Shown here: positions 1 through 40,747 of the stretch, one piece after another
Layout: each line of letters begins with the position of its first letter
Position numbering within the stretch: the first letter of the stretch is position 1
Virus record (IMG/VR): IMGVR_UViG_3300037722_000283
Coordinates: 1 to 40,747 of that record
Source: a virus
Lineage: Duplodnaviria; Caudoviricetes
DNA length: 40,747 nt
Reading direction: 5' to 3' (one strand)
Notes under the pieces: generated by a model
Database searches by the model: none
What the model saw: only the letters and a program-made list of their open reading frames with translations
Told to the model about the DNA's origin: nothing
Program-made: the position numbers and the translations under genes

Positions 1-127
1 GCCCGAGTGCCCGTCTCGACTCCGCGTCCAACCCATCGGGCTCGTCTGCGATGAGGGTGCGGATGGCCGTGCCGGCGCGCCTCGCGATGAGGCGCGACAG
101 GCCCACCGCGATGGCCAGGTGCAGGCT
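1..127. repeat. Terminal direct repeat (circular assembly overlap), copy 1
   Basis: Identical to 40621-40747; the sbcC reading frame continues across the join. Confidence 0.97.
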
Positions 128-2080
128 CATGGCTTCGCCACCGCTCGCGGCCGCGAAGGGACGCACCCCGGTATCGCTGTGCACGATGAGGTCGAGCGCC
201 TCCACGACGCCGTCCCCGCTCTTCTTCGCGCGCTGGGTGCGCATCTCGAGCGACCACCCGGGGCGGATCGCGGACAGGACGTCGTTGATGTGACCGGTGA
301 GCTCGGGCAGCGTGCTGTCGATGATGCGTGCCGGGATGCCGCTGACGCCGAACGCGGCGACGAGGCGGCGGTAGTAGCCCAGCTCGACCTCGGCCGCCTC
401 GATGGTGGCCACCACGGTGTCCCGCTCGGCCGTCAGCTGCTCGCGCTGCTCGAGTGCCGTCCGGGCACGCTCACGCCGCTCGGTCAGGGATGTCCGCTCG
501 AGCGCGAGTGCAGCGAGCATCTCGTCCGCGCCAGCCTGGTCAGCCTGTGCCGCATCGCGGGCATGCCGCTGTGCGTCGCCCTCGGCCACCCTCGCCTGTG
601 CCGCCTCGAGCGCCTCACGCGCCGTCTTGCCGTCGGATGCGATCGCATCGAGCTCGGCCTGCGCTGAGGCGACGAGTGCCTGGGCGTCGGTCAACGACTG
701 GCGTGCGGCCGACATCTCGCCGGCACGGGCCGCGGTGCGCTCTAGATCCAGCAGCAGGCGCCGCGCTTCGTCGAGGTCCTGCGGCTCGGGCAGGGCCCGG
801 AGGTCGATCTCACGCCGGACCACCTGCGCCCGTTCACGCGCGATCCGTAGCGGTTCCTCCGGGGGTGCCTGGTAGTGCTCGACCTCCGCTCGAGCGGCAT
901 CGAGCTGCATCGCCAGCCCGGCCGGGTCGGCGGCGAACTCGTGCGCGCAGTTCGGGCATGTGACCGGCTCCAGCCCAGCCACCTGCTGTTCGAGCATCGT
1001 GAGCAGATGCGCCAGCCGGACCCGCTCGGCCTCATGCGCCTGCAGCGCCGCGCGGTGTGGCTCCCATGCCTCCTCGAGGCGCGCCTCGGCCGCCAGGACG
1101 GCATCGCGAGCCTCCTGGTAGGCCGCGGCCTCCGTCTCCAGCTGCTCGAGGCGGCCACGGGCGGCCTCCACCGCTGCTGTGGCTTCCTCGATGACCGAGG
1201 CCCCATCCAGCGCGGTGAGGGCGCGCGCGATCGCAGCCTCGGCCGTCACCTTCGCCTCGGATGCCCGGCGCCAGCGATCCTTGTGGCCATGGAGCTCGGC
1301 CGTGATGCGCCTGACATCGGCCTCAGCCGCCTCGATGGCAGCGAGACTGGCGGCGAGCTCGCGTAGCCGCGCCTCTGCCTCGGTCCGCTGCGTCATCGCC
1401 AGCGACGTGGCGTCACCGTTGGCCGCCATCTCGGCCTCGACGGCAGCGAGCATCGAGTCCGCATCGATGGATGCCAGCTGCACCTCGATGTCCTCGACCC
1501 GCTTCCGCGTCGCGGTCAGGGATGCGTCGAGGTCGCGCGCAAGCTCCCGGGCCCGCTTCTCTGCATCCTCGTAGACCGACAGGCCGAGTACCTGCCCGTA
1601 CACGCGCTTGCGATACCCACCCGTGGCATCGGCGAAGCGCCCGGCATGACCTTGCGCGAGCAGGACCGCGGCCTCGAAGGTGTCCGCGTCCAGGCGCAGC
1701 AGGTCGGCGATGGCTTGCTGCGTCTCGCGGATCGAGTCAGCGGTCAGGGGCAGCCAGGTCTGGCGGTCCGAACTCGCGATCGCGAACTCCATGGTGGACT
1801 TGCCGCCTGAGCGCGTCGTGCGCCCTCGCACGACCCGGTAGCACGCCCCGGCGAACTCGAACTCGACCAGCACCGACATGTCCGTGGCGCCGGTCCGCAC
1901 GAGGTCGTCCCCTCGAAGCCGGGCGGCGTCGAAGAGCGCATAGGCGATGGCCTCGGATGCCAGCGCGCTCTTGCCCGCCCCGTTGGCGCCGGTGAGGCAG
2001 ACGAGCTTGGCCTCGTCCGGCCGCCAGTCGAGGTACTCGTAGGACATGAAGTCGCGCAGCTCGATGCGGATGACCCTCAT
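1..2080 (-). CDS. sbcC: SbcC/Rad50 SMC-family ATPase, 5' part (about 740 aa in total; continues at 40620-40478)
   Basis: Manual translation from ATG 2080: MRVIRIELRDFMSYE, Walker A LTGANGAGKS, Q-loop LLAQG, coiled coil with central CPNC zinc hook (~945-960), signature ASGGE (~135-150). Confidence 0.93.
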   Translation of the reverse strand, partial: MRVIRIELRDFMSYEYLDWRPDEAKLVCLTGANGAGKSALASEAIAYALFDAARLRGDDLVRTGATDMSVLVEFEFAGACYRVVRGRTTRSGGKSTMEFAIASSDRQTWLPLTADSIRETQQAIADLLRLDADTFEAAVLLAQGHAGRFADATGGYRKRVYGQVLGLSVYEDAEKRARELARDLDASLTATRKRVEDIEVQLASIDADSMLAAVEAEMAANGDATSLAMTQRTEAEARLRELAASLAAIEAAEADVRRITAELHGHKDRWRRASEAKVTAEAAIARALTALDGASVIEEATAAVEAARGRLEQLETEAAAYQEARDAVLAAEARLEEAWEPHRAALQAHEAERVRLAHLLTMLEQQVAGLEPVTCPNCAHEFAADPAGLAMQLDAARAEVEHYQAPPEEPLRIARERAQVVRREIDLRALPEPQDLDEARRLLLDLERTAARAGEMSAARQSLTDAQALVASAQAELDAIASDGKTAREALEAAQARVAEGDAQRHARDAAQADQAGADEMLAALALERTSLTERRERARTALEQREQLTAERDTVVATIEAAEVELGYYRRLVAAFGVSGIPARIIDSTLPELTGHINDVLSAIRPGWSLEMRTQRAKKSGDGVVEALDLIVHSDTGVRPFAAASGGEAMSLHLAIAVGLSRLIARRAGTAIRTLIADEPDGLDAESRRALG

Positions 2081-2124
2081 CGGCGCTTCTCCGGTGGGAT
2101 GGGGTGGGCGCCGAGCACGCTCAT
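2077..2124 (-). CDS. Possible 15-aa micro-ORF (MSVLGAHPIPPEKRR)
   Basis: ATGA overlaps at both ends. Confidence 0.35.
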   Translation of the reverse strand: MSVLGAHPIPPEKRR

Positions 2125-2195
2125 GCGACGTGTCTCCAAGACTCACGGCGGACCACGAACCCGACCGCCAGGGGGACGCGGACAGCGGTGCTCAT
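2121..2195 (-). CDS. Possible 24-aa micro-ORF (MSTAVRVPLAVGFVVRRESWRHVA)
   Basis: ATGA overlaps at both ends. Confidence 0.4.
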   Translation of the reverse strand: MSTAVRVPLAVGFVVRRESWRHVA

Positions 2196-2380
2196 CGAGG
2201 CCACCTGATGATGTGGAGTCTGATCAAGGCCCTCATCGACCACGGGAACGAGCGATACCGCCTCTCGAATCGGGTGGCCCAGACCACATGCACCCTCAGC
2301 GTGTCGACGAGGTCGTCCATCGCCCGGCGGAACTCGCCCGAGTACAGATAGAGCGTGACCACTGCATCGTGCGTGCTCAC
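2192..2380 (-). CDS. Hypothetical protein (62 aa)
   Basis: GTG start overlaps upstream stop; fits operon packing. Confidence 0.6.
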   Translation of the reverse strand: MSTHDAVVTLYLYSGEFRRAMDDLVDTLRVHVVWATRFERRYRSFPWSMRALIRLHIIRWPR

Positions 2381-2499
2381 TGCGTCACCCCGATACCGCA
2401 GGACAGCACCGCGCCGATGGCCATGGCGCCCAGGCCGAGCCACAGCAGGCAGCCGGCACAGCCACCGATGATGCAACCGGGGCCTCTGCCCGTGCTCAC
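2377..2499 (-). CDS. Small hydrophobic membrane peptide (40 aa)
   Basis: MSTGRGPGCIIGGCAGCLLWLGLGAMAIGAVLSCGIGVTQ; GTGA overlaps at both ends. Confidence 0.6.
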   Translation of the reverse strand: MSTGRGPGCIIGGCAGCLLWLGLGAMAIGAVLSCGIGVTQ

Positions 2500-2819
2500 G
2501 ACTCGCCCTCATCGACGATCCGCATCCAGGGGGTGATCTGGACGGGCGAAGGCATCTGGTCTGGCCGGATGACGAACGTCGCGCGCCAGCCGTCGACCTC
2601 GACGTCATGGAACGTAGCGTGCCGCCAGCGGTAGAGGGTGCGTCGGCTCACGCCCAGCTCGCGGGCGACCTCGTCCATGGTCGCCAGCGACGCCCCACGC
2701 TGCGACAGCGCGTGCATGAGGGTCTTGGCGCCGCTGATGGTCATCGCGCGATAGCCGGGCATCTCGGGCCCGGGCGCGGTGCCATAGAAGCTGCGCCTGC
2801 TGATCGCTCCGCTGCTCAT
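2496..2819 (-). CDS. HTH DNA-binding protein (107 aa)
   Basis: TMDEVARELGVSRRTLYRW helix-turn-helix; ATGA-coupled start. Confidence 0.75.
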   Translation of the reverse strand: MSSGAISRRSFYGTAPGPEMPGYRAMTISGAKTLMHALSQRGASLATMDEVARELGVSRRTLYRWRHATFHDVEVDGWRATFVIRPDQMPSPVQITPWMRIVDEGES

Positions 2820-3004
2820 GCGGCCAGCCTCGCCATCATCTCGGCACGCACCGCTGGCCATGCAGCCGCGGGCACCAGGGCGGGCACGGGGCGCGCGCTG
2901 CGGATGCCGGTGCCCTTGCACTTGCCGCAGGGGTACGACGTGACCACGGAGCCCTTCCAAATGACGCCGCCCTTGCAGCGGCGGCACACGCCTGCATGTC
3001 CCAT
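2816..3004 (-). CDS. Small zinc-finger protein (DnaJ-type CxxCxG repeats)
   Basis: CRRCKGG and CGKCKGTG motifs. Confidence 0.7.
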   Translation of the reverse strand: MGHAGVCRRCKGGVIWKGSVVTSYPCGKCKGTGIRSARPVPALVPAAAWPAVRAEMMARLAA

Positions 3005-3222
3005 CAGGCACCGTCCTCGATGTCAGCCGGATCGACCCTGTCGAGCAGGTCCTGCGCCGTGTACACCCGTCGCCAGCCCTCGCCGTGGCGCTCCTCGACG
3101 AGGACGCCATCGAGCAGCCACGCGATCAGCGCGGGCACGCCCGGCACGATGATGGCTCGCTCGGCGAGGAGTAGCGCGAGGTTCAGGCGCCAGCGATGGC
3201 GGACGCGGCTCTGCATGTTCAT
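3004..3222 (-). CDS. Hypothetical protein (72 aa)
   Basis: Tight packing with neighbouring genes. Confidence 0.6.
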   Translation of the reverse strand: MNMQSRVRHRWRLNLALLLAERAIIVPGVPALIAWLLDGVLVEERHGEGWRRVYTAQDLLDRVDPADIEDGA

Positions 3223-3393
3223 CTAGGCTCGGCACCCTTCGCGCCATGACGTCTTGCTGACGTGGCGATAGACGGGCCGGCTCTGCCGGATGGCAGCCAG
3301 GAAGAGCGGCCCGTTGCACCTGGCACAGGTCGCGCCCCACTGGTCGACCACGACGTCGGCGGGCTCAGCGATCTTGCCCTTGCGCCCTGCCAT
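3223..3393 (-). CDS. Hypothetical CxxC protein (56 aa, not in ORF track)
   Basis: MAGRKGKIAEPADVVVDQWGATCARCNGP...; start overlaps the sbcD stop. Confidence 0.6.
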   Translation of the reverse strand: MAGRKGKIAEPADVVVDQWGATCARCNGPLFLAAIRQSRPVYRHVSKTSWREGCRA

Positions 3394-4529
3394 CAGGCAG
3401 CCACCTCAGCCAGCACAGCGCGCCCGCGGTCCACCAGCGCCTCGCGGTCTGGGTCGTCCGCGAAATGGGCCTCCAGCGCCTGCTCCGCGGTAAGCGACTC
3501 GGAGAGGCCGCCCGCGGCCACCGGCGCATCCACGCGGGCATGCCGGACCTCGACCACGTCCCAGGCACCCGCGAGCTCCATGGCGAGGACGACCTCGTCC
3601 GTGGACGCCTCGGCCGGCACGTTGACAGCGCGCACGATGGCGTCCTCGACGGCCGGCAGGTCGATCGCGACGCCCTCGGCGTAGTCCACGGTCACGAACC
3701 GGCGCGCCGGCGTCTCGATGAACTCGAAGGCACCCGGGTCTGCCGTGTCCACGACCACGTAGCCCTTGGGGTCGTGCTCCTCGCCCCAGTCCACGCGGTG
3801 CGGGCTGCCGGCGTAGGCGACCAGCGGGTCCCGGCCGAGCACCTGGTGGCGGTGGAAATGCCCGGCGAGGATGGCGTCGAAGCCGATGGCCACCAGGGCC
3901 GCCGTGTCGACCACGAGGCTCATGTCCCCGAGGAAGGCCTGTTGCGTCTCGCTCATCTGGCCGCCGGCGAGGCCCTGGTGGATGACCAGCATGATCGCCT
4001 CGGGCTTCGTGTGCCCGGCGATCGCTTGGGCGTAGAGGCCCCGCGCGATCGCCAGGAACTGCTCGCCGAGCACGCGGAAGATGTCCGCGTCGGGAACCGA
4101 CTCGAAGCCGGGCTGTGCGCGAAGCCAGTGTCGGTCCAGGTAGGGCATGGCACAGACGGCGGTCAGGCCGATCCAGGCGATGCCGGGGCGTGAGAAGCCG
4201 CGCCAGCCGAGCCTGCCGGCAGCGAGCACGTCGGCGATCGAGTGACCAGCACGCAGGCCGTCGTGGTTGCCGCGGGTGATGATCGTCGGGCCGCCGAACG
4301 CAGCCAGGGCGTCCGCGATCATGGCCACGCGCCACGGGCTCGGGTGGCGCTCCTCGGTCAGGTCGCCGGCGACGATGAGCGCGTCGCAGCCGCGGGCCTT
4401 CGCGTCCTCGGCGATCCAGCGGATGATGCCCACCGCGTCGACGAACCGCGCGTTGAGGCCAGTCGCTGCGTCGATGCGCTGCCCGTAGTCGCTCACGTGC
4501 AGATCCGCAGTGACGGCCAGGCGCGTCAT
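3393..4529 (-). CDS. sbcD: SbcD/Mre11 metallophosphoesterase nuclease
   Basis: Motifs DLH, AGD, GNHD, IHQ, GHFH and YAGSP; ATGA-coupled start at 4529. Confidence 0.93.
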   Translation of the reverse strand: MTRLAVTADLHVSDYGQRIDAATGLNARFVDAVGIIRWIAEDAKARGCDALIVAGDLTEERHPSPWRVAMIADALAAFGGPTIITRGNHDGLRAGHSIADVLAAGRLGWRGFSRPGIAWIGLTAVCAMPYLDRHWLRAQPGFESVPDADIFRVLGEQFLAIARGLYAQAIAGHTKPEAIMLVIHQGLAGGQMSETQQAFLGDMSLVVDTAALVAIGFDAILAGHFHRHQVLGRDPLVAYAGSPHRVDWGEEHDPKGYVVVDTADPGAFEFIETPARRFVTVDYAEGVAIDLPAVEDAIVRAVNVPAEASTDEVVLAMELAGAWDVVEVRHARVDAPVAAGGLSESLTAEQALEAHFADDPDREALVDRGRAVLAEVAA

Positions 4530-5668
4530 GCCGCGTTCTCGGCTGCCTCGAGGTCCGCTGCCAGCTGGCGCCACTCCGCGCGCAGCTGGTCGTGCCCGAT
4601 GGCGGTCCCGACCTCGAGGATCGCTTGGGCATGCCTGCGCTCGATCGCAGCCAGTTGGCCCAGATCGAAGAGCGCGTCGAGCACGGTGCCGACCTCGCCA
4701 GCGCTGATGCCCCGCAGTGCTTCCTGGAGCTGGCTGCGCTGCTCCTTCGTGGCTGGCTGCGTCGCAGCAGCGTTGGCCTCGGCCACGGCGCGCAAGCGGT
4801 CAGCCAGGCCTCCCAGCGGGCCTTCACCGAACCAGTCCGGCTCGTCGCTCGTTGGCTGCTCGGCCACGATCTCGCCGGTCGCACTGTCCACCGTGGCATG
4901 GCCGTTGGTCTGCACCTGGACGTACTCGGCCTCGGCCTCGTCGTCCGGGGCCTCGGGTGCCTCGATGGCACCGGCGTCGATGCGCTGGGGCTCCGGGCCA
5001 TAGGCGGCCACCGACGCCGGCAGCAGGTTGTCGAGCATCCGCCGGCGCACGTCCGGGTCAGACATGTTGGGCACCCAGCGCAGGATCGCGAACGGCCGCG
5101 CGAACCGCTCCTTCGGCATCGAGCCGTGCAGACTGAGCAGCGAGCGGATGGCCCGGTTGAGCGCCTTCGTCTGTGCGTTGGCCAGCAGGTGCTCGCGCGC
5201 CTTCGAGAGCCTGGCCTCCGACCACGGCTTGCCGTTGCGGTCCTTCTGCTGGCTGAGCTGGTGCAGGTCGATCGCCTTGCTGCCATGGGCACGGATGCGC
5301 TGACCCGAAGGCAGCGCCATCTCGATGGCTACGGTCCACTCGATCACGTCGGGGTCGCTGCGGTCATCGGTCCGTTGGCTCGAGAGCTCGTCGATGCCGG
5401 CCACCTGTCGGATCCTCGACAGGCCCTTGGCGGTCGGGGCGTAGTGGCCATCCTTCATCTGCGAGTCGTGGTAGATCTCGCCATCCGCCTCGATCATCGA
5501 GAGCTTCACGGTCTCGATGTCCGGCACGAGGTATGGGTTGACCTGGCGGATGGTCTGCGTGGGCACGAGCAGGTTGAACTGCGCCTCTGGATAGTCCTCG
5601 AGCACCGCGATGGTCTGCGGCTCCCACTTCACGAGGGCGCTCTCGTCCTTGGGTTCCTGCGTCGTCAT
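4526..5668 (-). CDS. Putative recombination / single-strand annealing protein
   Basis: Globular N-terminus with AQTKALNRAIR helix, acidic disordered linker, small C-terminal domain; AAGGAG RBS; directly upstream of sbcD. Function inferred from position and architecture. Confidence 0.5.
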   Translation of the reverse strand: MTTQEPKDESALVKWEPQTIAVLEDYPEAQFNLLVPTQTIRQVNPYLVPDIETVKLSMIEADGEIYHDSQMKDGHYAPTAKGLSRIRQVAGIDELSSQRTDDRSDPDVIEWTVAIEMALPSGQRIRAHGSKAIDLHQLSQQKDRNGKPWSEARLSKAREHLLANAQTKALNRAIRSLLSLHGSMPKERFARPFAILRWVPNMSDPDVRRRMLDNLLPASVAAYGPEPQRIDAGAIEAPEAPDDEAEAEYVQVQTNGHATVDSATGEIVAEQPTSDEPDWFGEGPLGGLADRLRAVAEANAAATQPATKEQRSQLQEALRGISAGEVGTVLDALFDLGQLAAIERRHAQAILEVGTAIGHDQLRAEWRQLAADLEAAENAA

Positions 5669-5738
5669 GATCTAGACTCCTTCTCACTGGTGCCGGTCCT
5701 GCCATCGCTCTCAAAAGGCGACAGGGCCGGCGCTGGCT

Positions 5739-6530
5739 TTACTGGCTCGTCTCGTCTCGCAGTGCGCGCTCGACCGCGGCGATGCCGTTGAAGAACGAAC
5801 GGATGCGTTCGGGATCCCACGTAGCCATCTCGGCCGCCGGGATGGTCGCGTCGATCGCGATGACGAGGTAGCCGTCGGTCTGGACGTCGTCGCGCCAGCT
5901 CTTCGGGGTCGGCTGGTCGGCGTCCTGATGCATATCTGATGCATATTTCGCACCCGGTTTCGCCACAGGCTCAGGCTCACGGGCGTACTCGTGCATCCAC
6001 TCACCGACGTCGGCCGGTGCAGGCTCTTGGCTTTCCGTGCTCACTTTGTGAGCGGGTTTCGCCACAGCCGAAGCCCTCGGCTCCCTGGCCTTCGTATCGG
6101 GCTTAGGCTTCGGTGCCTTCTTCGGCATGTAGCCCGGCATCGGTCCGTCGATGCCCATGGCCTTCATGTAGCCCTGGAGCCCACTCTGGACGCTGCTCTG
6201 GTTGACTCCGAGCGCCCTGGCGGCCGCGCCCTGCGTGCCATGCTCCTGCACCGCCGCCCAGACCTCGCGCTGGCGCGCTGTGGGCCCCGTGGATGCCCCA
6301 CGACGGGTCGGTGCGGCGGATGCGGCTGGTGGGACCACCACGGGCTTGGCTGCCCGTGGCGGCGACGAGGCACGTCCCGTGGTGGCCTGCGCGCTGTTCG
6401 CCGCGTCCACGGCCTTCGCGTACGCCTCCATGACGCCAGGGCCGTCCGCGTCGAGCCACTTGCCTCCGATGAGGACCTGCGGCTGTCCCAGGATGCCGGT
6501 GCGCCGCTCGGGCGCTGCCACGTCTGTCAT
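5739..6530 (-). CDS. HTH-containing protein
   Basis: TARQREVWAAVQEHGTQGAAARALGVNQSSV helix-turn-helix within Pro/Ala/Lys-rich sequence. Confidence 0.7.
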   Translation of the reverse strand: MTDVAAPERRTGILGQPQVLIGGKWLDADGPGVMEAYAKAVDAANSAQATTGRASSPPRAAKPVVVPPAASAAPTRRGASTGPTARQREVWAAVQEHGTQGAAARALGVNQSSVQSGLQGYMKAMGIDGPMPGYMPKKAPKPKPDTKAREPRASAVAKPAHKVSTESQEPAPADVGEWMHEYAREPEPVAKPGAKYASDMHQDADQPTPKSWRDDVQTDGYLVIAIDATIPAAEMATWDPERIRSFFNGIAAVERALRDETSQ

Positions 6531-6826
6531 GGCTTGGCCTCCAGCAGGTCATCGATAGCGGCTGCGATGAGCGCGCCGGCCTTGACCAGCTCGCGGATGC
6601 GGTCATCGGGTGTCGGCTTCCATGCCTCGGGACTCCACGGCCAGCCGCGCGGTACGGACGGTGCCGAGCCATCGATGGCGACGACCGCGAACATGAACGG
6701 GTGAAGGGCGTAGCACCCCGCTGCCAGCAAGAGGCTCTCGGCTTGGCCGGCGTCGTGCTCGACCGTGTAGCCTTCCTCGACCTGTTGGCGATCGCGTTCG
6801 GCAGCGATGAGTGACACGCCGTTCAT
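6527..6826 (-). CDS. Conserved phage protein (AERxRQ...EHD...WPW...ELVKAGAL family)
   Basis: Motif pattern recalled from a widespread phage family; ATGA-coupled start. Confidence 0.75.
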   Translation of the reverse strand: MNGVSLIAAERDRQQVEEGYTVEHDAGQAESLLLAAGCYALHPFMFAVVAIDGSAPSVPRGWPWSPEAWKPTPDDRIRELVKAGALIAAAIDDLLEAKP

Positions 6827-7143
6827 CGCTGGTCCCCCTTGATGGCAGCGCGTGCCTCCTCGAGCAGTCGGTTGCGGCGGATCGAGCCGCCCTGTCCGCC
6901 GGTGAGGGTGTCGAGCGTCGACTGCATCGTCTTGAGCGAGTCCGCCCGCTCGATCCGGCGACGTTCCGCTGCGACGGCCATGCGATCCCATCGCTCCCGC
7001 TCGTGCTGGGCCTTCTCCTCCTCGGCCGTGGCCTCGTCGACGTCGCGCTCGAGCAGTGCGACCGCATACGCCACGTGCGCCTCGGCGCTGCGTGGCTCGT
7101 CGGCCGGCCGAGCGGCGGGCATGGTGGTGGCAGGTGCGGTCAT
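6823..7143 (-). CDS. Hypothetical coiled-coil protein
   Basis: AGGAGG RBS; helical charged sequence. Confidence 0.7.
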   Translation of the reverse strand: MTAPATTMPAARPADEPRSAEAHVAYAVALLERDVDEATAEEEKAQHERERWDRMAVAAERRRIERADSLKTMQSTLDTLTGGQGGSIRRNRLLEEARAAIKGDQR

Positions 7144-7152
7144 CTCATCCTC

Positions 7153-7377
7153 CTAGCTCAGTACGCGGGCGATGAACAGGATCGCGAGCACCACGAGCAC
7201 CAGGCCCAGGCTCAGTCGCAAGGCCGAGTGCGGGTGCTCGAGCCACACGTCGAACCTGCCCCGCAGCGATGTCTCGGCGGCACAGCGCGAGCACAGCCCG
7301 GGCTCGGCCCACCAGCACCAGCCGAAGCCGACGAGGCAGGGGTAGTCCTCGGAGCAATGGCAACGGCGGCAGGTCAT
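7153..7377 (-). CDS. Zinc finger plus C-terminal transmembrane helix (74 aa)
   Basis: CRRC...C...C...CSRC followed by LSLGLVLVVLAILFIA. Confidence 0.7.
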   Translation of the reverse strand: MTCRRCHCSEDYPCLVGFGWCWWAEPGLCSRCAAETSLRGRFDVWLEHPHSALRLSLGLVLVVLAILFIARVLS

Positions 7378-7598
7378 CGGACGCGCCCCTTGGCTCGCAT
7401 GTCGGCGAGCACCGTGATCGTCACCGGGGTCAGCGCTGCGTTCGCGACCGCGTTGAGAGCGTGAGCCAACTGGTCCGCTCGTTCGCGCTCGGTCAGATAT
7501 GCGTCCATGCAGGGCCACGGCTCCTGACATCTCACACACTCGTCAGGCGCGTCGTCGCCCTGCCATCGCTCGTGGGTCACGGAGTGTTCAGCGACCAC
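7374..7598 (-). CDS. Hypothetical protein (CxxC...WPC motif)
   Basis: ECVRCQEPWPC; start uncertain. Confidence 0.6.
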   Translation of the reverse strand: MVAEHSVTHERWQGDDAPDECVRCQEPWPCMDAYLTERERADQLAHALNAVANAALTPVTITVLADMRAKGRVR

Positions 7599-8010
7599 GT
7601 CGCACCACCCGCCACTTGACATCGCGCAGGCTGTGACAGCCGGCCTTGGGATACTTGCCGTAGGGCTTCTGGAGCGTGTAACACATGGTCCGGGCCGTCA
7701 CGTCGAGCGGCATCAGCCGCCGCGGGATGCCCACCATCTCGGGGTACGGGCCGCGGTCCACGACAGGCACGGTGACGCGGTGCCCATCGCGCAGCCGGAA
7801 CTCGATCAGCGTTCCACAGGGCAATGATCTGTGTGCCACGCCGCGAAGCCATCGGTCCATCCGATGACCGCAGGCCGTGCGGTTGTTCCAAAGACCGGGG
7901 CCGTACCACGGCAGGATGCGGGCGGTGCGCCAGCGAGTCTCGGCTGTGGCCGGCTCGCTGGCATGAAGTGGCGCGGCAGCCAGGAGCAGGGCCAGGGCGA
8001 TCGCGGTCAT
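7588..8010 (-). CDS. Secreted RlpA-like double-psi beta-barrel protein (lytic transglycosylase family)
   Basis: Signal peptide; WYGPG, RTACG, VAHRSLPCGT, VVDRGPY and LDVT motifs. Confidence 0.85.
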   Translation of the reverse strand: MTAIALALLLAAAPLHASEPATAETRWRTARILPWYGPGLWNNRTACGHRMDRWLRGVAHRSLPCGTLIEFRLRDGHRVTVPVVDRGPYPEMVGIPRRLMPLDVTARTMCYTLQKPYGKYPKAGCHSLRDVKWRVVRRGR

Positions 8011-8570
8011 GCGCCCGTCTCGACTGCTAGGGCGAGGGCCGGCCGTTTTTGTGTTGCTGGCGGCGGCTCGGGGGAAGGCTGGTGGACCCAGTCCTGCCCC
8101 ACGGCTGCCCGTCTGGCAGCGTGGCGTTCATGGGCCGCTAGTCCACGAGCGGTCGCGAACCGATCCCGACAGTGGCCGCGACCGCACATGAACGAGTGCT
8201 CAACCTCGTACCTCTCCAGCTTGGCCTGCTGCTCTGCCTCCCATTCGCGCATGTGCAGCGCCGACTCTGGGTCGAAGGTGTCCGCGATGGCCCGACGCAC
8301 GCGGTCGGCGTCATGGCGGAAGCGCAGGCCATGGACCTGGACGATGACGCCGTCCGCGCCCGCGACAGCGAGCACGAAAGCGTAGGGGTCAGTCATCTCG
8401 GACACCCGCTCGCCGATGACCGGAGCCCCGACGAGTGCCGAACCGGTCGCCAGCAGGCCCGTCATCTTCATCAGTTCGGCGCAGATGTCCTTGCGCCAGC
8501 GGGCGGCCATAGTCTCCGACGTGCTCACATCGGGCGGCAGGTCCACGTAGGCTCCGGTGTCTTCGGTCAT
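8007..8570 (-). CDS. Hypothetical protein with C2H2-like finger
   Basis: CGRGHCRDRFATARGLAAHERH. Confidence 0.7.
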   Translation of the reverse strand: MTEDTGAYVDLPPDVSTSETMAARWRKDICAELMKMTGLLATGSALVGAPVIGERVSEMTDPYAFVLAVAGADGVIVQVHGLRFRHDADRVRRAIADTFDPESALHMREWEAEQQAKLERYEVEHSFMCGRGHCRDRFATARGLAAHERHAARRAAVGQDWVHQPSPEPPPATQKRPALALAVETGA

Positions 8571-8755
8571 CGCTGCAGCTCGATGGTGGTGCAGGTCTTG
8601 CAGTCCATGAAGTCGCTGGTCGTCGGATCGGCGACGGCACCACGGAAGGTGTCGGCACAGCGCACAGCGCCGCAGCGCGAAAGGACGGCTCGCCCGGTGA
8701 ACGCATGGAGGATGCCGCTGCGTGATAGTCGCCAGCGACCCTTGGTGGCGGTCAT
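8567..8755 (-). CDS. Small His/Cys zinc-binding protein
   Basis: LHA...SRCG...CKTC; ATGA-coupled. Confidence 0.6.
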   Translation of the reverse strand: MTATKGRWRLSRSGILHAFTGRAVLSRCGAVRCADTFRGAVADPTTSDFMDCKTCTTIELQR

Positions 8756-8943
8756 GCCTTCGGCTTCGGTGGCGAGCAGACGACGCAGCGCGGGCCAGTG
8801 AGGTGCGCGGGGTCTGCGCTCGGGTGATAGAGAGGGCGGCGGCACTTCGTGGTCACGCCGACGGTGCCAGCGCGCTCAGCAGCGATGTGCACCGTCGCGC
8901 CGGGCGAACGGGTGATGAGCACGCCGGTGGCGATGCGCTTCAT
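8752..8943 (-). CDS. Small His/Cys zinc-binding protein
   Basis: VHIA...TKC...CVVC; same pattern as the neighbouring gene. Confidence 0.65.
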   Translation of the reverse strand: MKRIATGVLITRSPGATVHIAAERAGTVGVTTKCRRPLYHPSADPAHLTGPRCVVCSPPKPKA

Positions 8944-9302
8944 GCGCGCCCTTCCGGTCCCATGGGCACGACGCGCACGCGCTGCGGGTCAGTACGGACC
9001 GTCTTGCCGGGAACGTTGCCGTCCCAGCCGGCCATCGGATCGTCGACCTGGCCCATGGCGACCCAGCCGTTGAGCGTCATCTGCGCGGTCATGAGTCCCG
9101 TCACCGGACCTACGGCCTTGCGGAGCACCTCCATCGCCACCTCGTCGGTGATGCCGGGGTGGGTCACGTCGTCCGCTACGCGCCAGCCGAAGGCGAGCGT
9201 CAGATCGGCCATGTTGTCGCCGACCAGCTTGTTCTCGGGCGTGATGATGGCGGCGGCGAACGTCACTTCGATGCGCAGGTAGCCGAAAGGCTCGTCGCTC
9301 AT
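8940..9302 (-). CDS. Hypothetical protein (120 aa)
   Basis: ATGA overlaps; GC-rich third codon positions. Confidence 0.7.
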   Translation of the reverse strand: MSDEPFGYLRIEVTFAAAIITPENKLVGDNMADLTLAFGWRVADDVTHPGITDEVAMEVLRKAVGPVTGLMTAQMTLNGWVAMGQVDDPMAGWDGNVPGKTVRTDPQRVRVVPMGPEGRA

Positions 9303-9478
9303 GCCGCGGCTGCCCGTCGCAGCGCCTCACGCCTCGCGGCAGCGGCGTCCTCGCAGAGCCGGGCCACGCGCTCGACGAGCGCCACCCGCTCATCCACGCG
9401 CTCGACGTGGTTCGCAGCGCACTCGGCCACGGCGTCGGTGATGACCTTGTCCTGGACGGCTTCGAGGGTGGCGTTCAC
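9299..9478 (-). CDS. Hypothetical helical protein (59 aa, not in ORF track)
   Basis: MNATLEAVQDKVITDAVAEC...; GTGA/ATGA overlaps fill the gap exactly. Confidence 0.65.
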   Translation of the reverse strand: MNATLEAVQDKVITDAVAECAANHVERVDERVALVERVARLCEDAAAARREALRRAAAA

Positions 9479-9816
9479 AGCCCGAGACTCGTCTGGGGGT
9501 GCCCTGATGCCACTTCTGGCACTTCCTGCGGAACTGGGGAGGAATCACCGAAAGTAGCAGCGTGGAATGCACCGTCTCGCCGGGTCCAGACGAGCGGCTG
9601 TGGCCCACCCACGACATGGGTCGCACTGAACTCCTGCCAGTCGGGGTACTGGCCCCACGTCAGGCCGTCGGTGCGGCCGTGGCCGTAACCCAGCGCGTAC
9701 TCGGCATTGCGAGCGCGACGCTTCCTGCGACGGCGCACCGGTCCCTTGTGGATGTCACGCCAGCCATCGCGGTAGCCCTGGTCATACGGTTCGAGCTGGA
9801 CCTTGATCTCGGTCAT
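9475..9816 (-). CDS. Hypothetical protein with YxxGYxxG repeats
   Basis: YDQGYRDGW and YALGYGHG; ATGA-coupled start. Confidence 0.65.
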   Translation of the reverse strand: MTEIKVQLEPYDQGYRDGWRDIHKGPVRRRRKRRARNAEYALGYGHGRTDGLTWGQYPDWQEFSATHVVGGPQPLVWTRRDGAFHAATFGDSSPVPQEVPEVASGHPQTSLGL

Positions 9817-10004
9817 ACGTGCAGCCGCCCGCTCATGTCCTTGGCAAGCGAACCGCGGCGCAACCATTCCGGCCGGTCGTCCGTCTGCGCTTCCGGGGGA
9901 TGCACGAGCCGCTCATGCAGCGCAGTCGCGGGCCGACCGCACGTCGCGCACGGGCTCGTGGGAGCAGGCGCAGGGGTCGGTGAAGCCGTCGGTAGCCGTT
10001 CCAT
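9813..10004 (-). CDS. Hypothetical protein (63 aa)
   Basis: Immediately follows the cro-like gene; CATC motif. Confidence 0.5.
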   Translation of the reverse strand: MERLPTASPTPAPAPTSPCATCGRPATALHERLVHPPEAQTDDRPEWLRRGSLAKDMSGRLHV

Positions 10005-10006
10005 GG

Positions 10007-10207
10007 CTAGGCGACGACTTCGACGGCCGTCGGTTCGGACAGTCGCTCGAGGGCTTCGCGGTAGGCCACGGCCTTGTGAGCCGGGATGTTCGGGGTCCGC
10101 TCCCAGTTGATGAGGGTCTGACGTGAGATACCCAGGGCGATCGCGAGGTCCTGCTGGAACACCCCCGCTCTGATGCGATCCACCTTAAGGTCGATGCCGT
10201 TCACCAT
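10007..10207 (-). CDS. Cro-like XRE HTH regulator (66 aa)
   Basis: LKVDRIRAGVFQQDLAIALGISRQTLINWE; first gene of the early operon, divergent from the repressor. Confidence 0.85.
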   Translation of the reverse strand: MVNGIDLKVDRIRAGVFQQDLAIALGISRQTLINWERTPNIPAHKAVAYREALERLSEPTAVEVVA

Positions 10208-10213
10208 GACGTG

Positions 10214-10243
10214 ACTGTACAGGACATTCCCGCGACATGTCAA
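10214..10243 (-). promoter_or_regulatory. Early (lytic) promoter, leaderless
   Basis: TTGACA (10243-10238)-N18-TACAGT (10219-10214)-N6-ATG (10207). Confidence 0.75.
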
Positions 10244-10306
10244 GACAGTCTTATAGTGCTAGGACAAATGTCCTACTCCCCGTGCTTACGGCCTAGACAT
10301 ATGTCT
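10234..10306. promoter_or_regulatory. Cluster of operator-like palindromes
   Basis: GACATGTC (10234-10241), AAGAC-A-GTCTT (10242-10252), TAGGACA-AA-TGTCCTA (10260-10275), AGACA-TA-TGTCT (10295-10306). Confidence 0.7.
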
Positions 10307-10322
10307 TGACTGCTGGTAACGT
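10294..10322 (+). promoter_or_regulatory. Repressor (PRM-like) promoter, leaderless
   Basis: TAGACA (10294-10299)-N17-TAACGT (10317-10322, with TGn extension)-N7-ATG (10330). Confidence 0.7.
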
Positions 10323-10329
10323 ATCCAGC

Positions 10330-10770
10330 ATGTACAGCCGAAAAGAGCGGGGCATCGAGGCCGCGTGGCTGCGCCAGATGCGCAAGCCGCGGTGGTCGAA
10401 TGTCCACAAGGCTGTGGCCGACTTCGAGGCCGAGACGGGACACAAGCTCCACTATTCCCGGTGGGCCGCCTATGAATCAGGCAGCAAGCCCATCCGCGAT
10501 GAGCACATGGATGCGTTCATCGCGTACTTCGGGTCAGATCCGGATGTGCCGCCGCCGACTCCGACCGACTCAGACCTCGCCGCGGCTATCCGCGAGCAGG
10601 CCGCGGCTATCGGCCGCCTGGCGGCCGCCCTGGAGCGTGATAAGGAACAGGCGCCCGTCTGGGCGCAGGCGGTCGTGTCAGCGGTCCTGGCAGGACGCCA
10701 GCTCCTACCAGAAGATGTAGAGCGTAACGGGCCACACGGGTCCGACGTTCCTCAGCGGGATCGGGCGTGA
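10330..10770 (+). CDS. CI-like immunity repressor (N-terminal XRE-like HTH)
   Basis: WLRQMR...HYSRWAAYESGSKPI; divergent from cro; no S24 peptidase domain recognised. Confidence 0.75.
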   Translation: MYSRKERGIEAAWLRQMRKPRWSNVHKAVADFEAETGHKLHYSRWAAYESGSKPIRDEHMDAFIAYFGSDPDVPPPTPTDSDLAAAIREQAAAIGRLAAALERDKEQAPVWAQAVVSAVLAGRQLLPEDVERNGPHGSDVPQRDRA

Positions 10771-10888
10771 ACGTGACACGCATCAGCGGACCTCCAATCG
10801 CTCCCTTGGCACAGAGTGTCCGCCGGCGGTGCCACCTTGTATGGCACGGGCCCCATGCTTCCGACCGACCCCGAAGATACGCCGCAAG

Positions 10889-10981
10889 ATGAGGCTCGGG
10901 GACCCTCGACTGTCGTATGTGTTGCTGCTGGTCATCGCTGTCCTGCTGGTGGTCGTCGTGGTGATGGCGCTGGGACGCTGA
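10889..10981 (+). CDS. 30-aa single-TM peptide (not in ORF track)
   Basis: MRLGDPRLSYVLLLVIAVLLVVVVVMALGR; ends just before the next gene's start. Confidence 0.55.
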   Translation: MRLGDPRLSYVLLLVIAVLLVVVVVMALGR

Positions 10982-10982
10982 C

Positions 10983-11570
10983 GTGCGGACACAGCGAAAG
11001 GCCCCACCCTCCCGAGGGAGAGCGGGACGCATCATCCTTGCGCTTGGCGCTATCCTGATGACCATGCTGGCCACACGAGCCCTGTTCACCGGGAGCCTTC
11101 CCGCGCCGGCCGCTGCGGAGGACATCGACGCCGTGAGAGCCACCCTCATCCAGAGGACCACGAACTGGACGACCGAGGCCAGCAACGACCTCGTCGAGTT
11201 CGACACCGTCGTCTTCGATGACGACAGTCTCGTGGACCTCATGACATCGACCACGAAGATCGGACCGGTGCCCGCCTCATACGACGGCAAGAAGGCCCGG
11301 CTCACCGCGTCGGTCATCTGGCTGAACGACCTGGACACGACCTCATACGCCGAGCTGAAGGTGTTCCGCAACGGCGAAGATGACCCGCCGGTCGCGGTCG
11401 TGCAGCACCGTGCTGCGCCGAACAACACGAGCCTCGAGATGTCCAGCCCGCTGTTCCTGCTCGCCGAGGGCGACTACTTCGAGCTGGTGGCCCGGACGCT
11501 CGACTCGGCGACGGCCTTCGCAGCCGATCCGTACTCGCTCGTCTTCGGGCTGGAGGTCTACGGGCTCTAG
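10983..11570 (+). CDS. Secreted protein with C1q/TNF-like beta-sandwich domain
   Basis: Basic n-region, hydrophobic h-region and PAAA cleavage site; VEFDTVVFDD...LKVFRNG...LAEGDYFEL pattern. Confidence 0.7.
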   Translation: MRTQRKAPPSRGRAGRIILALGAILMTMLATRALFTGSLPAPAAAEDIDAVRATLIQRTTNWTTEASNDLVEFDTVVFDDDSLVDLMTSTTKIGPVPASYDGKKARLTASVIWLNDLDTTSYAELKVFRNGEDDPPVAVVQHRAAPNNTSLEMSSPLFLLAEGDYFELVARTLDSATAFAADPYSLVFGLEVYGL

Positions 11571-12343
11571 ACAGCCGTGACCTGGACGGCCCGGATGGAC
11601 GTGGCCTTGTTCGTCGCACCGTTGGCCAGAGCCGTCGCGAGGATCGCGGAGTCGGACGAGCCCCGGATGCTGACGCCGCGGGCGTAGACGGTCGTGGTGC
11701 TGCCAAGGGTGATACGTGCAGAACAGGAGAAGGTCGCACCACCCCCGGCACCGCCGCCGTGGTAGCCGCTCGCATCAGCCACGACCGCGGACCCGTCGTA
11801 GATCTGCGCGACGAGGTGCGTCTGGCTCGTATTAGCTGACGAGAATGACATCGTGATCATGACGAGCCAGTCGCCAGCCTCCAGCGAGAGCGATGGGCCG
11901 TCGTACGCGGTGTTGGCGTTCACGATGGTCACGTTGCCGGTCAGGAAGGCTTCCTTGCAGTTCGGCGAGCCTCCGCCACCACCCGCCTGCGTCGTCTCCG
12001 TCCACACCGCCGCCCCGTCGGTGTTGTCGAGGCAGACGTATTCCTTGTCCGCGGTCGTGTCGATCCAGCGTGAGCCGACGGTGTAGCCAAGGTCCACGTC
12101 ATCGGTGACGGCAGGCGCCACGGACGCTGCGAGGTTGTTCTTCTGCCACTCGACGCCTGACGTGGCCCCGGAAGCTGCGCGCAGGGATGAGCCATTGGTG
12201 CCGACGCTGACGACGGCAGCGGTATCGTTCGCTGACGCTGCGATGAGATCGCCCTTCGCTGCCCAGGCAGCATCCGCGGTGATGTCGCCGCCACCTCCGA
12301 CGCCTGTGATGCCGGCGTGGTCGATGGTGCTGTGGTCGCCCAT
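11567..12343 (-). CDS. Tail fibre / receptor-binding protein
   Basis: AKGDLIAA and APAVTDD..GYTVGSRWIDT..YVCLD modules, Gly linker, beta-rich C-terminal domain; last tail gene. Confidence 0.75.
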   Translation of the reverse strand: MGDHSTIDHAGITGVGGGGDITADAAWAAKGDLIAASANDTAAVVSVGTNGSSLRAASGATSGVEWQKNNLAASVAPAVTDDVDLGYTVGSRWIDTTADKEYVCLDNTDGAAVWTETTQAGGGGGSPNCKEAFLTGNVTIVNANTAYDGPSLSLEAGDWLVMITMSFSSANTSQTHLVAQIYDGSAVVADASGYHGGGAGGGATFSCSARITLGSTTTVYARGVSIRGSSDSAILATALANGATNKATSIRAVQVTAV

Positions 12344-12351
12344 GTCTGCTC

Positions 12352-13134
12352 CTAGGGTGTCGCGATGAAGTGGACGAGGATGTCGTCGCCGTCGAAGACC
12401 AGTTCCTGGCCACTGCCGTAGTCATGCGTGACCGGCTCCCAGCGACCCACGGCCTGCACCGCGGCTTCTGTGACCGGATCGGCCGGCGAGCCGTGCGTGT
12501 GGTCCTGCCGGGCGTACTCTGTGTCGCTACCCACGGCGGGCGAGATACCGAACGTGGTCTCCGACTCGACGGTCGTGGCAGGGGTGCCAGCGCCGCCGCC
12601 TGCCCCGGCGTGGTAGCCGAAGTAGGTCGTGCCATCGTCGATGGTCACGAGGCCGATGGTGTCCACGGCGTTAGCCGCGGTCTGCAGGGTCGGAGCCGAG
12701 CCGCCCACCCACGTGATGGTGTCCGCCCAGGTGATGGTCCGGCTGCCCGTGCCGTCCTGCCTGACGATGAGCCGCCAGTCGGTGGCCTCGCCCGTGACGG
12801 CACCGTCGAGCGTGATGGTCGCGTTGCCGACGAGGGTCAGGTCATGCGTGGCACCGTCGGCGCGATCCGCGGTGTGGGCGCCGCTGACGGAGAGGTCTTC
12901 GTGCAGGGAGGTGAGGTCGCTGCCCACGCTGCCTACCACCGTCCACGTCGCGACCGCCGGGTCCTCGCAGATATAGAGCGTGTTCGTCGTGGGTACCCAC
13001 CACCACGAGCCCTTCGCCCAGCCACCGGCCGCGAAGGTATCCCCGGAATCCGGGGCGGCGCTCGCTGCGTAGTCGTCCTTGATGCGGGTGGGGTTGCCCG
13101 CGGCATCGAAGACGAGGCGATAGGTGGCGGCCAT
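12352..13134 (-). CDS. Minor tail / fibre protein
   Basis: LIVRQDGTGSRTITW..WVGGSAPTL and YARQDHTH fibre modules. Confidence 0.75.
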   Translation of the reverse strand: MAATYRLVFDAAGNPTRIKDDYAASAAPDSGDTFAAGGWAKGSWWWVPTTNTLYICEDPAVATWTVVGSVGSDLTSLHEDLSVSGAHTADRADGATHDLTLVGNATITLDGAVTGEATDWRLIVRQDGTGSRTITWADTITWVGGSAPTLQTAANAVDTIGLVTIDDGTTYFGYHAGAGGGAGTPATTVESETTFGISPAVGSDTEYARQDHTHGSPADPVTEAAVQAVGRWEPVTHDYGSGQELVFDGDDILVHFIATP

Positions 13135-15944
13135 CAGGCGACCTGGTACTCGACCACGAGCTTGCTGCAGCCAGCCGCATGGTTCGAGGCGTCGTGGTAG
13201 AACGTCGCCAGGGTGAACGCGCCCGTCGTCGGGTCCTGCGTGGCGGGCGTGACCGGGATGTCATCGACCCAGACACGCAGCGTGCCGGGCACGAACGCCT
13301 CCCCGAGGGAGAATGGCCCGGTGCCGTCACCGTGGGCGATGACGCGACGGGCGCTGTCACCACCCTCGGCGAGGGGCACCACGCGGATGTAGTCGATCTC
13401 GATACGCTGCACCGGACCCGAGGCGTTGCCGAGCCGTCCGACGATGTCGAACTCCACGTCATCGAGGTCGAGGTCCGAATCCACCGCTGCCGATACCGGC
13501 CACGCGACCGGCATGTCGTCGGCATCGGCCCAGACCTTGCCGTACACCATGCCGTCCTGCCAGCGCCATCTGATGAGCCCGTATTCGTCCACGTCGGGCA
13601 GGGTCATCGTCGCGGTGTCGGTCGTCTCGCCGATGACCTGGATACCCTCGGCGTTGGTGCCATCGCCGAAGTTCAACTGGAGCCGCCCGCTGAACATCCA
13701 GTCGAAGTAGAGATAGCGCAGGCCGGCATCGGCGACCTCACCCTTCGCACCACGCAGCCGGTAGCGGATCTCCAGCTCGAAGTCTCCCGCCTCCATGGGC
13801 AGCACCGGGCCGGGGTTGCTGGGGTGTCCCTCGCCGAACACGCTGATGGTCCAGTTGTTGCCGCTGGTCTCGTGGGTCGCGGCGGACTCGGCGAAGAAGA
13901 CGCCATCCTCGATGCCGTGGTCGCCCACGAAGCCGGCGAAGAACGATGACCACTCGTTCCCGCCCGGCCACCATGCCGCGGTGTCGACCTGGACGGGCAG
14001 ATAGCCCAGCGCGTCGTCGAGCCATGTCGGGTCCGTCTGGATGGCGATGGTGGCCACCATCTCGCCGCCCGTGTACGCGGAGGGGTCATCGGGGGTCGCG
14101 TCACCCTCGCGCTGGCTGAGACGCCAGTGGAAGGGGAACGTGCCAGCCTCGCCCGAGCTGACGTTGGTATAGCCCGAGGGATCACCCGAGACGGCACCGT
14201 CATCCGCCACCAGCGCCAGCCACAGCGTCGGGGTGGAGGTCTCGATGCCGGGATCGAGCGAAGGCGGGTCGTTGCCGGACGTGGTCGCCATGACCGGAGC
14301 GCCCGCACGCTCGAGGCAGTACGCCACGGCGTGCACGACGGAATCGGTGGCCGCCACCACGAGCTGGTCCGTGCCGTCGCCGGCGTAGCCTTCAAGGCCG
14401 GTCAGGGCGAGGTCGAAGACATCATATTCGCCACCGCGCGCGCCGGGCACCCAGCCGTCGCCGTCGATGTGCGTGAAGCCGGCCGCCTCCATGGCCGTGA
14501 TGAGCACGCTCGAACCAGAGCCGCGTTCGCGGAACATGACCATGCCGAGGCGTCGCTTCGCGACATGGATACCGGCGGGCAGGTCGATGGTGTGCTCATC
14601 GGCCAGCACGCCCTGCGTCTCGGCGGTCGCGATGATGGCGATCTCACGTCCGAAGTCCTCGAGGTAGAGCAGGGGCGTCTCGCCGGTCTCATCGACGGGG
14701 TCATCAGAGCCGCCGCCGCCACCGCCTCCTCCCGGCTTCTTGCCCGCGCCTGGCGTATCGCCACAGCAGCCGGCGCCCTCGATGTCGCGCGACGGGGTGT
14801 CGCCAGTGACAGGGTCCGGCGCGAGGTCGCCCATCTCGAGCGCCGGGTCATACTCGCCATTCTCGATATCGGTCAGGGTGATCGCCGCGATGCGCTCGGT
14901 GCCGCCCGAGACGTAGTCGGTCGGCACTGCGATCGTGTCACCCACGGTGTAGTCGACCAGCGCGACCTTGCCGGTCGTGTCGAGTACGGGGAGCACGAAC
15001 GGGCCGTCGTACTGCTTCTTCCACTTGCGCAGCTTTCGGTCGCCGACGCGATTGAGCACCGAGGCCGTAGCGGTCCGGGTGAAGCGAAAGAAGCCTTCCT
15101 TGCGGCGACCCAGCGCAGTCTCGATGGTGTCGTCGTGGCGGATGCGGTAGCGCAGATGGTTCTGCTTGTTCTCGCCCTCGACGATGACGGCCGAGACCCC
15201 TCGCCGGGAGGCTACCTGTGCCTCGGCTGTGTCGCGGATGTCCACGCCAGAGGTGAAGCCGATGGTGGCGCTCAGGTCGTTGTCGTAGCTGTCCCAGGCG
15301 TGCACCACGAGCCCGCCGTCCATCGTGATGTGCAGGCCCGTCTCACGTAGCTCTCGCACGACATCGAGGTACGTGGTGCCGATGCTGACCGTGTAGTCAT
15401 CGGCGTTGACCACGCTCCAGGGGTTGCCGTCGCTGTCGAGCGTGCGGGTGAAGTCCCACGTGACGCCCGGCAGACAGCCACGAGCCACCGCCTCCTCCAG
15501 CAGCCGGACGAGTGCGCGGGCAGGGTGGATATCGGTCCAGTGCCAGTCGCCCTTCGCAGGGCGCACCTGGCCGCTGGCACCGCTTACCGCCTTCGGCCAC
15601 ACGCGGGCCTCCTTGAGGTAGGCGATGGGCCCGTTGCCCGTGACGCCATGAAGTTTCCCGCCCTCTTCCTCGGGGTTGTCGATGACCTTGCCGATGGCGT
15701 CGACCCAGAAGCCCGCGATGGGATCGCCGGATACGGTGTCCCGCCAGACCGCGATGTAGTCGTCCTGCGTACACCAGGCGGCCTGCGCCTCGTCGGGATG
15801 GATCGCGAAGCTGCCGCGACCGATGCCGTTGTCCTCGACCGTGACCGACTTCATGTACGCCTTCGTCAACGTCCCGGCCGGCGTGCCTAGCGGGTCGGCC
15901 TTCGGGTAAGCGACGAAGACGAGGGAGCCGGCTGCGAGAGCCAT
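13134..15944 (-). CDS. Large minor tail protein (hub/Tal-like N-terminus plus beta-rich domains), ~936 aa
   Basis: Follows the Dit-like gene; GGAGG RBS before ATG 15944; poly-Gly hinge. Confidence 0.8.
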   Translation of the reverse strand: MALAAGSLVFVAYPKADPLGTPAGTLTKAYMKSVTVEDNGIGRGSFAIHPDEAQAAWCTQDDYIAVWRDTVSGDPIAGFWVDAIGKVIDNPEEEGGKLHGVTGNGPIAYLKEARVWPKAVSGASGQVRPAKGDWHWTDIHPARALVRLLEEAVARGCLPGVTWDFTRTLDSDGNPWSVVNADDYTVSIGTTYLDVVRELRETGLHITMDGGLVVHAWDSYDNDLSATIGFTSGVDIRDTAEAQVASRRGVSAVIVEGENKQNHLRYRIRHDDTIETALGRRKEGFFRFTRTATASVLNRVGDRKLRKWKKQYDGPFVLPVLDTTGKVALVDYTVGDTIAVPTDYVSGGTERIAAITLTDIENGEYDPALEMGDLAPDPVTGDTPSRDIEGAGCCGDTPGAGKKPGGGGGGGGSDDPVDETGETPLLYLEDFGREIAIIATAETQGVLADEHTIDLPAGIHVAKRRLGMVMFRERGSGSSVLITAMEAAGFTHIDGDGWVPGARGGEYDVFDLALTGLEGYAGDGTDQLVVAATDSVVHAVAYCLERAGAPVMATTSGNDPPSLDPGIETSTPTLWLALVADDGAVSGDPSGYTNVSSGEAGTFPFHWRLSQREGDATPDDPSAYTGGEMVATIAIQTDPTWLDDALGYLPVQVDTAAWWPGGNEWSSFFAGFVGDHGIEDGVFFAESAATHETSGNNWTISVFGEGHPSNPGPVLPMEAGDFELEIRYRLRGAKGEVADAGLRYLYFDWMFSGRLQLNFGDGTNAEGIQVIGETTDTATMTLPDVDEYGLIRWRWQDGMVYGKVWADADDMPVAWPVSAAVDSDLDLDDVEFDIVGRLGNASGPVQRIEIDYIRVVPLAEGGDSARRVIAHGDGTGPFSLGEAFVPGTLRVWVDDIPVTPATQDPTTGAFTLATFYHDASNHAAGCSKLVVEYQVA

Positions 15945-15972
15945 CAGCAGGAGCCTCCCAAGGGTGCCCACA

Positions 15973-16431
15973 TCAGGCGATGAGCCAATCGTCACCGACC
16001 GCTTCGAGCTGGTACGACAGGACCCCAGAGGGAACCGGCTTGTAGTTCACGATCGTCTCGGGCAGCGGGCGCGCCGAGATGGTCGCGGTCCTGACACCGT
16101 CCTCGAGCCCGATGATGAGCGTGGCCGCGGCACGGTTCGCTGCGAACAGCGCCCGAAGCACCTCCATGGCATCCCGGTAATCGTCAGCCCGGGCAGCGTC
16201 ACTGGCACCGATCCCGCGCACCAGCCCGCGCACCTCGATGAGCCGGTTGTCGCGTACGCGGTTGCGAGGCGTGCGGCCGGCCGCCCCGGGGACGATCGTG
16301 TCCTTGCCGCGGACCAGGAAGGCCTCGTCGAGCCCACGCACCAGCCAGAACTTGAGCCGGTTCTCGGTGCCCACGAGCGTGTTGAGGGCGACCGCATCGT
16401 ACGAGTTGACGGGGCGCTGGATGCCGGTCAT
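15973..16431 (-). CDS. Distal tail (Dit)-like protein
   Basis: Directly after tape measure; RGKDTIVPGAAGR motif. Confidence 0.7.
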   Translation of the reverse strand: MTGIQRPVNSYDAVALNTLVGTENRLKFWLVRGLDEAFLVRGKDTIVPGAAGRTPRNRVRDNRLIEVRGLVRGIGASDAARADDYRDAMEVLRALFAANRAAATLIIGLEDGVRTATISARPLPETIVNYKPVPSGVLSYQLEAVGDDWLIA

Positions 16432-19049
16432 CCGAACAGCCCCATGTCAGCAGCTCGGCGAGCCTGCTGCATGGCCTCCATCGGCGTCCGCACCCGGATG
16501 GGCAGGCCGTGGAAGTCCATCTTGATGCTCGTCGACCGCTGCTGGACCGGCGCGGCCGACGGCGCGAAGCCAGCCATGCCAGCCTCCTGCAGTCGCCCTG
16601 CTCGAAGCCGACGAGGCGAGACCAGCGTCGGGGGCTCGACCGCTCCCGCCATGTCCACGCCCCTGTGGAGCCCACGCGAGAGGTCCCCGCCGAGCCGGAA
16701 GCCCCACGCCTCGATACCGCCGTCCTTCGAGAGCGGTCCTGACTTGGTCGGGCTGCCCGGCTTCGTGTTGTCTGCGACCGCCTGCGCGGCCGCCTGCGCG
16801 GCTGCGATGACGTTGTCGATGCCGGAGCGGATGCCGCTGGCCAGGCCCCCGATGAGACCCCTGCCCGCGGCGGTGCCGACTGCTGGCAGGCCCTTGAGCG
16901 CGGCCCCGACCTCGACCTTGGTCTCGGCAGCCGCGGCCCTCGCCTTGCCCTTTTCCTCGCGTATGCCCTTGGCGAGGTTCTGGTTGACGGTCTTGCCGTA
17001 GTCCCAGGTCTTGCCGGTCAGCTTCTCCCACTCGGCGATGAGGACCGCGCGGGTCTGCTCGCCAGCCGCGCGGACATCAGGCTTCTTGCTCGTCAGTGCC
17101 TGCGCCAGGCGCTTCCCGGTGAGGGCACCCTCGATGGACGCCACGAGCTTGGCGCGCTGCATGGGGTGCTCGATCGCCCACATCAGGTCCTTCATCGCAT
17201 CCCGGACCGTCTGTCGCCCGCCGCGGATCGAGTCGGCGAGCGATTCCGGGATCTCCTCGAACTCGCGCGCGAACCGGCGCAGGTTACGCTTGGAGCGTTC
17301 GACCGCTTCGGTGCTCGCAGCCATCGACGCGGTGACGGCTGGGCCGATGGCGCCGAACTGTGCGACGGCCGCCTCGGTGAACTCGCGCACCCACTCCTGG
17401 CCCTCAGCGGTGTTCTTCTTCCATGACTGGATATCCAGGTCGGCCTGCGAGATGGCCGCGCCTTGCCTCCCCACCGCTTCCGTGTTCTCGTCGATCAGGG
17501 GGTTGAGCAGGCCGAACTCCTCGTACAGGGCGCCGATCTCGGCACGGAACGTCGCGATGCGGTCCTCGGTCGAGAGTGCATGGAAGCCCGCCTCCTCGAG
17601 CCTGGTGGCCATCATCAGCGCAGAGTCGGCGACCAGCTCGATCGGTGTGTTCGACTGCTGGGCGACGGTGGCCACGTGGCGCAGCGCGCCCTCGACGTTG
17701 ACCGCCGCGACGCCGACATGGTCGAAGCGCTGCTCAAGGAACTCCAGTCCGCCGCCCATGAGCCGCTTGACTTCCATGAAGTCGTCGAACGACTTGCGGG
17801 CGCCAGCATCGAGGCCCTCGGCGAATGTCGCGATATCCTTGCCGCCCGGGTCCAGCAGCTCGGCTGCGGCATCGGCCAGATCGTTGATGCCATCGACCAA
17901 CCCACGCACCGCATCGATAGCGCCCGACGTGACGTCGGTGATCAGCTCCATGAGGGGCATGAGCGCCGCGCCGAGGTCCTGCCCCAGCCGCGCCTGTTTG
18001 GCCGCGAGCCGGGCTTGCTTGTTCTCGAGCGTGTCCATGCGCTCGCCGGCCATGCTCAGGGCGTTGCCGCCTTCCCTGGCGGCCTTGCGCATGTCCTGCA
18101 GGTTGCCCGTGAACGACTCGGCGTTGGCGCCGGTCACCTGCAGCATGCCGTTGTACGCCTCGGTCGAGCCGAGTGCTGCGGTGATGGCGTCGGTCTTGCC
18201 ATCTGCGGCGTCGCTCACGGCCTGCAACGTGGCAGCCAGACCCTCCTCGCGGAGCATCTGCTCGAAGGTCGTACCGTTGAGCTTCTCCTGGAGCGCGAGC
18301 AGCTCGGCGTTCGGCTTGAGCAGCGCTGTGATGGCCGCCTTCATCTGGGTCGCAGCCATCGCCGCGGGCGTGCCCTGCGCGGTCATCGTGGCGTACGCCG
18401 CAGCCACCTCCTCGATGGACACGCCGGCCGCGGCGGCGATCGGGGCTACCTGTGCGATCGACGACGCCAGCTCTGACGCGGTGACCTTGCCGTTGGCCAC
18501 GGTCTGCGCCCACACGTCCATGACCTTCGACGAGTCGCTGGCCTCCAGCTTGAAGGCATTGAGCGTGGTCGTGATGAGGTCGACGGCCTCGCCCGTCGTC
18601 GAGAGCGCGCCGATGGCCAGCGTCGTGGAGTCGGTGAGCACGTCCTGCGCCTTGGCCGCGTCCACGCCGGCGCTCACGAGGTCGTAGTAGGCCGAGGTCA
18701 GCTCGCTCGTGGCGATGCCGGTGGCCTCCGAGAGGTCCTGCACGCCCTCGCCGAGCGCCGCGAGTTCCTGCTTCGAGAGCTTGGCCACGGTGTTGATGGT
18801 GGCCAGTTCGCCCTCGAACTTGATGGCCGAGTCGATCGCTCCGCTGATGCCGTCGATGAGCGCGCTGGCGCCGCTCGCCAGGGCATTGAAGGCGAGCACG
18901 CCGCCGCCGATGCCGACGCCAGCGAGGATGCCCTTCTTGAGCGCGCCGCCCTGCCGGCTGAACATGCCCTCGGCAGTCTTCAGGTCCTTCGCCAGCGGCT
19001 TGAGATCAGCGCCTACCTGATATTCGGCTGCACCTATCTTCGCGGCCAT
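16428..19049 (-). CDS. Tape measure protein (TP901-type core)
   Basis: 873 aa, Ala-rich helical; AYYDLVSAG...GKVTASELASSIAQVAPIAAAAGVS. Confidence 0.95.
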   Translation of the reverse strand: MAAKIGAAEYQVGADLKPLAKDLKTAEGMFSRQGGALKKGILAGVGIGGGVLAFNALASGASALIDGISGAIDSAIKFEGELATINTVAKLSKQELAALGEGVQDLSEATGIATSELTSAYYDLVSAGVDAAKAQDVLTDSTTLAIGALSTTGEAVDLITTTLNAFKLEASDSSKVMDVWAQTVANGKVTASELASSIAQVAPIAAAAGVSIEEVAAAYATMTAQGTPAAMAATQMKAAITALLKPNAELLALQEKLNGTTFEQMLREEGLAATLQAVSDAADGKTDAITAALGSTEAYNGMLQVTGANAESFTGNLQDMRKAAREGGNALSMAGERMDTLENKQARLAAKQARLGQDLGAALMPLMELITDVTSGAIDAVRGLVDGINDLADAAAELLDPGGKDIATFAEGLDAGARKSFDDFMEVKRLMGGGLEFLEQRFDHVGVAAVNVEGALRHVATVAQQSNTPIELVADSALMMATRLEEAGFHALSTEDRIATFRAEIGALYEEFGLLNPLIDENTEAVGRQGAAISQADLDIQSWKKNTAEGQEWVREFTEAAVAQFGAIGPAVTASMAASTEAVERSKRNLRRFAREFEEIPESLADSIRGGRQTVRDAMKDLMWAIEHPMQRAKLVASIEGALTGKRLAQALTSKKPDVRAAGEQTRAVLIAEWEKLTGKTWDYGKTVNQNLAKGIREEKGKARAAAAETKVEVGAALKGLPAVGTAAGRGLIGGLASGIRSGIDNVIAAAQAAAQAVADNTKPGSPTKSGPLSKDGGIEAWGFRLGGDLSRGLHRGVDMAGAVEPPTLVSPRRLRAGRLQEAGMAGFAPSAAPVQQRSTSIKMDFHGLPIRVRTPMEAMQQARRAADMGLFG

Positions 19050-19078
19050 GGCTAGATGTCCACGCTATGCTGTCCAGC

Positions 19079-19246
19079 ATGAAGACCCTGACCCCGGAGG
19101 AACAGCAGCAGGTCGCCACGAAGGTGCTGGCCATCAACATCGAGCGGGTGGCGGCCAAGCAGATCCTGTCGGACATCGTCGCGCAGGGCCTCACCGACGA
19201 GCTGCGCGAGCGCGCCCGGGACTTCCTGGAGCGCCACCCCGACTGA
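19079..19246 (+). CDS. Antisense moron-like gene (55 aa, not in ORF track)
   Basis: MKTLTPEEQQQVATKVLAINIERVAAKQILSDIVAQGLTDELRERARDFLERHPD; nearly all third positions G/C; TATGCT-N7-ATG; fills the gap between chaperone and tape measure. Confidence 0.7.
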   Translation: MKTLTPEEQQQVATKVLAINIERVAAKQILSDIVAQGLTDELRERARDFLERHPD

Positions 19247-19248
19247 CA

Positions 19249-19959
19249 TCACGCGCCTACCACGGCTGCACGTCCCTTTCCGTCGCGTAGCGCATCCCCT
19301 CGGGTAGCTGTACGCCCGGTGTCGTCGCCGCCTTCTGGCGTGCCGTCGCCTGCTGCGTCGCCCGCATCTCCTCGATCGACAGCCTGACCGCGAGCGCCTC
19401 GTCCAGTGCTAGCGCGTGGAGCGGATCGCTGACGCCGAGCAGGCTGCTTGGCCGCTGGCTCCATTTGGCCGCTGTCATCGCCACGCGCAGCGCGTCGTCG
19501 CTCACGACGAAAGGTGGCCCAGTCAGGCAGCCCGCCCCCTTCCTCGGGTGGCTCGTCGCGCAGGCCGAGCGAGTACTCGGCCATGGCAGTCGCCGTCTCC
19601 GGGGTCCACAGGCTGAGGATCACCCGTTGCAGCGCGTCTACGTCATCCTCGGCGAGGTCCTCGATGGCGATGGGCTCCGTGATGCGCTCCCAGCCAGCGT
19701 CGTCATCCCACACATCCCGCGGGAAATGGACCACGAGCAGGTTGATGGCCTCGACCGCTCGCTCCATGCGAGCCTCGCCCTCTTCGGGTGCTTGCAGCCA
19801 GGACGGGTCAGCCAGCTTCGTCACCGCCTCGAGGAGGTGAGCGGGGAACACGCCGCGGCGGAACAACTCGCCCACGTCGGGGAGCTTGCCGCGCACCCGG
19901 TGCCCGGTCGGTAGAAGGACCTCTGTCAGCCCGCTTCGCAGCCAGCTGTTGGCGCTCAC
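19249..19959 (-). CDS. Tail assembly chaperone (gpG-like)
   Basis: Between tail tube and tape measure; protein-like up to ..DWATFR, low-complexity afterwards. Confidence 0.75.
   Translation of the reverse strand: MSANSWLRSGLTEVLLPTGHRVRGKLPDVGELFRRGVFPAHLLEAVTKLADPSWLQAPEEGEARMERAVEAINLLVVHFPRDVWDDDAGWERITEPIAIEDLAEDDVDALQRVILSLWTPETATAMAEYSLGLRDEPPEEGGGLPDWATFRRERRRAARGDDSGQMEPAAKQPARRQRSAPRASTGRGARGQAVDRGDAGDAAGDGTPEGGDDTGRTATRGDALRDGKGRAAVVGA
19257..19511 (-). CDS. Tail assembly chaperone extension (gpT-like), +1 frame
   Basis: KWSQRPSSLLGVSDPLHALALDEA; reachable by +1 shift at TTT_CGT (19512-19507). Confidence 0.7.
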   Translation of the reverse strand, partial: FVVSDDALRVAMTAAKWSQRPSSLLGVSDPLHALALDEALAVRLSIEEMRATQQATARQKAATTPGVQLPEGMRYATERDVQPW

Positions 19960-19972
19960 GCCCTCCCGGTCA

Positions 19973-20983
19973 TCACGATGGTGCGACCAGGTCGTCGAGG
20001 CCGTTGAGCACGGTCGCGGTGATCGGCGACGCGCCGGCGGCCGGCTGGAGTGCGCTCATCGACAACACCTGGGTCATGGGGCTGTTGCCGGTCCCGATGG
20101 CCGGCTCGAACGGGTCGACGGCCATGCGCGGGATCTCGAGGTGGATGCTGCGCTCAGGCCCGGGAGAAGCAGCGACGCGGGTGAACAGGAAGTCCACGCC
20201 CGTGCCGCCGAGTTCGAAGATGTCGCGGGATACCGCAGCATCCGCGGATGGCGTGGCGCTGCCGAACATGATGCGGTTGTAGAGGCTGACATCGGTGAAC
20301 AGCGCCGTGGTGGCGAGGGTGATATCGAACAGCCCCTCGGTGATGTCGCAGGGGATGATGTCGTCACCGGGGATGGACTCACCGTTGCGGTTGATGGTCA
20401 GCGTGAACGAGCGCATGCAGGGCACCGCTGCACCCTCGAGCTGGAGCGCACCCTTGCCGTCGTAGTAGAGCACCCGGTCTGTGATCTCGATGGTCGCCGT
20501 GGTCTCCTCGGCGCTGGCATAACGCGGGTCGAGGCCCATCACGGTGGCGGTCATCCGGAGGGGCTTGTTGGCCTCGCCCGAGATGACCAGCTGGGTCACC
20601 TTGCAGTCGATGCTGTAGCCGAACAGCAGCGCGCCCACATTGCGCCACCAGGTCATCCACGGCAGGGAGGTCGCGGCTGTGATCTCGTGGCTCCACGGAT
20701 CGGCGATGCCGGTCGTGGCCACGTCTCCGAGTACCGCGTACAGCATGGCCGCGGCAGCGTTGGGCGGCACGAACATCTCCGGTGCGCCAGCGGCGTGGAC
20801 CTCCGAGGGATAGCGGGCGTCGCGCATCTGCGCGCCCGTCGTCTCGTCGAAGAACTCGTCGGTGCGCATCGGCCCGACCATCGTGCCGCCGGCCAGCCGC
20901 GAGCCGTACACCGAGGCGGCGGCCTTGGTGCCCTTCACGGTCTGGAAGGCGAAGCGGATGGAGCCTACGTTCTCTGCCGGCAT
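19973..20983 (-). CDS. Major tail (tube) protein
   Basis: Position and size (336 aa); YSIDCKVTQLVISG and SFTLTINRN beta-strand pattern. Confidence 0.85.
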   Translation of the reverse strand: MPAENVGSIRFAFQTVKGTKAAASVYGSRLAGGTMVGPMRTDEFFDETTGAQMRDARYPSEVHAAGAPEMFVPPNAAAAMLYAVLGDVATTGIADPWSHEITAATSLPWMTWWRNVGALLFGYSIDCKVTQLVISGEANKPLRMTATVMGLDPRYASAEETTATIEITDRVLYYDGKGALQLEGAAVPCMRSFTLTINRNGESIPGDDIIPCDITEGLFDITLATTALFTDVSLYNRIMFGSATPSADAAVSRDIFELGGTGVDFLFTRVAASPGPERSIHLEIPRMAVDPFEPAIGTGNSPMTQVLSMSALQPAAGASPITATVLNGLDDLVAPS

Positions 20984-21183
20984 CAGTCGGACTCCTTGGT
21001 GCTAGGGGCGGCCTTGACGGTCGGGAGCCCGAGAGCATCGGCGACTCGTTGCTCGGCGTCCGAGGTGATGGTGACCCGGCCGTCGTCATCGGCGAAGAGG
21101 CGGACGATGCCGGCCTGCGGATCATTGCGGAGGTAACGGGTGAAGGGCTTGCCGCGGCGGGGTGGGTAGGTCTGCTTGGTCAT
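20983..21183 (-). CDS. Small virion-module protein
   Basis: Packed between tail terminator and tube genes. Confidence 0.65.
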   Translation of the reverse strand: MTKQTYPPRRGKPFTRYLRNDPQAGIVRLFADDDGRVTITSDAEQRVADALGLPTVKAAPSTKESD

Positions 21184-21184
21184 C

Positions 21185-21595
21185 TCAGTCGTCCTCGATG
21201 CGGTAGCCGGTGAGGTCCATCAGGAAGCCGCGAGCGTCGATGGCTGACAGCGTCTCGTGGTCGACGCCCTCGACGTGCAGGCCCTCGTACCACGGCGTCA
21301 GGGCCCGCTGGGATGCGACCGCGGCGCGGTAGGCCTCGGACTTGGTCGCGATCGCGTCGCTCGTCTCGCGGCTGCGCAGTTCGGTATCGTCGGTCTCGAT
21401 GACCCAGGCGGCCCGCAGCAGGAAGTCGCGTTGCTCGCACTCCTGGCCGATGGGCTCGAACGTCTCGCTCGGTGCCCAGACATAGAGCAGGTCTGCCTCG
21501 AACACCGTGGGCTCGGCTCGCCCGTCATCGCGGAGCAACGGGTCAGGCTCGAGGAGCTGCGCGACCTGGTCGGCGATCTCGGTGATGAGCATCAC
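21185..21595 (-). CDS. Putative tail terminator / completion protein
   Basis: Synteny, size, acidic composition. Confidence 0.6.
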   Translation of the reverse strand: MMLITEIADQVAQLLEPDPLLRDDGRAEPTVFEADLLYVWAPSETFEPIGQECEQRDFLLRAAWVIETDDTELRSRETSDAIATKSEAYRAAVASQRALTPWYEGLHVEGVDHETLSAIDARGFLMDLTGYRIEDD

Positions 21596-22005
21596 TCGCC
21601 ACCCAGCAGCAGCGTCGGAGTGCCGCGCTCGCCACCGAACGAATGAGCGACGAAGGAGCTGGAGCGTATCGGAGCGCGGCGGAGTCGCCGTTCGTAGAAC
21701 TTCGGGAACTGCTCGCCGGCCCGGGTGAGCGGCTTGGGGGCATTGGCCCGTGCGATGTGGACACCACGGCCGCTGCGCACCCAGCCGCCGCGCTCGAGCA
21801 CGCTGGTCTGCGGGGCGGTGCGCGAGCCGATCGTGGCCGTGGGGCGGTCCTTGCGCTGGCGCCGGTATAGCTTGAGGGTGCTGGCGTACTTGCCGCTCCT
21901 CTTCGGCGCTATCTGCTGTGCGAGCTTGAGCGTGTCGCCAGCGGCGTCGTAGAACGCCGTGGTGGCGTGGTCGTAGAGAGGCTTCGGGTTCGTGGTCACC
22001 TTCAC
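21592..22005 (-). CDS. HK97 gp10-like neck protein
   Basis: AQQIAPKRSGKYASTL...VLERGG; basic. Confidence 0.7.
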   Translation of the reverse strand: MKVTTNPKPLYDHATTAFYDAAGDTLKLAQQIAPKRSGKYASTLKLYRRQRKDRPTATIGSRTAPQTSVLERGGWVRSGRGVHIARANAPKPLTRAGEQFPKFYERRLRRAPIRSSSFVAHSFGGERGTPTLLLGGE

Positions 22006-22550
22006 AGCAGCGATGCCTCGGTGTACGGGTCGGACAGCTCGGTCGTGGCGTCGATGGCGATCATGCCGCCGCTGTCCCGGCTGGCCCTCGGATAGGCTTC
22101 CATGGCCTGGAGGGTCCGCAGCGAGTAGATCGACGAGCCATCCTGCGCGACCGTGTAGCTCGTGTTCGGCTCGCTCGCCTGGGAGGCGTTGCGGGCCTGG
22201 CGGTCATTGGCGCGATCGAGGGTCGTCGCCTTGGCAAGGACGAAGATCGCCTGGTAGTACGTGGCCTCTGCGACATCGGCCGGGATGAGCGGGGCATCGT
22301 CGGCATCGATGTCCACGGCCCGGGGCCAGCGGAGCCGCTGGGTGGTCGAGTGCTTCGCACCCGGCCGCCATCCACGGTCGATCTCACGGGTGGCACGCTT
22401 GAGTGCGCGCTCCTGCTGGTCGAGCGTGGTGGATGCTGCCGCCCACTTCCCGGCCTCTGGTCCCAGGTCGGCAGCCGCGAGGGCATCAGCGGCAGCCACC
22501 GTGAGGTAGCTGTCGCTGGCTGCTCCTGCGACCGTCGCATCGAGGGTCAC
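22002..22550 (-). CDS. Head-tail adaptor (DnaT-like family)
   Basis: DSYLTVAAAD...ALKRATREID...QRLRWPR...IPADVAEA. Confidence 0.8.
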   Translation of the reverse strand: MTLDATVAGAASDSYLTVAAADALAAADLGPEAGKWAAASTTLDQQERALKRATREIDRGWRPGAKHSTTQRLRWPRAVDIDADDAPLIPADVAEATYYQAIFVLAKATTLDRANDRQARNASQASEPNTSYTVAQDGSSIYSLRTLQAMEAYPRASRDSGGMIAIDATTELSDPYTEASLL

Positions 22551-22559
22551 CGTGTCGCC

Positions 22560-23750
22560 TTAGGCGACTGCGGTGATCTTGACGGCACGCACCATCTGCA
22601 CGCCGCCGTCCTGACGGACCGTGCCGGCGGTGATGTCGGTCGAGAAGTCGATGCCCGCACCCCCCGCCGTCGCGCTCACCCGGAACGTGTTGGTCGCCAG
22701 CGATGTCGCGATGACGAAGTAGCGCTGGCCCACCGTGAGCCCGGTGCCGCCGGTCAGAGCAGTGAACACGACTTCGTCGCCGGCGACGAAACCGTGCGCG
22801 GTGGCGTCGATGATGTCATCGCTCGCGGCGCTGGTGAGGAGCGTCACCGGGGTTCCGAGGTCGGCATCCGAAGGCGTCCACACGCCGTTGGCGTCGAAGT
22901 AGCCCTCGTCCGTGACCGCTGCGACGCCGAGCCAGCTGTCGAAGATGGTCCGGTCCTCGACCGTATCAAGGTCGAAGCCGCGCACCACGCGCATAGCGAA
23001 CCCGCCAGCCGACTTCATGACGCCATAGGCAGCGCCGGCGGGCACGGCGGGGGCCTTGTTGGACATGGCGAAGGCCGTCTTGTGGTAGGCGATGGCCTCG
23101 TCAGGCGCCAGCTCTGGCGCGGTGATGATCGTGAAGCCGCCCTTGCGCCCGATGGTGGCCTCAGCCAGGGCCGTACCGCCATCACCTGACTCGTTCGCCT
23201 TGACGAACAGGTCAGTGGAGAGGAGTGCCGTCTCGATCGAGGCACCGACCGCGAGGTAGCGGTTGCTCGGGGGGACGTGCGCCTTGTTCAGATACTCGCG
23301 GGCAGCGAGGATGATGTCCGGCCACGCAGCACCAGAGGAGTAGTCGAACACGATGGAGTTCGCATAGGTGGCATCCGACATGGCGGTCGCCAGTTGCGAG
23401 TTGATCTCCTCGACGATGCCCGCGGTGATGGGTGCCAGCACCTGCATCCCGAAGTCCACGATGTCGAGGTTCATCTGCTCGTCGGTGATACCGACATCCT
23501 TGTAGACGTCCGTGTCGAGCGTCAGATCGATCTTGCGTTCGTTCAGCGTGTCCTTGGTCCGCGCAGAGCCCGAGCGCAGGACGCGGGTCCGTGCGGGGGC
23601 ATACGCCGGCAGCCGGACGCTGATGGTGTCATCGAGGGCGCCCGCGAAGTCTCCGACGGGGTCTCGCCAAACCGTGGCCGCGAGCGTGCTCTCTCGTGTG
23701 AGGAGGCCGAGCCCGGCGCTCACGATGCGCTGCGCTGTGAGGAAAGCCAT
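22560..23750 (-). CDS. Major capsid protein (P22 gp5-like / actinophage type) with extra domain near the C-terminus
   Basis: DTISVRLPA, YLNKAHVP..NRYLAVG, IAYHKTAF; follows the scaffold gene. Confidence 0.9.
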   Translation of the reverse strand: MAFLTAQRIVSAGLGLLTRESTLAATVWRDPVGDFAGALDDTISVRLPAYAPARTRVLRSGSARTKDTLNERKIDLTLDTDVYKDVGITDEQMNLDIVDFGMQVLAPITAGIVEEINSQLATAMSDATYANSIVFDYSSGAAWPDIILAAREYLNKAHVPPSNRYLAVGASIETALLSTDLFVKANESGDGGTALAEATIGRKGGFTIITAPELAPDEAIAYHKTAFAMSNKAPAVPAGAAYGVMKSAGGFAMRVVRGFDLDTVEDRTIFDSWLGVAAVTDEGYFDANGVWTPSDADLGTPVTLLTSAASDDIIDATAHGFVAGDEVVFTALTGGTGLTVGQRYFVIATSLATNTFRVSATAGGAGIDFSTDITAGTVRQDGGVQMVRAVKITAVA

Positions 23751-23765
23751 GTGTCGCTCCTGTCG

Positions 23766-24284
23766 TTACCCCCGCGGGATCATCGCCGCGAGCTTGGTCG
23801 GGTCGTTCTCTTCAGGCTTCGCATCGGGCGCTGAGCCCGACCGCAAGACCTCTCGTGGCCGACCGTTTGACGTGTCGCCCGGCTTCGGCCCTGGCTTCAG
23901 TTCTGTGAGTAGCTCGTCCGCATCAGCCTCCAGCTCCTCCTGGGTCTCACCCTGCAGGCGTCCCGCCATCGCGAGGGAGAGTCCTTTCGCAGCTGCGATC
24001 TCCAGACGCATGAGGCGCCCTTCCGCCTTGGCGGCCCTAGCCTCGGCCAGCGCCTTCTGGTCATTCGCTTTTTGGAGTTCCGACTTGTCCGCGTCCTCAG
24101 CGGCCTTCTGCCGGTCGGCGTTGGCCTTCGACTCCAGTCGGAGCTTGGCTGCCTCGGCGTTGGCTTTCTTGAGCGCGGCCTTCATGGCCTCGACATCGTC
24201 GGGAGCTTCAGGCGTCTCGCCCTGCGAGCTATCAGGCGTCTCGCCCTGGTTCTGCTCGGGCGTCTCGCCCGCGGTATCGGCCAT
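23766..24284 (-). CDS. Capsid scaffolding protein
   Basis: ALKKANAEAAKLR...RLQGETQEELEADADEL; GGAGG RBS. Confidence 0.9.
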   Translation of the reverse strand: MADTAGETPEQNQGETPDSSQGETPEAPDDVEAMKAALKKANAEAAKLRLESKANADRQKAAEDADKSELQKANDQKALAEARAAKAEGRLMRLEIAAAKGLSLAMAGRLQGETQEELEADADELLTELKPGPKPGDTSNGRPREVLRSGSAPDAKPEENDPTKLAAMIPRG

Positions 24285-24313
24285 CTCGACCTCCTGTCAA
24301 TCATGGGCGGGCA

Positions 24314-25651
24314 TCACGCCACGCCACTAGTGCCTTGTTGGTCACCTATCAGGACCGCCGGGCGTGCGCGGACGGCCGACTTGATGCGGTCCACGTCCTG
24401 CTGGTCCATGTCGGGCACGCGCTCGATCGCCTCTTCGAGAGGCATACCGACCTGGACGAGCTTCACGAGCGCATCGACGGTCGCCGCGAGGCTGCGTGCC
24501 GATGTGTCGCGCCAGCGCACCTGCGCGTCGTCAGGGACCGACTGTCCAGCGAGCCTTGCCGCCAATGCGAGCGTCTGTTCGTGCGCCTCACCGAGCGTCA
24601 CTTGGCGGTCGGCCACCTTGCGATCGCGCCCTGATTCGGCAGCCGCGAGCGCCTCGGCCGACAGGTTGACCATCTCGCCGATCAGTTCGTGCGTCGGCGT
24701 CTGGCTGAGACTGGCCATCTGGCGGATGGTGCCCTCGCGGGAGTCGAGGTAGCCGTCGAGCTTCGTGGCCTCGAGGTCGCCTACCTTGACGTCCTCGGGG
24801 CCGTCCTCGAACGTCATGAGAGTCGAGCTGCCCATCTTGACCCGCGCCTGCTCGTCAGGCGCGAGCCATCCGAGGATGTATCGCTGGCGGTGCGCCGCGA
24901 AGTGCTGTGCCACGAGCAGGTTGAACGTGATGAGGTTGACCTGGTCCTGCAGCGTCATCAGCGGGGCGACCTGGCCGATGACCTGTCGGCCAAGGTATCG
25001 CGACGCTCCGTCGCTCTCGTCGGTCGGTTCGTCGTCCCAGTCGGGGTCCTGGACCTCGAGGTAGCGCACGATGGGCGTGACCTCTGCGCCGTGCTCGCTC
25101 GTGGCCACGTGCCTGAACGTACCCGACTCATCGAACGTCAGCCGGTAGACAGCGGACTCGTCGTACAGCCGCCATGGGCCACCGGGCACGCGTTCGAGCG
25201 CATACGTCGGCCAGTCCGACGCGCCATCGTAGAGCGTGGTGAGCTTCCGGGGCCCGACGCCACGGATGACCGGCACCGGCTCGCCCGGCGTGACGACGGC
25301 GTACGCCACGCCGTAGGCGACCGCGGCACGGTGGATGATCGACTGGCGCGCGTCGAGCTTGTTGGCCTGCCAGATGTCCCATGCGCTCGCATCTACCGGG
25401 TCGGTGCCGGCGCGGTAGCCCACGACCGAGAGGCTCTGCGACAGGCTCTCGACGACCAAGTCGATCATGTTGACGCGGGCGAGCCGGGCGAGGATGCGCA
25501 CCTCTGCGGATGCGGTGGAGGGGATGACCGCCGGGAATCTCTGGCAGTCCTTCCAGAAGCGCCTCACCTCATCGAGACGGCCCTTCTCAGCGTCGGTCTG
25601 TTCGTGGAGCTGGCGCGCCTGCGTCTCGGCCTGCTCGGGGGTAAGCGTCAT
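24314..25651 (-). CDS. Portal protein (SPP1 gp6-like)
   Basis: WDIWQANKLDARQ..IHR, NLSAEALAAAE, VRWRDT motifs. Confidence 0.92.
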   Translation of the reverse strand: MTLTPEQAETQARQLHEQTDAEKGRLDEVRRFWKDCQRFPAVIPSTASAEVRILARLARVNMIDLVVESLSQSLSVVGYRAGTDPVDASAWDIWQANKLDARQSIIHRAAVAYGVAYAVVTPGEPVPVIRGVGPRKLTTLYDGASDWPTYALERVPGGPWRLYDESAVYRLTFDESGTFRHVATSEHGAEVTPIVRYLEVQDPDWDDEPTDESDGASRYLGRQVIGQVAPLMTLQDQVNLITFNLLVAQHFAAHRQRYILGWLAPDEQARVKMGSSTLMTFEDGPEDVKVGDLEATKLDGYLDSREGTIRQMASLSQTPTHELIGEMVNLSAEALAAAESGRDRKVADRQVTLGEAHEQTLALAARLAGQSVPDDAQVRWRDTSARSLAATVDALVKLVQVGMPLEEAIERVPDMDQQDVDRIKSAVRARPAVLIGDQQGTSGVA

Positions 25652-25705
25652 CGGTCATATCGCAACGCATCACAGGCGCGGGTGATAGTGCCGACTTGGT
25701 CACCC

Positions 25706-27346
25706 TCAGTACGTGGCAGCCCCGCTGCCGGCACGCGGCTTTTCTACCGTCATCGCCCAATGCACGGCCAGCATCGCTGCCTGGGCCGCCACGATCGGCT
25801 CACCGGTGCCCGACTCGATGGCCCAGCCACGCGGTTTCTGCTTTGCCATGAGCCTGCCCATCTGGACGACGAGCTCCGGATCACCATCGTGGGTCAAAAT
25901 GCCCGAGGTGACAGCCTGCATGAGTGTCTCGGCGGCCGGTGTCAGCCGCTCCTGCGACGATGGGACGCCCATCGTCACCATGCCGGCGCGCTCGAGGCGC
26001 TGCCGGGATGGCTCGAAAAAGGCTTCGTGATGCAGCAGCAGCGGACCATGGCGGCGACGCTTCGTGGGCTTGCCACCCGGGCGCTTCTGGACCATGGCGA
26101 GGACGTGGGCCCGGTAGATGTGATGCTCTTCGATGTACGTCTCGATGCTCTCGGCGTCGACGTACTCACCCTCTGACACCTCAGCGGCCCACGAGCGCAG
26201 GATGACGCGCTCCCCCTGGCGCTGAGCCACCGCGACAGCGGCCGCGCGGTGATGATGGCCGACCCGGACGCAGATATAAACCGGCTCGTCCGTGACGAGA
26301 GCAGCGTCACCCGTGCATGCCGCCCAGAGGTCGTCCGGCATCCACGCCTCCTCGTTCTCGGCGCCGCGCACGTTGAACTTCTCGCGCAGCACCTTGCCCC
26401 ACGGCACGACGCCCTGGCCGTCATCGGCAAGCGACAGGCTATCGACCTGGCGGTCGAGCTTGTCCAGCATCCAGGGCACATCGCGATACACCTCGGCGAG
26501 GGCAACGCGCTTGCGCTCGACAGACCAATCCTCGTGCGGTTCCTCTGACGGGCGGGTCGCGAACATGAGCACGCGAGGTCCCGACTTGCCCCATGTCTCA
26601 GCGACCGAGCCATGATCGATGACCGGCGCATTGGCAAGGAAGTGGCCCCATCCACCGGTCTTGTCAAGGTTGAACATCACCGTCGCGGCGAGTTCGGGAC
26701 CGCCGTTCTCAGGCAACCACCCCTGGACCTCGTCGAGCACGGCATGGACCAGAGGCGCGCCGGTGCGTGACGCTGCCGACGCCGTAGCTCGACCCATCTC
26801 AGCCCCCGGGATATCGCGACGTCTGAGCATCGTCCGGCCTGGGCGACCGGAATCTACGGTGAGGATATGTGCAAGCGGGCCCCGGGCGCCACCGGAGAGG
26901 ATCATGACCATCTGCCACACGTTGAACGTGTTGGCCTCACTGACCGATACGACCTGCACGTAGGGTGTGAGCGTGCCCGGGCTGCCCCACGGGATACCGA
27001 CCGGCTGGCCATCGGCGTCCCAGCCGTCGAAGAGGACGGGCGCGCCGCCGAACTCCCCGAGGGCCAGCATCGCAGCCAGCGGTCCCTTGCCCCAGCCCTT
27101 GGCTTCCTCCTGGTGGACACGGTCATAAAGGCGACGACCGCTCACCGGATCAATCTCGTAGATACGAAGGACTCGACGTGCCTGCGTATCGGTCAGGACG
27201 AGCGGGAGGGTAGGGTCGCTGGGATCCGGCAGGCTTGCAGATGTCCATTCGAGGATCTCCCACCCGAGCGAGCAGATGTCCCAGGGACCACGCGGGCGCC
27301 AGCCTGTGCTACGAGCGGACCGGCGGGCTGGAGCGGTGACGGTCAC
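25706..27346 (-). CDS. terL: Terminase large subunit (ATPase intact, nuclease apparently degenerate)
   Basis: LTDTQ Q-motif, Walker A AKGWGKG, Walker B AVLDE, HDGDP motif; directly upstream of portal. Confidence 0.9.
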   Translation of the reverse strand: MTVTAPARRSARSTGWRPRGPWDICSLGWEILEWTSASLPDPSDPTLPLVLTDTQARRVLRIYEIDPVSGRRLYDRVHQEEAKGWGKGPLAAMLALGEFGGAPVLFDGWDADGQPVGIPWGSPGTLTPYVQVVSVSEANTFNVWQMVMILSGGARGPLAHILTVDSGRPGRTMLRRRDIPGAEMGRATASAASRTGAPLVHAVLDEVQGWLPENGGPELAATVMFNLDKTGGWGHFLANAPVIDHGSVAETWGKSGPRVLMFATRPSEEPHEDWSVERKRVALAEVYRDVPWMLDKLDRQVDSLSLADDGQGVVPWGKVLREKFNVRGAENEEAWMPDDLWAACTGDAALVTDEPVYICVRVGHHHRAAAVAVAQRQGERVILRSWAAEVSEGEYVDAESIETYIEEHHIYRAHVLAMVQKRPGGKPTKRRRHGPLLLHHEAFFEPSRQRLERAGMVTMGVPSSQERLTPAAETLMQAVTSGILTHDGDPELVVQMGRLMAKQKPRGWAIESGTGEPIVAAQAAMLAVHWAMTVEKPRAGSGAATY

Positions 27347-27711
27347 TTGGCGACGCGACGATCACGTTCACGCTGACGACGTTCTCGTGCCCCGTGCTCA
27401 TCGAAGTCAGCGATGACCTCTCCGGGCCCGAGCAACACCCAGTCGTCCTCACTGTCGCCGAATACAACCATGCCCAAGTCACCGTCCCAATATGCCGGCA
27501 CCACGATGCGGTCACGGTCGGCTGCTCGAAGGTACTCGCCATCAGTGAACTCGACGGACCCATCGAGGCTCACCGGCGCGTGCTCCTGAATGACCCAGCC
27601 AGCCAGCGGGACGCTGTCGAGAAACAGGTCATCACCTCGCAGGAAGTAACAACACCAACCAGCGGCTGCTGGGCTGAACCCGATGCTGCGGTACTGCCAA
27701 GCTGCCCTCAC
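27343..27711 (-). CDS. Hypothetical protein between terS and terL
   Basis: GTGA overlaps with both terminase genes. Confidence 0.7.
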   Translation of the reverse strand: MRAAWQYRSIGFSPAAAGWCCYFLRGDDLFLDSVPLAGWVIQEHAPVSLDGSVEFTDGEYLRAADRDRIVVPAYWDGDLGMVVFGDSEDDWVLLGPGEVIADFDEHGARERRQRERDRRVAK

Positions 27712-28124
27712 GACACCACCCTCAAGTGCTCGTACGCCGAGCCTGCTGCCTCGCCCTCGCCCTCGTCGACGCCCTCGGGTGGCTTCCAGCGCCGGTCCTG
27801 CTGGCCCTTGCGCGTGATGCCCAGGTCATCCATGAGCAGGCGCAGCGGATTCAAGAGAGGGCCGGGCTTGGCCGCGGTGTCGGCCTTCGCCCACAGCTTG
27901 ATGACGAGCCGGAGGTTCGGCAGGTCTTCGGGTGTCCAGTTCGACGCGACCCATGACGCCATCCACGTGGCCCATGTGTCCCGCGCTGCCTGACTCCGGG
28001 CAGGGCACAGAGGCACCTCGCCGTGCTGCCAACCGATGCCAGGAGCGGTCTGCCACTCGCCGCGCTGCGGGACATCGGACTTGTTGACCCGGTCGTCCTT
28101 CGACGCCGGCCCTCTACCAGCCAT
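27708..28124 (-). CDS. terS: Terminase small subunit
   Basis: MAGRGPASK start, TWATW, LRLLMDDLGITRKGQQDRRW; actinophage-like TerS pattern. Confidence 0.8.
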   Translation of the reverse strand: MAGRGPASKDDRVNKSDVPQRGEWQTAPGIGWQHGEVPLCPARSQAARDTWATWMASWVASNWTPEDLPNLRLVIKLWAKADTAAKPGPLLNPLRLLMDDLGITRKGQQDRRWKPPEGVDEGEGEAAGSAYEHLRVVS

Positions 28125-28178
28125 CTGGTGAAACGTCCTGACTCCGAAGAGAGCCTGAAACGTGCCACGTCGGGGTGG

Positions 28179-28583
28179 TCAGGAAGGCGCAAAGGGGGTC
28201 ATCCCCCGGGTCTGGCGTCGGTCGTGGAGTGACTTGCGGCTGTTGCAGGACGTACAGAGCGCACGCAGGTTGGCCAACGTGTCGCCACCACCCGCGATGA
28301 GCGGCACGATGTGGTCGGCAGCGAACCGGCCGGCCGGGTGTGGCTGGCGCCGCCAACCCGGGCAGACATAACCGTGGCGCTTGATGTGGTCGACCACTAC
28401 TTGGCGTCTCATCCTGCGAGAGGCGCGGCTGTCGTAGGCCTTCGGCCTGCGCGTCGACGGCTTGAACTTCGCCCCGAAGCCCTGACCGACATGGACCTCG
28501 CAGAGTCGGGATGGGTCGGTCGTGGGGTTCATGCATGGTCGACCACTCTCATCCTTGCCACGGCAGACGACACTTCGTACCAC
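28179..28583 (-). CDS. HNH endonuclease (terminase-associated position)
   Basis: ADHIVPLIAGGGDTLANLRALCTSCNSRK; start uncertain. Confidence 0.88.
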   Translation of the reverse strand: MVRSVVCRGKDESGRPCMNPTTDPSRLCEVHVGQGFGAKFKPSTRRPKAYDSRASRRMRRQVVVDHIKRHGYVCPGWRRQPHPAGRFAADHIVPLIAGGGDTLANLRALCTSCNSRKSLHDRRQTRGMTPFAPS

Positions 28584-28584
28584 G

Positions 28585-28797
28585 TCATCCCATGCTCCGC
28601 TGTTCACGGTCAGCGGCCAGGAGCAGGCCCAGCTCATCATCGAACCCATTGGCATGTCGTGCCTTGTCGAGATGACGACGCACTCCATCCGGGCTGATGC
28701 CCAGCTGGTGAGCGATCTCCCGACGCCCGTAGCGACGTAGACGCAGCATCACGACACGCTGCTGGCGCGGGGTCAGGCGCAGCTGACCAGTCGCCAT
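28585..28797 (-). CDS. LuxR/sigma region 4-type HTH protein
   Basis: LTPRQQRVV...REIAHQLGISPDGVRRHL. Confidence 0.8.
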   Translation of the reverse strand: MATGQLRLTPRQQRVVMLRLRRYGRREIAHQLGISPDGVRRHLDKARHANGFDDELGLLLAADREQRSMG

Positions 28798-28799
28798 CG

Positions 28800-29015
28800 T
28801 CACTCGGGCACCGCCACTTGGGCGAGCCAGCGATGGTCGCAGAGGGCATCCACCACTAGCCACTTCTGGAGGAACTCGTCCTCGCGCTGCCGCAGGTAGC
28901 TGCCCTCTGGTCCGGGATAACGTGACGCTTCCGCAGCCGCATCACGGAGCATCGCCATCGCTTCACGACACGCCGGCGAGTGCTCAGTGATGTCCTCGAG
29001 ATGCTTGCGGCTCAC
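28800..29015 (-). CDS. Hypothetical protein (71 aa)
   Basis: GTGA-coupled start. Confidence 0.55.
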   Translation of the reverse strand: MSRKHLEDITEHSPACREAMAMLRDAAAEASRYPGPEGSYLRQREDEFLQKWLVVDALCDHRWLAQVAVPE

Positions 29016-29224
29016 GTGGGCACCGTCACGATGACACTGCGGCCATCGGTCAGGACCTCCAATGCTGGGATATGGGTGGGGTGATATGAGCGGGTTTCCT
29101 TGCCCGAGCCGACGAGGACCGCCGACTCGGCGTCGATCAGCTCGCCGCACTCGTGGCAGCGATAGCGGACCTCGCCGAACAGGCGGATCTCCGGTTCGGG
29201 CAGCTTCCAGGCGGGGGCGGTCAA
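29012..29224 (-). CDS. Hypothetical CxxC/HxxH protein
   Basis: RCHECG...YHPTH; TTG start after AAGGA. Confidence 0.55.
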   Translation of the reverse strand: MTAPAWKLPEPEIRLFGEVRYRCHECGELIDAESAVLVGSGKETRSYHPTHIPALEVLTDGRSVIVTVPT

Positions 29225-29226
29225 TG

Positions 29227-29616
29227 TCAGTCCTTCGGCACTGGCTGGCTGGGATCGCGCGTCATGAGGGCAGGCCCGGTCTGCGGACCCCAGGCACGGA
29301 GGATGGAGCCGATGGTCTCGGCCACGTACAGGCCGGCGGCTGCGACACCGACGGCGGTGAGGGCGGGCACGTCGACCACGGGCACGAGCCACTGGTCGGC
29401 GAAGTGGCCCACGAAGAGCAGTATCCAGATGGGCACGATGCGACCGGCTACGTGTTTACGCAGGAATGCCGCGACCGAGTCGAGGGTGAAGGTGCCGTCC
29501 CTGATGGCTGCCGATACCGAGAGGACGAAGTCCACCACGGGCAGCAGCACCACCCACAGCGCCAGTTGCCCTGCCTGCGATGAGAAGAACGCATCCAGCG
29601 TCACGCGGAAATCCAT
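29227..29616 (-). CDS. Holin-like membrane protein
   Basis: About three hydrophobic segments; AAGGAG RBS; lysis region. Confidence 0.7.
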   Translation of the reverse strand: MDFRVTLDAFFSSQAGQLALWVVLLPVVDFVLSVSAAIRDGTFTLDSVAAFLRKHVAGRIVPIWILLFVGHFADQWLVPVVDVPALTAVGVAAAGLYVAETIGSILRAWGPQTGPALMTRDPSQPVPKD

Positions 29617-29698
29617 CAGTCATGTCTCCTTGTCTGTCTGCTGCCCCGACGCCATCACTGACGCCGGGGCATGGGCCGCCGAGGCCCTCCCGCCAGGT

Positions 29699-29941
29699 CT
29701 ATGCCCGAGGGCGTGCCCTGGTGGGGCGTTTGATGAGATACCAGCGACGGCTGCGGCGGCGCTCCTGCTCGCGGTGGCGGTCGGCATAGCGCCTGCTCGC
29801 ATCGCGCTGGCACTGGGCACAACGGGTCCATCGGCCTGCCACGTACGTGCCGACCATGGAGCGTGGGTGGCCGTTGATGCACAGCGCGCCGTGGACCGAC
29901 ACGTCGTGCGGCGACCAGTTGCAAGTGGTGCAGCGGACCAT
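29699..29941 (-). CDS. Small zinc-binding protein
   Basis: CINGH...RCAQCQRDASRRY, a motif often attached to HNH proteins. Confidence 0.6.
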   Translation of the reverse strand: MVRCTTCNWSPHDVSVHGALCINGHPRSMVGTYVAGRWTRCAQCQRDASRRYADRHREQERRRSRRWYLIKRPTRARPRA

Positions 29942-29942
29942 G

Positions 29943-30170
29943 TCATCCGGTCGTCTCCTCGTCGGCCATCCCGGATTCGCGCTCGGACTCCACCGAATGG
30001 ACCAGCGAGAGGTGCTTCTCCTGGGCTCGCTGACGGGCCAGGTCCGCGACCTCGGCGTCGTTGCGGCCGGTGACGTGGGTGATGTCGGGCTGGCACCAGC
30101 AATCGACCGAGAGGACGTGCTGGCGCTCGCCGACGGCGGCCGGGCGGGTGAAGGCGTGTGCGTTGGTCAT
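29943..30170 (-). CDS. Hypothetical protein (H..DCWCQP motif)
   Basis: AGGAG RBS; ATGA overlap. Confidence 0.65.
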   Translation of the reverse strand: MTNAHAFTRPAAVGERQHVLSVDCWCQPDITHVTGRNDAEVADLARQRAQEKHLSLVHSVESERESGMADEETTG

Positions 30171-31033
30171 GGTGCTGCTCCTGTGCGTTGCTCTTCATGC
30201 CACTCGATGGACTTGACGTGGGCTGACTCGTGCGCTGCTGCACGGGCGTTGGCAACGAGTTCGGTGCAGTCGCCGGGGGTGCCGCCCTCCAGCTCTTCGA
30301 TGCGGCGCTTGAGGCGCGCGACCGCGGCCAGGGCTGGCTTCAGCGCGGCCTCGGCCTCGTTGCGGTCGTCACGCAGGTTCCCGATGCGGGCGTGCAGCTT
30401 CTGCTCGAGCAGCGCCCCCTGGGTCCATGCGCCGATGGGCACTGTCCAGGCGAGCACCTGGCCGCCGTTGATGGCCTTGGCCGCCTTGCGCAGGTCGCTG
30501 ATCGGAGCGCGGTGGCCACGGTAGGTGCGTGAATGCTTGCGCATCGGGCCCATGACCCAGAACGCCGCCCCGGCCGGGCCCCAGATGACCACCTGGTGGT
30601 CCGCATCGGTGAGGTCGATCGAGTTGCGTGTGCCGAAGATGCTGAGGCGGACGGCGATGCTGATCACCTCGTCGGCCTTCGCGTGGTCCATCACGAGATC
30701 CCAGTCGCGCGTGACCAGCTGCTCGACCTTGGGCACGTCGTGCATGGCACGTTGGATCCGCACGTAGTCGTTCGTGTCGGGGATGCCGTTCTCGTCGGGC
30801 AGGCGCTTGAAGGCCTTCCAGCCGCGCTCGAGCTCGGCCTTGATGATCGCGAGGCCCTTCGCCTTGCCGTCGGGGCGGATCGTGGTCTCGCCGAGGCTGG
30901 CGATCGCCGACTGGTGCCACGCCGAGGACACCCCGCAACCGAGCAGTGACGGCGGGTTGTTCGGGCGTGGCTTCTTGCCCAGGACCCACTCGGATGCGAG
31001 AGGCGGGCGGTAGGCGTCGACGGTGGCGCTCAT
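30167..31033 (-). CDS. Putative endolysin: papain-fold (C39-like) peptidase plus coiled coil
   Basis: LGCG (Cys), ADHQVVI (His), WVMGP; lies among holin-like genes. Confidence 0.5.
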   Translation of the reverse strand: MSATVDAYRPPLASEWVLGKKPRPNNPPSLLGCGVSSAWHQSAIASLGETTIRPDGKAKGLAIIKAELERGWKAFKRLPDENGIPDTNDYVRIQRAMHDVPKVEQLVTRDWDLVMDHAKADEVISIAVRLSIFGTRNSIDLTDADHQVVIWGPAGAAFWVMGPMRKHSRTYRGHRAPISDLRKAAKAINGGQVLAWTVPIGAWTQGALLEQKLHARIGNLRDDRNEAEAALKPALAAVARLKRRIEELEGGTPGDCTELVANARAAAHESAHVKSIEWHEEQRTGAAP

Positions 31034-31290
31034 GCGGCACCGGCTGGCGGTAGCTGTGGCCCGCAGACCGTGGGCCCGGCAGCCTCCTTGGCAGGCTCGA
31101 GGATCAGCCCGTCGATGAGCTGCCGCTGGCCATCAGCCAGGAGGTCCACCCGGATGCGCACCGAGTCCTCGAGCGGCTCGGCTGGCGCCAGTGGGAACTG
31201 CCACAGCGACGGCTTGGTCGGGTCGGTGGCGGCGAGGACCGGGGCAGCCAGGAGCACAAGGATGGCTGCGGTGACGAGGGCGAGCTTCAT
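31030..31290 (-). CDS. Secreted small protein
   Basis: Signal peptide MKLALVTAAILVLLAAPVLA. Confidence 0.7.
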   Translation of the reverse strand: MKLALVTAAILVLLAAPVLAATDPTKPSLWQFPLAPAEPLEDSVRIRVDLLADGQRQLIDGLILEPAKEAAGPTVCGPQLPPAGAA

Positions 31291-31640
31291 GGCGCGTCCT
31301 CACGGTCGTGGCCGCGCTCGATCTCCCTGAGCATCCACCAGTCACTGATGGGACCCCACATCAATAGCGCAAGGGCGACGCCGAGCGCGAGGACGCCCCA
31401 CGGCTGCGGCACGGGCGGCCACATGAACGGGATGCGCAGCAGGCCGTAGAGGGTCAGGGCGAGGATGAGCAGGCTGGCCACGACGGTCCGCAGCTCCGAC
31501 GCCACGAGCCGGTCCCAGATGATGGAGTCGATGAGACGCCGTCCGTAGCGCATGCGCATGGCCACGGCAGCCCCGATGGACACGATGGCCTCCCCGGTGA
31601 GCAGGAGCACGATGGCGAAGACGACCGGGTCATCGGTCAC
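31287..31640 (-). CDS. Three-TM membrane protein
   Basis: Three hydrophobic segments. Confidence 0.75.
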   Translation of the reverse strand: MTDDPVVFAIVLLLTGEAIVSIGAAVAMRMRYGRRLIDSIIWDRLVASELRTVVASLLILALTLYGLLRIPFMWPPVPQPWGVLALGVALALLMWGPISDWWMLREIERGHDREDAP

Positions 31641-31831
31641 CGTTTGGCACTCCGCATGGCCCGCTCGGCCCGCCTGTGCTCCTCGAGGAGACGAGCGCTC
31701 ACCTGGGCACGCAGCTCGGCGTTGTCGGCAAGCGCCTGGTCAGCTCGTCGGATCGACCGGCGCGACCGCTCGTACGACGCCTCGCGATCGACGCGACGGA
31801 ACAGGCTACGCAACCGGTCAATCAGTCCCAC
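31637..31831 (-). CDS. Basic helical protein (64 aa)
   Basis: MGLIDRLRSLFRR...; packed in the lysis cassette. Confidence 0.6.
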   Translation of the reverse strand: MGLIDRLRSLFRRVDREASYERSRRSIRRADQALADNAELRAQVSARLLEEHRRAERAMRSAKR

Positions 31832-32069
31832 GCTGCCTCGATTCCAGGAGGGCGAGCACCGTGCGCAGCACGCCCGATGAGTCCCTGACCGCATCGGTGA
31901 GCTTGTCCAGACGGTCATCCTGCTTGTCTGCCCGTGTCGCCTCGCGCGCATGGCTGGGACCCGCCACGAGCTTGCCCGTGACGATGAGCCATAGCACCCC
32001 CGAGAGGACGGCCGAGCTGAATACCCAGCCTCCGACCTCCGCGAGACCGGTGAGGTCGGGGAGGTCCAT
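31818..32069 (-). CDS. Single-TM plus coiled-coil protein (holin-like)
   Basis: Hydrophobic helix ending LIVTGKLV, then heptads; first gene after attP. Confidence 0.7.
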   Translation of the reverse strand: MDLPDLTGLAEVGGWVFSSAVLSGVLWLIVTGKLVAGPSHAREATRADKQDDRLDKLTDAVRDSSGVLRTVLALLESRQRGTD

Positions 32070-32090
32070 CGCTCACGTGGCTCCCCGGTG

Positions 32091-32119
32091 TGCGTCCATG
32101 GCGCCACAGCATGGACGTA
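32091..32119. terminator. Stem-loop upstream of the lysis cassette
   Basis: CGTCCATG (32093-32100) / CATGGACG (32110-32117), 9-nt loop; no strong U-tract. Confidence 0.4.
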
Positions 32120-32126
32120 TTCCCGC

Positions 32127-32301
32127 CCGGGTGTCAATCGGGTGCTATCCGACCCCCGCTACACTCCGCTCAGTGCCGGTCGGTGCCGCTCATTCGTGCT
32201 TGGTCATCTTGTCCCAGAGGGCGCCGGCGTTGTGGAGCATGATGTAATCCATCATCGACCACAGGCACGAAATCAGGGGTTCCGGGTGTCATCCGGGTGC
32301 T
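32127..32301. other. attP (arm-type repeats flanking a core dyad)
   Basis: CCGGGTGTCA-NN-CGGGTGCT at 32127-32146 and 32282-32301 (18/20 identical); core TGTGG-N3-ATGAT-[GTAATCC]-ATCAT-N3-CCACA at 32231-32263; immediately downstream of int. Confidence 0.75.
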
Positions 32302-32308
32302 CGGAAGC

Positions 32309-33451
32309 CTAGCCCAGCCCTTCGTCGAGCGTGTCCATGGCCTTGCGCCTGGAGTCCTGACTGACGTGGGCGTAGGTGCGAGCCGTGATCGAGGGTGAGC
32401 TGTGGCCAAGGATGTCAGCGATATCGCGCATCGGAACGCCCTGCTGATGCAGCAACGTCGCTGTGCCGTGCCTGAGCTTGTGGGGCGTGATCCGTGGTAG
32501 ACCTGCGTTCGTCATGAGCTTCGGGAACGCGTGCGAGGCCACACCGACCGTCAGGCGCTTGTAGGTGCGCTCGCCCATGAAGACGGGCTCAGCGGCGCCG
32601 TAGCGCGGCGTGGTGACCTTGTGGCGCTGCAGGGCAGCGACGACGAATGCGGGCAGCGGGATCGTGCGGCTCGCGGCTTTCGTCTTGCCCTTGCGGACCG
32701 TGACGGAGCCCTGCCGGCCACTTGTCGGATCGCCAAGTACCACGTCTCGCCAGTCCAGCGCACACGCCTCCCCGAGCCGCAGCCCGGTGCCCAGCAGGAG
32801 CGTCCACAGCGCAGCGAGCCGGTCGGGTGGGTGCTCCGGCGTGCCATCGCCCTGCACCGCTCGCAGGATGGCCTGTGCCATCGCTGGGGTCATCGCCTCC
32901 ACCGGGGGCCGGTCGACGCGCGGCAGCTCCACCATGGCCACGTTGGTCGTGAGGTCGCCATCCGAGACAGCCTGGCCGAGCGCGTTGCGCAGCGTGGCCA
33001 CGATGTGCCCCACGGTGGCCGCCGAGAGGCCGGCCCGCAGGCGATCGTCGATGAGCCTGCGCACGTCGCGCTGGTGGAGCGCGCCCACCCTGATGCCGCC
33101 GAGCAGTGGCCCGATGTGCTTGTCGATGTGGTGTCGGTACAGCGTGACGCTCGACGGTGCCAGGGTGCTCGAGGCCCCCTGCAGCCACTCCTCGAGGTAG
33201 GCATCGAGACCCATCAGCGCCACGTCCCCGCCGCGGCCGTACTGGCGCTGGAGGCGCGACAGCAGCGACTCGGCATCGTGGCGGTCGCCGCCCTTGCGGG
33301 CCGTGGCCTTGACGGTGCGTCGCTTGCCCGTCTTCGGGTCGGTGCCGAGGCGCAAGACGGCGACCCAGCGGTCGGCCGTCGTGTCCTTGTAGGTCGTGCC
33401 TTCCCCGCGGCGGTGCCTGCGCGGCTTCCGCTTGGCGCCCTTCTGTGCCAC
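32309..33451 (-). CDS. int: Tyrosine integrase (380 aa)
   Basis: RRGEGT N-terminus; catalytic R (GLRLGE), K, HKLRH, LGH, Y; TAGACT-N7-GTG supports the 33451 start. Confidence 0.96.
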   Translation of the reverse strand: MAQKGAKRKPRRHRRGEGTTYKDTTADRWVAVLRLGTDPKTGKRRTVKATARKGGDRHDAESLLSRLQRQYGRGGDVALMGLDAYLEEWLQGASSTLAPSSVTLYRHHIDKHIGPLLGGIRVGALHQRDVRRLIDDRLRAGLSAATVGHIVATLRNALGQAVSDGDLTTNVAMVELPRVDRPPVEAMTPAMAQAILRAVQGDGTPEHPPDRLAALWTLLLGTGLRLGEACALDWRDVVLGDPTSGRQGSVTVRKGKTKAASRTIPLPAFVVAALQRHKVTTPRYGAAEPVFMGERTYKRLTVGVASHAFPKLMTNAGLPRITPHKLRHGTATLLHQQGVPMRDIADILGHSSPSITARTYAHVSQDSRRKAMDTLDEGLG

Positions 33452-33467
33452 GTCGCCGAGTCTAGCG

Positions 33468-33650
33468 TCATGCGACGCGATCGCGACCACGTCGATGGGC
33501 GATGTACGCCTCGACATCCGCGACGGTGTACCGCGGCAGGCGGCCGATGTAGGTCGGGCGAAGCTGCCGGGTCTTGGTCAGGTGGCGCACGGTGCGCTGC
33601 GACACCTTGAGCCACTGGGCGACCTCGGCAGGGGTGCGCAGCTCGGTCAC
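33468..33650 (-). CDS. xis: Excisionase (HTH_17-like)
   Basis: TPAEVAQWLKVSQRTV...IGRLPRY; adjacent to int. Confidence 0.85.
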   Translation of the reverse strand: MTELRTPAEVAQWLKVSQRTVRHLTKTRQLRPTYIGRLPRYTVADVEAYIAHRRGRDRVA

Positions 33651-33889
33651 AGGAGGCCCTCGGAGCGCAGGACATGGAGTCGCTCGCGGCTGTGCCGGTT
33701 GGCCTCGTCGGGGGTGAAGTAGGGAGCCGGCCCAGATTCCCGTCGCCGCTCATTCCGCTCATGGTACGTACTATCGAGCTGCGCGACATCCGGCTCCGGA
33801 GGCATGATACCAGTCGGCTGGGCGATCAGGCGCCAGCGCAGGGCAGCGAGAGCGGCGACGATGACGAGGGCGAGGGCGACGAGCTTCAT
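33647..33889 (-). CDS. Small membrane-anchored protein
   Basis: N-terminal hydrophobic helix. Confidence 0.6.
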   Translation of the reverse strand: MKLVALALVIVAALAALRWRLIAQPTGIMPPEPDVAQLDSTYHERNERRRESGPAPYFTPDEANRHSRERLHVLRSEGLL

Positions 33890-34293
33890 GGGGTGGCCCC
33901 AGCTTTCGTCAGCTGCCGGTCGCCGAGCAGCTCGTCTTGGAGCGCATGGAGGTCATCGGGGCGCACGACCCGAACGTCGGCGCCGACGGCGCGCCAGGCG
34001 TCGAGCCACTCGGCCTGGCCCGGGCGGTACCTGCCCTTTTCGCTCTTGAGCTCGAGGACGAGCAGCAGCTGGCGCCCGGGGTGCAGTGCCACGATGTCAG
34101 GCCAGCCACTCTGCCCGGAATGCGACACGGCGTACGTGCCCGAGGGCAGCGTCGCGTGCTGATCGTGATGCCAGAGCCAGCCTCCCCAGCCGAGCGCCTG
34201 CTCGACGCCGAGCTGCATGTCGCCTTCCTCGGTCGCTGCGTTGCGCGCTTCCCTGAGGTCGCGGGGCGGTCGGCGTCGGCGGCGCTGGCTCAT
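33886..34293 (-). CDS. VRR-NUC (PD-D/ExK) nuclease, putative junction resolvase
   Basis: GWPDIVAL...ELKSEKGR..PGQAEWL..VVRPDD. Confidence 0.9.
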   Translation of the reverse strand: MSQRRRRRPPRDLREARNAATEEGDMQLGVEQALGWGGWLWHHDQHATLPSGTYAVSHSGQSGWPDIVALHPGRQLLLVLELKSEKGRYRPGQAEWLDAWRAVGADVRVVRPDDLHALQDELLGDRQLTKAGATP

Positions 34294-34517
34294 GCGGGCT
34301 CATCGCGGATGCGGCGCTCGGCTTCGGTCAGCGGCCGGAGTGGTCCCGAGATCGCCAGGGATGCCGTGGTGACCTGACGCCAGAAGCCGGCGCGGTCAGT
34401 GCCCGGCTCGGGGTATCGCGGGTCGGCCTGGACGCCGCGCTCGCCGAGGCGGATGGCGGCGTCGATGAGGTCGGCCGGGAATGGCTCGACCAGCTCGACG
34501 AACAGCGTGTCGCTCAC
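34290..34517 (-). CDS. Hypothetical protein
   Basis: GTGA/ATGA coupled. Confidence 0.6.
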   Translation of the reverse strand: MSDTLFVELVEPFPADLIDAAIRLGERGVQADPRYPEPGTDRAGFWRQVTTASLAISGPLRPLTEAERRIRDEPA

Positions 34518-34714
34518 CAGTCCACGTCCTCGTCGCAGTCGTGCTCGCCATCGAGAGCATCGTGGAGATAGCACCAGCGGCGGCGACAGGAGCAGCTAGC
34601 GCAGCCGTCGTGCAGGTCGCTGTGGAACTCTGCTGGGTGACGGCAGGCCATGCACTCGGCGTCGGGCACGACGTACACCCGTGGGTCGACCTCGCCGAAG
34701 ATGATGGCCGTCAT
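34514..34714 (-). CDS. Cys/His-rich small protein
   Basis: CMACRH..FH..GCASCSC. Confidence 0.65.
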   Translation of the reverse strand: MTAIIFGEVDPRVYVVPDAECMACRHPAEFHSDLHDGCASCSCRRRWCYLHDALDGEHDCDEDVDW

Positions 34715-34902
34715 GACCGGGCCCCGAGCCTGACCAGCGCGTCCACAGCGTCGCGGCGGGCTTGCAGAGCCGAGACGTAAGCGAGCCAGGCGGAGCGGTC
34801 ATCCCATGGCCGGTTGCGGCAGGCCTGCTCGGCGGCACGCTCGGCGATCGCGGCCTTGATGAGGCGCTCGGCGGCCCGGGCGAGCTTCGTCTGGGTCGTC
34901 AC
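34711..34902 (-). CDS. Hypothetical helical protein
   Basis: GTGA/ATGA coupled. Confidence 0.6.
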   Translation of the reverse strand: MTTQTKLARAAERLIKAAIAERAAEQACRNRPWDDRSAWLAYVSALQARRDAVDALVRLGARS

Positions 34903-35117
34903 GTTCCGCAGCCTCCGTGCAGGTACAGCCGGGTCCAGTGGCCAGGGCGCGGGTTGAACTGGAACCACGGCGAGGCGACGGCCACGAAGACCGTCTGGCC
35001 GGGGAAGATGTCGCGGGAGGGCTGGCGGCAGACGTAGCCGTCGCACCGCCGCTTGGTGCGAGTCACCACCCGCTCGACCCAAGACGCCATGGGCTCGTGA
35101 ACCATCACCACGCTCAT
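34899..35117 (-). CDS. Small zinc-ribbon-like protein
   Basis: RRCDGYVC...IFPG...HGGC. Confidence 0.6.
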   Translation of the reverse strand: MSVVMVHEPMASWVERVVTRTKRRCDGYVCRQPSRDIFPGQTVFVAVASPWFQFNPRPGHWTRLYLHGGCGT

Positions 35118-35278
35118 CGCGGGCCCCGCCGATTCTCGCGCCGGTACCGCTCGACCTCGGCCCGCGCGACCCACCAGTCGCGCCCATGCTTCGATGCCTT
35201 GAGTGCACCTCGGTGGATGGACTGGCGCAGTGTGGCGGGATGAAGATCCAGGATGGCTGCGGCTTCGTTGAGGGTCAC
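35114..35278 (-). CDS. Second HTH_17 / excisionase-like DNA-binding protein (54 aa)
   Basis: MTLNEAAAILDLHPATLRQSIHRGALKASKHGRDWWV. Confidence 0.8.
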   Translation of the reverse strand: MTLNEAAAILDLHPATLRQSIHRGALKASKHGRDWWVARAEVERYRRENRRGPR

Positions 35279-35607
35279 GCCGCATCCTCCGGCGCCGTGC
35301 CAAAGTCGAGCTCCTCGGCCTCGGCAGGCTCGGTGGTCATAGTCTCGGAATGATTCGCACCCCCATCCGCAACGCGGCGCATCGGGCGGTCGTCGGCCAC
35401 GAGCCAGTCCTCGCCGATGGCCATGGCGCGCTCCCAGCAAGCATCGCGATCGCGGCAGCGAGGCCCTGAGCCGTAGCGGCTGGGCCCGGTGCGCCAGCGG
35501 ATCAGCTCGTGGCGCACCTCGGGGCTCTGCTCGCCGCACAGGATGCATGTCTTCGCGGCCGGCTCCGAGGGCTGTGGCGGCAGTGACCAGCCCGGAGTGC
35601 CGCTCAT
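35275..35607 (-). CDS. Hypothetical Cys-containing protein
   Basis: CILC...CRDRDAC; coupled to the dnaC-like gene. Confidence 0.65.
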   Translation of the reverse strand: MSGTPGWSLPPQPSEPAAKTCILCGEQSPEVRHELIRWRTGPSRYGSGPRCRDRDACWERAMAIGEDWLVADDRPMRRVADGGANHSETMTTEPAEAEELDFGTAPEDAA

Positions 35608-36272
35608 CGGGAGCTGTCCGCGAGCCGATGGTCACGGCCCTGCATCTCGATCAGCCGACCATGCTCGGCGATGCGGCTGATGGCCGGCCAGTAGCCCGAG
35701 TCGCGCAGCTCCTCGGGCGTGAGGTTGCTCGCCACCGCGGTGGGCAGCTCCTGCTCGTAGCGGCTGTTGACGAGCGCATAGACCAGCTCGCCGGTCCAGT
35801 CGCTCATGCGCTCGCGGCCCAGGTCATCGAGCACCACGAGGGCCGCATGGTGTCGCAGGCGGCGGGCGCGCTCCGCATGTCGCTGCTCGGGTGCCGACAT
35901 CTCGGAGCGCATGTCCACGATGAGCGACGGCACATTGCACCAGCGCGGCACCTCGGGCACCGAGGGATAGCGCAGCCCGGCCTCGGCAGCGCTGGCCGGG
36001 TACTGGGCGATCTCGGCCTGGTCGTACTCGGCCCTGCGCTCGGCGTAGACCCTGGAGTGCCGCAGCGCGATCTCCCGGCAGGCCGCCGCGAGCAAGTGCG
36101 ACTTGCCGAGGCCGGGTTGCCCGAGCAGTGCCAGGCCGTCGATCTGTCCCTCGGCCAGTAGCCGAGCCGCGGTGAGCGCCTCGGTCTGCGACGCCGTGCC
36201 TGGCTGGTAGCCGTCGAGCTCCAGGGTGGCGTACCGCTTCGGGATGCCGACCTGGGCCAGCAGCTCAGTCAT
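35604..36272 (-). CDS. DnaC/IstB-like AAA+ helicase loader
   Basis: GIPKRY, GQPGLGKSHL, LVVLDDLG, RYEQELPTAVASN. Confidence 0.92.
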   Translation of the reverse strand: MTELLAQVGIPKRYATLELDGYQPGTASQTEALTAARLLAEGQIDGLALLGQPGLGKSHLLAAACREIALRHSRVYAERRAEYDQAEIAQYPASAAEAGLRYPSVPEVPRWCNVPSLIVDMRSEMSAPEQRHAERARRLRHHAALVVLDDLGRERMSDWTGELVYALVNSRYEQELPTAVASNLTPEELRDSGYWPAISRIAEHGRLIEMQGRDHRLADSSR

Positions 36273-37071
36273 CGTAGTGTTCGAAGGCATCGCGCACCTC
36301 CTCGTCGCTCGGCAGGAAACCCTTGGCCTGACGCTTCTTCGGCGGCTCGACACGGACACGGACCGGCGGATCGAGCAGGTCGTCGGCACTGAACACGATC
36401 TGCCGGATGGTCGGGGACGGGCCGGTAGCGGTCGCGACGGTCTGCCAGGCCTGGGTCACGGCAGGCAAGCCGTGTTTCCTGACCTGGGCCATGGCCATCT
36501 CGCCGAATTTGCTGCGGATGTTCTGTAGCGCGTTCGGTCCGACGAGCTGTTCGGCGAGGGCCTGGATGGCGTACTCGTCGTCTCTCGCCGCAGCGCCGTT
36601 CGCCTCGCGCGCGCGGAGAGCGCCCCGCAGCGCTTCGCTATGCACCGCTTCGCTCCGCACCGCACCGCTTCGCTCAGACGGAGCAGGATCACGTAAGGAT
36701 TCGGTTCGGACCGTTACATCGGGCGTTGCGCTGACCGTTACATCGGGCGATACATCGCCGTGCTTGCGTCCGCGGATGCGGCGAACCCGCTCCGTTACCT
36801 TCCAGTCGCCCTCCTGCCATTCATCCCAGCCCTCGATGTACAGTCGTCCGTCCGGCAAGAGCACCAGATCGCCATGCGCGATGAGGTACTCGACGTGACG
36901 GCCGCGCTTATCCAGCAACGCCTTGAGGTAGCGCTGCGAGCGGAACCTGCCGCGGTCTGGTTGAGACTCCGCGAGGCAGAGGCACCCGATGAGCGCCGCG
37001 TACGGGCCATCTGGGTAGTGAGCCTTGTGCTCGTCAAAGCCGGGGTCCAGTCGTAGGTAGGCGCGTGTCAT
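36265..37071 (-). CDS. Phage replication initiator protein
   Basis: YLRLD N-terminus, GWDEWQ...RVRRIR, repeat-rich linker; upstream of the DnaC-like gene. Confidence 0.8.
   Translation of the reverse strand: MTRAYLRLDPGFDEHKAHYPDGPYAALIGCLCLAESQPDRGRFRSQRYLKALLDKRGRHVEYLIAHGDLVLLPDGRLYIEGWDEWQEGDWKVTERVRRIRGRKHGDVSPDVTVSATPDVTVRTESLRDPAPSERSGAVRSEAVHSEALRGALRAREANGAAARDDEYAIQALAEQLVGPNALQNIRSKFGEMAMAQVRKHGLPAVTQAWQTVATATGPSPTIRQIVFSADDLLDPPVRVRVEPPKKRQAKGFLPSDEEVRDAFEHYDD
36642..36757. repeat. Iteron-like repeats, putative replication origin inside the initiator gene
   Basis: GACCGTTACATCGGGCG at 36709-36725 and 36733-36749; GCACCGCTTCGCTC at 36642-36655 and 36662-36675. Confidence 0.65.
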
Positions 37072-37150
37072 GACACAGAACCATCGGGCTGGCTGGCAAG
37101 CGGATCGTCGGGGAAGCGCCAGTAGGATCGGCTGTATGGATCGGGTGGCA

Positions 37151-38911
37151 TCAGGCCCCTCTCATCAGGTCGTCGGATGCGCGGTAGCCGGCCATCAGGC
37201 CGAGGCCTCGAAGGCGCCCGAGCATGTTGTTGAAGTGGCCCGTACGTGGCTCATAGCCAGTCGCGGCGCCCAGATCGTCGCGCGTCGTCTCCTCCGGCCA
37301 GCGCTCCGCCAGGTAGCGCAGGATGGCCGCCTCGCCACGGCCCAGGCGGCCGCTGGAGAGCCACCACTCGACGAGTGCCCAGCCGGGCTCTGGCAGCCGC
37401 TCGAAGTCGTCCCCGATGGTCGCCAGACCGGCAGGCGTGGCCACGATCGGATCGGCGCCAGGCGCCACGAGGCCACTGCTGCGCAGACGCCCCAGGACGT
37501 TGTTGAAGTGGCCCGCGCGTGGCCGGTAGCCCGTGAGCAGGCCCAGGCGTGTCCGGCCGAGCCCCTGCGGGTACTGCGCCAGGGCGGCCAGGATCAGGCG
37601 CTCTGCCCTGCCGAGGACCACGGACGCCACATCGGGCGCGACCGCGGCACGTGGGCCGACAGTGGCGCCCACGGGCGAAGCAGGCGCGACGGGCTGGACT
37701 GGTCGCGGCGTCCTCGCTGGCGTCTGGTCCGGTCGCGTGGCCGGGGCCTGCTGGGCGCGCTCGATCGCCGCTGTGATGCTCGAGCCGACCGTCTGGATAC
37801 CCCTGGCCGTCGTGACGAGGGCCTCGGCGACCCTATCGAGCCCCATGAGCGCCTCGATGAGCGTGGCCACCTGGCCGTTGAGCACCGGCACCTCCACGCG
37901 CTCGACGCGGACCTCGCCTCGTGCCTTCTCCGCCACGTGCTCCCAGTGGCCGTTGGCGATCTTCATGGAGCGGTTGGACTCCTCCAGCTCGCGGATGCGC
38001 TTGCGCAGCTCCTTGGGGTCGTCCGCCTTGGACCGCTCGATGGTGTCGGCCATGCGCGCTTGCAGCGCGTCAAGGTCGATGTCGGCGAGCGTCGCTGGCG
38101 CGCGCGTGATCGCGTCGACCGGAGTGGCGCCCGAGTCGAACGTCCGTCGCCGGCGGACCCGGAGGCGCTTGACCATGCGCAGGAAGGACGGGGACCAGAC
38201 CCACGCCTCGCCATCCTCCAGACCTGGCAGCGATGCCAGCAGGTCGTCCGCCACGGCGTGCTCCTTGACCCAGTCGCCGATGGCGCGGCGGTCCTGTGGG
38301 CCAGTGGTGCGCATCGCGACGAGCGTCCCGATCTGCGTCAGCACGTCCTTGTGCAGCCTCGCCGAGCGCTGGCTCATCGTGGTCGATCCGAGGCCGAACG
38401 AGCGACCCATGAGCGGGATCCGAGCCATCGCCTCCTTGACCTTCGCGCGATCGCGGGTCATCTGTTGCGGGATGTACTCGTGCGCCTCCTCCAGGAACAC
38501 ATGCCGTCGCTGCGGCTCATGGCGGTGCCGGCGGTAGAGCCGCTCGGCGAACGCGGTCAGGAATCGGTGTCGGTCGGCCAGCGTGAAGTCCGAGACGTCG
38601 AGGACGGCCGTCAGGTTCTCGTCCACGATGAGGTCCGCGATGATGGCGCCGGCACCCGCCTCGAGCGGCACGTCGCCGTGCAGGCCGCCCAGGATGGCCA
38701 CGGGCAGGCCAGGGCCCTGGCCCTCGGCCCGGATGCCGAACCAGTCGCCCTTGGGATCGATGGCCACCCAGGGCAGGCCGGCAGCGTACATCTCCTCGGC
38801 CATGACGACGCCGACGTTGGACTTGCCGGCACCTCGTTGCCCGAGGATGCCGAAGGACTCGGTCACCGCTTCGAGGGGCAGGCTGAGGTCGTCGCTGATG
38901 CGGAGCGTCAT
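37151..38911 (-). CDS. HerA/FtsK-superfamily (DUF87-like) ATPase with coiled coil and two C-terminal winged-helix repeats
   Basis: GQRGAGKS, IDPKGD, FLEEAHEY, GRSFGLG, SQR; duplicated TGYxPRxGHFNNxLGRLR motif. Confidence 0.88.
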   Translation of the reverse strand: MTLRISDDLSLPLEAVTESFGILGQRGAGKSNVGVVMAEEMYAAGLPWVAIDPKGDWFGIRAEGQGPGLPVAILGGLHGDVPLEAGAGAIIADLIVDENLTAVLDVSDFTLADRHRFLTAFAERLYRRHRHEPQRRHVFLEEAHEYIPQQMTRDRAKVKEAMARIPLMGRSFGLGSTTMSQRSARLHKDVLTQIGTLVAMRTTGPQDRRAIGDWVKEHAVADDLLASLPGLEDGEAWVWSPSFLRMVKRLRVRRRRTFDSGATPVDAITRAPATLADIDLDALQARMADTIERSKADDPKELRKRIRELEESNRSMKIANGHWEHVAEKARGEVRVERVEVPVLNGQVATLIEALMGLDRVAEALVTTARGIQTVGSSITAAIERAQQAPATRPDQTPARTPRPVQPVAPASPVGATVGPRAAVAPDVASVVLGRAERLILAALAQYPQGLGRTRLGLLTGYRPRAGHFNNVLGRLRSSGLVAPGADPIVATPAGLATIGDDFERLPEPGWALVEWWLSSGRLGRGEAAILRYLAERWPEETTRDDLGAATGYEPRTGHFNNMLGRLRGLGLMAGYRASDDLMRGA

Positions 38912-39117
38912 CAGGCGCACTCCTCGAGCTTCGCCGCTTCCGACTTCACCGCGCGATCGCACAGGCACTGCGCTGGCCTGCCACCGTGGTGGCTGTCTCC
39001 GAGGTCCAGCGCCCCGCAGCAGGGCATCACGGGCCGCCCCAGGGCGTCACGCTGCTCGTCGAGGATGGCTCGTTGCGTCACGAGGGCGGCCTGGAACAGC
39101 TCGAGCTCGCTCGTCAT
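38911..39117 (-). CDS. Hypothetical Cys-rich protein
   Basis: Packed between neighbouring genes. Confidence 0.6.
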   Translation of the reverse strand: MTSELELFQAALVTQRAILDEQRDALGRPVMPCCGALDLGDSHHGGRPAQCLCDRAVKSEAAKLEECA

Positions 39118-39890
39118 GTCGGCTCACCGAGCGCAGCCAGCCCGACCAGCTCGGCCTGAGACAGGCGAGCGATGAGCAAGAGCAGGTCCGTCACGTCCTC
39201 GGCGTAGACCTCGGCCCAGCGGTCGGCACCGATCATCTGAGATGCAGAGAGGTGGTCGATGACCCGTGAGTGCAGCGGCTCAGGCAGTCCACCATCGACC
39301 AAGACCGGGCGCTCGGCCTGAGACAGGGGCATGGCGGCGGGCCAGTCCACGCCAAGTGCGAGGATGAGACGTTCGGCCATCTCGACCCGGAGGCTGCCCA
39401 TGCTGTGTGGGTTGGCGGCGATGCGGGCCTTCGCCTCCGCTACGACTAGCACCAGCCCGTCGATGATGACCCCTCGTTCATCAGCACCAAGGAACCACGG
39501 CTCCTGCGACAGGGGTATGGCGGCGAGGATGGCGTCAGCGAACGTGGCGCAATCGCTCACGCCGTCGTAATAGCCCCAGCCGCAGGCGACGCCGTCGGCG
39601 TGTCGCGGCCAGTTCGTGCCGTCGTGCGTGTGCAGCCGGTGCAACACTTTAGCCAGCGTCTGCACATCCCGCGGTCGTGACGTGTTCTCGGTGTCCCAGC
39701 CGTGGCGCCCCTCGTGGCCCTTGTCGAGGATGCAGCACCTATGACCACGCACGGCACCGCAGAACTCGAACCCCTCCAGCCAACGGTCTGGCTCTATCGG
39801 CTCGTCCTGGGCGGGGGTTGGGACCCATCGCAGTTCGCCAGCGATCTCGCCTAGCGCCGCTCTCAGCGCCTCGCGTCGGGGGTCAGTCAT
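39114..39890 (-). CDS. Modular hypothetical protein with repeated LSQ junctions
   Basis: AIPLSQE, AMPLSQAE and ARLSQAE repeats. Confidence 0.65.
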   Translation of the reverse strand: MTDPRREALRAALGEIAGELRWVPTPAQDEPIEPDRWLEGFEFCGAVRGHRCCILDKGHEGRHGWDTENTSRPRDVQTLAKVLHRLHTHDGTNWPRHADGVACGWGYYDGVSDCATFADAILAAIPLSQEPWFLGADERGVIIDGLVLVVAEAKARIAANPHSMGSLRVEMAERLILALGVDWPAAMPLSQAERPVLVDGGLPEPLHSRVIDHLSASQMIGADRWAEVYAEDVTDLLLLIARLSQAELVGLAALGEPT

Positions 39891-40455
39891 CAGGGTCGTC
39901 TTCCTCATCGAGGTCCTCCTCGTCCTCCTCCTCGATCGCGTCTTCGAGCGTCTGCTGGCCGTCAGCCTGCGCGGCTGCCGCTCGCCAGGCCTGCTGCCCG
40001 CACGAGTGGCTGGCCTTGCTCCCGCTGGACACCAGGCGCAGCTCGCGGCTGCTGCCGACCCGTAGCTCGACGCTCAGGGCCGTGCTCAGGTACGTGCCCT
40101 CGCCGCAGTTGGGGCAGATGCCGTAGATCGTGATGGTCGCCGGCGTCACGACATCGGCGGCATGCTCGGTCGGCGGCGGGTATGGCGTGTCGCGCAGGCT
40201 CAGGGCTGCCTCGAGGTCGCCGTGCGTGATGATCCGCACGCCATCGAGTGCACCCGGCTGCAGGTCTTCCTCACCGACCGTCCGCAGGGCCGCGTGCAGG
40301 TTGGCGCTGATCAACTCCCGGTACGCCACGACCCGGCTCTGGTGGACCGGCAGGTGCGGGTACGCCGTATCCTCCATCAGCTCCTCGACCGACCGGCCCT
40401 CCGCGGGCATGTCGTCGTCCTGCGGCTGCTCTTCCGTGGTGATCGTCTCGGCCAC
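39883..40455 (-). CDS. Hypothetical protein (CPNC motif, acidic tail)
   Basis: AAGGAG RBS before GTG 40455. Confidence 0.7.
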   Translation of the reverse strand: MAETITTEEQPQDDDMPAEGRSVEELMEDTAYPHLPVHQSRVVAYRELISANLHAALRTVGEEDLQPGALDGVRIITHGDLEAALSLRDTPYPPPTEHAADVVTPATITIYGICPNCGEGTYLSTALSVELRVGSSRELRLVSSGSKASHSCGQQAWRAAAAQADGQQTLEDAIEEEDEEDLDEEDDPDD

Positions 40456-40477
40456 TTGGTGCTCCTTCCCCGTGGTT

Positions 40478-40747
40478 TCATGCCACGAGCTCGACGTGTG
40501 AGCCGGCCCCATCGCGGCTCACTTGATAGACCGCGTCGCCGAATTCGGCGAGGTCCGGTGTGTGGGTGACGACGACGATCCGCTCCAGCTCGCCGTGGTG
40601 GCTGAGCACCTTGAGTGCCTGCCCGAGTGCCCGTCTCGACTCCGCGTCCAACCCATCGGGCTCGTCTGCGATGAGGGTGCGGATGGCCGTGCCGGCGCGC
40701 CTCGCGATGAGGCGCGACAGGCCCACCGCGATGGCCAGGTGCAGGCT
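40478..40747 (-). CDS. sbcC: SbcC/Rad50, 3' part
   Basis: Walker B / D-loop LIADEPDGLD and H-loop VVVTH; in frame with 1-2080 across the junction. Confidence 0.93.
   Translation of the reverse strand, partial: SLHLAIAVGLSRLIARRAGTAIRTLIADEPDGLDAESRRALGQALKVLSHHGELERIVVVTHTPDLAEFGDAVYQVSRDGAGSHVELVA
40621..40747. repeat. Terminal direct repeat, copy 2
   Basis: Identical to 1-127. Confidence 0.97.

Follow-up and report, generated by a model that had tools for sequence, protein, structure and literature searches.

Results

Organization of the packaging locus

The window, that is, the whole stretch of 40,747 nucleotides analysed here, forms a 40,620-bp circle whose ends are joined by a 127-nt repeat, and a SbcC-like open reading frame (ORF) of 762 codons runs through the circle junction. 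CheckV estimates a completeness of 62%, although the ends close. On the minus strand, the genes follow the order HNH, TerS, a 122-aa ORF, TerL, portal, scaffold and capsid genes, and then tail genes (Table 1), which is the TerS-TerL-portal order with one extra ORF between TerS and TerL. The HNH protein, which has the catalytic His (about H91), had been described as adjacent to TerL; instead, its gene adjoins TerS, and the 122-aa ORF separates TerS from TerL. The stop and start codons of this ORF overlap those neighbours. Family searches gave no match for it, no counterpart lies at the same place in the other loci read that encode a TerL with a dead nuclease domain (hereafter, dead loci), and the top score of 0.85 in an ESM Atlas search is a lead only. 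The window portal is approximately 25–29% identical to the portals of other dead loci.

Table 1. Positions of the features in the window
Feature	Position	Strand	Basis or remark
127-nt terminal repeat	1..127 = 40621-40747	.	closes the contig
SbcC-like gene	2-2146 plus 40481-40620		
SbcD-like gene	3396-4574		
Scaffold and major capsid genes	22560..24284	-	family matches
Portal protein	24314..25651	-	family matches
TerL, 546 aa: ATPase domain (~1-334) and RNase H/RuvC-fold domain without catalytic Asp	25706..27346	-	phrog_9, E 5e-28
V519	25790-25792	-	stands where HK97 has D471
H440	26027-26029	-	stands where HK97 has D388
Basic β-hairpin insertion, residues 414-433, predicted	26048..26107	-	also in some intact relatives
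R367	26246-26248	-	stands where HK97 has D308
R361	26264-26266	-	stands where HK97 has D302
Walker B, D205-E206	26729..26734	-	aligned motif
Walker A, K83-GWG-K87	27086..27100	-	aligned motif
122-aa acidic ORF between TerS and TerL, overlapping both	27343..27711	-	ORF list
TerS, 138 aa	27708..28124	-	PF25673, E 7e-5, below the cut-off; related loci have this family upstream of TerL
Candidate cos region	28150..28207	-	G5 run at 28207, TGAC at 28181-28178; weak for the window itself
HNH endonuclease, ~134 aa, gp74-like position	28179..28583	-	PF01844, E 6.5e-9; D-H, N and CxxC-N motifs intact
Integrase	32309-33517		family matches
VRR-NUC protein	33889-34293		family matches
HerA/DUF87 ATPase, 605 aa	37154-38968		Pfam

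Elsewhere, the window encodes a DnaC-like loader, and its HerA/DUF87, SbcD-like and SbcC-like genes make up a DNA end-processing set. The 605-aa protein matches a PHROG labelled terminase, but was rejected as such because Pfam assigns it to HerA/DUF87. TerL profiles match only the TerL ORF in the closed window. The integrase is the sole tyrosine recombinase found, and neither a telomere resolvase nor a protein-primed or family-B2 polymerase was detected in the window. One public contig is identical to the window over positions 24000-31000; it probably represents the source sample and is not independent. The window is a temperate phage, likely of the cos type.

TerL retains the ATPase motifs and a predicted nuclease fold

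The TerL ORF is uninterrupted. The N-terminal part is an ASCE ATPase with the Walker A, Walker B, Q and coupling motifs of tailed-phage terminases, and Q55 and N239 are present together with the residues listed in Table 1. Among these, Q55, K83, G84, G86, K87, E206 and N239 are invariant in all 43 aligned full-length proteins. The ATPase half is 30–38% identical to actinophage TerL (646 records). Full-length TerL was not recognised by Pfam or PDB sequence searches. A search of 50,697 phage records produced nothing for the nuclease half, and the domain is absent from the isolated phages there. A predicted model of the last 214 residues (pLDDT 94) shows an RNase H/RuvC fold; it matches terminase nucleases, with HK97 TerL as the best fold match (Z 19.6, rmsd 2.5 Å, 177 residues aligned). 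Both the intact ATPase motifs and the conserved nuclease scaffold named in the preliminary description are thus confirmed.

The canonical acidic residues are replaced

The catalytic residues of HK97 TerL are given as D302, D388 and D471 (PMC9410871), and the first motif has D308 as its second Asp. The acidic residues required for two-metal cleavage at this canonical site are absent from the window TerL. By sequence, the register of the first motif is ambiguous. A slide of four residues is seen in MAFFT and in hhalign with an actinophage-type template, and it puts H365's column on the catalytic Asp. This shifted register was overruled by three lines of evidence for R361. When the HK97 template row is used, hhalign places R361 on D302 and R367 on D308. 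The secondary structure in the model of an intact sister runs in step with that of the window, the offset staying at 23 all the way from the W helix to strand 3; H440 and V519 coincide with the invariant D409 and D503 of that sister. Moreover, the nearest intact family in the profile search reads GVDIGxxHDSSAV, YDPxFFERS and IDAA, against CVRIAHDHRSAAV, YHGxFFEGS and IVAA, without gaps. The earlier reading that R361, R367, H440 and V519 replace the expected Asp residues therefore holds. Since mutation of these residues is reported to abolish cleavage in other terminases (PMC13595956), the alignments support the view that TerL would be unable to use the canonical two-metal site.

A basic insertion had been noted in addition. 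The basic stretch at residues 421–433 is real, but it is part of a predicted β-hairpin that occurs in four-Asp relatives too: under a strict column rule, the hairpin is found in six of the 94 nearest other relatives, five of which are four-Asp proteins. The hairpin therefore predates the Asp loss.

The dead nuclease domain defines a clade under selection

The homologues numbered 128; 120 matches were listed and 117 were aligned, three longer than 700 aa being omitted. When sorted by the C-terminal domain, the aligned proteins comprise 58 of the window type (the window included) and 59 others, 58 of which retain the first Asp. No Asp or Glu stands at positions 361, 367, 440 and 519 in 51 of the 58 window-type proteins, while six have one such residue and one has two; Arg occupies position 361 in 46/58 and position 367 in 41/58. 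For comparison, 94 well-covered rows outside the clade were taken from the 150 matches listed by the profile search, and 85 of these nearest other relatives, among the matches listed, have DDDD at the four sites. A quick maximum-likelihood tree of 95 domains with a midpoint root was built after removal of 8 fragments or frameshifted rows and, by subsampling, of 34 low-ranking rows from the 129 eligible. All 35 dead-type rows in this tree form one group (SH-aLRT 100). In a simple counting method applied to pairs of at least 62% identity, dN/dS on the domain is 0.02–0.44 in eight of nine close pairs, and the ninth pair has no changes. Judged by these ratios, the nuclease domain is under purifying selection. 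Collectively, homologues with the same substitutions, proposed for search in the preliminary description, do exist, close relatives do not keep the Asp residues, and its interpretation as an evolved state instead of a defective isolate is borne out.

Named members of the clade come from Chloroflexota bins, one of them from Ca. Limnocylindrales. A second, independent loss of the catalytic Asp is nested among intact relatives (P0151, P0163, P0175, P0176 and also P0156; SH-aLRT 99). Dead-type TerL proteins of 880–920 aa occur in L011, P0043, P0124 and P0130; in the first two, an intein-like insert lies at Walker A. In L089, L093, L099, L100, L103 and L106, no portal lies within 5–8 kb downstream of the dead-type terL copy, and host-like genes follow some of them; in L093 and L100, a second copy of the last 227 nt of terL, 83% identical, lies approximately 4.9 kb downstream. 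These portal-less copies might be satellites equipped with a terminase of their own, or remnants, or a target for insertion. L101 is a frameshifted relative.

The dead domain is joined to several ATPase types

The dead domain is combined with at least three ATPase types, namely that of the window, which is related to actinophage TerL, an HK97-like PF03354 type (L001, L089, L090), and a third type (L005, L008, L012). Conversely, the ATPase type of the window is also paired with intact nucleases, and in L041-L043, L052, L072 and L080 its partner is a different nuclease family, one in which inspection by eye shows no first Asp. Across 13 loci, TerS and ATPase distances agree closely (Mantel r 0.79), whereas there is no such agreement between those of the ATPase and the dead domain (r -0.05). 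Similarly, the nearest relative of the window is L001 by the dead domain and L111 by the ATPase. From these comparisons, we infer that domains have been exchanged at the linker between the ATPase and nuclease halves. Recombination of the two halves bears on the prediction of packaging mode from TerL trees. The HK97-ATPase-type loci L001, L089, L090, L095 and L096 have a gene for a DNA methyltransferase placed between HNH/cos and TerS.

An HNH gene accompanies dead and intact terminases

HNH genes at the loci were detected with a profile and a loose pattern. All 14 distinct dead loci with at least 2.2 kb of upstream sequence have an upstream HNH gene, and the His and CxxC-N motifs are invariant among the HNH proteins of dead loci. 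A fifteenth HNH gene lies at the opposite, far contig end in G003, and none was found in the 1.85 kb of upstream sequence of L096. Across the loci read, HNH is the only nuclease gene found beside TerS. Two different HNH genes lie upstream of the terminase module in L010, L014, L024, L048 and L031. The closest isolated-phage matches of the window HNH are at the right end of the ST64B and SfV records.

The linkage between dead TerL and HNH, which the preliminary description had put forward for checking, is present but not specific, because 15 of 18 intact-TerL loci also carry an upstream HNH gene; there is no enrichment at dead over intact loci (14/14 vs 15/18). Moreover, the correlation of HNH distances with dead-domain distances is not significant (Mantel r 0.21, p 0.11), and HNH distances correlate weakly with those of TerS and the ATPase (r 0.24–0.25). 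Complex prediction for the dead domain, HNH and two Zn gave scores of 0.64, 0.00 and 0.02, which we counted neither for nor against.

Genome ends and the candidate cos site

Contig starts of the module family pile up just before TerS: 26 of 80 rows begin 450–600 nt before TerL, and many share one register, which matches the left end of phage GTE2. Ends beginning at TGAC, as in GTE2, were considered and dropped; the intact contig starts are fixed 13 nt before a GTGTACG-like motif. An end-signal matrix was built from 17 contig starts, a set that is not purely intact because the TerL of L052 appears to lack the first Asp, yet its start is in the cos register. For 9/10 intact control loci, the top-ranked site of this matrix lay in the HNH-TerL gap. 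Among the 18 dead loci scanned, clear rank-1 sites were obtained in L007 (29.6 bits), L034 (20.9) and L098 (11.0), which indicates that the precise-end signal has been retained in some phages with a dead TerL. The L098 site is 31 nt from the contig start, the first 25 nt of which resemble what we take to be a sequencing adapter. L003 and L013/L014 have weak sites where one would be expected, and L013 begins 18 nt before its site. The scan found no convincing site in the remaining dead loci, including the window, whose best value near the candidate is -4.7.

The pattern G5-N18-30-TGAC, which was composed after inspecting the sequences, is found at the end of HK97 and, for 6/14 dead loci, within the gap. 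The window match at 28207-28178 is one of two on that strand; the TGA of its TGAC is the HNH stop codon, and a further 9 nt at the candidate site are common to L014. The window likely keeps a precise-end signal, although it is displayed weakly, with only the upstream half of the cos signal recognisable, and the cut would be expected near 28168-28163. In L010, L011 and L111, HNH abuts TerS and leaves no room for a cos site between them. Just upstream of the TerS start, the 8-nt word TGAAACGT (plus strand) is present in two copies at 28126-28165; these copies are possible sites for TerS or a regulator.

Discussion

The window TerL lacks all four acidic residues, and therefore the neighbouring HNH likely cuts the genome ends instead. 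In the reading that we prefer, the HNH protein probably makes both cos nicks, and TerL would only pump and grip the DNA. We lean, with slightly less assurance, toward the broader proposal that this cos lineage splits cutting from pumping, such that an HNH protein of 130 aa makes both staggered nicks and the disarmed domain serves as an exchangeable motor part on at least three ATPase families together with their TerS. TerS would bind next to cos, and TerL and TerS would hold the DNA and position HNH. Two HNH nicking events approximately ten bases apart would then give 3′ sticky ends, at both initiation and termination. The dead domain may be retained as the part that anchors the motor to the portal and touches DNA, as the phi29 vestige does, and R361 and R367 may bind phosphates at the former metal positions.

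Of the original claim that TerL is only a motor and that HNH makes the ends, the loss of the canonical site and its evolved state stand, whereas the role of HNH is one that we infer and several observations count against it. HNH is equally common beside intact TerL and does not track the dead domain. Published packaging HNH proteins are described as cutting non-specifically on their own and are believed to nick just a single strand (PMC12967558). Furthermore, the matrix finds nothing in the window, the G5-TGAC pattern is post hoc, six dead copies with at least 5 kb downstream have no portal, and the CheckV completeness is 62%.

It is rather unlikely that another nuclease makes the ends, with HNH as an accessory. 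Candidates for this role would be the VRR-NUC protein, an SbcCD-like pair, a host enzyme, or the intact TerL of another phage; the window does encode VRR-NUC, SbcC- and SbcD-like and HerA-like proteins, and portal-less copies of the module exist. However, no second TerL was found in the closed window or in 5/5 partial relatives searched (34–75% complete), the terminase-PHROG match is the HerA/DUF87 protein, and HNH is the sole nuclease gene found beside TerS across the loci read. A remodelled His-based TerL site (H364, D/H365, H366, H440, E402), which would nick one strand while HNH nicks the other as proposed for HK97, appears improbable. By secondary structure, these residues lie in or near the old site, several are frequent in the clade (H364 in 49/58, D365 in 41/58, H366 in 51/58, E402 in 58/58), and the window also has E441. 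Nevertheless, intact relatives too have H366 and E402 as their most frequent residues (39/94 and 53/94), so that these two are ancestral; position 365 is His in the window and Gly or Arg in 15/58, His is found at 440 in just 30/58, E441 is replaced by Gly in nearly the whole clade, and most members have two Arg at the metal positions. The ancestral nature of the former pair and the variability of 365 and 440 make the His-based site less likely.

A mode without cutting, in which unit-length genomes are produced by way of hairpin ends or a terminal protein as in phi29, has a precedent in phi29 gp16, a published vestigial terminase nuclease (PMC7672431), but is quite improbable here: searches of the window found neither a telomere resolvase nor a family-B2 polymerase, the window does have TerS, integrase and HNH, the cos signal is retained in L007, L034 and L098, and the domain, unlike that of phi29, has lost no secondary-structure elements. 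Portal-less or frameshifted (L101) related copies might suggest a defective prophage or an assembly error, which we regard as very improbable and which is contradicted by the clade-wide absence of Asp; the state is common to 58 proteins and the domain is under purifying selection. The public contig shows no differences over the region, but it is not independent.

The reviews consulted assign cutting to TerL in all concatemer-packaging phages, with phi29-like phages as the exception (PMC13595956, PMC7672431). For HNH-assisted cos cleavage, the strand assignment is stated to be open, with either one strand each or both by TerL (PMC11331095), and the need for an extra nuclease in packaging is called obscure (PMC12967558). 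Our literature search, with most subscription journals outside its scope, found no cos phage or HNH phage whose TerL is disarmed by nature, only phi29-like examples; the accessible portions of PMC5052747 and PMC9611059 contain nothing on this subject. A natural lineage in which the TerL site is missing adds a third answer to the question of which protein cuts which strand, and its TerS, TerL and HNH constitute a three-protein system for a direct test. If the preferred reading is true, HNH, rather than TerL, can be the true cos nuclease.

Comparison with known packaging systems

As read from its genes, packaging in the window is of the HK97 type in layout and departs from it at the TerL active site. 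HK97 (TerS gp1, TerL gp2, PDB 6Z6D; HNH gp74) provides the best fold match and the same HNH-cos-TerS-TerL-portal order, and its record has a G-run and then TGAC upstream of the end, as in the candidate cos of the window. In HK97, gp74 and its His are reported to be required (PMC13595911), and TerL is believed to cleave either one strand or both (PMC11331095). Its nuclease domains are described as sitting under the portal and contacting DNA during translocation (PMC10359639). However, HK97 TerL retains D302, D388 and D471 (PMC9410871), all of which are replaced in the window, so a competent TerL stimulated by HNH is not what the window encodes. Similarly, the Skunavirus HrdP and staphylococcal phage packaging HNH proteins are encoded beside terminase genes and are essential for packaging, which resembles the layout of the window; in contrast, they are described as accessory to an active TerL (PMC12967558).

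The actinophage 3′ cos terminases (GTE2, Azira, and Arthrobacter and Mycobacterium phages) are the relatives of the ATPase half. The left-end signal of GTE2 is the same as that of the module family, whereas its TerL keeps the Asp residues; Azira, whose TerL is related to that of GTE2, has 3′ sticky ends (PMC10353413). Hairpin-ended phages differ from the window by their protelomerase. Like the window TerL, phi29 gp16 has lost the catalytic residues and kept an RNase H-type domain, and DNA binding has been shown for this vestigial domain (PMC7672431). In contrast, the phi29 domain is trimmed to approximately 120 aa, whereas that of the window is of full size, and phi29 encapsidates a genome of unit length capped by terminal protein, with a protein-primed family-B polymerase and no TerS, whereas the window has TerS, HNH and an integrase.
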